Shown here: positions 1 to 55,187 of the stretch, in pieces
Layout of the letters: each line of letters opens with the position of its first letter
Numbering within the stretch: position 1 is the first letter of the stretch
Origin: Pseudomonadota bacterium
GTDB lineage: Bacteria > Pseudomonadota > Gammaproteobacteria > Xanthomonadales > Xanthomonadaceae
Reading direction: 5' to 3'
NCBI GenBank assembly: GCA_023394655.1
Contig: JAEXAG010000154.1
Location: 1 to 55,187, forward strand
Length of the DNA: 55,187 nt
Notes under the pieces: model-generated
Database searches by the model: none
What the model saw: only the letters and a program-made list of their open reading frames with translations
What the model was told of the DNA's origin: nothing
Made by a program: the position numbers and the translations under genes

Positions 1-1016
1 GCACCATCCACCGGGGAATAGGCGAAGGCACCGACACGATCGAGCCGCACTTCCTCGATGAAATCCAGCAGCTCCTCGAAATCGTCCTCGGTCTCGCCCG
101 GGAAACCGACGATGAAGGTGCTGCGCAAGGTGATGTCGGGGCAGGTCTCGCGCCAGCGCGCGATGCGCTCGCGGGTCTTGTCGATCGCGCCGGGCCGCTT
201 CATCAACTTGAGGATGCGCGGGCTGGCATGCTGGAAGGGAATGTCGAGGTAGGGAAGGACCTTCCCTTCGGCCATCAGCGGGATGATGTCGTCCACGTGC
301 GGGTACGGATACACGTAGTGCAGGCGCGTCCAGATGCCCAGCTCGGAAAGCCCCTCGCACAGGGCCTTCATGCGCGTCGCATAGGGCTTGCCGTGCCATT
401 CGCGCTCGGCGTATTTCAGGTCCACGCCATAGGCACTGGTGTCCTGCGAGACCACCAGCAGCTCCTTCACGCCACCGATCGCCAGCTTCTCGGCCTCGCG
501 CAGCACTTCGTCCACCGGACGCGAGACCAGGTCGCCGCGCATCGAGGGGATGATGCAGAAACTGCAGCGGTGGTTGCAGCCTTCGGAAATCTTGAGATAG
601 GCGTAGTGCTTGGGCGTCAGCTTCAGCCCGTAATCCGGCACCAGGTCGATGAACGGATCGTGCTTCGGCGGCACCGCGGCGTGCACGGCTTCCATCACGC
701 TGGCGTAATCCTGCGGCCCGCTGATGGCCAGCACGCCCGGATGCGCTTCGCGGATCAGCTCCCCGCGCTTGCCGAGGCAGCCAGTGACGATGACCTTGCC
801 GTTCTCGGCCATGGCCTCGCCGATGGCATCGAGCGACTCCGCCACCGCGCTGTCGATGAAGCCGCAGGTGTTGACCACCACCACGTCGGCATCGTCGTAG
901 CTGTTGACGAGACCGTAGCCCTCGACCTTCAGCTGGGTGAGGATGCGCTCGGAATCGACGAGCGCCTTCGGGCAGCCGAGACTGACGAATCCGACTTTGG
1001 GCTGGCTTTGTGACAT
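1..1016 (-). CDS. rimO: Ribosomal protein S12 methylthiotransferase RimO (3' end outside the window)
   Basis: Manual translation from ATG 1016 gives [29 protein letters not shown]...[13 protein letters not shown], and later the radical-SAM motif [12 protein letters not shown]. It is missing from the ORF track because it runs off the window edge. Confidence 0.95.
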
Positions 1017-1093
1017 CCTGTAATACCTCGTGGCGAGGCCGGATTATACGTCCGGCCCGCCTGCGTCCCGGCCGCCCCCACCGGAGATCCTAG

Positions 1094-1762
1094 ATGTCGC
1101 GCTGGATACAACTGGCTACCCCGCATGGCCCGGTCCGGGCCTGGCATGTCGCCCCGGACCTCCCCGCCAAGCGCGCGGTCATCGTGGTCCAGGAAATCTT
1201 CGGTGCCAACGCGCACATCCGCGATGTCGCCCGGCGGCTGGCCGATGAAGGCTTCGTCGCGCTGGCGCCCTCGATGTTCGACCCGATCGAACCGGGCGTC
1301 GAGCTGCGACACGACGAGGCCTCGATGTCCCATGGCCGGCGGTTGGCGGGCGATCTCGGCTTCGATGCCGCGATCGACATCATCGGCAGTGCCTCGCGCT
1401 GGCTGCGCGAAGCCGGCCACGCCTGCGCCACGGTCGGGTTCTGCTGGGGCGGCACCGTCGCGATCCTCGCCAACACCCGGCTCGGAATGCCGGCGGTCGG
1501 CTATTACGGCGCCCGCAGCATGCCCTTCGTCCACGAAGCCCTGCAGGCGCCCTTGCTGCTGCACTTCGGCGAAGACGATCCGCTGATTCCCCTCGGAGAC
1601 ATCCATCGGCAACGCGAGGCGTGGCCGGCGGCGGAGATCCACGTTCACCCCGGTGCCGGCCATGCCTTCAACCGCGACGTCGATCCTCGCCACCATCACC
1701 CCGAAGCGGCCCGGCGGGCCTGGCAGCGCACCGTCGCGTTCCTGCGGGAGTCTTTCGAATGA
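1094..1762 (+). CDS. Dienelactone hydrolase family protein
   Basis: VVQEIFG, the GFCWGG nucleophile elbow and a C-terminal HAFN His motif. GGAG SD upstream. Confidence 0.9.
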   Translation: MSRWIQLATPHGPVRAWHVAPDLPAKRAVIVVQEIFGANAHIRDVARRLADEGFVALAPSMFDPIEPGVELRHDEASMSHGRRLAGDLGFDAAIDIIGSASRWLREAGHACATVGFCWGGTVAILANTRLGMPAVGYYGARSMPFVHEALQAPLLLHFGEDDPLIPLGDIHRQREAWPAAEIHVHPGAGHAFNRDVDPRHHHPEAARRAWQRTVAFLRESFE

Positions 1763-2190
1763 CGCCGTTCATCCTCGACCCGCGCCTGGCCGCGGACACC
1801 CATCCGGTCGCGCAGTGGCCGCTCTGCGAACTGCTGCTGATGGATGATGCGCAGTACCCGTGGCTGATCCTGGTACCGCGCGTGGCCGGCGCCCGCGAAC
1901 TGATGGATCTCGACGAAGCCACGCGCGTCCAGCTCCACCGCGAGACCGATGCCGCGGCGCTGGGACTGCGCAAGGCGTTCTCGCCGCACAAGCTCAACGT
2001 CGCCGCACTCGGCAACGTGGTGGAGCAGCTGCACGTCCACGTGATCGGCCGGCAGCCGGATGATGCCGCCTGGCCGCGTCCGGTCTGGGGCGCGGTGCCG
2101 CAGCGGAAGCGCAGCGCGGCCGAACGCCGCAGTTTCCTCGCCAGGCTCAGGAAGTGTCTGCCGGGCTTCGCCTTCGTGAAGTTCCGCTGA
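1759..2190 (+). CDS. HIT family protein
   Basis: MTPFILDPRLAAD...YPWLILVPR...KLNVAALGNVVEQLHVHVIGR. ATGA overlap with the upstream stop. Confidence 0.88.
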   Translation: MTPFILDPRLAADTHPVAQWPLCELLLMDDAQYPWLILVPRVAGARELMDLDEATRVQLHRETDAAALGLRKAFSPHKLNVAALGNVVEQLHVHVIGRQPDDAAWPRPVWGAVPQRKRSAAERRSFLARLRKCLPGFAFVKFR

Positions 2191-2206
2191 GTCCGGCCCG
2201 CCGCGC

Positions 2207-2794
2207 TCAAGTGCGCGGCAAGGTCACTCCGGTCTGGCCCTGGTACTTGCCGCCGCGGTCCTTGTAGCTGGTCTCGCAGACGTCGTCGGCATCGGACTGG
2301 AAGAACAGCATCTGCGCGACGCCTTCGCCCGCGTAGATGCGCGCGGGCAGCGGCGTGGTGTTGCTGAACTCGAGGGTGACGTGGCCTTCCCACTCCGGCT
2401 CCAGCGGGGTCACGTTGACGATGATTCCGCAGCGCGCGTAGGTGCTCTTGCCCAGGCAGACCACCAGCGTGTCGCGCGGGATGCGGAAGTATTCCACCGT
2501 GCGCGCCAGCGCGAAGCTGTTCGGCGGGATGATGCACTCGTCGGCCTCGATGTCGACGAAGCTCTTCGGGTCGAAATGCTTGGGATCGACGATGGTCGAG
2601 TTGATGTTGGTGAACACCTTGAACTCGCGCGAGCAGCGAACGTCGTAGCCGTAGCTCGACGTGCCGTAGCTGACGATGCGCTGGCCGTCGGCCCCGTCCT
2701 TGCCGGCGAACTTGACCTGGCCGGGCTCGTACGGCTCGATCATGCCGTGCTGCTCGGACATCCGGCGGATCCAGCGGTCGCTCTTGATGCTCAT
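2207..2794 (-). CDS. dcd: dCTP deaminase
   Basis: [60 protein letters not shown]. Confidence 0.97.
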
Positions 2795-2851
2795 CGAATC
2801 ATCCCGTCTGTGGAACGCCGGATTGTATCGCCGGGCAGGCCGGCACGGCAC

Positions 2852-3691
2852 TCAAAGCAGCGAGGCGGAAATCGGCATGCGCGCGCGCGGGCGGCGATCC
2901 AGCGCCTCCAGGAGCCGGCGAGCGGCTTCCCGGTAGGCGAGCGCCACCTTCGAATCCGGCTCGGCCACCACCACGGGCATGCCGGCATCGCCGCGCTCGC
3001 GGATGCGAATGTCCAGCGGCAGCGAACCCAGCATCGGCACGCCGTACTGTTCGGCCATGCGCCCGCCGCCGCCTGCGCCGAAGACGTGCTCGGCATGGCC
3101 GCAGGTAGAGCACACGTGCACCGCCATGTTCTCGATGACGCCCAGCACGGGCACTTCCACCTTCTCGAACATCTTCACCGCCTTCTTCGCGTCCAGCGTG
3201 GCGATGTCCTGCGGCGTGGTCACCACCACCGCCCCGGCCACCGGGATCTTCTGCGAGAGCGTGAGCTGGATGTCGCCGGTGCCTGGCGGCAGATCCACCA
3301 CGAGGATGTCGAGATCGCCCCAGCGCGTGTCGTTGAACAGCTGCATCAGGGCGGAGGTGGCCATCGGGCCGCGCCAGATCATCGGCGTATCCTGGTCCAC
3401 CAGCACGCCGATCGACATCGCCTCCAGGCCGTGGCCGTGCATCGGCTCGATGGTCTTGCCGTCCGGGCTCGCGGGCTTGCCCTCGATCCCGAGCATGGCC
3501 GGGATCGAGGGCCCGTAGATGTCCGCGTCGAGCACCCCCACGCGCAAGCCTTCCTGCATCAACGCCGCGGCCAGGTTCACCGCCGTGGTGGACTTGCCCA
3601 CCCCGCCCTTGCCGGAGCCCACGGCGATCACGTTGCGGATGGCGGGATGCGGCGACAGGTCGCGCTGCGGGACATGGGGGGCGAGAGGCAT
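2852..3691 (-). CDS. apbC: Mrp/ApbC iron-sulfur cluster carrier ATPase (short form without the N-terminal extra domain)
   Basis: GSGKGGVGKST deviant Walker A, DADIYGPS, MIWRGPM, DLPPGTGD and a CSTC motif. Confidence 0.94.
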   Translation of the reverse strand: MPLAPHVPQRDLSPHPAIRNVIAVGSGKGGVGKSTTAVNLAAALMQEGLRVGVLDADIYGPSIPAMLGIEGKPASPDGKTIEPMHGHGLEAMSIGVLVDQDTPMIWRGPMATSALMQLFNDTRWGDLDILVVDLPPGTGDIQLTLSQKIPVAGAVVVTTPQDIATLDAKKAVKMFEKVEVPVLGVIENMAVHVCSTCGHAEHVFGAGGGGRMAEQYGVPMLGSLPLDIRIRERGDAGMPVVVAEPDSKVALAYREAARRLLEALDRRPRARMPISASLL

Positions 3692-3888
3692 GGCGTTCCG
3701 ATCCTTGCAGGTGCCGCGATCACGATCAGGCGCGACCACGGGCAGGGATGGCGATTATCGCATTCGTCATGACTGCTTCACTTGTCAACGGGCCGAATCC
3801 GGCTGCTAGACTCGGGATCGATGGCGACCGGGCAGGGTCCGCGCGGTCGCGCTGCATCGCCACCACACCGCCACTGGGGACACACGCA

Positions 3889-5907
3889 ATGACCAGAAAC
3901 GTCCACCGACTCGCCGTCGCCCTGATGCTGCTGCCGGCCATTTCGCTGGCGCGCGAGCCGATTTCCATCGAAACGCTCTCGAGCCTGCCGAAGATCCAGT
4001 CGGTCAGCATGAGCAACGACGGCAAGACCCTCGTCGCGCTGGTGCCCTCGCCGGTCGGTGCCGCGCAGGACACAGCGCTCGCCACCTGGGACCTGTCGAC
4101 ACCGGGGGCAGGCCCGAACATCACGCCTTCCGGCGACCGCATGAAATTCATCGCCGCCTCCGCAATGAAGGCCGACCGCATCCTGGTCGTGGGCCGCCAG
4201 GAATGGACCGGCAACCTCGGCGGCTGTGGCGAAGGCCGCAGCCAGGGCTCGACCAAGACCTTCGTCACCAAGACCTACCTCACCGACAACGCCCACAAGG
4301 AATTCAGCGAGGCATTCGCGGACAACGCCCGCCGCGTCGGCGTGAGCCAGGAAACCCTGCGTTGCATGGAGCTGGGCGGCACCGCGGCCCTGGTCAGCAG
4401 CCTGCCGCTGGACCCGGACAACGTCATCGTCCAGCAGCTCAACAACCTCACCCTGCAGTCCAACTACTACCTCTACAACCTGCGCACCAATGAAACCACC
4501 CTGCTGTTCCGTGGTGGCGCGCGCACCCAGCCGGCGCTGTTCAACCCGCGCAACGGCGACGTGCTGGTGCGGACCGAGCTGGTCGGTTCCGGCGCCAATG
4601 ATTACGAGGACCGCATCCACATCCGCAACGCGCAGACCGGCCAGTTCGAGCTGCACGAGAACCTCACCCGCAAGCTGACCGATCGCTACCAGTTCTCCTT
4701 CGTCGGCATCGACGAGCAATCGGGCAAGTACTACGTGCTGACCGACCTGTACTCCGATCTGGTGCAGGCGCGCATGTACGACCCGGTCGCGCGCAAGTTC
4801 GACGATGAAGCCCTCGTGGCCCATCCGGAGCATTCGATCACGGGACTCGTGCTCGGCAACCAGGCCAGCAACTTCAACCGCGTGCTGGGCTTCGTGGTCG
4901 GCGGGCTGGAACCCACCGTCACCTACGTCGATCCGGATTTCGTCTCGATCCACGCCGGCCTGCAGGCCGCCTATCCGGGGCAGACGGTCTCCATCCGCCA
5001 GTACAACAACGACCTGAGCCGGGTGCTGTTCGTCACCTCCAGCCCGCGCCATGCGCCCACCTATCACATGCTCAACGATCGCAAGCAGGTGACCACGCTG
5101 GGCAGCGAGAACCCGGCGGTCAAGCCGGAGCAGATCGGCGAACAGCGCTGGGTGACATACCCGGCCCGCGATGGACTCCGTATCCCCGCCATCCTCGATC
5201 TGCCTGCCGGCTGGACCAAGGAGCAGGGTCCACTGCCGACCATCATCCATCCGCACGGTGGCCCCTGGGCGCGTGACTACGGCGGCTGGGACCGCTCCGG
5301 CTGGGTGCCGTTCCTGACCTCACGCGGCTACGCCGTGCTGCGTCCGCAGTACCGCGGCTCGACCGGCCTCGGCCGCAAGCTGTGGCTGGCCGGCGACGCC
5401 GAATGGGGCCAGAAGATGCAGGACGACAAGGACGACGGTGCCGCCTGGCTGGTCCAGCAGGGCATCGCCGACAAGGACCGCCTGGCGATCTTCGGCTACT
5501 CCTATGGCGGCTTCGCCGCCGCCGCCGCGGTGGTGCGCCCGAACAGCCCGTACCAGTGCGCGATCTCCGGTGCCCCGGTAACCGACCTGGCGCGCCTCGG
5601 CACCTCGTGGAGCGACAGCCGCGTGCAGCGCATCCTGCAGGCGCAGACCATCACCGGCATGGACCCGATGCGCCACACCGCGAACGCCAGCATCCCGGTA
5701 CTGCTGTACGTCGGTGACCGCGATGTCCGCACCCCCGCCTTCCACGCCCGCAACTTCTACAACGGCGTGCGTGGCCAGGTACCGGCCCGCTTCGAGCTGA
5801 TCGCCGACATGCCGCACAGCATGCCGTGGTATCCGCGTCACCAGGAGCAGACGCTCAAGCTGATGGAGGATTACCTGGCCAAGGAGTGCGGCCCGGGCGG
5901 ACTCTGA
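3889..5907 (+). CDS. Secreted S9 family (prolyl-oligopeptidase-like) serine peptidase
   Basis: Signal peptide (MTRNVHRLAVALMLLPAISLA), HGGPW, the GYSYGG nucleophile, DVRT Asp and PHS His. GGGGA SD upstream. Confidence 0.88.
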   Translation: MTRNVHRLAVALMLLPAISLAREPISIETLSSLPKIQSVSMSNDGKTLVALVPSPVGAAQDTALATWDLSTPGAGPNITPSGDRMKFIAASAMKADRILVVGRQEWTGNLGGCGEGRSQGSTKTFVTKTYLTDNAHKEFSEAFADNARRVGVSQETLRCMELGGTAALVSSLPLDPDNVIVQQLNNLTLQSNYYLYNLRTNETTLLFRGGARTQPALFNPRNGDVLVRTELVGSGANDYEDRIHIRNAQTGQFELHENLTRKLTDRYQFSFVGIDEQSGKYYVLTDLYSDLVQARMYDPVARKFDDEALVAHPEHSITGLVLGNQASNFNRVLGFVVGGLEPTVTYVDPDFVSIHAGLQAAYPGQTVSIRQYNNDLSRVLFVTSSPRHAPTYHMLNDRKQVTTLGSENPAVKPEQIGEQRWVTYPARDGLRIPAILDLPAGWTKEQGPLPTIIHPHGGPWARDYGGWDRSGWVPFLTSRGYAVLRPQYRGSTGLGRKLWLAGDAEWGQKMQDDKDDGAAWLVQQGIADKDRLAIFGYSYGGFAAAAAVVRPNSPYQCAISGAPVTDLARLGTSWSDSRVQRILQAQTITGMDPMRHTANASIPVLLYVGDRDVRTPAFHARNFYNGVRGQVPARFELIADMPHSMPWYPRHQEQTLKLMEDYLAKECGPGGL

Positions 5908-5927
5908 GTCCGGATCGATGCACCCGC

Positions 5928-5957
5928 AAGGGCCGGCCATGCCGGCCCTTTGCTTTT
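5928..5957 (+). terminator. Intrinsic terminator after the S9 peptidase gene
   Basis: AAGGGCCGGC-cat-GCCGGCCCTT hairpin followed by TGCTTTT. Confidence 0.75.
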
Positions 5958-6178
5958 CCGGGGACGTGCGTGCAGCCGTCGCCTCTGAGCCTCGCCGGAA
6001 AGGCATTTTGCGCAGTTCCGGGCGCGTGCCCGCATCCATGCAGAACATGAATGGGGGTAATTGTGACGATGTCAAGCAAATGTCGTTAAAGAATCGTTGC
6101 AGCGCCGCTCGGACAGGGCTATGCTCGGGTTTCGGCTCAACAGCTGAACAACGACAAAACCACGATTGGGGAGACTTC

Positions 6179-9130
6179 ATGTCTGCACGTAACCGCTCTA
6201 CTCGCCACGGCCTCCGCAAGTTGCCGCTGTGCATCGCCATGCTCGGCTGCCTGTACGGCACGACCGCCCTCGCCGACACCCAGCAACAACCGCAACAGCA
6301 ACAGGACGAGGAAGGGACCCGCTCGTCGCAGAATGAACAGGAGTTCGAGCGCGTGACCGTCACCGGCTCGCTGCTGCGTCGCCAGGAATACACCTCGGTC
6401 TCGCCGGTCCAGGTCATCACCGCCGACACCAGCGTCGCCGTCGGCCAAGTCGATACCGCCGAATTCCTGCAGAAGTCCAGCGTTGCCGCCGGCTCCACCC
6501 AGATCAACGCCCAGTTCTCCGGCTTCGTCGTCGGCGGCGGCACCGGCGTGCAGACCATCAGCCTGCGCGGCCTGGGTGCCCAGCGCACCGCCGTGCTGCT
6601 GAACGGCAAGCGTCCCGGTCCGGCCGGCACCCGCGGCCAGGTGCACTCGTTCGACCTGAACGTCATCCCGCAGTCCATCGTCCAGCGCGTCGAGATCCTG
6701 AAGGACGGCACCTCGTCCATCTACGGTTCCGATGCCGTGGCCGGCGCGGTGAACATCATCACCCGCAAGAACATCAACCGTCCGGAAGTCACCGTCGGCC
6801 TGCGCGCTCCGTTCCCGGGCGGCGGCGAGAGCTTCACCCTCTCCGGTGCCACCGGCTGGAACTTCGACAACGGCAACGTGGTTCTCGCCGCCGAATACTA
6901 CCTGCAGTCGCCGCTGCGCATGGGTGACCGCAGCTACCTGCGCTGCTCGCAGGACATGTTCTGGGACGAGCAGGGCAACCGCATCGACCGCGAGGATCGC
7001 TCGGTCCTGGCCGGCAGCCGTTACGCGGACTGCAACCACCTCCTGCACAATGCGGTCGACGACGCGATCACCGGCACACGCTACGTACCGACCTGGGACG
7101 GCACCACCATCGGCCTGATCCCGGGCTACCGTCCGAACATCAACCAGACCTATGCCGGCGGCTCGCCGGTCGCCTTCCACCACCAGGTGCTGAACACCCC
7201 GCTGTGGGACGACGTGCAGATGGTCGATCGCCAGGAGCGCATGAACCTGTTCGCTTCGAGCAGCTTCAGCTTCGGCGACATCGCGTGGGATACCGAGGTG
7301 CTGCTGAACCGCCGCAACACCCAGACCCACCGCCTGCGCCAGTTCTTCCCGCTGATCGGTGGTCGGACCTCGCCGCTGGCCTCCTACCGCTACACCGACA
7401 ACCCGACCTTCACTGCGCCGGTCCCGGGTGGTATCGCGCGTCCGATCATCCCGTTCAACTCCGATCAGGACGTGACCATCGATTACGGCTACATCAGCAC
7501 CGGCCTGGAAGGCAGCTTCGGCGCCAGCAGCTGGATCTGGAACGCCAACGTGTCGTACTCGCGCTCCAACGGTGAATACAGCGGCCTGGGCATCATCAAG
7601 TCGCTGACCGGCGACGCCGACCCGGCCCTGCGTCCGTGGACCGGTGGACGCGCGCCCACCTTCGACTACTTCCAGCCGTGCGTCTTGAGCGGCGAGTGCA
7701 TCGACGACACCGTGGCCGCCATCGGACGCTGGCACACCGGCAACACCGTCTACGACCAGACCGTGTTCTCCGGCCTCGTGACCGGCGACCTGTTCACCCT
7801 GCCGGCCGGCACCGCGGGTGCCGCCCTCGGCGTCGAACACCGCCGCTTCAGCATCGACGACCAGCCGAGCGACTACGAGCGCAACGGCGAGCTGTGGGGC
7901 CAGTCGAGCGCCGTGGCCACCACGGGCGACGACAAGGTCACCGAGGTCTTCGGCGAAGTGGAGCTCCCGCTGCTGAAGGGCCTGCCGGCGGTCGAGTCTC
8001 TGACCCTCAACGTCTCCGCCCGCGCGTTCAAGTACGACTCCGTCGGCGAAAGCGACCACGTGTGGAAGGCCGGCCTGGGCTGGCAGGTCACTCCGTCGCT
8101 GCTGCTGCGCTCCACCAAGGGCACGTCCTACCGCGCCCCGGGCCTGTACGAGCTGTACCTGGGCAACCTGTCGGGCTTCGTCAGCCAGGCTTCGATCGAC
8201 CCCTGCATCCGCTGGGGCGAGAGCAGCAACGAGCGCATCCGCACCAACTGCGCAGCGGCCGGCATCCCGGACGACTACGCGGCCACCGGCGGTTCTTCCT
8301 CCTCGGCGCAGACCTTCACCCGTGGCGCCGGCGACAGCCTGCGTCCGGAAACCTCGAACGCCTTCACCGCAGGCGTGGTCTGGACGCCTTCGTTCATGCC
8401 CGTCAGCTTCGCCGTCGATTACTTCGACATGCAGGTGAACGACCAGATCACCCAGCTTGGCTCCGGCACCATCGTGGCCGGCTGCTACGGTGCCGAGGTG
8501 TACCCGAACTCGTTCTGCGACCTGTTCGTCCGCAACTCGCCGACGCACCCGACCGCACCGAACAAGATCGAAGAGGTGTACGCGACCTACGTCAACATCA
8601 ACAAGCAGAAGGTCCGCGGTTACGACCTGCTGGCACGTTACGACGAGTCGCACGCCTTCGGTCGCCTGATCGTGCAGGCCGAAGCGACCTACATGAAGGA
8701 AGACTTCGCGCTGCTGTTCAGCGATCCCCTGGCTTCGGGTCTGACCCGCTCCGACCGTCGCGGCGACGTCAGCCGTCCGAAGATGGTGGGCAACGTCAAC
8801 GCCTCGCTGAAGCGCAACGATCTCACCTACACCTGGGGCATGGAGTACGTCGGTTCGTCGCATTACCTGGACATTTCCGAAAACACCACCTACCAGGGCC
8901 GCCCGGCAATCCGCGACATCACCGCCGACAGCCGCCTGTACCACAGCGCCTCGATCCGTTACGACCAGGCCGACTGGTCGCTGCTGATCGGTGTCCGCAA
9001 CCTCACCGACCGCAAGCCGCCGGTGATGTCCTCCGGCTTGGTGAGCATGTACGGCAACAGCCCGGCGTTCTCCACCAACTACGACTGGTTCGGTCGTTCG
9101 CTGTTCGCCCGCTTCAACTACAAGTTCTGA
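6179..9130 (+). CDS. TonB-dependent outer-membrane receptor
   Basis: Signal peptide, TonB-box-like ERVTVTGS, plug motifs LRGLGAQRTAVLLNGKR and RVEILKDGTSSIYGSDAVAGAVNIIT, and C-terminal YKF. GGGGAG SD before ATG 6179. Confidence 0.95.
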   Translation: MSARNRSTRHGLRKLPLCIAMLGCLYGTTALADTQQQPQQQQDEEGTRSSQNEQEFERVTVTGSLLRRQEYTSVSPVQVITADTSVAVGQVDTAEFLQKSSVAAGSTQINAQFSGFVVGGGTGVQTISLRGLGAQRTAVLLNGKRPGPAGTRGQVHSFDLNVIPQSIVQRVEILKDGTSSIYGSDAVAGAVNIITRKNINRPEVTVGLRAPFPGGGESFTLSGATGWNFDNGNVVLAAEYYLQSPLRMGDRSYLRCSQDMFWDEQGNRIDREDRSVLAGSRYADCNHLLHNAVDDAITGTRYVPTWDGTTIGLIPGYRPNINQTYAGGSPVAFHHQVLNTPLWDDVQMVDRQERMNLFASSSFSFGDIAWDTEVLLNRRNTQTHRLRQFFPLIGGRTSPLASYRYTDNPTFTAPVPGGIARPIIPFNSDQDVTIDYGYISTGLEGSFGASSWIWNANVSYSRSNGEYSGLGIIKSLTGDADPALRPWTGGRAPTFDYFQPCVLSGECIDDTVAAIGRWHTGNTVYDQTVFSGLVTGDLFTLPAGTAGAALGVEHRRFSIDDQPSDYERNGELWGQSSAVATTGDDKVTEVFGEVELPLLKGLPAVESLTLNVSARAFKYDSVGESDHVWKAGLGWQVTPSLLLRSTKGTSYRAPGLYELYLGNLSGFVSQASIDPCIRWGESSNERIRTNCAAAGIPDDYAATGGSSSSAQTFTRGAGDSLRPETSNAFTAGVVWTPSFMPVSFAVDYFDMQVNDQITQLGSGTIVAGCYGAEVYPNSFCDLFVRNSPTHPTAPNKIEEVYATYVNINKQKVRGYDLLARYDESHAFGRLIVQAEATYMKEDFALLFSDPLASGLTRSDRRGDVSRPKMVGNVNASLKRNDLTYTWGMEYVGSSHYLDISENTTYQGRPAIRDITADSRLYHSASIRYDQADWSLLIGVRNLTDRKPPVMSSGLVSMYGNSPAFSTNYDWFGRSLFARFNYKF

Positions 9131-9157
9131 TCGGGCACCGGCAACAAGGCAAGTCAA

Positions 9158-9183
9158 CGGAGGCGGCCGCAAGGCCGCCTTCG
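9158..9183 (+). terminator. Probable terminator hairpin after the TBDR gene
   Basis: CGGAGGCGGCC-GCAA-GGCCGCCTTCG with a GNRA loop. The U-tract is weak. Confidence 0.6.
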
Positions 9184-9329
9184 TCATTCCGGATTTCCGG
9201 TTTTCGAGTATCGGCACCAAGCTGAACCGGACATCGTTTTGTTGCAATGCAACTTTCCCCATACCGCCAAGCATGGGATATAAGTTCCAGCGGCCCGACG
9301 GGCCGGCGACATCCCAGGAGAGCAAAGAA

Positions 9330-9764
9330 ATGCGCAAGACCGTTTTCGCAATCGCCCTCGGCCTCGCGGCCGTGCCGATGATGGCCTCCGCCCAGCAGTC
9401 GGCGGTCGGCAAGTGGCGCACCATCGATGGCGACACGGGCCAGGCCAAGTCGGTGGTCGAAATCACCCAATCGCAGAACGGCGTGCTTTCGGGCCGCATC
9501 CTCGAGCTGATCAACCCGAGCCGCCCGAACCCGACCTGCGACAAGTGCAGCGACGACCGCAAGGGTCGCCCGATCACCGGCATGGAGATCATCCGCGGCA
9601 TGCGTGCGGATGGCGCCGGCAAGTGGGCCGGCGGCACCATCCTCAAGCCCGACGAGGGCAAGGTCTATCGCTCCAAGATGGAGCTGGAGGATGGCGGCCG
9701 CAAGCTGAAGGTTTCCGGCTGCGTGGCCTTCATCTGCAAGTCGCAGACCTGGATCCGCATGTGA
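9330..9764 (+). CDS. DUF2147 domain exported protein
   Basis: Signal peptide, GKWRTIDG, CDKC, GTILKPDEGKVY and a terminal SQTWIR. AGGAG SD upstream. Confidence 0.85.
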   Translation: MRKTVFAIALGLAAVPMMASAQQSAVGKWRTIDGDTGQAKSVVEITQSQNGVLSGRILELINPSRPNPTCDKCSDDRKGRPITGMEIIRGMRADGAGKWAGGTILKPDEGKVYRSKMELEDGGRKLKVSGCVAFICKSQTWIRM

Positions 9765-9805
9765 CCTGATCCGCATCGCGGCCCGACTCGCGCGGCCCCG
9801 ACGCC

Positions 9806-9837
9806 AAGCGCCCGGCAAGTCCGGGCGCTTTCCTTTT
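9806..9837 (+). terminator. Intrinsic terminator after DUF2147
   Basis: AAGCGCCCGG-caagt-CCGGGCGCTT followed by TCCTTTT. Confidence 0.8.
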
Positions 9838-9932
9838 GCGGGCCCGTCGCGGTCGGGGCCGGACGCCCGTCGAGGGCGGCGATGGCGGGGCCGCATGCGA
9901 TAATCGCGCCTCTCCCGCTGTCCGCCGCGCCC

Positions 9933-11996
9933 ATGTCCGATCCGCTGCTCGTCACCACCGCCCTGCCCTATGCCAACGGCCCCCTGCATCTCGGCCACCT
10001 GGTCGGCTACATCCAGGCCGACATCTGGGTGCGGGCGCGCCGCATGGCGGGCGAGACGGTCCATTTCGTCTGCGCCGACGACACCCACGGCACGCCGATC
10101 ATGCTGGCGGCGGAAAAGGCCGGGACCACACCCGAAGCCTTCATCGCCGGCATCCAGTCGGGCCATGAAGCGGATTTCGCCGCCTTCCACGTCGGTTTCG
10201 ACCACTACGATTCCACCCACTCGCCACGCAACCGGGCACTGACCGAGGCGATCTACGCGCGCCTCGACGCCGCCGGCCACATCGGCAAGCGCACGGTGTC
10301 CCAGTTGTACGATCCCGAGCGCGGCATGTTCCTGCCCGACCGCTACGTGAAGGGCCGCTGCCCGCGCTGCGACGCACCGGACCAGTACGGCGACAACTGC
10401 GAGAACTGCGGCGCCACCTATGCGCCGACCGAGCTGAAAGATGCGAAATCGGTGGTGTCCGGTGCCACGCCCGAGCTGCGTGATTCCGAACACCACTTCT
10501 TCGAGCTGGGCCATTTCGAAGCCTTCCTGCGCGAATGGCTGGCGGGCGACGTTGCCGTACCGGGCGTCAAGGCCAAGTTGGCGGAGTGGCTGGATGGCGA
10601 AGGTGGCCTGCGCGCCTGGGACATCTCGCGCGACGCGCCCTACTTCGGTTTCGAGATCCCCGGCGCGCCGGGGAAGTACTTCTACGTGTGGCTGGATGCG
10701 CCGATCGGCTACCTCTCCAGCTTCCAGGCCCTGTGCGAGCGCGAAGGCATCGATTTCGACGCCTTCCTCGCGCCCGGCTCCAACGCGAAGATGCACCACT
10801 TCATCGGCAAGGACATCGTCAACTTCCACGGCCTGTTCTGGCCGGCGGTGCTGCACGGCTCCGGCCATCGCACGCCGACGCGGCTGCACGTCAACGGCTA
10901 TCTGACCGTGGACGGCGCCAAGATGTCGAAATCCCGCGGGACCTTCGTGATGGCACGTACCTATCTCGAGCAGGGCCTGCATCCCGAAGCGCTGCGCTAC
11001 TACTTCGCGGCCAAGACCAGCGGCGGCGTCGATGACCTCGATCTCAACCTGGCCGATTTCGTCAGCCGCGTGAACAGCGACATCGTCGGCAAGTTCGTGA
11101 ACCTCGCCAGCCGCTGCGCGGGCTTCATCGAGAAGCGCTTCGATGGACGCCTGGCCGATGCATTGCCGGAACCGGCGATGTACGCCGATTTCCTGGCGCG
11201 GCTCGCGCCCGTCCGCGAAGCCTACGCGGCCGACGATGCCGCGCAGGTGCTCCGTCTGGTGATGGCGATGGCCGACGATGCCAACCGCTACATCGACGAG
11301 AAGAAGCCCTGGGTGATCGCGAAGCAGCCGGATTCCGATGCCGAGTTGCAGGCCGTGTGCACCCAAGGGCTCAACCTGTTCCGCCTGCTGGCGCTTGCGC
11401 TGGCGCCGGTGCTGCCGGCCACGGCCGCGCGCGTGGCCGAATTCCTGGGCGCGCCGCTATCGCGCTGGGAAGATGCCGATGCGCCGTTGCTGGCACATCG
11501 CATCCAGCCCTACCAACCGCTTTTCACCCGGATCGACCCGAAGCAGATCGCCGCCATGACCGATGCCAGCAAGGACACCCTGAAGCCCGCCAGCGAAGCC
11601 GCCGCCCCGGCCAAGACCGCGAAATCCGCGCCGGCGCCCGCCGCCGACAAGACCGGCGATTCGGAATTCATCGGCATCGAGGATTTCGCCCGGCTCGATC
11701 TGCGCATCGGCAAGGTGCTGGAATGCGGCTTCGTCGAAGGCTCGGACAAGCTGCTGCGCTTCCTGCTGGACGCCGGCGATCTCGGCCAGCGGCAGATTTT
11801 CTCCGGCATCCGCGCCAGCTACGCCGAGCCGGAACGACTGGTCGGCCGCAATGTGGTGTTCATCGCCAACCTGGCACCGCGCAAGATGCGCTTCGGCGTG
11901 AGCGAGGGGATGATCCTCTCGGCCGGTTTCGACGGCGGCGCGCTGGCACTGCTGGATGCCGATGCCGGCGCCGAGCCGGGCATGCCGGTCCGCTGA
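9933..11996 (+). CDS. metG: Methionine--tRNA ligase
   Basis: [23 protein letters not shown] Zn knuckle, KMSKS and a C-terminal tRNA-binding domain. Confidence 0.98.
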
Positions 11997-12015
11997 GGCG
12001 GCACCGTCAGCGGCC

Positions 12016-12453
12016 ATGAAGGACGCCGCGGACCTCGTCGAGCGGATCGACCGCCTGCTGCCGCAGACCCAGTGCGGCCAATGCGGGTACGAGGGCTGCC
12101 GGCCCTATGCCGAGGCGCTGGCGCGTGGCGAGGCCGGCATCGAGCACTGCCCGCCGGGCGGCGATGCGGGGGCGCGAGCGTTGGCGCGCCTGCTCGGCGT
12201 CAAGGCGATCCCCTTCGACCGCAGCCGCGGCGAACATCTGCCGGACCGGGTGGCGGCGATCATCGAAGCGGACTGCATCGGTTGCACCAAGTGCATCCAG
12301 GCCTGTCCCGTGGACGCGATCGCCGGTGCATCCAAGCTGATGCACGTGGTGATCGCGCCGCTGTGCACGGGTTGCGAACTCTGCCTGCCGCCCTGCCCGG
12401 TGGATTGCATCGTGATGGTGCCGGGCCAGCCGGCCACCCTCGAGGCCGGCTGA
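12016..12453 (+). CDS. rnfB: RnfB/RsxB-like polyferredoxin (short, stand-alone)
   Basis: [14 protein letters not shown]...CPPGG FeS domain plus [14 protein letters not shown] and [14 protein letters not shown] 4Fe-4S motifs. Confidence 0.85.
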
Positions 12454-13434
12454 TCAGTTGCGCACGTCCGGCGTGCCGGGCGCGCAGGCGCTGCAGATGC
12501 GCTGCACGTCGTATCCCCTCGCACGCAGCATTTCCACCAGCCCGTCTTTGCCCAACAGATGCAGGGCACCGACCACCACCAGTGTGTCGTCGCCGTTGGG
12601 CGCGGAAAGCCGGGCTTCGACCTGCGGCAGCCACGCCTTGTTGCGGTCGGTGTTGATCAGGCGATAGGACACCGGGGTCTTTTCGGCCATCTCGGCACGC
12701 ATGCCGCGATCGAGTCCGGCGACATCTCCCTGCCGCCAGCGGGCGTGCAGCTCCTGCATCTCGCGGACGGCCTTGGGCATGTCGGACACCATCTGGTCCA
12801 GACCCTTCACCTGCTCTTCGTAAGGCACGGAATCAAGCGCGACGAGCTGGAATTCCAGCGTTTCCAGCCCCGCCACGTGCTTGCCGGATTCCCCGGCGCG
12901 GCCCATCAGCCGCTTGTCCATGCCGTGCTCGCCCTTGAAGCCGAGCGCCTGCGCGATGCCCACGCTCATGCCGAGGCTGAGCATCCACGGCTCCGACTCG
13001 CGCAACGCGGCCGGGTCCTGTCCGGCCATCTGCGAAAGCGCCTCCAGTTTTTCCCGGGTGGCGGCCGGCACCACCGTGTCGAAAGACTGCCCCGGCGCAT
13101 AACCGGCGACCTTTTCCATCGCCGCGGCCAGTATTGCCGGATCATCGACTTCGTCGGGATGCACCTCGAATATCAACTTTTCCGCATCCTCGAACGCGGC
13201 ATCGACATCCGGGTGGAAGGGATAGTCGTTCTCCAGCAACAGATGGAAGGAGCCCAGCAAGTACACGCGGTTCTCGCCGCGGGTGACCTGCCACAGCATC
13301 GGCACCGGCGGTGCGACGGTCGTGGCGTTGCCGGCGGCAGGTGCGGCAGTCGGGGTCGGCGGCGCGGCAAAGGCGGAGGCACAGCACAGCAGGCCGGCGG
13401 AAACGGCAACGGCAAGGACGCGGCGAAGGGACAT
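12454..13434 (-). CDS. TraB/GumN family exported protein
   Basis: Signal peptide, LWQV...VYLLGSFH, GLETLEFQ, DRNKAW and VVVGALHL motifs. Confidence 0.88.
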   Translation of the reverse strand: MSLRRVLAVAVSAGLLCCASAFAAPPTPTAAPAAGNATTVAPPVPMLWQVTRGENRVYLLGSFHLLLENDYPFHPDVDAAFEDAEKLIFEVHPDEVDDPAILAAAMEKVAGYAPGQSFDTVVPAATREKLEALSQMAGQDPAALRESEPWMLSLGMSVGIAQALGFKGEHGMDKRLMGRAGESGKHVAGLETLEFQLVALDSVPYEEQVKGLDQMVSDMPKAVREMQELHARWRQGDVAGLDRGMRAEMAEKTPVSYRLINTDRNKAWLPQVEARLSAPNGDDTLVVVGALHLLGKDGLVEMLRARGYDVQRICSACAPGTPDVRN

Positions 13435-13497
13435 CGAAAACTCCGGAAACGTGATTTCGTTTCGCAGTATTAACACACCGTCAAAGACGCGAACACG

Positions 13498-15315
13498 TCA
13501 GCGGCCGCGCAGGAACCAGCGATCGATGTCGGCCAGGCTGAAGCGCGCCCACGTCGGACGGCCGTGGTTGCACTGCGCCGAGCGCTCCGTGGCCTCCATT
13601 TCGCGCAGCAGCGCGTTCATTTCCGGCAGCGTGAGCCGGCGATTGGCGCGCACGCTGCCGTGGCAGGCCATGGTCGCCAGCAGCTCGTCACGTGCCTCGG
13701 TCACGCGCGGGCTGTGGCCGTGCTCGACGAAATCCGCCAGCACGTCGCGCACCAGCGCCTCTGCGTCGCCCTGTGCCAGCAGCGCCGGCACCGCGCGCAA
13801 GAGCAGGGATTGTTCGCCGCTGCGGACCAGATCGAAGCCGAGCGTCTGCAGCGCTTCGGCTTCGCGTTCCACCAGTTCCGCCTCGCGCACCGCCACCGCG
13901 ATCGACATCGGCACCAGCAGCGGCTGCAGGCGCAGGCCCTCGCCATCGAAGGCGGCCTTCAGCTTCTCGTAGTTGATGCGCTCGTGCGCGGCGTGCATGT
14001 CCACCACCACCAGCCCGTCCGCGGTCTCGGCGAGGATGTGGATGCCATGCAGCTGGGCGATGGCGAAACCGAGCGGCGGGATCTCGCCCTCCGGCCCGAT
14101 CGCCTGCGCCATCGCCGGCGCGACCGGGCCGGAGGCACTCACCGCGCCGCCGCGCCCGTAGAGCGCCGCGTAGGCCGACGGCGCCTCGGCCACGCCCAGC
14201 CCGAGCGGAGATTGCGGCGGGGCCGAACGCGGCAACATCGAAGTGCCGGCCGCATCCGTCTGCCAAGCGGCGGATGCCGGCATCGACACGGGTGCGGCAC
14301 CGGCTCGGGTTTCGGCCAGGGCCTCGCGCAGTGTGCGGTGGACGAAATCGTGGACCAGGCGGCCATCGCGGAAGCGCACTTCGTGCTTGGCCGGATGCAC
14401 GTTCACGTCCACCCGGCGCGGATCGAGTTCGAGGAACAGCACGTAAGCCGGCTGGCGGCCATGGAACAGCACGTCGGAATAGGCCAGCTTGACCGCATGC
14501 GCCACGCTGCGATCGCGCACCGCGCGCCCGTTGACGTAAAGGTACTGCTGGTCGGCGCTGGCCCGGTTGTAGGCGGGATGGGCGATCCACCCATGCAGGC
14601 GCAACCCGGCGGCGGCATGGTCGATGGACATGGCGTTGCGGGTGAACTCCTCGCCGAGGGTCTGCAGCAGGCGATCATCCGCCACCAGTTCGCCTTGCGT
14701 GCCGCCCCGGTAGCGGCGGCTGGCCTTGCCGTTGTGGCCGAGGCGCAGTTCCACGTCCGGCCGGGCCAGCGCCAGTTGCCGCAGCCACTCTTCGACATGG
14801 CCCAGCTCGGTGCGCTCGGCGCGCATGAACTTGCGGCGCGCGGGCGTGTTGAAGAAGAGGTCGCGGACTTCCACCGTGGTCCCCACCGCCTGCGCGGCGG
14901 GCAAGAGCTCGCCGACCCGGCCGCCTTCCACCTCCAGCGCATGGCCGTGGGCATCCTCGGCGCGCCGGCTGGCGATGCGGAAACGGCTGACCGAGGCAAT
15001 CGAAGGCAGGGCCTCGCCGCGGAAACCCAGCGTCGCCACGGCCTCCAGATCCTCGAGGCTGGCGATCTTGCTGGTGGCGTGGCGCTGCACGGCCATCGGC
15101 AGTTCTTCCGGCGCGATGCCGCGGCCATCGTCGCGCACCCGCACCAGTCGTGCGCCGCCTTCCTCCAGGTCGATGTCCACCCGCGTGGCGCCGGCATCCA
15201 GTGCGTTCTCGACCAGTTCCTTGACCACCGAGGCCGGACGCTCCACCACTTCGCCGGCGGCGATCTGGTTAGCCAGGGTCTCGGGCAACAGGCGGATGCG
15301 GCGATCTTCGGTCAC
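13498..15315 (-). CDS. mutL: DNA mismatch repair protein MutL (endonuclease type)
   Basis: [51 protein letters not shown] and CNHGRP. Confidence 0.97.
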
Positions 15316-15372
15316 GGGCGGCTCACGCGGAACGGTCCGTGATTCTAAGCCGCCCCGCCCCGCGAGGCAGGC

Positions 15373-16818
15373 TCAGGGCGACGCGGTGGAGGCGACGCTG
15401 CCGCCCTGCGCTTCGCGACGCGCGGCGTAATGGGTGCCGGGCGGCGGCATGCGGGTGAAGTGGTTGTGGATGCCATCGAGCACCGCGCGCGCCAGCTGGC
15501 GCTGGAACTCGGGATCGCGCAGGCGGCGCTCCTCGTCGGGATTGCTGATGAAAGCGGTTTCCACCAGCATCGAAGGCACGTCCGGCGAACGCAGCACGAC
15601 GAAGTTGGCCTTCTCGATCTGGTTCTTGTGGGTCTTCCCGACCTGCCGCAGTCCGCCCAGCACTTCGTTGGCGATCTGCTCGGAAGCCCGCTGCGTTGCG
15701 CTCTGCGAGAGATCGAGCAGCACCGAGGCCAGCGTGTTTTCCTTGCCCTGCAGGCGCACGCCGCCGACCAGATCGGCCGCGTTCTCCCGATCCGCCAGCC
15801 AGCGCGCGGCCTGCGAGGAAGCGCCACGAAGCGACAGCACGTACACCGAGGAACCGCGCGCGCTGCGGTTTTCCGCCGCATCCGCATGGATCGAGACGAA
15901 GACATCGGCCTTGGCCCGGCGCGCCCGCTGGTAACGCTCGGCCAAGGGGATGAAGAAATCGGCATCGCGGGTGAGGTAGGCCTTCAGGCCGGGCATCGCA
16001 TCCACCTGTCGCGCCAGTTCACGCGCCACGGCGAGGGTGATGTCCTTTTCACGGGTGCCGGCGAGGCCGACCGCGCCCGGATCCTGGCCGCCGTGGCCGG
16101 CATCGATGGCGACGATGATCGGCCGCAACATGCCCGGGCGGTTGAGGTCACGCACGGTCCGCACCGGCGTGGCGGCAGGGGTGGATGCCGGCGCGGGTGC
16201 AGCCTGCTGCGGGGGCGGCGTGGCCGTGGCCACGGGCGTGTTCGGCTGGGTCTGCGGGGTGTGCGTTGCTTGCGCGGCCGCCGGCGCGGGCGTGGCAGGC
16301 GATGGCGATGCGGCAGGCGGCGCATCCGCCGCCGAGGCCAGCGACGCCGGCGTTTCCGCAGAGGCCGCAGCCGGCGCGCTCGATTGGGTGGCCGCCGCCG
16401 CGATGGCGGCGATGCCGTCGCCCGGCCATTCCAGGATCACCACCGCCTTGCCATCACGCCATTCCATGCGAGGGCCGATCACCACCACCGGCGCCGCCAA
16501 GTCGAAGACGATGCGCGCGATCCCCGCTTCCGGCTGGCCACTGCGCACCGAGCGCACCAGCCCGGCACCGGCAGGCAGCCGCAAGCGCGGCGACAGCCCG
16601 GACTGGGCGATGTCGAGGACGAGTCGGTCGGGATTCGACAACGGGATCACCCGATATTCGGCGCGGGCATCCAGGACGACTTCGGCACGCGTGCCGGTCG
16701 GGCCGACTTCGATGCTCACCGCGCGGACCTCCCGCGCTTCGGCCAGATTCCAGACGAGCGCGAGGAGGAGCATCAGCCCCAACACGATTTGCTCGATCCG
16801 GAGTCCCCTGGCGCGCAT
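15373..16818 (-). CDS. amiC: N-acetylmuramoyl-L-alanine amidase (AMIN + Amidase_3) with a long Ala/Pro linker
   Basis: AMIN-like NPDRLVLD, IDAGHGGQDPGA, FVSIHADA, LVETAFISN. Sits in the tsaE-ami-mutL position. Confidence 0.9.
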   Translation of the reverse strand: MRARGLRIEQIVLGLMLLLALVWNLAEAREVRAVSIEVGPTGTRAEVVLDARAEYRVIPLSNPDRLVLDIAQSGLSPRLRLPAGAGLVRSVRSGQPEAGIARIVFDLAAPVVVIGPRMEWRDGKAVVILEWPGDGIAAIAAAATQSSAPAAASAETPASLASAADAPPAASPSPATPAPAAAQATHTPQTQPNTPVATATPPPQQAAPAPASTPAATPVRTVRDLNRPGMLRPIIVAIDAGHGGQDPGAVGLAGTREKDITLAVARELARQVDAMPGLKAYLTRDADFFIPLAERYQRARRAKADVFVSIHADAAENRSARGSSVYVLSLRGASSQAARWLADRENAADLVGGVRLQGKENTLASVLLDLSQSATQRASEQIANEVLGGLRQVGKTHKNQIEKANFVVLRSPDVPSMLVETAFISNPDEERRLRDPEFQRQLARAVLDGIHNHFTRMPPPGTHYAARREAQGGSVASTASP

Positions 16819-16853
16819 GGGTCGATTCAAACATCCACGGCTTTCGAGTTCAA
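16819..16853 (-). promoter_or_regulatory. Sigma70-like promoter for a probably leaderless amiC transcript
   Basis: Minus strand reads TTGAAC-17 nt-TTGAAT (preceded by TGt)-6 nt-ATG 16818. No SD. Confidence 0.6.
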
Positions 16854-16900
16854 CCATTTTCCCTTGGAAATCCGTGGCTTCGGTTAACTTCCTCTCAGGT

Positions 16901-17383
16901 TTACGAGGATCGGTCCGCTTCCGGGCCCGTCATCGCCCCGAGTGCCTCCAGCCAGGCCTCGCCCGCCGGGCTGCCGGCCTCGGCATGGAGGTGGCGTCCA
17001 GCGCCGGCCACTTCGAGGCGCACATGGAGGTCCGCCGGCGGCAAGGCACCCTGCCCGCGCGCCGGCCATTCGACCAGCCACAGCGACACCCGATCGCCTT
17101 CGATGCCGAGGAATTCCAGCTCGCCGGGATCGCCGATGCGGTACAGATCCAGATGCAGGGCTTCGCGGCCATCGGCCAGCGGGTAGCGCTCGACCAGTGT
17201 GTATGTCGGGCTGCGGATGGTGCCTTCCACGCCCAGTGCGCGCAGGAAGGCGCGGGCGAAACTGGATTTGCCCGCGCCAAGATCGCCGTGCAGGTAGACC
17301 ACGGCCTGCAGCGGACGCGCATCGGCGAATGCGCGCGCCGTCGCGTCGGTGGCATCGGCATCAGGCAGGAATCGTTCAAGCAT
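16901..17383 (-). CDS. tsaE: tRNA threonylcarbamoyladenosine biosynthesis ATPase TsaE
   Basis: LHGDLGAGKS, SPTYTLVERY, HLDLYR and LVEWP. Confidence 0.96.
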   Translation of the reverse strand: MLERFLPDADATDATARAFADARPLQAVVYLHGDLGAGKSSFARAFLRALGVEGTIRSPTYTLVERYPLADGREALHLDLYRIGDPGELEFLGIEGDRVSLWLVEWPARGQGALPPADLHVRLEVAGAGRHLHAEAGSPAGEAWLEALGAMTGPEADRSS

Positions 17384-18854
17384 CGAGGCACTCCAGGATC
17401 GCGGGACGGAGCCGATCCACGAGGTCGGAGGCCAGCATCCCGACCTCGCCATCGCCTGCCGCAAGGTCGCCGGCGCGCGAATGCAGCCACGCGCCTTCGG
17501 CAGCCGCGACGAACGGCGGATTGCCCGCGGCCAGCCGCGCACCGATGACACCGGCCAGCGCATCGCCCATCCCGCCGGAGGCCATGCCCGGGTTGCCGAC
17601 ATCCAGCACCCGGGGCCGCTCGCCGGGCGCGACGACGATCGTGCCGGCCCCCTTCAGCACCACGGCGCATCGGAAGCGTTCGCAGAGCCGGCGGGCGGCG
17701 CCGAAGCGATCGGCCTGGATTTCCGCGACCGGGCAGCCGAGCAGTCGTGCCGCCTCGCCCGGATGCGGGGTCAGGACCGCCTGCGCATGCGAGACGCTGC
17801 CTGACCGTTGCACCAGCAGGTTCAGCGCATCCGCATCCAGCACGCAGGGCCTGCCGGCATCCAGCACGGCGTCGAGCAGGGATCGGCCCCAGTCGCCAGT
17901 GCCGAGCCCGGGGCCGACCACCAGGGCATCGGCACGTTCGAGCAGCGGGTACAGGGATTCGCCGCCGTCTACCGCGTGGGCCATGGCTTCGGGCCGACGT
18001 GCAAGCAAGGGCGTGAGATGTGTCGCGTCGGTGGCGACCGTCGCCAGGCCGGCCCCGGCACGCAACGCGGCCTCCGCCGCGATGATGATGGCGCCACCCG
18101 AGCCCGCCGCACCACCCGCGAGCAGCAGGTGGCCATTGCGCCCCTTGTGCGAATCGCGCGGGCGCGACGGCCACCGGGGGCGAGCCTGCAGTTCCGCGGC
18201 AGGCGCGATGCCTTCGAAGCATGCGGCCGGCAGATCCAGCGCGGCCAGCGACTTCAGGCCGACGTGATCCAGCGCCGCGCCGGTGGCGAGGCCGGCATGG
18301 GCGGCGAGGAACTGCAGCGTGCGCGTGGCAAGGACGGCGATGCCCGGCACCGCGCCACGCGCGGCATCGACGCCGCTGGGCACGTCGAGCGCCAGTCGCG
18401 GCACCGGCATCGCGTTGGCGGCCGCGATCATGCCGGCCGCGGCACCCTCGGGCGCGCGATCGAGACCGAGCCCGAACAGGGCATCGACGATGATGTCCGC
18501 CTCGGGCAGCTCGCCCTCGGAAGGCAAGTCGATGCCGCCTGCCTCGCGGTATTCCGCAGCCATTTGCCGCGCCAGCTCGCTGCGAGGCGGCATGTCCGCG
18601 GGCGTCACCACCCGCACATGGCGCCCGGATTCCAGCGCATGGCGCGCCAGCACCCAGCCATCACCGCCGTTGTTGCCCGGCCCGGCCAGCACCAGCACGC
18701 GCATCGCCGCCGGCCAGTGCGCCAGAAGGGCCTGCCAGCCGGCAAGTCCGGCACGACGCATCAGCGTGTCCTCGGCAATGCCGGCCCGTGCGCAGGCGTG
18801 CCGTTCCAGCTCGCGCACGGCGGCGATGTCATGGAGCGCGAAGGGCGAAGGCAT
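17376..18854 (-). CDS. nnr: Bifunctional NAD(P)H-hydrate epimerase/dehydratase (YjeF)
   Basis: GPGNNGGDG, DALFGLG, DVPSG, DSHKG, GPGLG, LTPHPGEAARL and GGMGDALAG. Confidence 0.94.
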   Translation of the reverse strand: MPSPFALHDIAAVRELERHACARAGIAEDTLMRRAGLAGWQALLAHWPAAMRVLVLAGPGNNGGDGWVLARHALESGRHVRVVTPADMPPRSELARQMAAEYREAGGIDLPSEGELPEADIIVDALFGLGLDRAPEGAAAGMIAAANAMPVPRLALDVPSGVDAARGAVPGIAVLATRTLQFLAAHAGLATGAALDHVGLKSLAALDLPAACFEGIAPAAELQARPRWPSRPRDSHKGRNGHLLLAGGAAGSGGAIIIAAEAALRAGAGLATVATDATHLTPLLARRPEAMAHAVDGGESLYPLLERADALVVGPGLGTGDWGRSLLDAVLDAGRPCVLDADALNLLVQRSGSVSHAQAVLTPHPGEAARLLGCPVAEIQADRFGAARRLCERFRCAVVLKGAGTIVVAPGERPRVLDVGNPGMASGGMGDALAGVIGARLAAGNPPFVAAAEGAWLHSRAGDLAAGDGEVGMLASDLVDRLRPAILECLDA

Positions 18855-18876
18855 GCGGCGATTCTATACTTCCCCC
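18855..18876. promoter_or_regulatory. Bidirectional overlapping -10 elements between nnr and queG
   Basis: 22-bp gap. Top strand TATACT (18865-70)-6 nt-ATG. Bottom strand TAGAAT (18866-61)-6 nt-ATG. Confidence 0.7.
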
Positions 18877-19965
18877 ATGCCTCCACAGACCCTGCCCGCG
18901 GACCTGGTCGCGCGCATCCGCGGCGAAGCGGAGGCGCTCGGGTTCAGCCGCTTCGGCGTCAGCGGGGTCGAGCTGGGCGAAGACGCCGGGCACCTGCGAA
19001 GCTGGCTGGCCGAAGGCATGCACGGCACCATGCAATGGATGGCGGCGCACGGCGAGAAGCGCGCGCGGCCGGCGGAACTCATCCCCGGCACGATCTCGGT
19101 GGTCTCGGTGGGGCTGGATTACGGCCGCGAACACGAAGAAGCCTGGGCTACGCTGCAGGATGGCGAGCGCGCCTACGTCGCCCGCTATGCGCTCGGCCGC
19201 GATTACCACAAGCTCATGCGCAACCGCCTGCAGAAGCTGGCCCGGCGCATCGAGGCGATCATCGGGCCGTTCGGGCATCGCGTGTTCGTGGATTCCGCGC
19301 CGGTGCTGGAACGCGCGCTGGCACGCAACGCGGGGCTCGGCTGGATCGGCAAGCACACCTGCCTGATCGACCGCGACGGCGGCAGCTGGTTCTTCCTCGG
19401 CGAGATCTACCTCGATCTCGCGCTGCCCGCGGACCCGCCCGCCACGCATCATTGCGGAAGCTGCACCCGCTGCATCGAGGTCTGCCCGACCGCCGCCATC
19501 ATCGCGCCCTACCGGCTGGATGCGCGCCGCTGCATCAGCTACCTGACCATCGAGCACGAAGGTCCGATCCCGGAAGAATTCCGCGAGGCGATCGGCAACC
19601 GCATCTTCGGCTGCGACGATTGCCAGCTGGTCTGCCCCTGGAACAAGTTCGCGCGGCGTTTCGACGAGCCGGACTTCGCGGTGCGCAACGGGCTGGACCG
19701 GGCTTCGCTGGCGGAGCTGTTCGCCTGGAGCGAAGCGGAGTTCCTGCAGCGCACCGAGGGCTCGGCGATCCGCCGCACCGGCCACGAACGCTGGCTGCGC
19801 AACATCGCGGTGGCGCTCGGCAACGCACCGACCACGCCGGAGGTGCTCGCGGCACTGGCATCGCGTCGCGGGGATCCTTCACCACTGGTGCGCGAGCACG
19901 TCGAGTGGGCGCTCGCCCGGCATGGCCACGGCGCGGCATGCGGGGATCCGCCGCCACCGGGCTGA
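18877..19965 (+). CDS. queG: Epoxyqueuosine reductase
   Basis: RYALGRDYHK, VDSAPVLER, GLGWIGKHT, CGSCTRCIEVCPT and GCDDCQLVCPWN. Confidence 0.96.
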   Translation: MPPQTLPADLVARIRGEAEALGFSRFGVSGVELGEDAGHLRSWLAEGMHGTMQWMAAHGEKRARPAELIPGTISVVSVGLDYGREHEEAWATLQDGERAYVARYALGRDYHKLMRNRLQKLARRIEAIIGPFGHRVFVDSAPVLERALARNAGLGWIGKHTCLIDRDGGSWFFLGEIYLDLALPADPPATHHCGSCTRCIEVCPTAAIIAPYRLDARRCISYLTIEHEGPIPEEFREAIGNRIFGCDDCQLVCPWNKFARRFDEPDFAVRNGLDRASLAELFAWSEAEFLQRTEGSAIRRTGHERWLRNIAVALGNAPTTPEVLAALASRRGDPSPLVREHVEWALARHGHGAACGDPPPPG

Positions 19966-20033
19966 TGTCCGGCATCGGCGCAGCGCCGCCGGCCGCCCTA
20001 TAATCCCGGACTTACGTTTCCCGAGGCACGGCC

Positions 20034-20591
20034 ATGATCAAGGACATCCAGAAGGACGCGCAGACGCGCATGCAGAAGAGCATCGAGGCCTTGCGCCAAG
20101 AACTGGGCAAGGTCCGAACCGGCCGTGCCACGACCGCGCTCGTGGATCACATCAAGGTCAACAGCTACGGCTCGGACATGCCGCTTTCGCAGGTGGCCAG
20201 CGTCGCGGTGAGCGATGCGCGCTCCCTGACCATCACCCCGTGGGACAAGCAGATGGTCGCCGCGGTGGAGAAGGCGCTGATCAACTCCGACCTCGGCCTG
20301 ACCCCGAACACCGCCGGCCTGACCATCCGCATCAACATCCCGCCGCTGACCGAAGAGCGCCGCCGCGAGCTGGCCAAGGTGGTCAACTCCAACGGCGAGG
20401 ACGCCAAGGTGGCGATCCGCAACATCCGCCGCGATGCCAACCAGAAGGTCAAGGACCTGCTGAAGGACAAGCAGGTCTCCGAGGACGACGTCCGCAAGAG
20501 CGAAGAGGACGTGCAGAAGCTCACCGACAAGGCGATCAAGGACGTCGAGGACGTGCTGAAGGCCAAGGAACAGGAGCTGATGGCGGTCTGA
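20034..20591 (+). CDS. frr: Ribosome recycling factor
   Basis: VRTGRA, IPPLTEERRRELAK and AIRNIRRDAN. TATAAT at 19999-20004 and GAGG SD upstream. Confidence 0.98.
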   Translation: MIKDIQKDAQTRMQKSIEALRQELGKVRTGRATTALVDHIKVNSYGSDMPLSQVASVAVSDARSLTITPWDKQMVAAVEKALINSDLGLTPNTAGLTIRINIPPLTEERRRELAKVVNSNGEDAKVAIRNIRRDANQKVKDLLKDKQVSEDDVRKSEEDVQKLTDKAIKDVEDVLKAKEQELMAV

Positions 20592-20596
20592 CCGCC

Positions 20597-20713
20597 ATGC
20601 TTCCCGAGGCCGCACGTCCGCCGGTTCCCGCGCCGGTGCCTTCCACGCCGCATCGGCAGTGTCATCCCGCTTCCGCGCGTCGCCGCCGCGGCCTCCATCG
20701 TCGCGTTGCATGA
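20597..20713 (+). CDS. Putative 38-aa bridging mini-ORF between frr and uppS
   Basis: ATG 5 nt after the frr stop, open frame [38 protein letters not shown], and its TGA overlaps the uppS ATG (ATGA). Confidence 0.35.
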   Translation: MLPEAARPPVPAPVPSTPHRQCHPASARRRRGLHRRVA

Positions 20714-21468
20714 ACGAATCCGACCGCCCGCTGCCCCGCCATCTCGCCGTCATCATGGACGGCAACGGGCGCTGGGCCGAACAACGTCGCCGCCCGCGGC
20801 TGATCGGCCATCGCGCCGGCGCGCGCGCCGTGCAGGCTTGCGTCGAGTTCTGCCTGGCCCAAGGCGTCGAGGCACTGACCCTGTTCGCCTTCTCCAGCGA
20901 GAACTGGGGCCGGCCGCAGGAAGAAGTCAGCGGTTTGATGAAGCTGTTCACCGGCACCCTCGACCGCGAGGTGGAAGAATTGCACCGGCGCGGCATCCGC
21001 CTGCGCTTCATCGGTGATCCGACGCGGTTTTCCGCCGGGATCCGCGCACGCATGGAAGCCGCCGAGCGCCTGACCGCCGGCAACCGCCGCATGACCCTGG
21101 TGATCGCCGCCAGCTATGGCGGCCGGCAGGACATCGTGATGGCGGCCCGCGCACTGGCCCGCGAAGTCGCCGAAGGCCGGCTCGCGGCGGATGCCATCGA
21201 CGAAGCGCTGTTCGCCCGCCACGTCGCCTTGGCCGACCTGCCTCCACCCGATCTCATGATCCGCACCGGCGGCGACCAGCGGGTCAGCAACTTCCTGCTC
21301 TGGCAGCTGGCTTACGCGGAACTCTGGTTCACCGACAAGTTGTGGCCGGAACTGGATGCGGCCACACTGCAGGATGCTTTCGACGATTTCGCCGGCCGCC
21401 AGCGCCGCTTCGGGCTGACCGGGGCGCAGGTGGTCGCCACCGCCAGCAAGGATCCCGCCACCCCATGA
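20710..21468 (+). CDS. uppS: Undecaprenyl diphosphate synthase
   Basis: [22 protein letters not shown] and [16 protein letters not shown]. Confidence 0.97.
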
Positions 21469-22331
21469 CCAAGACCCGTGTTCTCGCCGCCCTGGTGATG
21501 GGGCCGCTTGCGATTGCCGCCGTCCTGTTCCTGCCCACGCCCTGGATGATGCTGTTGGCCGCGCTGGTCGTGCTGGCCGGCCTCTGGGAATGGTTCAAGC
21601 TGGCCGGCGTCGAGGATTCGCTCACCCGAAGTTTCCTGATGGCGGCCAACCTGCTGCTGATGGTGATGCTGGTCTGGGCATCGAGCACCGCGCAGGGGGG
21701 CGGCACGCTGGCGCTGTTCCACATCATGATGCTGCTGGGCGTGGCCTGGTGGTGGGTCGCGTTGCTCTGGCTGCGCCATCACCAGTGGAGCGCCGGCAAC
21801 GACGGGATCGGCCGCGCGTTCAAGCTGGTCGCCGGCACGCTGGCGGTGATTCCGGCCTGGTGCGCGCTGGTGGTGATCCACGGCAACCCCGCCGACGACG
21901 TCCTGATCGGGCCGATTCCGCGCAACCACCTGTGGCTGCTGACCGCGCTGATGATCGTGTGGATGGCCGATACCGGCGCCTATTTCAGCGGCCGCAAGTT
22001 CGGTCGTCGCAAGCTGGCGCCGACCATCAGCCCGAACAAGACCATCGAAGGACTCTTGGGCGGCCTGATCGCCGCGGTGCTGGTCGGCGTCGGCTTCGGC
22101 ATGCTGGCCGGGGCCGCCGGCACCCAGCTGGGCTGGGTGGCGCTGGCCGCGCTGCTGACCGCGATCGCATCGGTGATCGGCGACCTGGTGGAAAGCCTGC
22201 TCAAGCGCCAGGCCGGGGTGAAGGATTCCGGTGCCGTCATTCCCGGCCACGGCGGCGTGCTCGACCGCATCGACAGCGTGTTGGCGGCGCTGCCGGTGTT
22301 CGCGCTGTGCAAGGCCAGTTTCGGGTTCTGA
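21465..22331 (+). CDS. cdsA: Phosphatidate cytidylyltransferase
   Basis: Multi-pass membrane protein with [15 protein letters not shown] and [16 protein letters not shown]. Confidence 0.96.
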
Positions 22332-22336
22332 GCACG

Positions 22337-23515
22337 ATGGCGGCGCAGCGCATCGCGATCTTCGGCGCCACCGGTTCCATCGGTGCTTCCACGCTGGACG
22401 TGATTGCCCGGCATCCCGGGCGCTACCGCGCCACGGTGCTGGCCGCCGGCCATCGCGTGGATGACCTGCTCGCGCTGTGTCGAACGCACCGGCCAGACCA
22501 TGCGGTGATCGCCGATCCCGACGGTTTCGAGCGCCTGCGCGACGGGCTTGCGGATGCCGGCCTCGACACCCGCGCCCACGCTGGCATGGACGCGATGGAC
22601 GCACTGGCCGCCAGCGATGCCTGCGACACCGTGGTGGCCGCGATCGTCGGTGCCGCCGGGCTTTCGTCCACGCTTGCCGCGGCGCGCGCCGGCAAGCGCC
22701 TCCTGCTGGCCAACAAGGAGTCGCTGGTGCTGGCCGGCGACCTGCTGATGGCGGCGGTCGCGGCTTCCGCCAGCGTGCTGGTGCCGATCGACAGCGAGCA
22801 CAACGCGATCTTCCAGTGCCTGCCGGACGGCCGTTGCGACGATGGCGTGGCGCGCATCATCCTCACCGCCTCGGGCGGGCCGTTCCACGGCCGCAGCCGG
22901 GCGGAACTCGCCACGGTCACGCCCGCCGAGGCCGTCGCGCATCCGCGCTGGTCGATGGGCCCGAAGATTTCGGTCGATTCCGCCACGCTGATGAACAAGG
23001 GCCTGGAAGTCATCGAGGCCCATCACCTGTTCGGGCTGCCGGGTGCGCGCATCGACGTGCTCGTGCATCCACAATCGCTGGTCCATTCGTTCGTCGAGTT
23101 CATCGATGGATCGACCTTGGCGCAGCTCGGGCTGCCGGACATGCGGACCACGCTGGCGTATGGCCTGGCCTGGCCGGAGCGCATCGCCTCGGGTGTCGGC
23201 GGGCTCGACCTGGTAGCGCAGGGCGGCAAGCTCGAGTTCGAGCCGCCGGATCTCGAAACCTTCCCCTGCCTGCGCCTGGCCTACTCGGCGCTGGCCGCCG
23301 GCGGCACCGCCCCGGCGATGCTCAACGCACTCAATGAAGAAGCCGTTTCAGCCTTTCTTCAGGGGCGGATTGCTTTTCTGGACATTCCCGCGCTGGTCGA
23401 AGATGGTCTGGCCGCGCTCCCTTCCGCTTCCGCGGAATCGCTCGAGGCGCTGCGCGAGGCGGACATGTCCGCGCGCCGGCATGCGCTCGCGGCGATCGCG
23501 CGGCTGGATGCGTGA
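22337..23515 (+). CDS. dxr: 1-deoxy-D-xylulose-5-phosphate reductoisomerase
   Basis: [26 protein letters not shown] and [15 protein letters not shown]. Confidence 0.97.
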
Positions 23516-23634
23516 TGTTCCCTCGCCCGTTCCTTTCCATCGATGTGCAGCGCCCCCATCCGCCGGCTGACGCCGGCCGGTTCGCATCGGCTGGCCGGAT
23601 GCGCGCGCGGCACGACACGGACGGGGCCGCATGA
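23515..23634 (+). CDS. Putative 39-aa bridging mini-ORF between dxr and rseP
   Basis: TGATG overlap with the dxr stop, open frame [39 protein letters not shown], and ATGA overlap with the rseP start. Confidence 0.4.
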   Translation: MFPRPFLSIDVQRPHPPADAGRFASAGRMRARHDTDGAA

Positions 23635-24986
23635 GCATCCTAGGTCCGCTGTTCTGGCTGATCGTGAGCCTGGGCATCCTCGTCACGATCCACGAATTCG
23701 GGCACTTCTGGGTGGCCCGCCGCTTCGGCGTGCGGGTGCTGCGTTTTTCGGTCGGCTTCGGGCGGCCGCTGTGGCGTCGCCACGGCCGCGACGGCACCGA
23801 ATACGCCATTGCCATGCTGCCGCTGGGCGGCTACGTGAAGATGCTCGACGAGCGCGAGGCCGAAGTGCCGCCCGCACTCCTCGACGGCGCCTTCAATCGC
23901 AAGCCGGTGCTGCAACGCATGGCCATCGTCGCCGCCGGCCCGGTGGCCAACCTGCTGCTCTGCGTCGCCCTGCTGTGGGCCATGTTCGTGATCGGACGCC
24001 CGGATTACAGCCCGGATGTCGGCCGCGTGCAGGGCATCGCGGCGGAATCCGGCTTCCAGCCCGGCGACCGCCTGCTGTCGGTGAAAGGCCGGCCGACCCC
24101 GACCTGGAGCGAGGCGGGGCTCGCGCTCCTGACCGGCAGCCTGGACCGCCAGCCGCTGGCGGTGGAAGTCCGCGACGCCGCGGGCAACACCCGCCAGCGC
24201 ACCCTGCACCTGGAACGCCTGCCCGGCCCGGTGAAGGAGCGCGATGCACTGGCCGCCACCGGCCTGGTGCCGGCGCACTTCGTGGTGCCGGCGCAGGTCG
24301 GCGAGGTGGCGCCGGATGGCCCCGCCGCCGGTCGCCTGCAATCCGGCGACCTGATCCTCTCGGTGGACGGCACTCCGATCGCCGATTTCTCCGCGCTGCC
24401 CGACGCCATTGCCCGCGCCGGCGAGGCCGGCCGCGACGCCCGCCTGCAAGTGCGCCGCGATGGCCGCGACCAACAGGTGACGATCACCCCGCGCAAGCTC
24501 CATCACCCCCGGCGCGGCGATTACTGGGGCATCGGCATCGCCGTGCCGGAGCGCCTGCCGCTGCCGCCCCGCGACGCCCTGCTGCGCTTCGGCCCGTTGG
24601 AGGCGGTTCCGGCCGCGTTCAGGGAAACCTGGCGGCTGGCCAGCGAATCGGTCGGGATGATCGCGCGCATGTTCCGCGGCACCGCGTCGGTGGAGAACGT
24701 CTCCGGCCCGATCACCATCGCCCGGGTCGCCGATCGCTCGGCGGACATGGGCGCGGCGTGGTTCCTGAGCTTCCTGGCGCTGGTCTCGCTGAGTCTGGCC
24801 ATCATCAACCTGCTGCCCGTCCCGTTTCTGGATGGCGGCCACCTGCTGTATTACCTTATCGAGCTGGTCACCGGCCGCCCGCTGGGCGAGCGCGCCATGG
24901 CGATCGGCCAGTTCATCGGCCTGGCGCTCCTGGCCGGCCTGATGGGGCTGGCGTTCTACAATGACATCAACGGGCTGCTGCGATGA
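23631..24986 (+). CDS. rseP: RIP metalloprotease RseP
   Basis: HEFGH, two PDZ-like domains and NLLPVPFLDGGH. Confidence 0.96.
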   Translation: MSILGPLFWLIVSLGILVTIHEFGHFWVARRFGVRVLRFSVGFGRPLWRRHGRDGTEYAIAMLPLGGYVKMLDEREAEVPPALLDGAFNRKPVLQRMAIVAAGPVANLLLCVALLWAMFVIGRPDYSPDVGRVQGIAAESGFQPGDRLLSVKGRPTPTWSEAGLALLTGSLDRQPLAVEVRDAAGNTRQRTLHLERLPGPVKERDALAATGLVPAHFVVPAQVGEVAPDGPAAGRLQSGDLILSVDGTPIADFSALPDAIARAGEAGRDARLQVRRDGRDQQVTITPRKLHHPRRGDYWGIGIAVPERLPLPPRDALLRFGPLEAVPAAFRETWRLASESVGMIARMFRGTASVENVSGPITIARVADRSADMGAAWFLSFLALVSLSLAIINLLPVPFLDGGHLLYYLIELVTGRPLGERAMAIGQFIGLALLAGLMGLAFYNDINGLLR

Positions 24987-25024
24987 CCCTCGTGGCCGCC
25001 CTTCTTCTTGGCAAAACCGGATAA
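24983..25024 (+). CDS. Putative 13-aa bridging mini-ORF between rseP and bamA
   Basis: ATGA overlap with the rseP stop, peptide MTLVAALLLGKTG, and its TAA ends 5 nt before the bamA ATG. Confidence 0.3.
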   Translation: MTLVAALLLGKTG

Positions 25025-25029
25025 CCGCA

Positions 25030-27531
25030 ATGACGCGAACCCCCACCCGTCGCCGCCTGCTGGCTCTGGCGCTCGCCTCCGCCCTCGCCGTCCCCGCCTG
25101 GGCGCAGTCGATCGAACCGTTCACCGTCAGCGACATCCGCGTCGATGGCCTGCAGCGCATCTCCGCCGGCACGGTGTTCACCTACCTGCCGATCGAGCGC
25201 GGCGACCGCATCGACCAGGCCAAGGCCGGCGACGCGATCCGTGCGCTCTACCGCACCGGCTTCTTCGAGGACATCCGCCTCGACCGCCAGGGCGACATCC
25301 TGGTGCTGACGGTGGCCGAGCGTCCGGCGATCAACCGCCTCACGGTCAGCGGCAACAAGGACCTGCAGACCGACCAGCTGATGAAGAGCCTCAAGGACAT
25401 CGGGCTGTCCGAAGGCGAGACCTACGACCGCATGAGCCTGGACCGGGTGCAGCAGGAGCTGACGCGCGCCTACCAGAACCGCGGCAAGTACAACGTCGAG
25501 ATCGAGCCGAAGGTGACCCGCCTCGACCGCAACCGCGTCGACGTCGCGATCGAGATCAAGGAAGGCAAGGCCGCCAGGATCCGCCACGTGAACGTGATCG
25601 GCAACGAGCTGTTCAGCGACAAGGAACTGCTGGGCAACTGGGAATCGCGCCCGACCAACTGGCTCAGCTGGTACCGCCGCGACGACCAGTACTCGAAGGA
25701 AAAGCTCTCCGGCGATCTCGAGAAGCTGCAGTCCTACTACCTCGACCGCGGCTACATCGATGCCGAGATCGGCCCGGACAACACCCAGGTCTCGATCAGC
25801 CCCGACAAGCGCGATGTCTACATCACCGCCGGCATCACCGAAGGCCAGCAGTACCGCATCTCCACCGTCTCGGTCAGCGGCGACACCGTGCTGCCCAAGG
25901 AGGAGGTGGAGCGCCAGGTCGGCCTGTTCGTGCGACCGGACGCCGTGTTCTCGCGGCGCATGCTGGAAATGGCCACCGAGAGCATCACCACCGCGCTCAG
26001 CAACGTCGGCTACGCGTTCGCGCAGGTCAACCCGGTCCCGGACGTGGACCGCGAGAACCGCACCGTCGGCATCGACATGCAAGTCGTCCCCGGTCCGCGC
26101 GTGAACGTGCGCCGCATCGTGTTCAAGGACAACAACCGCACCAAGGACGAAGTGCTGCGCCGCGAGATGCGCCAGTTCGAAGGCGGCTGGTACTCGCAGG
26201 CGGCCATCGACCGCTCCAAGATCCGCCTGCAGCAGCTCGGCTACTTCTCCGAGGTGGACATCGAAAGCCGCCCGGTGGCCGGCAGCAACGACCAGGTGGA
26301 CCTGGAAGTGAAGGTCAAGGAGGAGAACTCCGGCCAGGTGATGCTGACGCTGGGCTACTCGCAGGTTGCCGGCGTGCAGATCAGCGGCCAGCTGTCCGAG
26401 AGCAACTTCCTCGGCAGCGGCAACCGCGTCTCCATCGCGGCGATGCGCTCGTACTACCAGAAGCGCTACGAGTTCTCCTTCCTGAACCCGTACTTCACCG
26501 ACAACGGCGTGTCGCTCGGCTACAACCTGTGGTGGACGGAGTTCGACTACTCCAACTTCAACATGGCGCAGTACTCGACGAACTCCGGCGCGGCGCAGAT
26601 GTTCCTGGGCCTGCCGATCACCGAGTACGACACCGTCAGCTGGATGCTCGGCATCGACAACAAGAAGGTGCTGGCGATCCCCGACGCCACTCCGCAGGCG
26701 ATCGTCGATTACATCGACGCGGTCGGCAACCAGACCTTCCACTCATGGCGCACCCAGCTGGCGTTCGCGCGCGACACCCGCAACGACGGCCTGCGCCCCT
26801 CCGCCGGCACCTTCCAGCGCGTCAGCCTGGAAGCCACCCTGCCCGGCTCCACCGTGCAGTACTACAAGCTGGACTACCAGTTCTCGAAGTACTTCCCGCT
26901 GAGCCCGGCGCTGGTGCTGAACACCGCTTTCAACCTCGGCTACGGCGACTCCTACGGCCAGGAGTTCACCCGCAACATCTGCTGGACCGCACCGACGCCG
27001 CCGACCGAGGCCAACCCGAATCCGCCGGCGCCGCCCGCGCCGACCGAACCCTGCCTGCCGACTTCGCCCGATTACGTCAAGACCGTCCACGCCAGCGGCC
27101 TCCCGTTCTTCGAGAACTTCTACGCCGGCGGCGTGTCCTCGACCGGTCGCGTGCGCGGCTTCGTGGACAACACGCTGGGCCCGACGGTCCCCGGCCCCTA
27201 CGGCGGCTACGCCCAGCCGATCGGCGGTGCGTTCCGCACCACCGGCACGGTCGAGATGTTCTTCCCGAAGCTGATCGACAGCCCGGCCGCGCGCATCTCG
27301 GCCTTCGTGGATTTCGGCAACGTGTTCGCCGGCTTCGACGATTTCGATGCCAAGGAACTGCGCGTCTCCACCGGCCTGTCGCTGATGTGGCGCTCGCCGA
27401 TGGGCCCGATCTCGATCAGCTACGCGCTGCCGCTGCGCAAGCAGGACGCCGTGTACGACACCAACGGCGCGCTGGTCCGCCCGGGCGACCGCATCGAGCG
27501 GCTGCAGTTCACCTTCGCCGGCGCGTTCTGA
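25030..27531 (+). CDS. bamA: Outer membrane protein assembly factor BamA
   Basis: Signal peptide, POTRA repeats (DIRVDGLQRIS, VLRREMRQ), VRGF motif and a C-terminal Phe. Confidence 0.97.
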   Translation: MTRTPTRRRLLALALASALAVPAWAQSIEPFTVSDIRVDGLQRISAGTVFTYLPIERGDRIDQAKAGDAIRALYRTGFFEDIRLDRQGDILVLTVAERPAINRLTVSGNKDLQTDQLMKSLKDIGLSEGETYDRMSLDRVQQELTRAYQNRGKYNVEIEPKVTRLDRNRVDVAIEIKEGKAARIRHVNVIGNELFSDKELLGNWESRPTNWLSWYRRDDQYSKEKLSGDLEKLQSYYLDRGYIDAEIGPDNTQVSISPDKRDVYITAGITEGQQYRISTVSVSGDTVLPKEEVERQVGLFVRPDAVFSRRMLEMATESITTALSNVGYAFAQVNPVPDVDRENRTVGIDMQVVPGPRVNVRRIVFKDNNRTKDEVLRREMRQFEGGWYSQAAIDRSKIRLQQLGYFSEVDIESRPVAGSNDQVDLEVKVKEENSGQVMLTLGYSQVAGVQISGQLSESNFLGSGNRVSIAAMRSYYQKRYEFSFLNPYFTDNGVSLGYNLWWTEFDYSNFNMAQYSTNSGAAQMFLGLPITEYDTVSWMLGIDNKKVLAIPDATPQAIVDYIDAVGNQTFHSWRTQLAFARDTRNDGLRPSAGTFQRVSLEATLPGSTVQYYKLDYQFSKYFPLSPALVLNTAFNLGYGDSYGQEFTRNICWTAPTPPTEANPNPPAPPAPTEPCLPTSPDYVKTVHASGLPFFENFYAGGVSSTGRVRGFVDNTLGPTVPGPYGGYAQPIGGAFRTTGTVEMFFPKLIDSPAARISAFVDFGNVFAGFDDFDAKELRVSTGLSLMWRSPMGPISISYALPLRKQDAVYDTNGALVRPGDRIERLQFTFAGAF

Positions 27532-27537
27532 CGCGCC

Positions 27538-28560
27538 ATGTCCAGGGGCCATACCGCTCGGGAACTGGCGGATCGCTTCGGGCTGGAACTGCATGGCGAG
27601 GGCGACGTCCGCATCCAGGGCGTCGCCACGCTGGCCCATGCCGGTCCCGGTGATCTGGGTTTCCTCGCCAATCCGCGCTACCGCAGCCAGCTGGGCGAGA
27701 GCCGTGCCGGGCTGGTGGTCATGCGCGAAGCCGACGTGGCGCACGCGCCGATGGCCGCGCTGGTGGCCCGCGATCCCTACGCCGCGTTCGCGCGCATGGC
27801 CGCGCTGTTCGAGCCGAAGCCGGAACATCCGCCGGGCATCCATCCCAGCGCGGTGATCGCGCCGGAAGCGGTGATCGATCCGAGCGCGCACGTCGGCCCG
27901 TTCGTCAGCATCGGTGCGCGCACGCATGTGGGGGCCGCCGCCGTGATCGGCGCCGGATCGGTGATCGGCGAAGACTGCGTGATCGGTGCCGGCAGCGAAC
28001 TCATTGCCCGCGTGACCCTGGTGACGCGCGTCCGGCTCGGCCAGCGCGTGCGCATCCATCCCGGTGCCGTGCTCGGCGCGGACGGTTTCGGCCTTGCCAT
28101 GGAGAACGGCCGCTGGATCAAGGTGCCGCAGCTCGGCGGCGTGGTGCTGGGCGATGACTGCGAAATCGGCGCCAACACCTGCATCGACCGCGGCGCGCTG
28201 GACGACACCGTGCTGGAAGAGGACGTGCGGCTCGACAACCAGATCCAGGTCGGACACAACGTCCGCATCGGCGCGCATACCGCAATGGCCGGCTGCTCGG
28301 CGGTGGCCGGCAGCGCGAAGATCGGGCGCTACTGCCTGATCGGGGGGGCCGCAGGCGTGCTCGGCCACCTCGAGATCTGCGACCAGGCGGTGGTGACCGC
28401 GATGAGCCTGGTCACCCATTCGATCCGCGAACCGGGCGAGTATTCTTCCGGCACGCCTTTGATGGACAATCGCAGCTGGCGCCGCAGCGCCGCACGATTC
28501 AAGCAACTCGACAAGCTGTTCCGCGAAGTACGCGACGGCGAAGACAAGGGCAACCCATGA
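27538..28560 (+). CDS. lpxD: UDP-3-O-(3-hydroxyacyl)glucosamine N-acyltransferase
   Basis: Hexapeptide repeats, GADGFG, IDRGALDDT and DNQIQVGHNV. Confidence 0.96.
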   Translation: MSRGHTARELADRFGLELHGEGDVRIQGVATLAHAGPGDLGFLANPRYRSQLGESRAGLVVMREADVAHAPMAALVARDPYAAFARMAALFEPKPEHPPGIHPSAVIAPEAVIDPSAHVGPFVSIGARTHVGAAAVIGAGSVIGEDCVIGAGSELIARVTLVTRVRLGQRVRIHPGAVLGADGFGLAMENGRWIKVPQLGGVVLGDDCEIGANTCIDRGALDDTVLEEDVRLDNQIQVGHNVRIGAHTAMAGCSAVAGSAKIGRYCLIGGAAGVLGHLEICDQAVVTAMSLVTHSIREPGEYSSGTPLMDNRSWRRSAARFKQLDKLFREVRDGEDKGNP

Positions 28561-29012
28561 GCCAGACCGTACAGATGCCGCTCGACGTGGAAGGAATCCG
28601 CGCCCTGCTGCCGCACCGCTATCCCTTCCTGCTGGTCGATCGCGTGATCGAGCTGGAACCGGGCAAGCGCATCCGCGCGTGGAAGAACGTCAGCATCAAC
28701 GAACCCTATTTCAACGGCCACTTCCCGGCCCACGCGGTGATGCCGGGCGTGCTGGTGATCGAGGCGCTGGCGCAGGCCGGCGGGCTTCTGAGCCACCTGA
28801 GCCGCGGCGGCGCGCTGGAGGGCAAGATCTCCTATCTGGTGAAGGTGGACGCGGCGAAGTTCTCGCAGATGGTGGTGCCCGGCGATCGGCTTGAGCTGGA
28901 AGTCGTCATCAAGCGCGAAATCCGCAACATGGTGCAGTACGTGGGCACGGCGATGGTCGACGGCAAGCAGGTCGCCTGCGCCGAGATCCTCTGCGCCGAG
29001 GTGGATGCCTGA
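28557..29012 (+). CDS. fabZ: 3-hydroxyacyl-ACP dehydratase
   Basis: [13 protein letters not shown] and GHFP...[12 protein letters not shown]. Confidence 0.97.
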
Positions 29013-29013
29013 G

Positions 29014-29793
29014 ATGGCGCGCATACACCCCGCCGCCGTGGTCGATCCGTCCGCGCGGCTGGCGGAGGATGTGGAAATCGGCGCCTTCACCGTGGTCGGC
29101 CCGGAGGTGGAGATCGGCGCAGGCACGGTGATCGGCCCGCATTGCAGCATCACCGGCCCGACCCGCATCGGCTGCCGCAACATCATCCACGGGCACGCCG
29201 CGATCGGCGGCGACCCGCAGGACAAGAAGTACCGTGGCGAGCGCGTCACGCTGGAAATCGGCGACGACAACCGCATCCGCGAATTCACCACCATCAACCG
29301 CGGCACCGAGGACGGCGGCCACGTCACCCGGATCGGCAACCGCAACTGGCTCCTGGCCTATGTCCACGTTGCCCATGATTGCCAGGTCGGCAACGATTGC
29401 GTGTTTTCCAACAACGCGACCCTTGCCGGCCACGTCGTCGTCGAGGACCACGTGATCCTCTCGGGCTTCGCGGGCGTCCACCAGTTCTGCCGCATCGGCG
29501 CGCACGCCTTCATCGGCATGGGCGCCTTCGTCAACGGCGACGTGCCGCCCTTCGTCACCGTGGCCCAGGACAAGTACGCCCGCGCCCGCGGCATCAACGC
29601 CGAAGGGCTGAAGCGCCGCGGCTTCGATGCCGCGCGCATCACCGCCATCCGCCGCGCCTATCGCGCGCTGTATCTCGGCGACGCCAAACTGGACGAGGCG
29701 AAGGCGGAGATCGCCGAGATCGCCGCCGCAAGCGAGGACGTGCGCGCCTTCCTCGATTTCATCGAAGCGGGTGAACGGCCGCTGCTGCGATGA
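29014..29793 (+). CDS. lpxA: Acyl-ACP--UDP-N-acetylglucosamine O-acyltransferase
   Basis: [30 protein letters not shown] and VHQFCRIG. Confidence 0.96.
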
Positions 29794-30944
29794 GCCTGCC
29801 CGCCGGCCCGCGGATCGCGCTGTGCGCGGGCGAGGCTTCCGGCGACCTGCTCGGCGCCGGCCTGATCGAGGCCTTGCGCGCACGCCATCCGGACGCACGG
29901 TTCGCCGGCATCGGCGGCCCGAAGATGCGCGCCGCCGGCATGGAAACCTGGCGCGACGCCGAAGAACTGGCGGTGATGGGGCTTTCCGAAGTGCTGGCGC
30001 ACCTGCCGCGGCTCTTGCGACTGCGCCGCGATTTCCGCCAGCGACTGCTGGCTTGGCAGCCCGACGTGTTCATCGGCATCGATGCCCCGGATTTCAACCT
30101 CCGCGTCGAGAAGTGGCTGAAGGCACGCGGCACGCGCACGGTGCATTACGTCAGCCCGAGCGTCTGGGCGTGGCGGGAATCGCGCGCCGCGAAGATGGGC
30201 GAGGCCGCCGATCGCGTGCTGTGCCTGTTCCCGATGGAGCCGCCGATCTACGCCCGCCACGGCGTCGATGCGGCGTTCGTCGGCCACCCGATGGCGGACG
30301 CCATTGCGTTCGTCCCCGACCGCGCGGCCGCGCGCGCCGAGCTTGGCGTCACCCCGGGCATTCCGGTGCTGGCCCTGCTCCCCGGCTCCCGGCTCGGCGA
30401 AATCCGGCGAATGCTGCCGGTGTTCCTTGCCGCCGCCGCACGGCTGGCGGCGGAGATCTCCGCGCTGGAAGTGCTGGTGCCGGCCGCGAACCCGGCCTGC
30501 CGGGCGGCGATCGAAGCGGAGATCGCCGCGCACGGCCAGTCCCTGCGCACGCGAGTGCTGGATGGCCGCGCGCAGGCCGCGATGATCGCCGCCGACGCGG
30601 TGCTGCTGGCATCCGGCACCGCGGCACTGGAAGCGATGCTGTGCAAGCGGCCGATGGTGGTCGGACATCGCGTCTCGGAGCTGACCTACGGCATCGTCAA
30701 GACCTTCGGGCTGCTCAAGACCCGCCACGTCAGCCTGCCCAACATCCTCGCCGGCGAGACGCTGGTGCCCGAGCTGCTGCAGGACGATTGCACGCCCGAA
30801 TCGATCGCGGATGCGCTGCTGCACTGGTTCCGGGATGACGATGCCGTCGCCCGCCTGCTGCCGCGCTTCGAGGCGCTGCATCTCGAACTGCGGCAGGATG
30901 CCTCGGCGCGCGCGGCGGAAGCCGTGTCCGGGGTGCTGGCGTGA
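29790..30944 (+). CDS. lpxB: Lipid-A-disaccharide synthase
   Basis: [28 protein letters not shown] and LLPGSR. Confidence 0.96.
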
Positions 30945-31558
30945 ACCTGCCGCTGTTCGCCCCGCCCGCGCTCGACCTGCTGCAGCGAGTGGCTGGCGTC
31001 GACGAAGCCGGACGCGGACCGCTGGCCGGTCCGGTCGCGGTGGCCGCGGTGATCCTGGACCCGCTGCGTCCGATCGATGGCCTGGCGGACTCCAAGGCGC
31101 TGTCGGCCACGCGCCGGGAGGCGCTGGCGCCGCTGATCCGGGCCCGGGCCATTGCCTGGCACGTCGAATTCGTGGAAGTCGCCGAAATCGACGCGCTCAA
31201 CATCCTGCACGCCACGATGGCCGGCATGGCGCGCGCATTGGCGGCACTCGATCCGACGCCGACCTTCGCCCGCATCGACGGCAATCGCCTGCCGCCCGCG
31301 CCGTGCTGTCCGGCGGAAGCGCTGGTGGGCGGCGATGCCCGCGAGCCGGCGATCATGGCCGCCTCGATCCTCGCCAAGACCGCCCGCGATGCACGACTGC
31401 GCGAACTGGACGCGGAATATCCGGGCTACGGTTTCGCGCGTCACAAGGGCTACCCGAGTGCCGCGCATTTGGCCGCACTGCGCGAGCACGGCCCCTGCCC
31501 GCAGCATCGGCACAGCTTCGCGCCGGTCCGCGCGGCGCTGGACGCCCGCCGCGCCTGA
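30941..31558 (+). CDS. rnhB: Ribonuclease HII
   Basis: [26 protein letters not shown] and HKGYP. Confidence 0.96.
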
Positions 31559-31602
31559 GGCCACTTCATCTGCCGCACACGTGGCTGCGGCAGGCTCGGG
31601 GC

Positions 31603-32169
31603 ATGGAACGACGCAAACGCAGACTGCCGCTCCGGCCCATCGGATGGCTGTTGTTCGCACTCTTCCTGGCGTGGGCGTGGCGGCAGCCGTGGGCTGAAGC
31701 CCTGCGCCTGTCTTGGGCGCTTTCTCGCATGGACCCGCCCGTCGCGTTGCCGGTGCCGGTCGAGGGCGTGGCCGCCCGGCGCATCGCCGATACCTGGGGC
31801 GCGGCGCGCAGCGGCGGCCGCCGACACGAGGGCGTGGACATCTTCGCCGCACGCGGCACGCCGGTGCGCGCCAGCACCCGCGGCGTGGTCTCCGGCGTGC
31901 GCGAAGGCGGACTGGGCGGACGCCAGGTGTGGCTGATCGGCCCCGCCGGCGAGCGCCACTATTACGCGCACCTGGAGGGTTTCGCGCCCGGCCTGCAGCG
32001 CATGGACATCGTCGAGCCGGGGGATCTGCTCGGCTTCGTCGGCGACAGCGGCAACGCCCGCGGCACGCCGCCGCACCTGCATTACGGCATCTATGGCGGC
32101 AGCGGGGCCTACAATCCGTGGCCCCTGCTGCAGGCTGCCGCCGATGCCGACGGAAAACCACGCCGCTGA
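31603..32169 (+). CDS. M23 family metallopeptidase with an N-terminal TM helix
   Basis: HEGVD (HxxxD), YYAHL and PHLHYG (HxH). Confidence 0.88.
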
Positions 32170-33412
32170 CAACTTGCACCCCGCCCGTCCCGGCTTCGCC
32201 GAGGCCCTGCGCTGGTGGTTCAAGCTCGGCTGCATCAGCTTCGGCGGCCCGGCCGGGCAGATCGCGCTGATGCATGACGAAATGGTCGAGCGCCGGCGCT
32301 GGATCGACGAGGAAGGCTTCGTCCGCGCCCTCAACTACTGCATGCTGCTGCCCGGCCCAGAGGCCCAGCAGCTGGCGACCTATATCGGCTGGCGATTGCA
32401 CGGCGTCCGCGGCGGCGTGGCGGCCGGCGCGCTGTTCATCCTGCCCTCGCTGCTGCTGTTCCTGCTGCTTTCATGGGCCTACGTGGTCTGGCAGCACGTC
32501 CCCGCCGTCGAACATGCGATGGCAGGACTCCGGCCTGTGGTGGTGGCGATCATCGCGATGGCCGCCTGGCGACTCGGCCGGCGGATGCTCAAGCGGCCGG
32601 CGCACTGGACGATCGCCGCGGGCGGATTCATCGGGCTGGCGTGGCTGGGGCTGCCCTTCCCGCTTTTGGTGGCCCTTGCCGCCGCCGCGGGGGCGCTGCT
32701 GCTGCGCCCTGGCGCTTCCCGGGCTCCGCCGCCGTCCTCGCCGCGCGCCGGCGCACCCAGCCCCTGGCGATTGCTGCCGAAAGCACTGCTGGCCTGTGCC
32801 TTTCTCTGGGGGATGGCCTTCGTGCTGCTGCCGGCGGGCACGCTGGCGACGATGGCGCTGTTTTTCACCCAGGCCGCCTTCCTCACCTTCGGCGGGGCAT
32901 ATGCGGTGCTGCCCTACATCGATGCCGCGGCGGTCGGCCGCTACGGCTGGCTGGCGCCGGGGCAGATGCTGGATGGCCTGGCGCTTGGCGAAACCACGCC
33001 CGGGCCATTGATCATGATCGTCACCTTCGTCGGCTTCGTCGGTGCCTGGAACCTGGGCGAGGGCGACCTCGGCATGGCGCTGGCCGGCGGACTGGTGGCA
33101 ACGCTGTTCACCTTCATCCCCAGCTTCCTGCTGGTGCTCGCCGGCGCGCCGCTGGTCGAGGCCAGCGGACGCCACTCGCGGCTGGACGCGCCGCTGGCCG
33201 GCATCGGGGCGGTCGTCATCGGTGTCATCGCCCACCTCGCCTTCCGCTTCGGCAATTCCACGTTCCGGCCGGATGGTCGCTTCGACCCCTTCGCCCTGCT
33301 GCTGGCGGTGATGGCGCTCCTGGCGATGGCGCGGTGGCGCATCGGTGTGCTGCCGCTGATGGTGGCCGGCGTGCTGGCCGGACTGGCGCGGCATCTGTTC
33401 TCGCCTGGTTGA
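32144..33412 (+). CDS. chrA: Chromate efflux transporter, long-chain CHR family
   Basis: [34 protein letters not shown] and ETTPGPLI in two repeated halves. The start codon is uncertain. Confidence 0.9.
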
Positions 33413-33452
33413 GGCCGGGCGCGTTAGCATCGCTCCATTGCGCGGAGGACAC

Positions 33453-33878
33453 ATGGACAAGCGTTTCTGGATCTGCGGCATCGTCATGAGCATCGCGGCG
33501 ATGGTGCTGGATTTCCTCATCCACGGCCTGCTGCTGCGCGCCGATTACGCGGCGCTGGCGGCGGAAGGATTCGTGCGCGGGGAGGCCGATGGCAGCCGCT
33601 ACCTGCCGTGGATGCTCCTCGCCCACGTCTTCATCGGCTTCGGGCTGACCTGGCTCTACCGGATGCTGCATCCGCGCGCGGGCAGCACGCCGGGCCAGGG
33701 GCTTCGCTTCGGCGCGGCGGTAGCGGCCACGGCCACCATTCCCGGCTACCTCGTCCATTACGCCGTCCAGCCGTGGCCACCGGGACTGGTGGCGAAGCAG
33801 GTCATCGCCAGCACCATCGCGATAATCCTGCTGGGCCTGCTGCTCTCGTGGCTGCAGCCGCGGCGCACCGCACTGTGA
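33453..33878 (+). CDS. Hypothetical membrane protein (about 4 TM)
   Basis: GGAGG SD, hydrophobic segments and coding-like codon use. Confidence 0.7.
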   Translation: MDKRFWICGIVMSIAAMVLDFLIHGLLLRADYAALAAEGFVRGEADGSRYLPWMLLAHVFIGFGLTWLYRMLHPRAGSTPGQGLRFGAAVAATATIPGYLVHYAVQPWPPGLVAKQVIASTIAIILLGLLLSWLQPRRTAL

Positions 33879-33886
33879 GCAGATCG

Positions 33887-34588
33887 ATGAAGCACGCCTT
33901 CTTGCGCATTTCGGCCCCGATTGCCGCCTGCGTGCTCGCCGCATCGCTGGCCGCTTGCGGCGGCAGCGATTCACCGCGATCCGGCACTTCCGGGTCCGAC
34001 GCGAACACGCCCGGCGCTTCCGGATTGCCGACGCCCGATTCCGCCGGCGGATCGATCACCGGAATGCCCGACGCCGGCCCCGGCGCACCGACCGATCTCG
34101 GCACGCCGCCGGAACCCGAAGCCCCGCCTGAAGCGGAGACTGGCAGCGAACTCGATCCGGAAGCCCCGGCGGAAGCCGAGCCGGGCACCCCGTCCCCCGT
34201 CGAGGAGGCCGGCGACGGCCCGGGCGCGGATGCCGCCGTGCAACTGGTGCGCGATTACTACGCCGCCATCAACCAGCGCCAGTTCGATCGCGCCTACCAG
34301 CTGTGGAGCGGTGCCGGCGCGGCCAGCGGCCAGAGCCCCGCGCAATTCGCGCTCGGGTTCGCGGACACGCGCGGGGTATCGGTGCAGATCGGGCGACCGG
34401 GCCGCATCGACCCGGGGGCCGGCCAGCGCCGCATCGAAGTGCCGGTGCAGCTGTCCGCCACCCGCCAGGATGGCAGCGAGGTCCGCTACATCGGCAGCTA
34501 CGTCCTGCATCGCACGGTGGTCGATGGCGCGAGCGCGGCGCAGCGCGGTTGGCGGATCGAGTCCGCCTCGCTGAAGGAGCTCCGCTGA
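33887..34588 (+). CDS. Hypothetical lipoprotein with a Pro/Glu-rich linker and a C-terminal globular domain
   Basis: Lipobox LAAC, a disordered acidic linker, then VRDYYAAIN...WRIESA. Confidence 0.75.
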   Translation: MKHAFLRISAPIAACVLAASLAACGGSDSPRSGTSGSDANTPGASGLPTPDSAGGSITGMPDAGPGAPTDLGTPPEPEAPPEAETGSELDPEAPAEAEPGTPSPVEEAGDGPGADAAVQLVRDYYAAINQRQFDRAYQLWSGAGAASGQSPAQFALGFADTRGVSVQIGRPGRIDPGAGQRRIEVPVQLSATRQDGSEVRYIGSYVLHRTVVDGASAAQRGWRIESASLKELR

Positions 34589-34631
34589 AAGCGCCTGCTC
34601 GGGGCGCTTGATTCCTGCTTGAAGCCGCGCC

Positions 34632-35129
34632 TCAGGTCGCCGCCTTGCGCCTGCGCTTGGGTTGCAGCAGGGTGCCGGTGCAGTTCTCGTTGCCGCAACG
34701 GCAACCCCAGAGCTTCTTGAGGGCGGGGGTATGCGGCTCGTCGAGCACGATGCCGTAGTTGTAGGACAGCTCCTCGCCGGCGGCGATGTCGCGGATCGCC
34801 TCGATGTAGATCTTGTCCTTGTGCTTGCGGCCCTTCTCGTCCTTGTACAGCACCGCCTCGCAGTTGGGCGCGCAACTGTGGTTGATCCAGCGGCCGATGT
34901 TGCCCTCGACATTGGCGTCGATGACGTACTCGTCGTTGAGGGTGAACAGGAAGGTGTGGCCGTTTTCCTCGAGGCCGCCGTACTGGTTGTCGACATCGGC
35001 GTGGCTGCGCAGGAAGCCCTTGTAGCGGATCACCTGCTCGCCCTTGGCGATCGCCTCGGTGGCGAACACGCCGTTGCCGTGGATGTCCGACTTGCGGCGT
35101 TCGATCTTGCGGGTTTTCTTGCGGGCCAT
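34632..35129 (-). CDS. SET domain protein-lysine methyltransferase with post-SET
   Basis: IHGNGVFA, RWINHSCAPN, GEELSYNY and post-SET CRCGNENC. Confidence 0.92.
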   Translation of the reverse strand: MARKKTRKIERRKSDIHGNGVFATEAIAKGEQVIRYKGFLRSHADVDNQYGGLEENGHTFLFTLNDEYVIDANVEGNIGRWINHSCAPNCEAVLYKDEKGRKHKDKIYIEAIRDIAAGEELSYNYGIVLDEPHTPALKKLWGCRCGNENCTGTLLQPKRRRKAAT

Positions 35130-35231
35130 CGGGACTGGATCTGCGGGAGACGGCCCATTGTGGCGCAAAACCGTCGATGCGCCGACCCTGCTCGCCGACG
35201 CGCGGTGTTTGTCGCCGGGGCCGTCAAAGCG

Positions 35232-35257
35232 TACAATTCCGGTACTGATTCAATCCG
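35232..35257 (+). promoter_or_regulatory. suf operon -10 box and putative Rrf2 operator
   Basis: TACAAT at 35232-37, then the imperfect palindrome CGGTACTGA-T-TCAATCCG over the expected TSS. It resembles IscR-type sites. Confidence 0.45.
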
Positions 35258-35266
35258 CCCGCCGCC

Positions 35267-35719
35267 ATGCTTCGCGTCGCCAAGCTCACCGATTACGCCA
35301 CCCTGGTCATGACGGTGCTCGCCACGCGGCCGGGCGAGGTGGTGAACGCGAACGAACTGGCCGAAGCCGCCGGCATCGAAGTGCCCACCGCCTCCAAGGT
35401 GCTGAAGCCGCTGGCCCAGGCCGGCATGCTCGAAGGCATCCGCGGCGCGGGAGGCGGCTACCGGCTGGCGCGCGACGCCCGCGACATCTCGCTGGCCGAC
35501 ATCGTCGAGGCGATGGAAGGCCCGCTGGCGATGACCGAATGCAGCACCCATGACGGGCATTGCGGCATCGAGGATTCCTGTGGCGTTCGCGGCAACTGGC
35601 AACGCATCAACGACGTGGTGGCCGATGCACTTCGCGCCATCAGCCTGCACGAGATGGCCCACGGCGAGCCCGTCGGCCACGCGCGCAGGCGCATTCCCGC
35701 CCGCCTCGCGCTGGCCTGA
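35267..35719 (+). CDS. Rrf2-family (IscR-like) SUF system regulator
   Basis: KLTDYA, the [10 protein letters not shown] wing and three Cys (TEC..HC..SC). It heads the suf operon. Confidence 0.92.
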
Positions 35720-35729
35720 GGACAACCCG

Positions 35730-37205
35730 ATGAACGCACGACCCGAAACCGAACCCGTCGCCACCGCCACGGAGAACGCCGAGATCCACGCCCAGCTGGG
35801 CCGCAAGTACGAAGCCGGCTTCATCACCGAGATCGAAAGCGAAAGCCTGCCGCCGGGGCTCGACGAGGACATCATCCGCGCGCTCTCCGCCAAGAAGGAA
35901 GAACCGGAGTGGATGACCGAGTGGCGGCTGGCCGCCTATCGCCACTGGCTGACCATGCCGATGCCGGAATGGGCGAAGCTTTCCATCGCGCCGATCGATT
36001 TCCAGGCGCTGTCCTACTACTCTGCACCGAAGGGCCCGAAGTACAAATCGCTGGACGAAGTCCCGAAGGAACTGATCGAAACCTACGACAAGCTCGGCGT
36101 GCCGTTGCACGAGCGCGCCAGGCTGGCCGGCGTGGCGGTGGATGCCGTGTTCGATTCGGTCTCGGTCGGCACCACCTTCCGCAAGGAACTGGCGGAGAAG
36201 GGCATCATCTTCTGCTCGATGTCGGAAGCGATCAAGGATCATCCGGAGCTGGTGAGGCAGTACCTCGGCACGGTGGTGCCGGTGGGCGACAACTTCTTCG
36301 CGGCGCTGAACTCGGCGGTGTTTTCCGATGGCAGCTTCGTGTTCATCCCCAAGGGCGTGCGCTGCCCGATGGAGCTGTCCACCTACTTCCGCATCAATGC
36401 CGGCCACACCGGCCAGTTCGAGCGCACGCTGATCATCTGCGAGGACCAAGCCTACGTCAGCTACCTGGAAGGCTGCACCGCGCCGATGCGCGACGAGAAC
36501 CAGCTGCACGCGGCCGTGGTGGAGCTGGTCGCGCTGGAAGACGCCGAGATCAAGTATTCGACCGTGCAGAACTGGTATCCGGGCGACGAGAACGGCGTCG
36601 GCGGCATCTACAACTTCGTCACCAAGCGCGCCGAATGTCGCGGCGACCGCAGCAAGGTGATCTGGACCCAGGTGGAAACCGGCAGCGCCATCACCTGGAA
36701 GTACCCCAGCTGCGTACTGCTGGGCGATGACAGCAGCGGCGAGTTCCATTCCGTCGCGCTGACCCACCACCGCCAGCAGGCCGACACCGGTACCAAGATG
36801 ATCCACGTCGGCAAGCGCACCAAGAGCAAGATCGTCTCCAAGGGCATCAGTGCGGGGCACGGGCAGAACACCTACCGCGGGCTGGTCAAGGTGGCGAAGA
36901 GCGCCGAGGGCGCGCGCAACCACACCCAGTGCGACAGCCTGCTGATCGGCAAGAAATGCGGTGCCCACACCTTCCCCTACATCGAGGTGCGGCGGCCCGA
37001 TGCCACGGTGGAGCACGAAGCGACCACCTCCAAGATCAGCGACGACCAGTTGTTCTACTGCCGTGCCCGCGGCATCGGCGAGGAGGACGCGGTGTCGATG
37101 ATCGTCGACGGCTTCTGCAAGCAGGTCTTCCGCGAACTGCCGATGGAGTTCGCAGTGGAAGCCAAGAAGCTGCTGGAAGTTTCGCTGGAAGGGGCGGTGG
37201 GATGA
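35730..37205 (+). CDS. sufB: Fe-S cluster assembly protein SufB
   Basis: [36 protein letters not shown] and EHEATTSKI. Confidence 0.98.
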
Positions 37206-37543
37206 AGCTCCGCCCCGCGCAACGGACGGCTTGGCGCGCCGAAATGCGGGCGGCCGGCAATGCCACGCGCAGTGGCCGATTGGATCGCGCATTCGCGCAC
37301 CTCGAACGTGCGCACGTGATCGGCCAGCGCAACGTCGCCGCGCACACGCTGTCGCATCTGGGCATGCTGCGGATCGGCTTCGCCAGACGCGATTTTCGCG
37401 AGATCTTCGGCCAGTTGCTGCGAATTCCGGCAGCACTGACCAAGACCCTGATCTGGGTGCCGCGCGGCAATACCGGGGGCGCCAACGTCAGCGCCTTCCA
37501 GCCGATGCCGGTACCCGACGACCTCAAACCCTACGTGAACTGA
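37202..37543 (+). CDS. DUF3703-like small protein inside the suf operon
   Basis: [12 protein letters not shown]...HTLSH...EIFGQ...[26 protein letters not shown] overlap with sufB, ends 2 nt before sufC. Confidence 0.75.
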
Positions 37544-37545
37544 CC

Positions 37546-38310
<765 letters not shown>

Positions 38311-38311
38311 C

Positions 38312-39544
38312 ATGGCCGCCCTGCTCGACTCCCTGCTCGCCGGCCGCGACGATGCCGCCGCCGGCGCGATCCGCCAGGCCGGCCTGCCCGGTCCGCGATC
38401 GGAAGCGTGGAAATACACCTCGCTGCGTGCGCTGGAACGCCGTGCGTTCGTTCCGGCCACCGCGCCGCGCGTCGATCCGGCCTTGATCGCCGGCATCCCG
38501 ACGCCGCGACTGGTGTTCGCCAACGGTCATTTCGATGCCGCGCTGTCCGACCTCGCCGGCCTGCCGGAAGGCATCAGGGTCGAACACGAGGTTGACGATG
38601 CCCGGATCGCCATCGAGGCCCACGAGACCCCATGGCAGCCGGCCGGCGATGCGGTGTTCACCAATCTCAATGCATTGCTCGCCGGGCAGGGCGTGCACAT
38701 CCGCGCCGACGTCGGCACCGATGCCACCGTGCACCTCGTAAGCCTGAACATCGCCGATTGCGAGGACCGCGCCATCCATCTGCGGCATTCGGTGCAGGTG
38801 GCGGAATCCGCATCGCTGCGGCTGGTCGAACACCAGTTGGGCGATGCCGGGCACGCCAACCTCGACAACAGCCGCATCGACGTGGCGCTCGCGGCCGGTG
38901 CCCGCCTCGCCCACCTGCGGGTGCAGGACGATGGCCCGCGCGCGACGCGCTTCCTGCGCAGCGAAGTGCGATTGGCCGCGGATGCGCAATACCGCCGCCT
39001 CGATCTCGAACTCGGCGCGGCGCTTTCCCGGCACGAACTCGACATCCGCCTGGAGGGCGAAGCCGCCCACGCCAGCGCCGGCGGCGTACTGCTGGCGGGT
39101 GGTCGCCGGCACCTGGATACACGGCTCGGTATCCACCACATCGCCCGCGACACCACCAGCGACCTGCCCTGGCGCGGCCTGGCCGAAGGCCGCGCGCGCG
39201 TGGCCTTCCATGGCGGCATCCGCATCGAAGCCGGTGCCGATGGCAGCGAAGCGGACCTGCAGAACCGCAACCTGCTGCTGTCCGAAGACGCGGAGATCGA
39301 CACCCAGCCGGTGCTGGTGATCCACGCCGACGAAGTGAAGGCGGCGCACGGCGCGACCGTCGGCCAGCTGGATGCCAATGCGCTGTTCTACCTGCGCTCG
39401 CGCGGGCTGCCCGAGCCGGATGCACGTCGCATCCTCACCGCCGCGTTCTGCCGCAGCGTGTTGTCGCGGGTGGAAGATGCCGCGCTGGCCGCGCTCCTCG
39501 AGCGCCGGCTGGACGACGCACTGGCGCGGATGCAGGCGGCATGA
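38312..39544 (+). CDS. sufD: Fe-S cluster assembly protein SufD
   Basis: EAWKYT, NRNLLLS and IHADEVKAAHGATVGQLD..ALFYLRSRG. Confidence 0.95.
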   Translation: MAALLDSLLAGRDDAAAGAIRQAGLPGPRSEAWKYTSLRALERRAFVPATAPRVDPALIAGIPTPRLVFANGHFDAALSDLAGLPEGIRVEHEVDDARIAIEAHETPWQPAGDAVFTNLNALLAGQGVHIRADVGTDATVHLVSLNIADCEDRAIHLRHSVQVAESASLRLVEHQLGDAGHANLDNSRIDVALAAGARLAHLRVQDDGPRATRFLRSEVRLAADAQYRRLDLELGAALSRHELDIRLEGEAAHASAGGVLLAGGRRHLDTRLGIHHIARDTTSDLPWRGLAEGRARVAFHGGIRIEAGADGSEADLQNRNLLLSEDAEIDTQPVLVIHADEVKAAHGATVGQLDANALFYLRSRGLPEPDARRILTAAFCRSVLSRVEDAALAALLERRLDDALARMQAA

Positions 39545-40764
39545 GCGCCATCGACTGGAACGCCGTGCGCGCGGATTTCCCGCTGCTGAGCCGCGAGGTG
39601 CATGGCAAGCCGCTGGTGTACCTGGATTCGGCCAATACCAGCCAGAAGCCGCGCCAGGTCATCGAGTGCGTGGATGCGTTCTATCGCCGCCACAACGCCA
39701 ACGTCAGCCGCGCGGTGCACCAGCTCGGCAGCGAGGCGACCGAGCAGTACGAGGGCGCGCGCGGCAAGCTCGCGGCCTTCCTCAAGGTGCGTCGCGAGGA
39801 TCTGGTACTGACCAGCGGCACCACCTTCGCCATCAACCTGGTCGCCTATTCGTGGGCGCTGCCGCGCTTGAAGGCCGGCGACGTGATCCTGCTCTCGCGC
39901 ATGGAACACCACGCCAACATCGTGCCCTGGCAGCTGGTGGCCGAACGCAGCGGCGCGACGATCCGCGTGGCCGAGCTCACGCCCGATGGCGCGCTGGACA
40001 TGGACGCGCTGCACAAGGCGATGAGCGCGGACGTGAAGCTGCTCGGCCTTGCCCACGTCAGCAACGTGCTGGGCACGGTCAACCCGGTTCGCGAAATCTG
40101 CAGGGAAGCACGCAAGCGCGGCATCGTCACCGTCATCGACGGTTCGCAGGCCGCCCCGCACATGCCGCTGGACGTGCCGGCCATCGACTGCGATTTCTAC
40201 GTCGGCACCGGCCACAAGCTGTGCGGCCCGACCGGCACCGGCTTCCTCTGGGCCCGCCGCGGCATGCTGGCCGAGATGCCGCCATTCATCGGCGGTGGCG
40301 AAATGATCAAGGAAGTCCGCTTCGACGGCTCCGTGTTCAACGATCCGCCGCACAAGTTCGAAGCCGGCACGCCCAACATCGCCGGCCACGTCGGGCTGGG
40401 CACGGCGGTGGACTATCTGGCGGGCATCGGCATGGAGGCGATCCAGGCCCGCGAGGCGGATCTGCTGGCGCATGCCACCGAGGCGATGTCCGCCATCGAC
40501 GGGCTGCGGGTGATCGGCACCGCGCCGGGCAAGGCGGCGATCATCTCGTTCCTGATCGACGGCACCCACGCCCACGACCTTGCCACCCTGCTCGATCTCG
40601 AAGGCGTCGCCGTGCGCTCCGGCCAGCACTGCGCGCATCCGCTGCTGCAGTTCTTCGGCGTCACCGCCACCTGCCGCGCATCGCTGGCCTTCTACAACAC
40701 GCACGAGGATGTTGATGCGCTGGTGGCGGCGATCCACAAGGTCCGCAAGCTGCTGGTGGCGTGA
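39541..40764 (+). CDS. sufS: Cysteine desulfurase SufS
   Basis: YLDSANTSQKP, EHHANIVPW, GHKLCGPTG (PLP Lys) and RSGQHCA. Confidence 0.96.
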   Translation: MSAIDWNAVRADFPLLSREVHGKPLVYLDSANTSQKPRQVIECVDAFYRRHNANVSRAVHQLGSEATEQYEGARGKLAAFLKVRREDLVLTSGTTFAINLVAYSWALPRLKAGDVILLSRMEHHANIVPWQLVAERSGATIRVAELTPDGALDMDALHKAMSADVKLLGLAHVSNVLGTVNPVREICREARKRGIVTVIDGSQAAPHMPLDVPAIDCDFYVGTGHKLCGPTGTGFLWARRGMLAEMPPFIGGGEMIKEVRFDGSVFNDPPHKFEAGTPNIAGHVGLGTAVDYLAGIGMEAIQAREADLLAHATEAMSAIDGLRVIGTAPGKAAIISFLIDGTHAHDLATLLDLEGVAVRSGQHCAHPLLQFFGVTATCRASLAFYNTHEDVDALVAAIHKVRKLLVA

Positions 40765-40817
40765 CACACTGCGTCCCGCAACCTTCCAACCTGCCCTTGT
40801 CGCTGCCCGCCCCATGA
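40761..40817 (+). CDS. Putative 18-aa bridging mini-ORF between sufS and the GNAT gene
   Basis: GTGA overlap with the sufS stop, peptide (M)THCVPQPSNLPLSLPAP, and ATGA overlap with the GNAT start. Confidence 0.35.
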   Translation: MTHCVPQPSNLPLSLPAP

Positions 40818-41335
40818 GCCTCGCCTTCCGCCACGGCACCGAAGCCGACATTCCGCTGCTGGTGGAACTGGTCACCGCCAGCTATCGCGGCGAAGCCAGC
40901 CGCGCCGGCTGGACCACCGAAGCCGACCTGCTCGACGGGCCGCGCATCGATGCCGAACGCCTGCAGGCCGACCTGCGCCGGCCCGAGAGCCTGGTGCTAC
41001 TGGGCGAGCGCGATGGCCGCACGCTGGCTTGTGCCCACGTGGCGGTGGAAGACGGCGCCGGCTACTTCGGGATGTTCTCGGTCTGGCCGCAGATGCAGGG
41101 CACCGGCCTGGGCAAGGCCATGCTCGCCGAGGCCGAGCGGATCGCGCGTGAGGTGCTGGGGCAATCGCGAATGCGCATGACGGTGATCGACGTGCGCGAG
41201 AAGCTCATCGCCTGGTACGAGCGCCGCGGCTACCGGCGGACCGGCATCCACAAACCCTTCCCTTACGGCGACGAGCGCTTCGGCATCCCGCGACGCGACG
41301 ACCTCAAGTTCGAGATCCTGGAGAAAGACCTGTGA
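40814..41335 (+). CDS. GNAT family N-acetyltransferase
   Basis: FSVWPQMQGTGLGKAML acetyl-CoA motif, GWTTEA and WYERRGY. Confidence 0.9.
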   Translation: MSLAFRHGTEADIPLLVELVTASYRGEASRAGWTTEADLLDGPRIDAERLQADLRRPESLVLLGERDGRTLACAHVAVEDGAGYFGMFSVWPQMQGTGLGKAMLAEAERIAREVLGQSRMRMTVIDVREKLIAWYERRGYRRTGIHKPFPYGDERFGIPRRDDLKFEILEKDL

Positions 41336-41664
41336 GCGATGACCTGCGCGATTGGGAGTTCGTCTGCACCGAGGCGGAACTCCTGCCCGGCGAGAAACGG
41401 ACCGTCTGGCACGGTGATACCCCGATCCTCGTGGTCAACCTCGACGGTGCCTACTACGCGGTCGAGGACAAGTGCACGCACGAGGATTTCGAGCTGTCGC
41501 CGGGCGAAGTCGATGCCGAGGCCGGCACCATCGAATGCGTCCTGCACGGCGCCAAGTTCGACCTGCGCAACGGCGATGCCACCTGTGCCCCGGCCTACGA
41601 GCCGGTCGCCAAGTTCCCGGTGAAGGTGGTGGATGGCGCCATCTGGACCCGCGACGACCGCTGA
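41332..41664 (+). CDS. Rieske-type [2Fe-2S] ferredoxin
   Basis: CTHE...CVLHGAKFDL Rieske motifs. GTGA overlap with the GNAT stop. Confidence 0.92.
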   Translation: MSDDLRDWEFVCTEAELLPGEKRTVWHGDTPILVVNLDGAYYAVEDKCTHEDFELSPGEVDAEAGTIECVLHGAKFDLRNGDATCAPAYEPVAKFPVKVVDGAIWTRDDR

Positions 41665-41694
41665 GCGCGGCCGCCGCCGGGCCGCGCCGCCGGC

Positions 41695-42477
41695 TCAGGC
41701 AATCGCCGGCGCGCGATAGTTCATCTGGGTCATCAGATCGACGCCGCACTCCAGGCCTTCGAGCCAGACGAGGAAATCCGCCAACGCCTCGCCCTTCATC
41801 GGCAGGCCGTGCTGCGGCACGATCATCACCGGGTCGATCTCGCGCACCATGTTGACCCACAGGCGCAGCACCCGGTTGGACGCCATGTAGCGGCGATGGA
41901 AGCCTTCCATCCGCCGGCGATGCTCGGCGAAGCCGGTTTCGACGAAACGGTAGGCCTCGCCGCTCGGAATGAGCGAAGCGCCGATGTCGCCCGAGAACAG
42001 GATGCGGCTGGTCGGGTCGTACACGCCGAAATTGCCCACCGAGTGCATGAAGTGCTCCGGCACCAGGTGCACTCGCGCATCACCGAGCTCCACGGCGCCG
42101 CCGCCATCGGGGATCAGGCGGTAGCGGTCGCGGCCGGCGTTCTTCATGTAACCCGGTACCACGTGCGGCACGAAACGTCCCCACAACTCGGAACAGACGA
42201 TCGTCGCCTCGGTGTAGAGCAGCCACTTGTCGACCGAGCCGATGATGTCCGGGTCCTGGTGCGAACAGAGGATCCAGTCCACCTCGGTCGGCTTGACGTA
42301 CTGGCCCATCGCCAGGATCAGCGGGTTGTAGATGAGTGCGCCACCCGGATCCAGCAGCGCCGAATGCTTGCCGTGCTGGATCAGGAACTGGTTGGCCTGG
42401 ACGCCGTCGTCGCCGCGGACCAGATCGTTGAAGGCGATGCAGCGGTGCTCGCCGGTTTCGTACAGGACTGTTGCCAT
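41695..42477 (-). CDS. MBL-fold di-iron protein, ODP-like (stand-alone, no flavodoxin domain)
   Basis: VQANQFLI, LLDPGG, SHQDPDI, HFMHSVGNF, LFSGDIG and PQHG. GAGGAG SD upstream. Confidence 0.8.
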   Translation of the reverse strand: MATVLYETGEHRCIAFNDLVRGDDGVQANQFLIQHGKHSALLDPGGALIYNPLILAMGQYVKPTEVDWILCSHQDPDIIGSVDKWLLYTEATIVCSELWGRFVPHVVPGYMKNAGRDRYRLIPDGGGAVELGDARVHLVPEHFMHSVGNFGVYDPTSRILFSGDIGASLIPSGEAYRFVETGFAEHRRRMEGFHRRYMASNRVLRLWVNMVREIDPVMIVPQHGLPMKGEALADFLVWLEGLECGVDLMTQMNYRAPAIA

Positions 42478-42590
42478 GGTTTGCTCCTCGAAGGCTGCTT
42501 AAGTTAGCCGACTGCGGCGACGTTCACCTGAGCCGAATCAAATCCACAGGCCCGGATCGGAAAACGGAATGGATCCAAATTCTTGTTGCT

Positions 42591-42612
42591 GATGCGAACC
42601 GTTCTCATTATC
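42591..42612. promoter_or_regulatory. Putative Fur box
   Basis: GATGCGAACCGTTCTCATTATC has ATGcGAAC-C-GTTCtCAT inverted repeats plus the CATTATC Fur half-site. It lies about 47 nt before a siderophore receptor. Confidence 0.7.
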
Positions 42613-42658
42613 CTTATCGACGGCATCGCAATTCTGCCCTTTTCGAAACGACAAGCGC

Positions 42659-44779
42659 ATGAAATCCTCCTCCCTCCCCCTGGTCCGCCCGCTGGCGATC
42701 GCCGTCCTGTCCGCCCTCACCATTTCCGCACACGCTGCCGAAACCCCCGAAGCCGGGACCGATGCCGGTCAGCTCGATCGCGTCATCGTCAACGGCAGCC
42801 GCTACCTGCCGGCCTACCAGGCCCGCGAAGCGCGCAGTGCCACCCGCACCGATACCCCGCTGGTGGACGTGCCGCAGGCCGCCACCGTCATCACCGAAGA
42901 ACTGATGCGCGACCAGGCCATGACCGGATTGCCGGACGTGCTGCGCTACATCCCCGGTGCCGGCGTGGCGCAGGGCGAAGGCAACCGCGACACCGTGGTG
43001 ATGCGCGGCAACAGCAGCACCGCCGATTTCTTCGTGGACGGCCTGCGCGACGACGTCCAGTACATCCGCGACATCTACAACATCGAGCGCGTGGAAGCGC
43101 TGAAGGGCCCGAACGCACTGATCTTCGGGCGCGGCGGCTCCGGCGGTGTGATCAACCGCGTCACCAAGCAGGCCGACGGCCGCGAAGGCGGCGCGCTCAC
43201 GCTGCAGTACGGCAGCTGGGACCGCAAGCGCGGCAGCTTCGATTGGCAGATGCGCGTGGGTCGCGATGCCGCGTTCCGCCTCAATGGCGTGATCGAGGAA
43301 TCCGGCAGCCATCGCGACGGCCTGGAAATCTCGCGCCGCGGCATCAACCCGGTGTTCGGCATCCAGCTGGGAGAAGCCACCCGCCTCGGGCTCTCCTACG
43401 AGCACTTCCGCGACGAACGCAACGCGGATCGCGGCGTGCCGTCCATCAATGGCCGCCCGCTGGACGTGGATCCCTCCACCTTCTTCGGCAGCGCCGCGCT
43501 GAGCCCGGTGCGGGCGCGCGCCAACGTGTTCGATGCCAACTTGGTCCACGCCTTCTCGCCCGCCACCGAGCTGCGAACCCGGCTGCGCCACGGCGATTAC
43601 GACAAGTTCTACCAGAACGTCTTCCCCAGCGGCACCACCACGCTGGCCGATGGCAGCCTCGGTGTCACCCTCGGCGCCTACAACAACCTGACCCATCGCC
43701 GCAGCTGGCTGAGCCAGACCGACCTGGTCCACGAAATGCAGACCGGCGCCCTCCACCACACCCTGCTCGCGGGTTTCGAATTCGGCCACCAGCGCACCGA
43801 CAACCTGCGCATGAGCGGCACTTTTTCCGATGGCAACATCGTCCCGCTCGCCAACCCGAGCTATCCCGGCACGGTCACCTTCGCCCGCCGCGCCACCGAT
43901 GCCTGGAACGACGGCACCGCCCGCACCACCGCCGTGTACGTGCAGGACCAGATCGAGTTCTCGCCGCAGTGGCTGGCCATCATCGGACTGCGCCACGACC
44001 GCTTCGAGATCGACATGGACGATCTGCGCGGCCCGCTGCGCATCTCCAGCCGCGACAACCAGTGGTCCCCTCGTGCAGGCCTGATCCACAAGCCGCGGCC
44101 GGACATGTCGATCTACGCCAGCTGGAGCATGAGCTTCCAGCCGCGCGCCGGCGAGCAGCTGGCCTCGCTCAACGTAGGCACCCGCACGCTGGAGCCGGAG
44201 AAGTTCACCAACAAGGAACTCGGCTGGAAGTGGGAAGCGGGCGAACGGCTTTCGGTATCGCTGGCGGGCTACCAGCTGGATCGCGAGAACGTGGCGGTGG
44301 CCGACCCGGATGACGCCACCCGCATGATCCTGGTCGATGGCCAGCGCGCGCGCGGCGTGGAACTCGGCATCGCCGGGCGCATCACCGACCGCTGGCAGGT
44401 GATGGGCGGCTATGCCTGGCAGGATGGCGAGATCCTCGCCACGCAGTCGGCCAACGCACCGGCCGGCAATCGTCTGGCCCAGCTGCCGCGCCACAGCGCT
44501 TCGCTCTGGAACCGCTTCGACCTGACGCCGCGCTTCGGCTTAGGGCTTGGCGCCATCCACCGCGGCGCGTTCTTCGCCTCCACCGACAACAGCGTCACCG
44601 TCCCCGGTTTCACCCGCCTGGATGGCGCCCTGTACTGGAACGTGAAGCCGCAACTGCACCTGCAGCTCAACATCGAGAACCTGCTGGATACGCGCTACCA
44701 CGCATCCGCGCACAACAACCACAACATCGCGCCGGGCGCACCGCGAGGCGGCATGCTGACGGCACGCTTCACGTTCTGA
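42659..44779 (+). CDS. TonB-dependent siderophore receptor (Fiu/PiuA-like)
   Basis: Signal peptide, SATRTDTPLVDVPQ, GEGNRD, ERVEALKGP..IFGRGGSGGVINRVTK, NIENLLD and a C-terminal Phe. Confidence 0.93.
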   Translation: MKSSSLPLVRPLAIAVLSALTISAHAAETPEAGTDAGQLDRVIVNGSRYLPAYQAREARSATRTDTPLVDVPQAATVITEELMRDQAMTGLPDVLRYIPGAGVAQGEGNRDTVVMRGNSSTADFFVDGLRDDVQYIRDIYNIERVEALKGPNALIFGRGGSGGVINRVTKQADGREGGALTLQYGSWDRKRGSFDWQMRVGRDAAFRLNGVIEESGSHRDGLEISRRGINPVFGIQLGEATRLGLSYEHFRDERNADRGVPSINGRPLDVDPSTFFGSAALSPVRARANVFDANLVHAFSPATELRTRLRHGDYDKFYQNVFPSGTTTLADGSLGVTLGAYNNLTHRRSWLSQTDLVHEMQTGALHHTLLAGFEFGHQRTDNLRMSGTFSDGNIVPLANPSYPGTVTFARRATDAWNDGTARTTAVYVQDQIEFSPQWLAIIGLRHDRFEIDMDDLRGPLRISSRDNQWSPRAGLIHKPRPDMSIYASWSMSFQPRAGEQLASLNVGTRTLEPEKFTNKELGWKWEAGERLSVSLAGYQLDRENVAVADPDDATRMILVDGQRARGVELGIAGRITDRWQVMGGYAWQDGEILATQSANAPAGNRLAQLPRHSASLWNRFDLTPRFGLGLGAIHRGAFFASTDNSVTVPGFTRLDGALYWNVKPQLHLQLNIENLLDTRYHASAHNNHNIAPGAPRGGMLTARFTF

Positions 44780-44859
44780 GGCTTGCGGTCGGGCGGGATG
44801 TCGTGGCCGGACCTCAAGGCTCGACCATCGAAACCGATGTTCCGCCCGGCTTCGCCGGA

Positions 44860-45246
44860 TCAGTCGCGTCGGCCGCGTCGCCGGCGCGAGGACGCATCCT
44901 CCGGCGCCGGGCCGGACCACAGGAGCTCGTCGAGGCTCGCCTTCACGATCGCGCCACGCACCCGGCCCTCACGCACCTCCACGCCCTCGCCGAGCAGGCG
45001 CCCAACCTGCTCGATGGCATCCGCGCTGCCGGCGGGGAACGCGATCCGGCCATCACCACGCACCACCCGATGCCAGGGCAGCCCCGGCTCGCCCGCCTCG
45101 GCCAGCACCCTCGCCACCCAGCGCGCACGGCCCGGCAGTCCCGCGCGCCGTGCAATCTCGCCATAGCTCGCCACGTGCCCTTCCGGCAGCGCACGCACCG
45201 CTTCCAGCACCTTGCGCCGACACGCTTCGCGGCAGTCCTCTTCCAT
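44860..45246 (-). CDS. Alkyltransferase-like (ATL, YbaZ-like) DNA-binding protein
   Basis: ASYGEIARRAG..GRARWV and PWHRVV, with Trp in place of the MGMT catalytic Cys. Confidence 0.85.
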   Translation of the reverse strand: MEEDCREACRRKVLEAVRALPEGHVASYGEIARRAGLPGRARWVARVLAEAGEPGLPWHRVVRGDGRIAFPAGSADAIEQVGRLLGEGVEVREGRVRGAIVKASLDELLWSGPAPEDASSRRRRGRRD

Positions 45247-45324
45247 GCCGGGAGCCTGCGGCGGACGCCGCCCGGCGTCAACCACGGCGGCGTGAACGCG
45301 TTTTCAGGACGCGTCACCGCGCGC

Positions 45325-45333
45325 TGCTATGAT
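45325..45333 (+). promoter_or_regulatory. Extended -10 promoter for the leader-CNNM-exoD unit
   Basis: TG-c-TATGAT. Confidence 0.55.
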
Positions 45334-45358
45334 TCGGGTCGATTTTCGCCCGACCGCC

Positions 45359-45427
45359 ATGGACCCAGACCCCAAACCCCCGTCTCGCCCGCCCGCCTAC
45401 GCATCGAAGGAGACGGGCCGTGCTTGA
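45359..45427 (+). CDS. Putative Pro-rich leader peptide (MgtL-like), 22 aa
   Basis: MDPDPKPPSRPPAYASKETGRA. Its stop overlaps the downstream GTG start by 8 nt, and it contains CCCGTCTC, complementary to GAGACGGG at the downstream SD. Confidence 0.6.
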   Translation: MDPDPKPPSRPPAYASKETGRA

Positions 45428-46724
45428 ACTCCTGATCGTCATCGCACTGATCGGCCTCAACGGCTTTTTCGCGATGTCCGAAATGGCGCTGGTGACTTCC
45501 CGCAAGCTGCGCCTGAAGCAGATGGCCGAGACCTCGCGCGGCGCGGCCAAGGCACTGGCGCTCGCCGAGCATCCGGACAACCTGCTCTCGACGGTGCAGA
45601 TCTGCATCACCGCGATCGGCCTCCTGGCCGGCCTGTTCGGCGGCGAGGCCATCGGCGGCCTGATCGCCGGAGGGCTCGAAAGCACCTTCCCCGGCATCAG
45701 CGCCTATGCTCGTCCGATCGGCATCGGCACCGCGATGACCCTGATCACCGCCGGCTCGGTCATCTTCGGCGAACTCATCCCCAAGCGTCTCGCGCTGACC
45801 AACCCGGAGCGCATCGCGGCCGGCGTCGCCATCCCGCTGGATGCGCTCGCCACCCTCGCCAAGCCGGTAGTGCTGGCGCTGGGCGCGATCAATCGGGCCG
45901 TGCTGCGCCTGCTCGGCATCCGCGATGACGCGCGCGGCGCGATCACCGAAGAGGAAATCCAGCTGCTGGTGAGCGAAAGCCACGAGCAGGGCGTGATCGA
46001 CGACGACGAGCGCAACATGATGAACCGGGTGATGCGCCTGGGCGATCGCGATGCGGAAAGCCTGATGACGCCGCGCACCCGCATCACCTGGCTCGATGCC
46101 GAGGCCGATTTCATCGAGAACCTGTCCACGATGCAGGCCACGCCGTTCTCCCGCTACCCGGTCTATCGGGGCGACGACCGCCATGTGCTCGGCGTGTTCG
46201 AGGTGAAATCCCTGCTGCGCGATCTCGACCGCAACCGGCTCGAGCTGTTCAAGGAGCTGCGACCGGCCGTCTTCGTTTCCGAATCCACCCATGCGATGAA
46301 GCTGCTGGAAATCTTCCGCGAGGAAATGCAGTCGCTGGCGCTGGTGGTGGACGAGTACGGCGAGATCACCGGCATCATCACCGTCAACGACGTGATGGGC
46401 GCGGTGATCGGCCGCATCCAGTCGGCCGAAGGCGGCGACAAGGAACCGATGGTCGCGGCGCGCGATGACGGTTCGTTGCTGGTCGATGGCCGCCTGCCGG
46501 TGGACGACCTGCGCGAACTGCTCGGCAGCGCACGCCTGCCGGAGGAGGACGAGCACGATTACCACACCGCGGCCGGCATGCTGATCGCCCAGTTCGGACG
46601 CATCCCGCATGTCGGCGAGCATTTCGACTGGGCCGGGTGGCGCATCGAAGTGGTGGACCTCGACGGCCCCCGCATCGACAAGCTCCTGCTGCAACGGCTG
46701 GATGCCGGGGCCGGCGATGCCTGA
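45420..46724 (+). CDS. CNNM/DUF21-CBS-CorC (hemolysin-family) membrane transporter
   Basis: NGFFAMSEMAL, STVQI, FGELIPKRLA, MTPRT, SRYPVY, VVDEYG and the C-terminal CorC_HlyC IEVVDLDGPRIDK. AAGGAG SD before the GTG. Confidence 0.93.
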   Translation: MLELLIVIALIGLNGFFAMSEMALVTSRKLRLKQMAETSRGAAKALALAEHPDNLLSTVQICITAIGLLAGLFGGEAIGGLIAGGLESTFPGISAYARPIGIGTAMTLITAGSVIFGELIPKRLALTNPERIAAGVAIPLDALATLAKPVVLALGAINRAVLRLLGIRDDARGAITEEEIQLLVSESHEQGVIDDDERNMMNRVMRLGDRDAESLMTPRTRITWLDAEADFIENLSTMQATPFSRYPVYRGDDRHVLGVFEVKSLLRDLDRNRLELFKELRPAVFVSESTHAMKLLEIFREEMQSLALVVDEYGEITGIITVNDVMGAVIGRIQSAEGGDKEPMVAARDDGSLLVDGRLPVDDLRELLGSARLPEEDEHDYHTAAGMLIAQFGRIPHVGEHFDWAGWRIEVVDLDGPRIDKLLLQRLDAGAGDA

Positions 46725-47334
46725 GGCCGGACTCCGGCGGATCGGTACCCGCGCCCTGCTCGACCAGCTCAGCGAAGGCGACCCCGACGAGGTGCTGGCA
46801 CTCGACGCCCTGCTCGACGGACTGGGCCGGCGCGCTTTCGGCGTGCTGCTGTTCCTTGCCATCCCGCCGGCATTTTTCCCCGGGGTCGCGGCGGTGATCG
46901 GCGCGCCGGTGGTGATCCTGGTCGGCATGCAGCTGCTTCTGCGCCGGCAGCATGCGTGGCTGCCGCGATTCCTGGACGGCCGCGGGCCGCAACGTTCGCT
47001 GTTCGCGCGCTTCGAGGCGCGTTTCTCGCGCTGGCTGCATCGGCTCGAACGCTTGGTGAAGCCACGCTGGCCCGCCATGATCGACCACCCGCTGGCCAGC
47101 ATGTTCACCGGCCTGCTGTTGGTCCTGCTCGGCATCCTGCTGGCGCTGCCGATCCCTTTCACCAACGTGGCGTTCGCGGTGCTCCTGCTGCTGATCGCAC
47201 TGGCGCTGCTGGAGCGCGACGGCGCCCTGCTGCTCTTCGGCTGGCTCGCCGGCAGTGCGGCCGTGGCCGTGCTCGGCGTCGCCTCGGGTGAACTCGCCAC
47301 CTGGGCCGCGCGCTCGATCGACCACCTGTTCTGA
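46717..47334 (+). CDS. exoD: Exopolysaccharide synthesis ExoD family protein
   Basis: LGRRAFGVLL, WLPRF, LERLVKPRW, LALPIPFTN and LLERDG. Confidence 0.85.
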   Translation: MPEAGLRRIGTRALLDQLSEGDPDEVLALDALLDGLGRRAFGVLLFLAIPPAFFPGVAAVIGAPVVILVGMQLLLRRQHAWLPRFLDGRGPQRSLFARFEARFSRWLHRLERLVKPRWPAMIDHPLASMFTGLLLVLLGILLALPIPFTNVAFAVLLLLIALALLERDGALLLFGWLAGSAAVAVLGVASGELATWAARSIDHLF

Positions 47335-47337
47335 CCG

Positions 47338-47700
47338 TCAGAGCCCGCGGGTCTCCGCCTGCCGCCGTTCGTCGGCGAACTCCCGGAACTCCCTCTGGCT
47401 CATCGGCTTGCCCAGCCAGAAGCCCTGTCCGAAATCACAGCCGGCCTCGCGAAGCGCATCGTACTGCTCCGGCTGCTCGATCCCTTCCGCCACGGTGACG
47501 ATGCCCAGCGACTGCGCCATCCCGATGATGGTGCGGGTAAGCGCGCGATGTTCGCTTTCGGAAAACATTCCCGCGATGAACGCGCGATCGATCTTGACCC
47601 CGTCCACCGGCAGGCGCATCAGGTGGCTCAATCCGGAGAAGCCGGTGCCAAAATCGTCCAGCCACAGGCGGATGCCCTGGTCGCGCAGCCGTGCAAGCAC
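47338..47700 (-). pseudogene. C-terminal half of an EAL (c-di-GMP phosphodiesterase) domain
   Basis: LWLDDFGTGFSGL, VKIDRAF, VAEGIE and GQGFWL are present. The EAL motif and N-terminal half are absent, and only about 110 nt separate it from the trmJ stop. Confidence 0.7.
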
Positions 47701-47810
47701 GGCATGGGTGCGGCCATCGCGCCGTTTCCAGTGTCGGGACGTGCGAGAGCACTCCTTCAGCAGGAGAACTCCGTCCAGCCTAGCGCAACGGTGCCGCATG
47801 CAGAATGTCT

Positions 47811-48593
47811 TCAACGCCCTTCCGTGGCGATCCGCGCCATTCGCTGGGCGTCCGCCAGCACGCCGCGCATCAGTCGCACCTCGCGCGCGTTCATGTCGGC
47901 GCGCAGGAAGATGCGCCGCAACTTCCGCATCGCGGATTCCGGCGTCCGGCCCTTGTGGAAATCGATGGCGTCCAACGTCTCGCCCAGCTGCGAGAAGAAG
48001 CCTTCCAGCTCGGCGTGCGAGGCCGGGACCCCGTCCCCGCTGGCCGGCACCGCTTCGGCAGTGGACGCCGCCGCCAGCAGGCCCACCCGCAATTCGTAGG
48101 CAAGCACCTGCACGGCCGCCGCCAGGTTGAGGGAGCTGAATTCCGGATCGGCGGGAATGTGCACCGCGGCGTGGCAGAGCTGCAGCTCGTGGTTGTCCAG
48201 ACCCGTCCGCTCGCGTCCGAACACCAGCGCGATGTCGTCGCCGCGGAACACGGCATCCAGCGCGCGCGAAGCGGCCTCGCGCGGGGCCAGTTCCTCCAGC
48301 GCGATGCGCCGGCTGCGCGCGGTGCAGCCGAGCACCAGCCGGCAATCGGCGACGGCCTCCTCGAGCGTCGCGAACACGGGCGCATCGAATACCAGCGCCT
48401 CGGCGCCGGCGGCCATCGAAGCGGTGGCCAGGTCGGGTTTCTTCTCCGGCGCCACCAGCACCATCCGCGAAAGGCCCATCGTGCGCATGGCGCGCGCGGC
48501 GGAACCGAGGTTGCCGGGGTGCTGGGTCCCGACCATGACGATGCGGATGCGCGCGGCCAGCGCCGCGTGGCTCGGGTTTGTGATGTCGTCCAT
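47811..48593 (-). CDS. trmJ: tRNA (cytidine/uridine-2'-O)-methyltransferase TrmJ (SPOUT)
   Basis: [20 protein letters not shown] and SSLNLAAAV. Divergent from suhB. Confidence 0.9.
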
Positions 48594-48609
48594 CGCACAA
48601 TGTTAAACT
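48594..48609. promoter_or_regulatory. Bidirectional overlapping -10 elements between trmJ and suhB
   Basis: Top strand TG-t-TAAACT (48601-09). Bottom strand TAACAT (48605-00)-6 nt-ATG of trmJ. Confidence 0.6.
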
Positions 48610-48661
48610 GATCAATCCGGCATCGAGGCCGGGTCCGTTCTTGTTCAACCAGGCGATCCCC

Positions 48662-49483
48662 ATGCAGAAACCTGCAGTCACCCTCATGGTCAAGGCGGCG
48701 CGTGCCGCCGGCAACGTGCTGATGCGCCACATCAGTCGCCTCGATGCGATCAACGTGATCGAGAAGGATCGCCTCGACTACGCGAGCGACGTCGACCGCC
48801 AGGCCGAGGAAGCCGCGATCCGCGAGCTTCGTCGCGCCGCGCCCGATTACGCCATCCTCGGCGAGGAAGGCGGGCAGATGGGCAAGGGCCGCAACGTCTG
48901 GGTCATCGACCCGCTCGACGGCACCAGCAACTACCTGCGCGGCCTGCCTCACTACTGCGTCTCGATCGCCATGGTGGAGAACGGCGAGCCGCAACACGCG
49001 GTCATCTTCGACCCGCTGCGCAACGAGCTGTTCACCGCCAGCAAGGGCAATGGCGCCGTGCTCAACGATCGCCGCATCCGCGTCGCCGAGCGCCGCACGC
49101 TGGAAGGTGCGCTCATCGCCACCGGCTTCCACCCTCGCGAGCGCACGCGCGCGGGCGCCCAGCTCGAATGCGTCCGCCAGTTGCTCTCGCAGGCGCAGGT
49201 CGAGGACATCCGCCGTACCGGCTCCGCCGCGCTGGACCTGGCCTATGTCGCCTGCGGGCGGCTGGATGCCTATTTCGAAGCCGGGGTGAAGCCCTGGGAC
49301 ATCGCCGCCGGCATCCTGCTGGTGCGCGAGGCCGGCGGCAAGGTCAGCGATTTCAAGGGCGCACCGACCGCGCCGGTGGACGTGCGCGGCGTGGACAGCC
49401 GCGGCATCCTCGCCGGCAACATCCGCACCGCCGAAGCCCTGCAGAAGGCCATCGTCGACAGCGGCTACGCCGCCACTTTCTGA
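48662..49483 (+). CDS. suhB: Inositol monophosphatase / Nus factor SuhB
   Basis: [28 protein letters not shown] and WDIAAG. Confidence 0.94.
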
Positions 49484-49535
49484 CCCCGCAAAAGCGGACG
49501 CCGGGCAAATCCCGGCGCCGATCGGATCTGCTGCC

Positions 49536-49569
49536 GATGCCGGGCCCGCGAGCCCGGCATCTTCTTTTT
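49536..49569 (+). terminator. Intrinsic terminator after suhB
   Basis: GATGCCGGGC-ccgcga-GCCCGGCATC followed by TTCTTTTT. A second hairpin at 49499-49517 may serve the convergent secF. Confidence 0.8.
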
Positions 49570-49573
49570 CGCC

Positions 49574-50563
49574 TCAGGGCCGGCGGGCCAGCGCGGCATC
49601 GTCCTTGGCGCGCGGCATCAGGTCCTGCTTGGTCACCTTCAGGAAGCCGACGGTCAGCATCGGGCAGGCGATCAGGATCGAGGAGATCGTCCCGAACACC
49701 GCGCCGAACATCTGGGTCAGCGCCAGCCCCTGCAGCGATTCGCCGCCGAACAGGTAGAGCGCCAGCACGGTCAGGAAGAACACGGCCGAGGTGATGATCG
49801 TGCGCGAGAGCGTCTGGTTGATCGAGGCGTTGAAGATTTCCATCGGGGTGCCGCGCATCGAGCGGAAGTTCTCGCGCACGCGGTCGAACACCACGACGGT
49901 GTCGTTGATCGAGAAACCCATCACCGACAGCAGGCCGGCCAGCACGGTCAGGTCGAACTCGCGCCCGGTGAGCGCGAACAGCCCGGCCACCACCATCACG
50001 TCCAGCAGCGTGGTCACGCTGGCCACCACCGCGAATTTCCATTCGAAGCGCAGGCTGATGTAGATCAGGAAGCCGATCAGCACGAAGGCCGCGGCCTGCA
50101 TGGCCTTGCTGGTCAATTCGGAGCTGACCATCGCGCTGATCGATTCGCGGCTCTTGATCGTGGCCTCGTTGCCGGGCGTGCTCAGCGCGGTCCGCACCGC
50201 CTCGGCCTGGCGGACGCCCTCGTCGACCTGCGCCCCGCTGGCGGCTTGGCCGGTGTCGGCCCGGGCCTCGCCGCGCAGGCGGACCAGTAGGTCGGTGGCA
50301 TTGCCGAAGGCCTGCACCTGGGCACGTTCGAATCCGGCATCGGCCAGGCGCCCGCGCACGTCCTCGACGTTCGGCGGCTGCTCGAAACGCAGTTCGATCG
50401 CGGTGCCACCGGTGAAGTCGAGCCCGAAGTTGAAGCCCTTGCCGAAGATGCCGGCAAGCGCGACCAGGAAGCACAGCACGGCGAAGCCGAGGTGGAACCA
50501 GCGCCAGCGCATGAAATCGATGCGCGTGTCGCTGGGGATCAGGGTCAGGGGAAAGATCTTCAT
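49574..50563 (-). CDS. secF: Protein translocase subunit SecF
   Basis: GLDFTGG, GFSINDTVVVFDRVREN and SINQTLSRT. Confidence 0.97.
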   Translation of the reverse strand: MKIFPLTLIPSDTRIDFMRWRWFHLGFAVLCFLVALAGIFGKGFNFGLDFTGGTAIELRFEQPPNVEDVRGRLADAGFERAQVQAFGNATDLLVRLRGEARADTGQAASGAQVDEGVRQAEAVRTALSTPGNEATIKSRESISAMVSSELTSKAMQAAAFVLIGFLIYISLRFEWKFAVVASVTTLLDVMVVAGLFALTGREFDLTVLAGLLSVMGFSINDTVVVFDRVRENFRSMRGTPMEIFNASINQTLSRTIITSAVFFLTVLALYLFGGESLQGLALTQMFGAVFGTISSILIACPMLTVGFLKVTKQDLMPRAKDDAALARRP

Positions 50564-50572
50564 CGGTTTACC

Positions 50573-52453
50573 TCAGACCGCCAGGGTCTTGAGCTTCTTG
50601 CGGCGGGCGTAAAGCAAGGTGGCCAGCGCGCGGGTGACGGTGAGGGCGGTGAACATCGAGGCGATGATGCCGATGACCAGGGTGACGGCGAAGCCCTTCA
50701 GCGGGCCGCTGCCGAAGGCGTACAGCGCCACGCCGGCGAGGATGCCGGTCACGTTGGCGTCGAAGATCGAGCTGGAGGCCTTGTCGTAGCCCATCGCGAT
50801 CGCCGCCTTGGGCGGCATGCCGGCACGCAGCTCCTCGCGGATGCGCTCGTTGATGAGCACGTTGGCGTCCACCGAAAGGCCGATCGAAAGCGCCAGGCCG
50901 GCGAAGCCCGGCAGGGTCATGGTGGCGCCGAAGATCGAAAGCACGGCGGCCACGATGATCAGGTTGAACAGCAGCGCCACGCAGGTCATCAGCCCGAACA
51001 TGCGGTAATAGATCATGAAGAACAGCAGGGTGAACAGGAAGGCGTAGCCCACGGCAGTCACGCCACGCTCCACGTTCTCCTTGCCGAGACTCGGGCCGAC
51101 GACGCTTTCGGCCACGAAATCCATCGGTGCCGCGAGCGCACCGGACTTCAGCTGCTTGGCCAGGTCCTGGGCTTCCTGCTGCGACAGGCCGGTGGTCTGG
51201 AAATCCTTGCCGAACACGCCCTGGATGGTGGAGGCACTGATCACCCGCTCCTCGACGCGGGAGGTCTGGACTTCCTCGCCGTTGACCATGGTCACGGTCG
51301 GGACGCGCTCGATGTAGACGACGCCCAGGCGCTGGCCGACGTGGTCGATGGTGTGGTCGAGCATGCGCTTGCCGCCGGCGGCGTTGAGCGTGATCGAAAC
51401 CGAGGGCGAGCCGGTGCGCTGGTCGGTGGTGGGCACCGCCGAGATCAGCTCGTCGCCGGAAACCAGCACGCGCTTGGAAAGCAGGATCGGCGCCCCGCTC
51501 TGCTGGCGGTACAGCTTGGAATCCGGCGGCACCTGGCCACTCGCTTCGGCCGCGGCCGCGGTCTGCTCGTCGCCGGTCACGGCACGGAACTCGAGGGTCG
51601 CGGTGGCGCCGATCTGGCGCTTGGCCTCGGCGGTGTCCTGCAGGCCGGGCAGCTGGATCACCAGGCGGTCTGCGCCCTGGCGTTGCAGCACCGGCTCGGA
51701 CACGCCGAGCGCGTTGATGCGGTCCGCGATCACGGTGCGGTTCTGGTCGACCGCTTCCAGCGCGATCTTGTTGATCTCGCTATCGGCCAGTCGCGCGACC
51801 AGCGTGGAGGCACCCTGGGTGGACCAGCCGATGGCCGGGCCACCGGTCACCGGGTTGCCCAGCGCATCATCGAGCGCTTTCTGGGCATCGGCGGTGGCAA
51901 CGCCCGGCTCCAGGTTGACCACGATGCTGTTGTCCGGGCGATGATCCACGGAACGATAGCGGATGCGGGCATCACGCATCGCCACGCGCATGTTGTCGGC
52001 GTAGGCCTCCAGACGCTTGTCCAGCGCGGCTTTCTGGTCGACCTGCATCAGGAAGTGGACGCCACCCTGCAGGTCGAGGCCCAGCGACATCGGCTTGGCA
52101 GCCAAGGCTTCGAGCCAGCCCGGCACCGAGGACAGCAGGTTGAGCGCGACCGCGTATTCCTGACCCAGCGCCTGGCGGATGGCGGCCTGCGCCTCGGCCT
52201 GCTCCTCGTTGGAGGCCAGGCGCACGGCGAGCGTGCCTTCGCGCGGCTCCTCGACGGCCTTGGGCTGGATGCCGGCCGACAGCAGCGCACCGTTCACCTG
52301 CTGGCGCACGGCGGCCAGGTCTGTGAGGGTGCCGCGCGCGGCGGTCACCTGCACCGAAGGATCCTTCGGGTACAGGTTGGGAAGGGCGTAGATCGTGCTG
52401 ATGACCAGCACGGCCAGGATCAGGAAATATTTCCAGCGCGGAAACTCAAGCAT
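50573..52453 (-). CDS. secD: Protein translocase subunit SecD
   Basis: LGLDLQGGVHF, RINALGVSEP, VGPSLG and VDANVLINERIREE. Confidence 0.97.
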   Translation of the reverse strand: MLEFPRWKYFLILAVLVISTIYALPNLYPKDPSVQVTAARGTLTDLAAVRQQVNGALLSAGIQPKAVEEPREGTLAVRLASNEEQAEAQAAIRQALGQEYAVALNLLSSVPGWLEALAAKPMSLGLDLQGGVHFLMQVDQKAALDKRLEAYADNMRVAMRDARIRYRSVDHRPDNSIVVNLEPGVATADAQKALDDALGNPVTGGPAIGWSTQGASTLVARLADSEINKIALEAVDQNRTVIADRINALGVSEPVLQRQGADRLVIQLPGLQDTAEAKRQIGATATLEFRAVTGDEQTAAAAEASGQVPPDSKLYRQQSGAPILLSKRVLVSGDELISAVPTTDQRTGSPSVSITLNAAGGKRMLDHTIDHVGQRLGVVYIERVPTVTMVNGEEVQTSRVEERVISASTIQGVFGKDFQTTGLSQQEAQDLAKQLKSGALAAPMDFVAESVVGPSLGKENVERGVTAVGYAFLFTLLFFMIYYRMFGLMTCVALLFNLIIVAAVLSIFGATMTLPGFAGLALSIGLSVDANVLINERIREELRAGMPPKAAIAMGYDKASSSIFDANVTGILAGVALYAFGSGPLKGFAVTLVIGIIASMFTALTVTRALATLLYARRKKLKTLAV

Positions 52454-52501
52454 GGCGTTTACCCGCGCCACCCGAGAGCGGCGCGCCAGGGTGGACGGGA
52501 A

Positions 52502-52846
52502 TCAGGCGGCCTTCAGCGAGCCCTTGGGCAGCACGTTGGTGACAGCGGATTTCTGCACGCGCACGCGCACGTTGTCGGCGATCTCGATGGTGACGAAGTT
52601 GTCGCCGATGTCGGTGACGGTGCCGGCGATGCCGCCGTTGGTGATCACCTCGTCGCCGCGGTTGAGCGCGCCGAGCATGGCGCGGTGTTCCTTGGCGCGC
52701 TTCATCTGCGGGCGGATCATCAGGAAGTACATGATGGCGACCAGCGCCAGCGGCATCATCAGCCCGAACATCGGGTTGGGAGCCGCGGCAGGGGCGCCGG
52801 CGGCCTGTGCGTAGGCGGCGGGGATCAGGAAATCGAGCAGGTTCAT
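52502..52846 (-). CDS. yajC: Preprotein translocase subunit YajC
   Basis: YFLMIRPQMKR...GDEVITNGGIAG. Confidence 0.96.
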   Translation of the reverse strand: MNLLDFLIPAAYAQAAGAPAAAPNPMFGLMMPLALVAIMYFLMIRPQMKRAKEHRAMLGALNRGDEVITNGGIAGTVTDIGDNFVTIEIADNVRVRVQKSAVTNVLPKGSLKAA

Positions 52847-52906
52847 CGGGGATTCCGGGCGAAAGGCGAACGGTGGATTATGCCATGCGGGCGGAGGCCC
52901 CCGGAT

Positions 52907-54103
<1,197 letters not shown>

Positions 54104-54916
54104 TCAGCCGCCGGTGAACATCGCCCGGTATTTCGGCGCCAGATGCGCGCGGAACACGCCGACCGGCACGTCCACCGCCTGGGTGCCATCCGAATACGGC
54201 CCGACCTGGTAGGGCGGGAACACGAAGCGCAGGCCGAACCAGCGCCCGTCCGCCGCCGGGATCGGCTCGAACTGGGCGAAATTACCGGCGTCCGGGCCTG
54301 TGCCCTCGTCGATCATCCCGCCGGTGGTGCGGATGACCTCGGCGCGCTCGGCATCGGAAAGCTGGTCTTCGGCAAGCCGCGCCAGCACCTGCTCGCGCAA
54401 CTGGCTGCGGACATGGGCGGATATCGCTTCCCAGCCCTCGCGGTCGGGGATCAGATCCTGCGGCGCCAGCAGCCTGTCTTCCTGCGGCAGGTAGTTGAAC
54501 CGCGCGATCAGCGGGATGCCGTGCGCGCCACCGGTGTAGAGGCTGCCTTCGGCGGCAATCGCCACCACTTCCGGACGGTTCAGCAGTTCCGTGAAGTTGA
54601 GGCTGAGATCATAGGGGCCGTGCAGGTGGCCACCCTCGCCCGCCAGCTTCACCGCCTCGTCCAGATCCGCGCGTGCCTTGGCGGCGTAGCCGCGCAGCGC
54701 ATCAGCAAGCCGCGGGTGTGCGTTGGCCACTTCCGGGTAGGCAATGCCGACGAGATATTGCGGGGTGCGCTCGATGACGTCCTTGAGCGGCTCGCGCGAA
54801 CTGGCCGGGCCGGCATCCGTTGCCACCGGGGCATCGACGGCGGGCACCGCGGGCTCCGGATTCTGTCCACAGGCCACGAGGGCCAAACCAAGGGAAACGA
54901 TCACGATCCGACGCAT
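54104..54916 (-). CDS. DUF3298/DUF4163 (RsiV-like) lipoprotein
   Basis: Lipobox LVAC, YTGGAHG and FVFPPYQVGPYSDG. Confidence 0.8.
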   Translation of the reverse strand: MRRIVIVSLGLALVACGQNPEPAVPAVDAPVATDAGPASSREPLKDVIERTPQYLVGIAYPEVANAHPRLADALRGYAAKARADLDEAVKLAGEGGHLHGPYDLSLNFTELLNRPEVVAIAAEGSLYTGGAHGIPLIARFNYLPQEDRLLAPQDLIPDREGWEAISAHVRSQLREQVLARLAEDQLSDAERAEVIRTTGGMIDEGTGPDAGNFAQFEPIPAADGRWFGLRFVFPPYQVGPYSDGTQAVDVPVGVFRAHLAPKYRAMFTGG

Positions 54917-55021
54917 AGCACTGCCTGGTCCCTGCCGAGGGAAAGAAACATGACGACACTCTAAGGGCATCGCCGTGAGGCGCGGGTCACGGCCGGATGA
55001 CCTGCGAGCACGCCGCTCCGG

Positions 55022-55051
55022 AAAAAAGAAACCCGGCCGGAGCCGGGTTTC
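55022..55051 (-). terminator. Intrinsic terminator after the cold-shock gene
   Basis: Minus strand reads GAAACCCGGC-tccg-GCCGGGTTTC-TTTTTT. Confidence 0.85.
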
Positions 55052-55073
55052 GGGTTTGCGCGAAGGCGGACGC

Positions 55074-55187
55074 TTACAGCGCCTGCACCTCGTCGGCCTG
55101 CAGGCCCTTCTGGCCCTGCACGACCTTGAACGTCACCTGCTGGCCTTCCTGCAGCGACTTGAAGCCGTTGCCCTGGATGGAGCGGAA
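55074..55187 (-). CDS. Cold-shock protein, CspA family (3' part only)
   Basis: Manual translation gives [37 protein letters not shown]. Confidence 0.92.

Follow-up and report, generated by a model that had tools for sequence, protein, structure and literature searches.

The window, as we call the whole 55,187-nt stretch of DNA analyzed here, carries on its forward strand a gene for a 434-aa PaeA/CorB-like membrane transporter (positions 45,420 to 46,724). The product shows the domain combination of the CNNM/CorB/PaeA proteins, namely, a DUF21/CNNM domain (Pfam match, 1.1e-46) that begins already at residue 5, a pair of CBS domains (1.3e-14), and a CorC_HlyC domain (6.7e-21). Its best NCBIfam match was to PaeA (NF052568) at 275.6 bits, ahead of PRK11573 ("hypothetical protein") at 156 bits, yet this score lies below the cutoff of 500 bits and does not place the protein in the PaeA (YtfL) polyamine exporter equivalog. 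The gene is a probable cation-export gene, and orthologues of it are present in 277 of 300 family genomes. Translation starts with a GTG at 45,420, preceded by the Shine-Dalgarno (SD) sequence AAGGAG (45,407 to 45,412, forward strand); among orthologous loci, 46 of 98 have an SD core ahead of the transporter start. On the 3' side, an ExoD-family membrane protein gene (46,717 to 47,334, forward strand) follows, its ATG and the transporter stop being joined in an 8-nt overlap (ATGCCTGA), and the two genes thus belong to the same operon. An ExoD homologue was located directly downstream, on the same strand, in all of the 97 loci examined. On the 5' side, the intergenic region is bounded by a divergent gene with an MGMT-type DNA-binding domain (44,860 to 45,285, reverse strand; Pfam PF01035, 9.6e-18), which lies outside the element described here.

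The transporter gene is preceded by an unannotated leader ORF (uORF; 45,359 to 45,427, forward strand) of 22 codons plus a stop, MDPDPKPPSRPPAYASKETGRA. As checked on the sequence, its ATG lies at 45,359 and its TGA at 45,425 to 45,427. Proline occupies residues 3, 5, 7, 8, 11, and 12 and forms two PP pairs, in the contexts KPPS and RPPA and with no PPP; across 87 uORFs, PP occurs within the first 14 residues in 50 and PPP in 21, the mark of leaders with EF-P-dependent polyproline stalling being PPP or a strong XPPX motif. The observation of a leader ORF in front of the CNNM gene, made in a first-pass annotation of this DNA, is thereby confirmed in its coordinates, peptide, Pro count, and PP pairs. 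The same annotation let the uORF stop overlap the transporter GTG. The two ORFs do share 8 nt (GTGCTTGA, 45,420 to 45,427, forward strand), which hold both the GTG of the transporter gene and the stop codon of the uORF, but the TGA falls on transporter codons 2 and 3 (CTT GAA) and not on the GTG itself. Codons 2 to 8 (45,362 to 45,382, forward strand) encode an acidic/proline N-terminal motif, DPDPKPP, a putative sensor of the intrinsic ribosome destabilization (IRD) type combined with PP. An in-frame ATG at 45,329, inside the -10 box of the promoter, would give a 32-aa form of the uORF, a longer frame that is not kept in relatives.

In the 1.77-Mb genome, 22 of 51,620 ATG sites precede four residues that are all D, E, or P and include both acid and proline. 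The window uORF is the sole short ORF abutting a gene among these 22 sites; the 21 others either begin long ORFs or fall within other reading frames, and no other DE/P leader was found in this genome, which is 78% complete. None of 10 uORF peptides was present in a collection of 15 billion proteins, i.e., the ORF had not been called as a gene.

Upstream of the uORF lies an extended -10 promoter box, TGCTATGAT (45,325 to 45,333, forward strand), which had been noted before and proved to be conserved: the 60 nt ahead of the uORF ATG contain the sequence TGnTAnnnT in 82 of 87 uORF-bearing orthologous loci, with a spacing of 22 to 26 nt in 45 of the 82 (25 nt in the window). A scan of the window leader detected no two-hexamer promoter, and hence no good -35 element, and no terminator-like site. 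Transcription is predicted to start approximately 7 nt downstream of the -10 box, which would leave a 5' untranslated region (UTR) of approximately 18 nt. Data from four RNA libraries yielded contigs solely from conserved coding regions of relatives, and none of them covered 45,200 to 45,404.

The leader ORF is conserved as a coding sequence and is not a chance occurrence. An ATG-[D/E] ORF rich in D, E, and P was present in 86 of 147 unique orthologous Lysobacteraceae loci, with MDDDP[RTK]PPP as the family consensus of its N terminus. At a transporter identity of at least 60%, 66 of 98 unique loci carried a uORF starting with M[DE], and approximately 19 to 21 further loci of the 98 carried Pro-first variants (MPRPTPEPP.RRR, MAPPDPLP, and MT.ATPDEPP), which have no acidic residues at positions 2 to 4. 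The M[DE] type was found in 38 of the 57 genera sampled, although related genomes are not independent and counts across them overstate the support. For Pro codons 5, 7, 8, and 9, we observed 0.6 to 1.4 bits at codon positions 1 and 2 versus 0.19 to 0.53 bits at position 3. D-to-E exchanges preserve the charge of the peptide, and the 5' UTR is not conserved. The check for conservation upstream of the relatives' CNNM genes that had been proposed for this ORF was thus passed, the ORF being kept family-wide with codon periodicity. Conservation extends over the first ∼9 residues, and the remainder varies in length (20 to 55 aa) and in sequence; a conserved start followed by a variable rest is typical of a cis-acting nascent peptide and not of a folded microprotein. 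An SD core ahead of the uORF is absent in 84 of 87 loci and present in 3.

In the tree of transporter sequences, a clade of 102 rows (SH-aLRT, 92) contained all 67 of the MD-type leaders and 20 of 21 Pro-first leaders. Among the 17 rows outside this clade, a leader was seen in one long-branch row only. The uORF has been lost several times, being absent in 6 of 98 loci, and in two of these six the -10 box lies 6 nt from the ATG. The transporter gene is evidently expressible without the uORF.

The uORF stop position is under selection. The end position played no part in collecting the 86 DE/P-rich ATG-[DE] ORFs from the 147 loci, yet every one of them, at lengths of 20 to 55 codons, terminates within -5 to +16 of the main start. 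Of 87 loci, only 53 and 57 have the two remaining frames open over that interval. In 34 of the 36 loci whose uORF frame requires a stop there, transporter codons 2 and 3 read NNT-GAR, which provides a TGA at +6 to +8 (codon 2 being CTT in 26 of these NNT-GAR loci), compared with 1 of 49 loci of the other frame class. The window family thus has one feature expected of a translationally coupled overlapping uORF, a selected stop a few nucleotides from the main start, and the covariation between the stop and codon 2 illustrates how a putatively regulatory ORF can restrict the choice of synonymous codons in its target gene.

We moderately favor the reading that the uORF is translated into a cis-acting leader peptide of the MgtL/IRD kind, which would control the CNNM-exoD operon and be wired oppositely to MgtL. 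It builds on the demonstrated ORF, its coding conservation, the conserved promoter, and the selected stop position. The function would reside in the first 8 to 10 residues, where the acidic/proline cluster directly behind the Met would make the translating ribosome fall apart or stall, and more so at low Mg2+. Ribosomes that complete the uORF would be delivered onto the transporter start, because in every case the uORF terminates at the start codon or shortly behind it, and would act there by re-initiation and/or by local opening of the RNA; translation of the uORF would also keep the C-rich leader RNA covered. At high cytoplasmic Mg2+ (or polyamine) levels, ribosomes would pass the motif and the exporter would be made, and at low Mg2+ an early abort within the uORF would keep the exporter off. 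As far as can be judged from the sequence, it is probably the ribosome itself that decides when the exporter is made. We infer the mode of sensing (ribosome destabilization or stalling at Pro codons), the signal (Mg2+ or other cations), the positive sign of the coupling, and the identity of what the transporter exports. The positive sign is taken from physiology and from the YoaL uORF (see below), and occlusion is equally possible for an overlapping uORF. In 46 of 98 loci the transporter gene is equipped with its own SD core (AAGGAG in the window), and the coupling therefore need not be obligatory. The first-pass interpretation therefore holds up in part: its leader ORF, MgtL-like start, and -10 box stand, but its hairpin and its frameshift do not. 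Its picture of a mirror image of mgtL-mgtA is still the most economical reading of the locus, with a mechanism that would operate as outlined above.

As for RNA structure, the window contains an 8-bp stem between CCCGTCTC (45,379 to 45,386, forward strand) and the perfectly complementary GAGACGGG (45,410 to 45,417, forward strand), the latter covering the 3' half of the SD sequence. The stem is specific to the window, is not conserved, and does not exceed chance expectation. The leader fold was no more stable than that of shuffled sequences (z = +0.77, with 153 of 200 shuffles folding at least as well), and a perfect 8-bp stem arose in 162 of 5,000 leader shuffles versus 2,198 of 17,430 (12.6%) 101-nt tiles of the genome. 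RNAalifold, applied to the window's clade, gave -0.9 kcal/mol and 0 covarying pairs, and the covariation that had been anticipated for the stem across orthologous leaders did not appear, with own-locus and cross-locus duplexes being equal. Folds of the individual loci likewise gave no support for a conserved stem. No Rfam family matched the window leader at threshold (four weak matches, with E values of 1.3 to 8.5 and none of them to Mg_sensor, fell far below the gathering scores), and 20 orthologous leaders gave no match at an E value of ≤1. We also considered and rejected a long-range pairing of GACGACGA (uORF codons 2 to 4) with UCGUCGUC (main codons 6 to 8), a trivial complement of Asp and Val codons that reaches -15 to -19 kcal/mol in some relatives and is weak (-7.6 kcal/mol) in the window.

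The first-pass annotation had read the 8-bp stem as a switch. In such a switch, the Pro-coding stretch CCCGUCUC would pair with GAGACGGG and hide the SD sequence until a ribosome paused on the PP codons covers the 5' arm and frees it, such that stalling, and not completion of the uORF, would activate the transporter gene. The stem indeed exists in the window, also in the minimum-free-energy fold, and is uncommon among leader shuffles (the 162 of 5,000 given above); the window's own duplex ranks within the best 9% when compared with the ribosome binding site (RBS) regions of other loci, two sister loci (L002 and L005) likewise fold the Pro-codon stretch onto the pre-start region, and mgtQ is reported to act by freeing a sequestered RBS. 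Yet a conserved SD-sequestering switch is a rather unlikely explanation, given the unremarkable stability of the leader, the frequency of such stems among genome tiles, and the lack of covariation. Over 87 loci, the duplex energies were -20.33 kcal/mol for own-locus and -20.31 kcal/mol for cross-locus pairs, and the own duplex beat the median cross duplex in 49% of the loci; the mean duplex z score against shuffles was +0.42 (-0.41 for the window). An SD core that could be hidden is lacking in half of the orthologues, and the pairing may merely reflect C-rich Pro codons opposite a G-rich pre-start region. In our view it is very improbable that the conserved ATGGAYGAYGAYCC block serves instead as a signal at the DNA or RNA level, such as a regulator site or a portion of an unknown riboswitch, with the ORF remaining untranslated, or that the peptide is a trans-acting small protein. 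The near absence of SD cores ahead of the uORF (3 of 87 loci) and of gene calls in public annotation (0 of 10) would fit a nucleic acid signal, but the third-position freedom of the Pro codons and the D/E exchanges indicate selection on the peptide, all 86 frames run open as far as the main start even though their lengths differ, the stop covaries with main codon 2, and neither an Rfam match above threshold nor a conserved fold was found. A trans-acting small protein is at odds with the conservation of only the first ∼9 residues of a peptide that otherwise varies over 20 to 55 aa. Programmed +1 frameshifting at CCC-CCG, which would fuse the leader to the transporter and yield an N-terminally extended protein, can practically be dismissed. 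That suggestion was right in that the transporter frame extends upstream without a stop as far as the TGA at 45,330 to 45,332, but at 68% G+C such open upstream stretches are frequent, the other frames being open in 61 to 66% of loci, and the predicted fusion does not hold: the uORF lies in frame +1 in 42 of 87 loci and in frame +2 in 45 of 87, and no single slip direction could therefore be conserved. Moreover, orthologues align from residue 1 or 2 of the 434-aa protein, with the CNNM membrane domain first, and the sole in-frame fusion (locus L043) accompanies a 1-nt indel in a metagenome bin.

Two further explanations retain translation of the uORF and differ from the leader-peptide reading in how it would act. 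Rho attenuation, which we regard as unlikely, would make the C-rich, G-poor leader a Rho loading site that is shielded by uORF translation and exposed upon drop-off, with transcription ending before or inside the transporter gene. The composition fits, with averages of 46% C and 27% G over the leaders of 92 loci and 45.9% C and 24.6% G in the window, an excess seen in only 2% of genome tiles. In Salmonella, Rho-dependent control through leader-ORF translation operates in the leaders of mgtA and corA, which also speaks for this possibility. On the other hand, Pro codons give C-richness automatically, the naked stretch would span only ∼60 to 110 nt and leads straight into a translated gene, and the scan found no terminator-like site. 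Rho attenuation would have the same sign as the favored leader-peptide mechanism and could act jointly with it. A repressive uORF, whose ribosomes would cross and block the transporter start until abort or stalling at low Mg2+ relieves the block, such that the transporter is made when cations are scarce, appears quite unlikely. The uORF stop is located 1 to 16 nt downstream of the main start in the majority of loci, and elongating ribosomes must therefore cross the initiation site; the SD cores of the 46 main genes and the retention of the gene in lineages that lost the uORF also agree with repression. Such a design would nevertheless be physiologically odd for a PaeA/CorB-like exporter, considering that CorB, MgpA, and CorC are reported to rise at high Mg2+, and yoaL, the sole overlapping uORF to have been tested in this class of genes, is activating. 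Selection for a stop exactly at the start, furthermore, is more readily explained by re-initiation than by occlusion alone.

Current work on Salmonella describes as unknown the means by which bacteria increase CNNM/CorB/CorC-type exporters at excess Mg2+, and the leader-peptide reading offers a concrete candidate mechanism for induction of an exporter without a regulator protein. If true, it would extend the MgtL/IRD principle from low-Mg2+ importers to high-Mg2+ exporters and from Enterobacteria to another order. More tentatively, and as a possibility that we hold with less than even confidence, acidic/proline leaders may represent a general, convergent sensor of cation excess for CNNM/CorC-type exporters, in which a hard-to-translate N terminus would report on ribosome stability, itself dependent on Mg2+ and polyamines. 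This sensor would take the form of an overlapping uORF in Lysobacteraceae and, in Enterobacteria, would lie within the ORF itself (YbeX/CorC) or be arranged as in YoaL; it would account for the induction of Mg2+/polyamine efflux by high Mg2+ with no dedicated regulator involved. Our search of openly available article texts found no prior description of a Lysobacteraceae CNNM leader. The uORF adds a small unannotated gene to an operon present in most family genomes (277 of 300), and the proposed mechanism is testable in many culturable, nonpathogenic Lysobacter, Luteimonas, and Pseudoxanthomonas strains.

Among the closest known systems is MgtL of E. coli and Salmonella, the leader peptide of the Mg2+ importer gene mgtA. 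In E. coli MgtL, EPDP directly after the Met is described as the active motif, which aborts translation within six residues and does so more strongly at low Mg2+, and Chadani et al. used D/E/P enrichment in the six residues after the Met as their search criterion, with small residues favoring the effect. The window N terminus (M-DPDP-K) matches this published motif, in agreement with the MgtL-like start proposed earlier: D, E, and P make up five of the six residues after the Met in both the window and the family consensus (DDDP[RTK]P), with no bulky residues among them. By analogy, D/E/P-dependent ribosome drop-off, enhanced at low Mg2+ or when bL31 is missing, would be expected at the window uORF, IRD having been demonstrated only for E. 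coli ribosomes. MgtL and the window uORF are both short ORFs located in the 5' leaders of cation transport genes, and both N termini read M-[DE]-P-D-P with further Pro and Arg residues behind (MDPDPKPPSRPP in the window and MPRPTPEPPERRR in relatives); a DE/P cluster follows the Met in both, as EPDPTP in MgtL and DPDPKP in the window. Peptides this short cannot be tested for homology, and the likeness is one of motif. Unlike mgtA, which encodes a P-type ATPase importer, the window gene encodes an exporter-type protein with CNNM, CBS, and CorC_HlyC domains. Its leader contains neither an Mg_sensor or other Rfam element nor conserved alternative stem-loops, and its uORF overlaps the start of the controlled gene, in contrast to MgtL, which ends far upstream. 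The expected sign would also be opposite, with the window gene being on at high cation levels.

A tiny ORF with acidic codons upstream of a Mg2+/cation transporter gene is likewise found in mgtQ, an 8-codon ORF between mgtC and mgtB of Salmonella, whose ribosome-destabilizing Asp/Glu codons are reported to control mgtB translation, an effect counteracted by bL31. The mgtQ ORF reportedly works by opening a defined stem-loop that sequesters the RBS, which favors an importer at low Mg2+, whereas the window family has no conserved stem. YoaL of Salmonella and E. coli is a small uORF that overlaps the start region of mgpA (yoaE), a gene for a CorC-domain membrane protein described as induced at high Mg2+. 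Replacement of the YoaL start codon is reported to lower MgpA translation, and a role in Mg2+ sensing has been proposed. The protein behind YoaL is of the TerC-CBS-CorC type and of another lineage, and the likeness of YoaL to the window uORF is one of arrangement. YbeX/CorC of E. coli, finally, has an acidic N terminus (MSDDNSHSSDT) described as an IRD sequence that causes ribosome drop-off and is proposed to raise expression of this CorC-domain, Mg2+-efflux-related protein at high Mg2+. The soluble, YbeX-like CorC paralogue of the relatives starts with M-x-[DE][DE]-P/T/D-D/S-S in 10 of the 10 genomes examined, whereas DPDP-like N termini, suggested in the first-pass annotation for some CNNM proteins, were not seen on the membrane CNNM orthologues. 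The motif that YbeX carries within the protein itself is outsourced in the window to a separate overlapping uORF, presumably because the membrane domain lies right at the N terminus of the CNNM protein.

Comparison across relatives provided the sequence evidence that we consider decisive for the small leader ORF (uORF) upstream of the CNNM transporter gene exceeding chance. A uORF starting MD[PDES][DE], MDEP or MT.ATPDEPP was present in 23 of 25 orthologous loci of the same and the sister genus, and such uORFs were also found in named relatives from public genomes, which place the organism in Lysobacteraceae (Xanthomonadales) and comprise, among others, Solilutibacter tolerans (82% identity), Lysobacter, Luteimonas, Thermomonas, Pseudoxanthomonas and one Stenotrophomonas sp. 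After removal of four duplicates and one locus short of upstream DNA, 105 unique loci were left, 98 of them with a transporter orthologue of at least 60% identity. Sixty-six of these 98 carry a uORF starting with Met and an acidic residue (M[DE]), 19 carry Pro-first variants (MPRPTPEPP.RRR, MAPPDPLP, MT.ATPDEPP), 7 are unclear and 6 have no uORF. Across the family Lysobacteraceae, the transporter orthologue occurred in 277 of 300 genomes drawn (58 of 64 genera), a tally that counts five unpublished genomes (G207, G294, G281, G232, G122) whose sequence was not used. When each genus was represented by a single locus, the M[DE] type was seen in 36 of 55 further genera, or 38 of 57 once the window's genus and its sister were added; three more genera have variant leaders, and the 16 genera without the M[DE] type mostly have orthologues of at most 60% identity.

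In a transporter tree of 119 sequences, a 102-row clade (SH-aLRT 92) accounts for every one of the 67 MD-type leaders and for 20 of the 21 Pro-first ones, counts that are not independent events, as kin share labels; 17 rows fall outside this clade, and a single one of them, on a long branch, has a leader. Read most simply, this tree suggests that the leader arose once, changed to a Pro-first form at least twice and was lost several times. Transporters of the window's genus fall in two separate clades (L001-L014 and L016-L025), one with MD-type leaders and the other, which groups with Thermomonas-like sequences, with MT.ATPDEPP/MDEP-type leaders; this points to a heterogeneous genus or to replacement of the locus.

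In the window, the uORF (MDPDPKPPSRPPAYASKETGRA, 22 codons, plus strand) runs from an ATG at 45359 to a TGA at 45425-45427 and contains the AAGGAG Shine-Dalgarno (SD) sequence (45407-45412) and the GTG start (45420) of the transporter gene. It follows an extended -10 box (TGCTATGAT, 45325-45333, plus strand). All of these positions from the first-pass annotation match the sequence, as do those of its two stem arms; its placement of the uORF stop on the GTG itself was incorrect, since transporter codons 2-3 form the stop and the overlap between uORF and transporter gene is 8 nt long (GTGCTTGA). Upstream lie a TonB-dependent receptor gene (42659-44779, plus strand) and a small divergent gene (44860-45285, minus strand) with only an MGMT-type (O6-methylguanine methyltransferase) DNA-binding domain, which may encode an alkyltransferase-like protein. 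In this genome of 68.2% G+C, just 22 of 51,620 ATG sites precede four residues drawn exclusively from D, E and P with acid and Pro both present, the remaining 21 being N-termini of long ORFs or positions within other frames. None of ten uORF peptides, the window's among them, was found in a collection of 15 billion proteins; the uORF is unannotated, as originally noted.

The 66 M[DE] leaders share the consensus M-D-D-D-P-[RTK]-P-P-P, with free exchange of D and E. Information content in their Pro codons 5, 7, 8 and 9 is 0.6-1.4 bits for positions 1-2 but just 0.19-0.53 for position 3, and the 30 nt 5' of the uORF stay at or below ~0.6 bits, position -2 excepted. Codons 1-2 are invariant through the selection criterion, and picking the most DE/P-rich ORF introduces some bias at codons 3-8; each locus in practice offered a single candidate. 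A search blind to the ORF end (ATG-[DE], at least four D/E/P in residues 2-8) in 147 unique loci returned 86 uORFs of 20-55 codons, all 86 stopping at -5 to +16 of the transporter start. Of 87 loci, just 53 and 57 have the other two frames open across the uORF interval. Either non-zero frame relative to the transporter is used (42 versus 45 of 87). Where the frame needs a stop at +6 to +8, 34 of 36 loci have NNT-GAR as transporter codons 2-3 (26 with CTT), compared with 1 of 49 in the other frame, where CTG-ATC provides the stop at +14 to +16. The position of the uORF end thus matters, and it constrains a synonymous site of the main gene. These patterns indicate that the leader is conserved as a peptide and that its end is under selection.

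The extended -10 proposed for the window gained backing from the relatives: 82 of 87 loci have TGnTAnnnT no more than 60 nt 5' of the uORF ATG, at a spacing of 22-26 nt in 45 of the 82 (25 nt in the window), which predicts a uORF 5' UTR of roughly 15-19 nt. A two-hexamer scan found no promoter at the leader, so the -35 is poor. An SD core precedes 3 of 87 uORFs versus 46 of 98 transporter starts, and it is at this mostly SD-less uORF start that the coding reading is weakest. One subclade has the box 9 nt before the uORF ATG; in L016 and L021 (close relatives G014 and G020), which have lost the uORF, it (TGCTAAGAT) lies 6 nt before the transporter ATG. These distances suggest leaderless or near-leaderless initiation in both cases. 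Sister loci of L016 and L021 retain the box 9 nt 5' of the uORF ATG.

The transporter (434 aa) comprises CNNM membrane, CBS and CorC_HlyC domains. Its top NCBIfam match is the polyamine exporter PaeA (275.6 bits, under the 500-bit cutoff), followed by PRK11573 (156 bits), labelled only "hypothetical protein" in NCBIfam, which we take to be the YfjD/CorB model. An ExoD-family membrane protein gene (46717-47334, plus strand) comes next, its ATG overlapping the transporter TGA by 8 nt (ATGCCTGA, 46717-46724), the same geometry as at the uORF-transporter junction. An ExoD homologue lies immediately 3' on the same strand in all 97 orthologous loci with enough DNA among L001-L110; CNNM-ExoD is therefore a conserved operon.

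The most economical reading, based on a motif of the intrinsic ribosome destabilisation (IRD) type and the selected stop-start overlap, is a mirror image of MgtL. Ribosomes surviving the acidic/Pro motif would arrive at the overlap and begin translating the exporter; when cations are scarce they would drop off, and exporter and ExoD would not be made. Rho loading on the leaders, which average 46% C and 27% G, could reinforce the effect; the window leader's excess is matched by 2% of genome tiles. PP occurs within the first 14 uORF residues in 50 of 87 loci and PPP in 21, and therefore EF-P or proline supply may be read too. The membrane transporter begins directly with its CNNM domain, a plausible reason for placing the sensor in a separate uORF.

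The first-pass annotation had proposed a hairpin that sequesters the transporter SD, which we read as a stall-activated switch. The arms CCCGTCTC (45379-45386) and GAGACGGG (45410-45417) are mutually complementary, and the 8-bp stem does form in the window's minimum-free-energy fold. However, the window leader was no more stable than its shuffles (z +0.77), and a comparable stem arose in 3.2% of leader shuffles but in 12.6% of genome tiles. Duplexes between early uORF and pre-start region gained nothing from the own partner over cross-locus partners in 87 loci (-20.33 versus -20.31 kcal/mol; own better than the median cross duplex in 49%), nor were they better than shuffled segments (mean z +0.42; window -0.41). 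RNAalifold on 15 close leaders gave -0.9 kcal/mol and five pairs, none covarying. Rfam returned nothing at threshold for the window leader (four weak matches, E 1.3-8.5, well under gathering scores) and no match at E <= 1 for 20 orthologous leaders. Pairing between C-rich Pro codons and a G-rich pre-start region is always possible; the stem may be locally helpful in the window's species but, judging from these comparisons, is not a conserved switch, and we consider this explanation unlikely. Separately, uORF codons GAC-GAC-GA can pair with transporter I-V-V codons (UCGUCGUC) ~80 nt downstream (-15 to -19 kcal/mol in L003, L004, L006, L007, L013 and others; a weak -7.6 in the window), probably a by-product of Asp/Val codon complementarity.

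Rho attenuation as the main route is slightly less improbable than the hairpin switch. Somewhat less probable than either is a repressive uORF that occludes the transporter start, with the opposite sign of regulation, and we give little credence to a non-coding signal or a trans-acting micropeptide. The frameshift fusion of leader to transporter, raised earlier as an alternative, was rejected because both non-zero frames are in use and transporter orthologues align from residue 1-2; we regard it as having next to no chance. In L043, a Thermomonas sp. metagenome bin, a 1-nt difference from its sisters puts leader and transporter in one fused frame; misassembly or a genuine mutation could account for it.

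Literature searches outside subscription journals and supplements returned no account of a leader peptide ahead of CNNM/PaeA/CorB genes in Xanthomonadales. Among known systems, EPDP right after Met in MgtL is reported to abort translation within the first six residues, an effect enhanced by low Mg2+ or bL31 loss. DE/P enrichment in the six residues after Met reportedly predicts such an effect, favoured by small residues, and by this sequence criterion the window's DPDPKP and the family's DDDP[RTK]P are both IRD-type. In mgtQ, acidic codons are described as controlling translation of mgtB; MgpA translation is reported to fall when the overlapping uORF yoaL loses its start, and corB to rise with intracellular Mg2+ through an unknown mechanism. 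The N-terminus of YbeX/CorC is reported to act like the MgtL start, and a role in raising expression when Mg2+ is high was proposed for it. The family's other CorC-domain protein, a soluble YbeX-like paralogue, appears to have the same kind of N-terminus, resembling that of E. coli YbeX: it starts M-x-[DE][DE]-P/T/D-D/S-S (e.g., MSEEPDS, MADEPDS) in all ten relatives sampled (L111-L120, from G003, G004, G007, G013, G014, G017, G018, G019, G023 and G024), and was not found in the window's own assembly (78% complete). The window leader is not a member of the mgtL-mgtA family, as it precedes a different gene, lacks an Mg_sensor RNA and differs in architecture, but it resembles mgtL in its IRD-type sequence and, by analogy, would function like MgtL and other IRD sequences.
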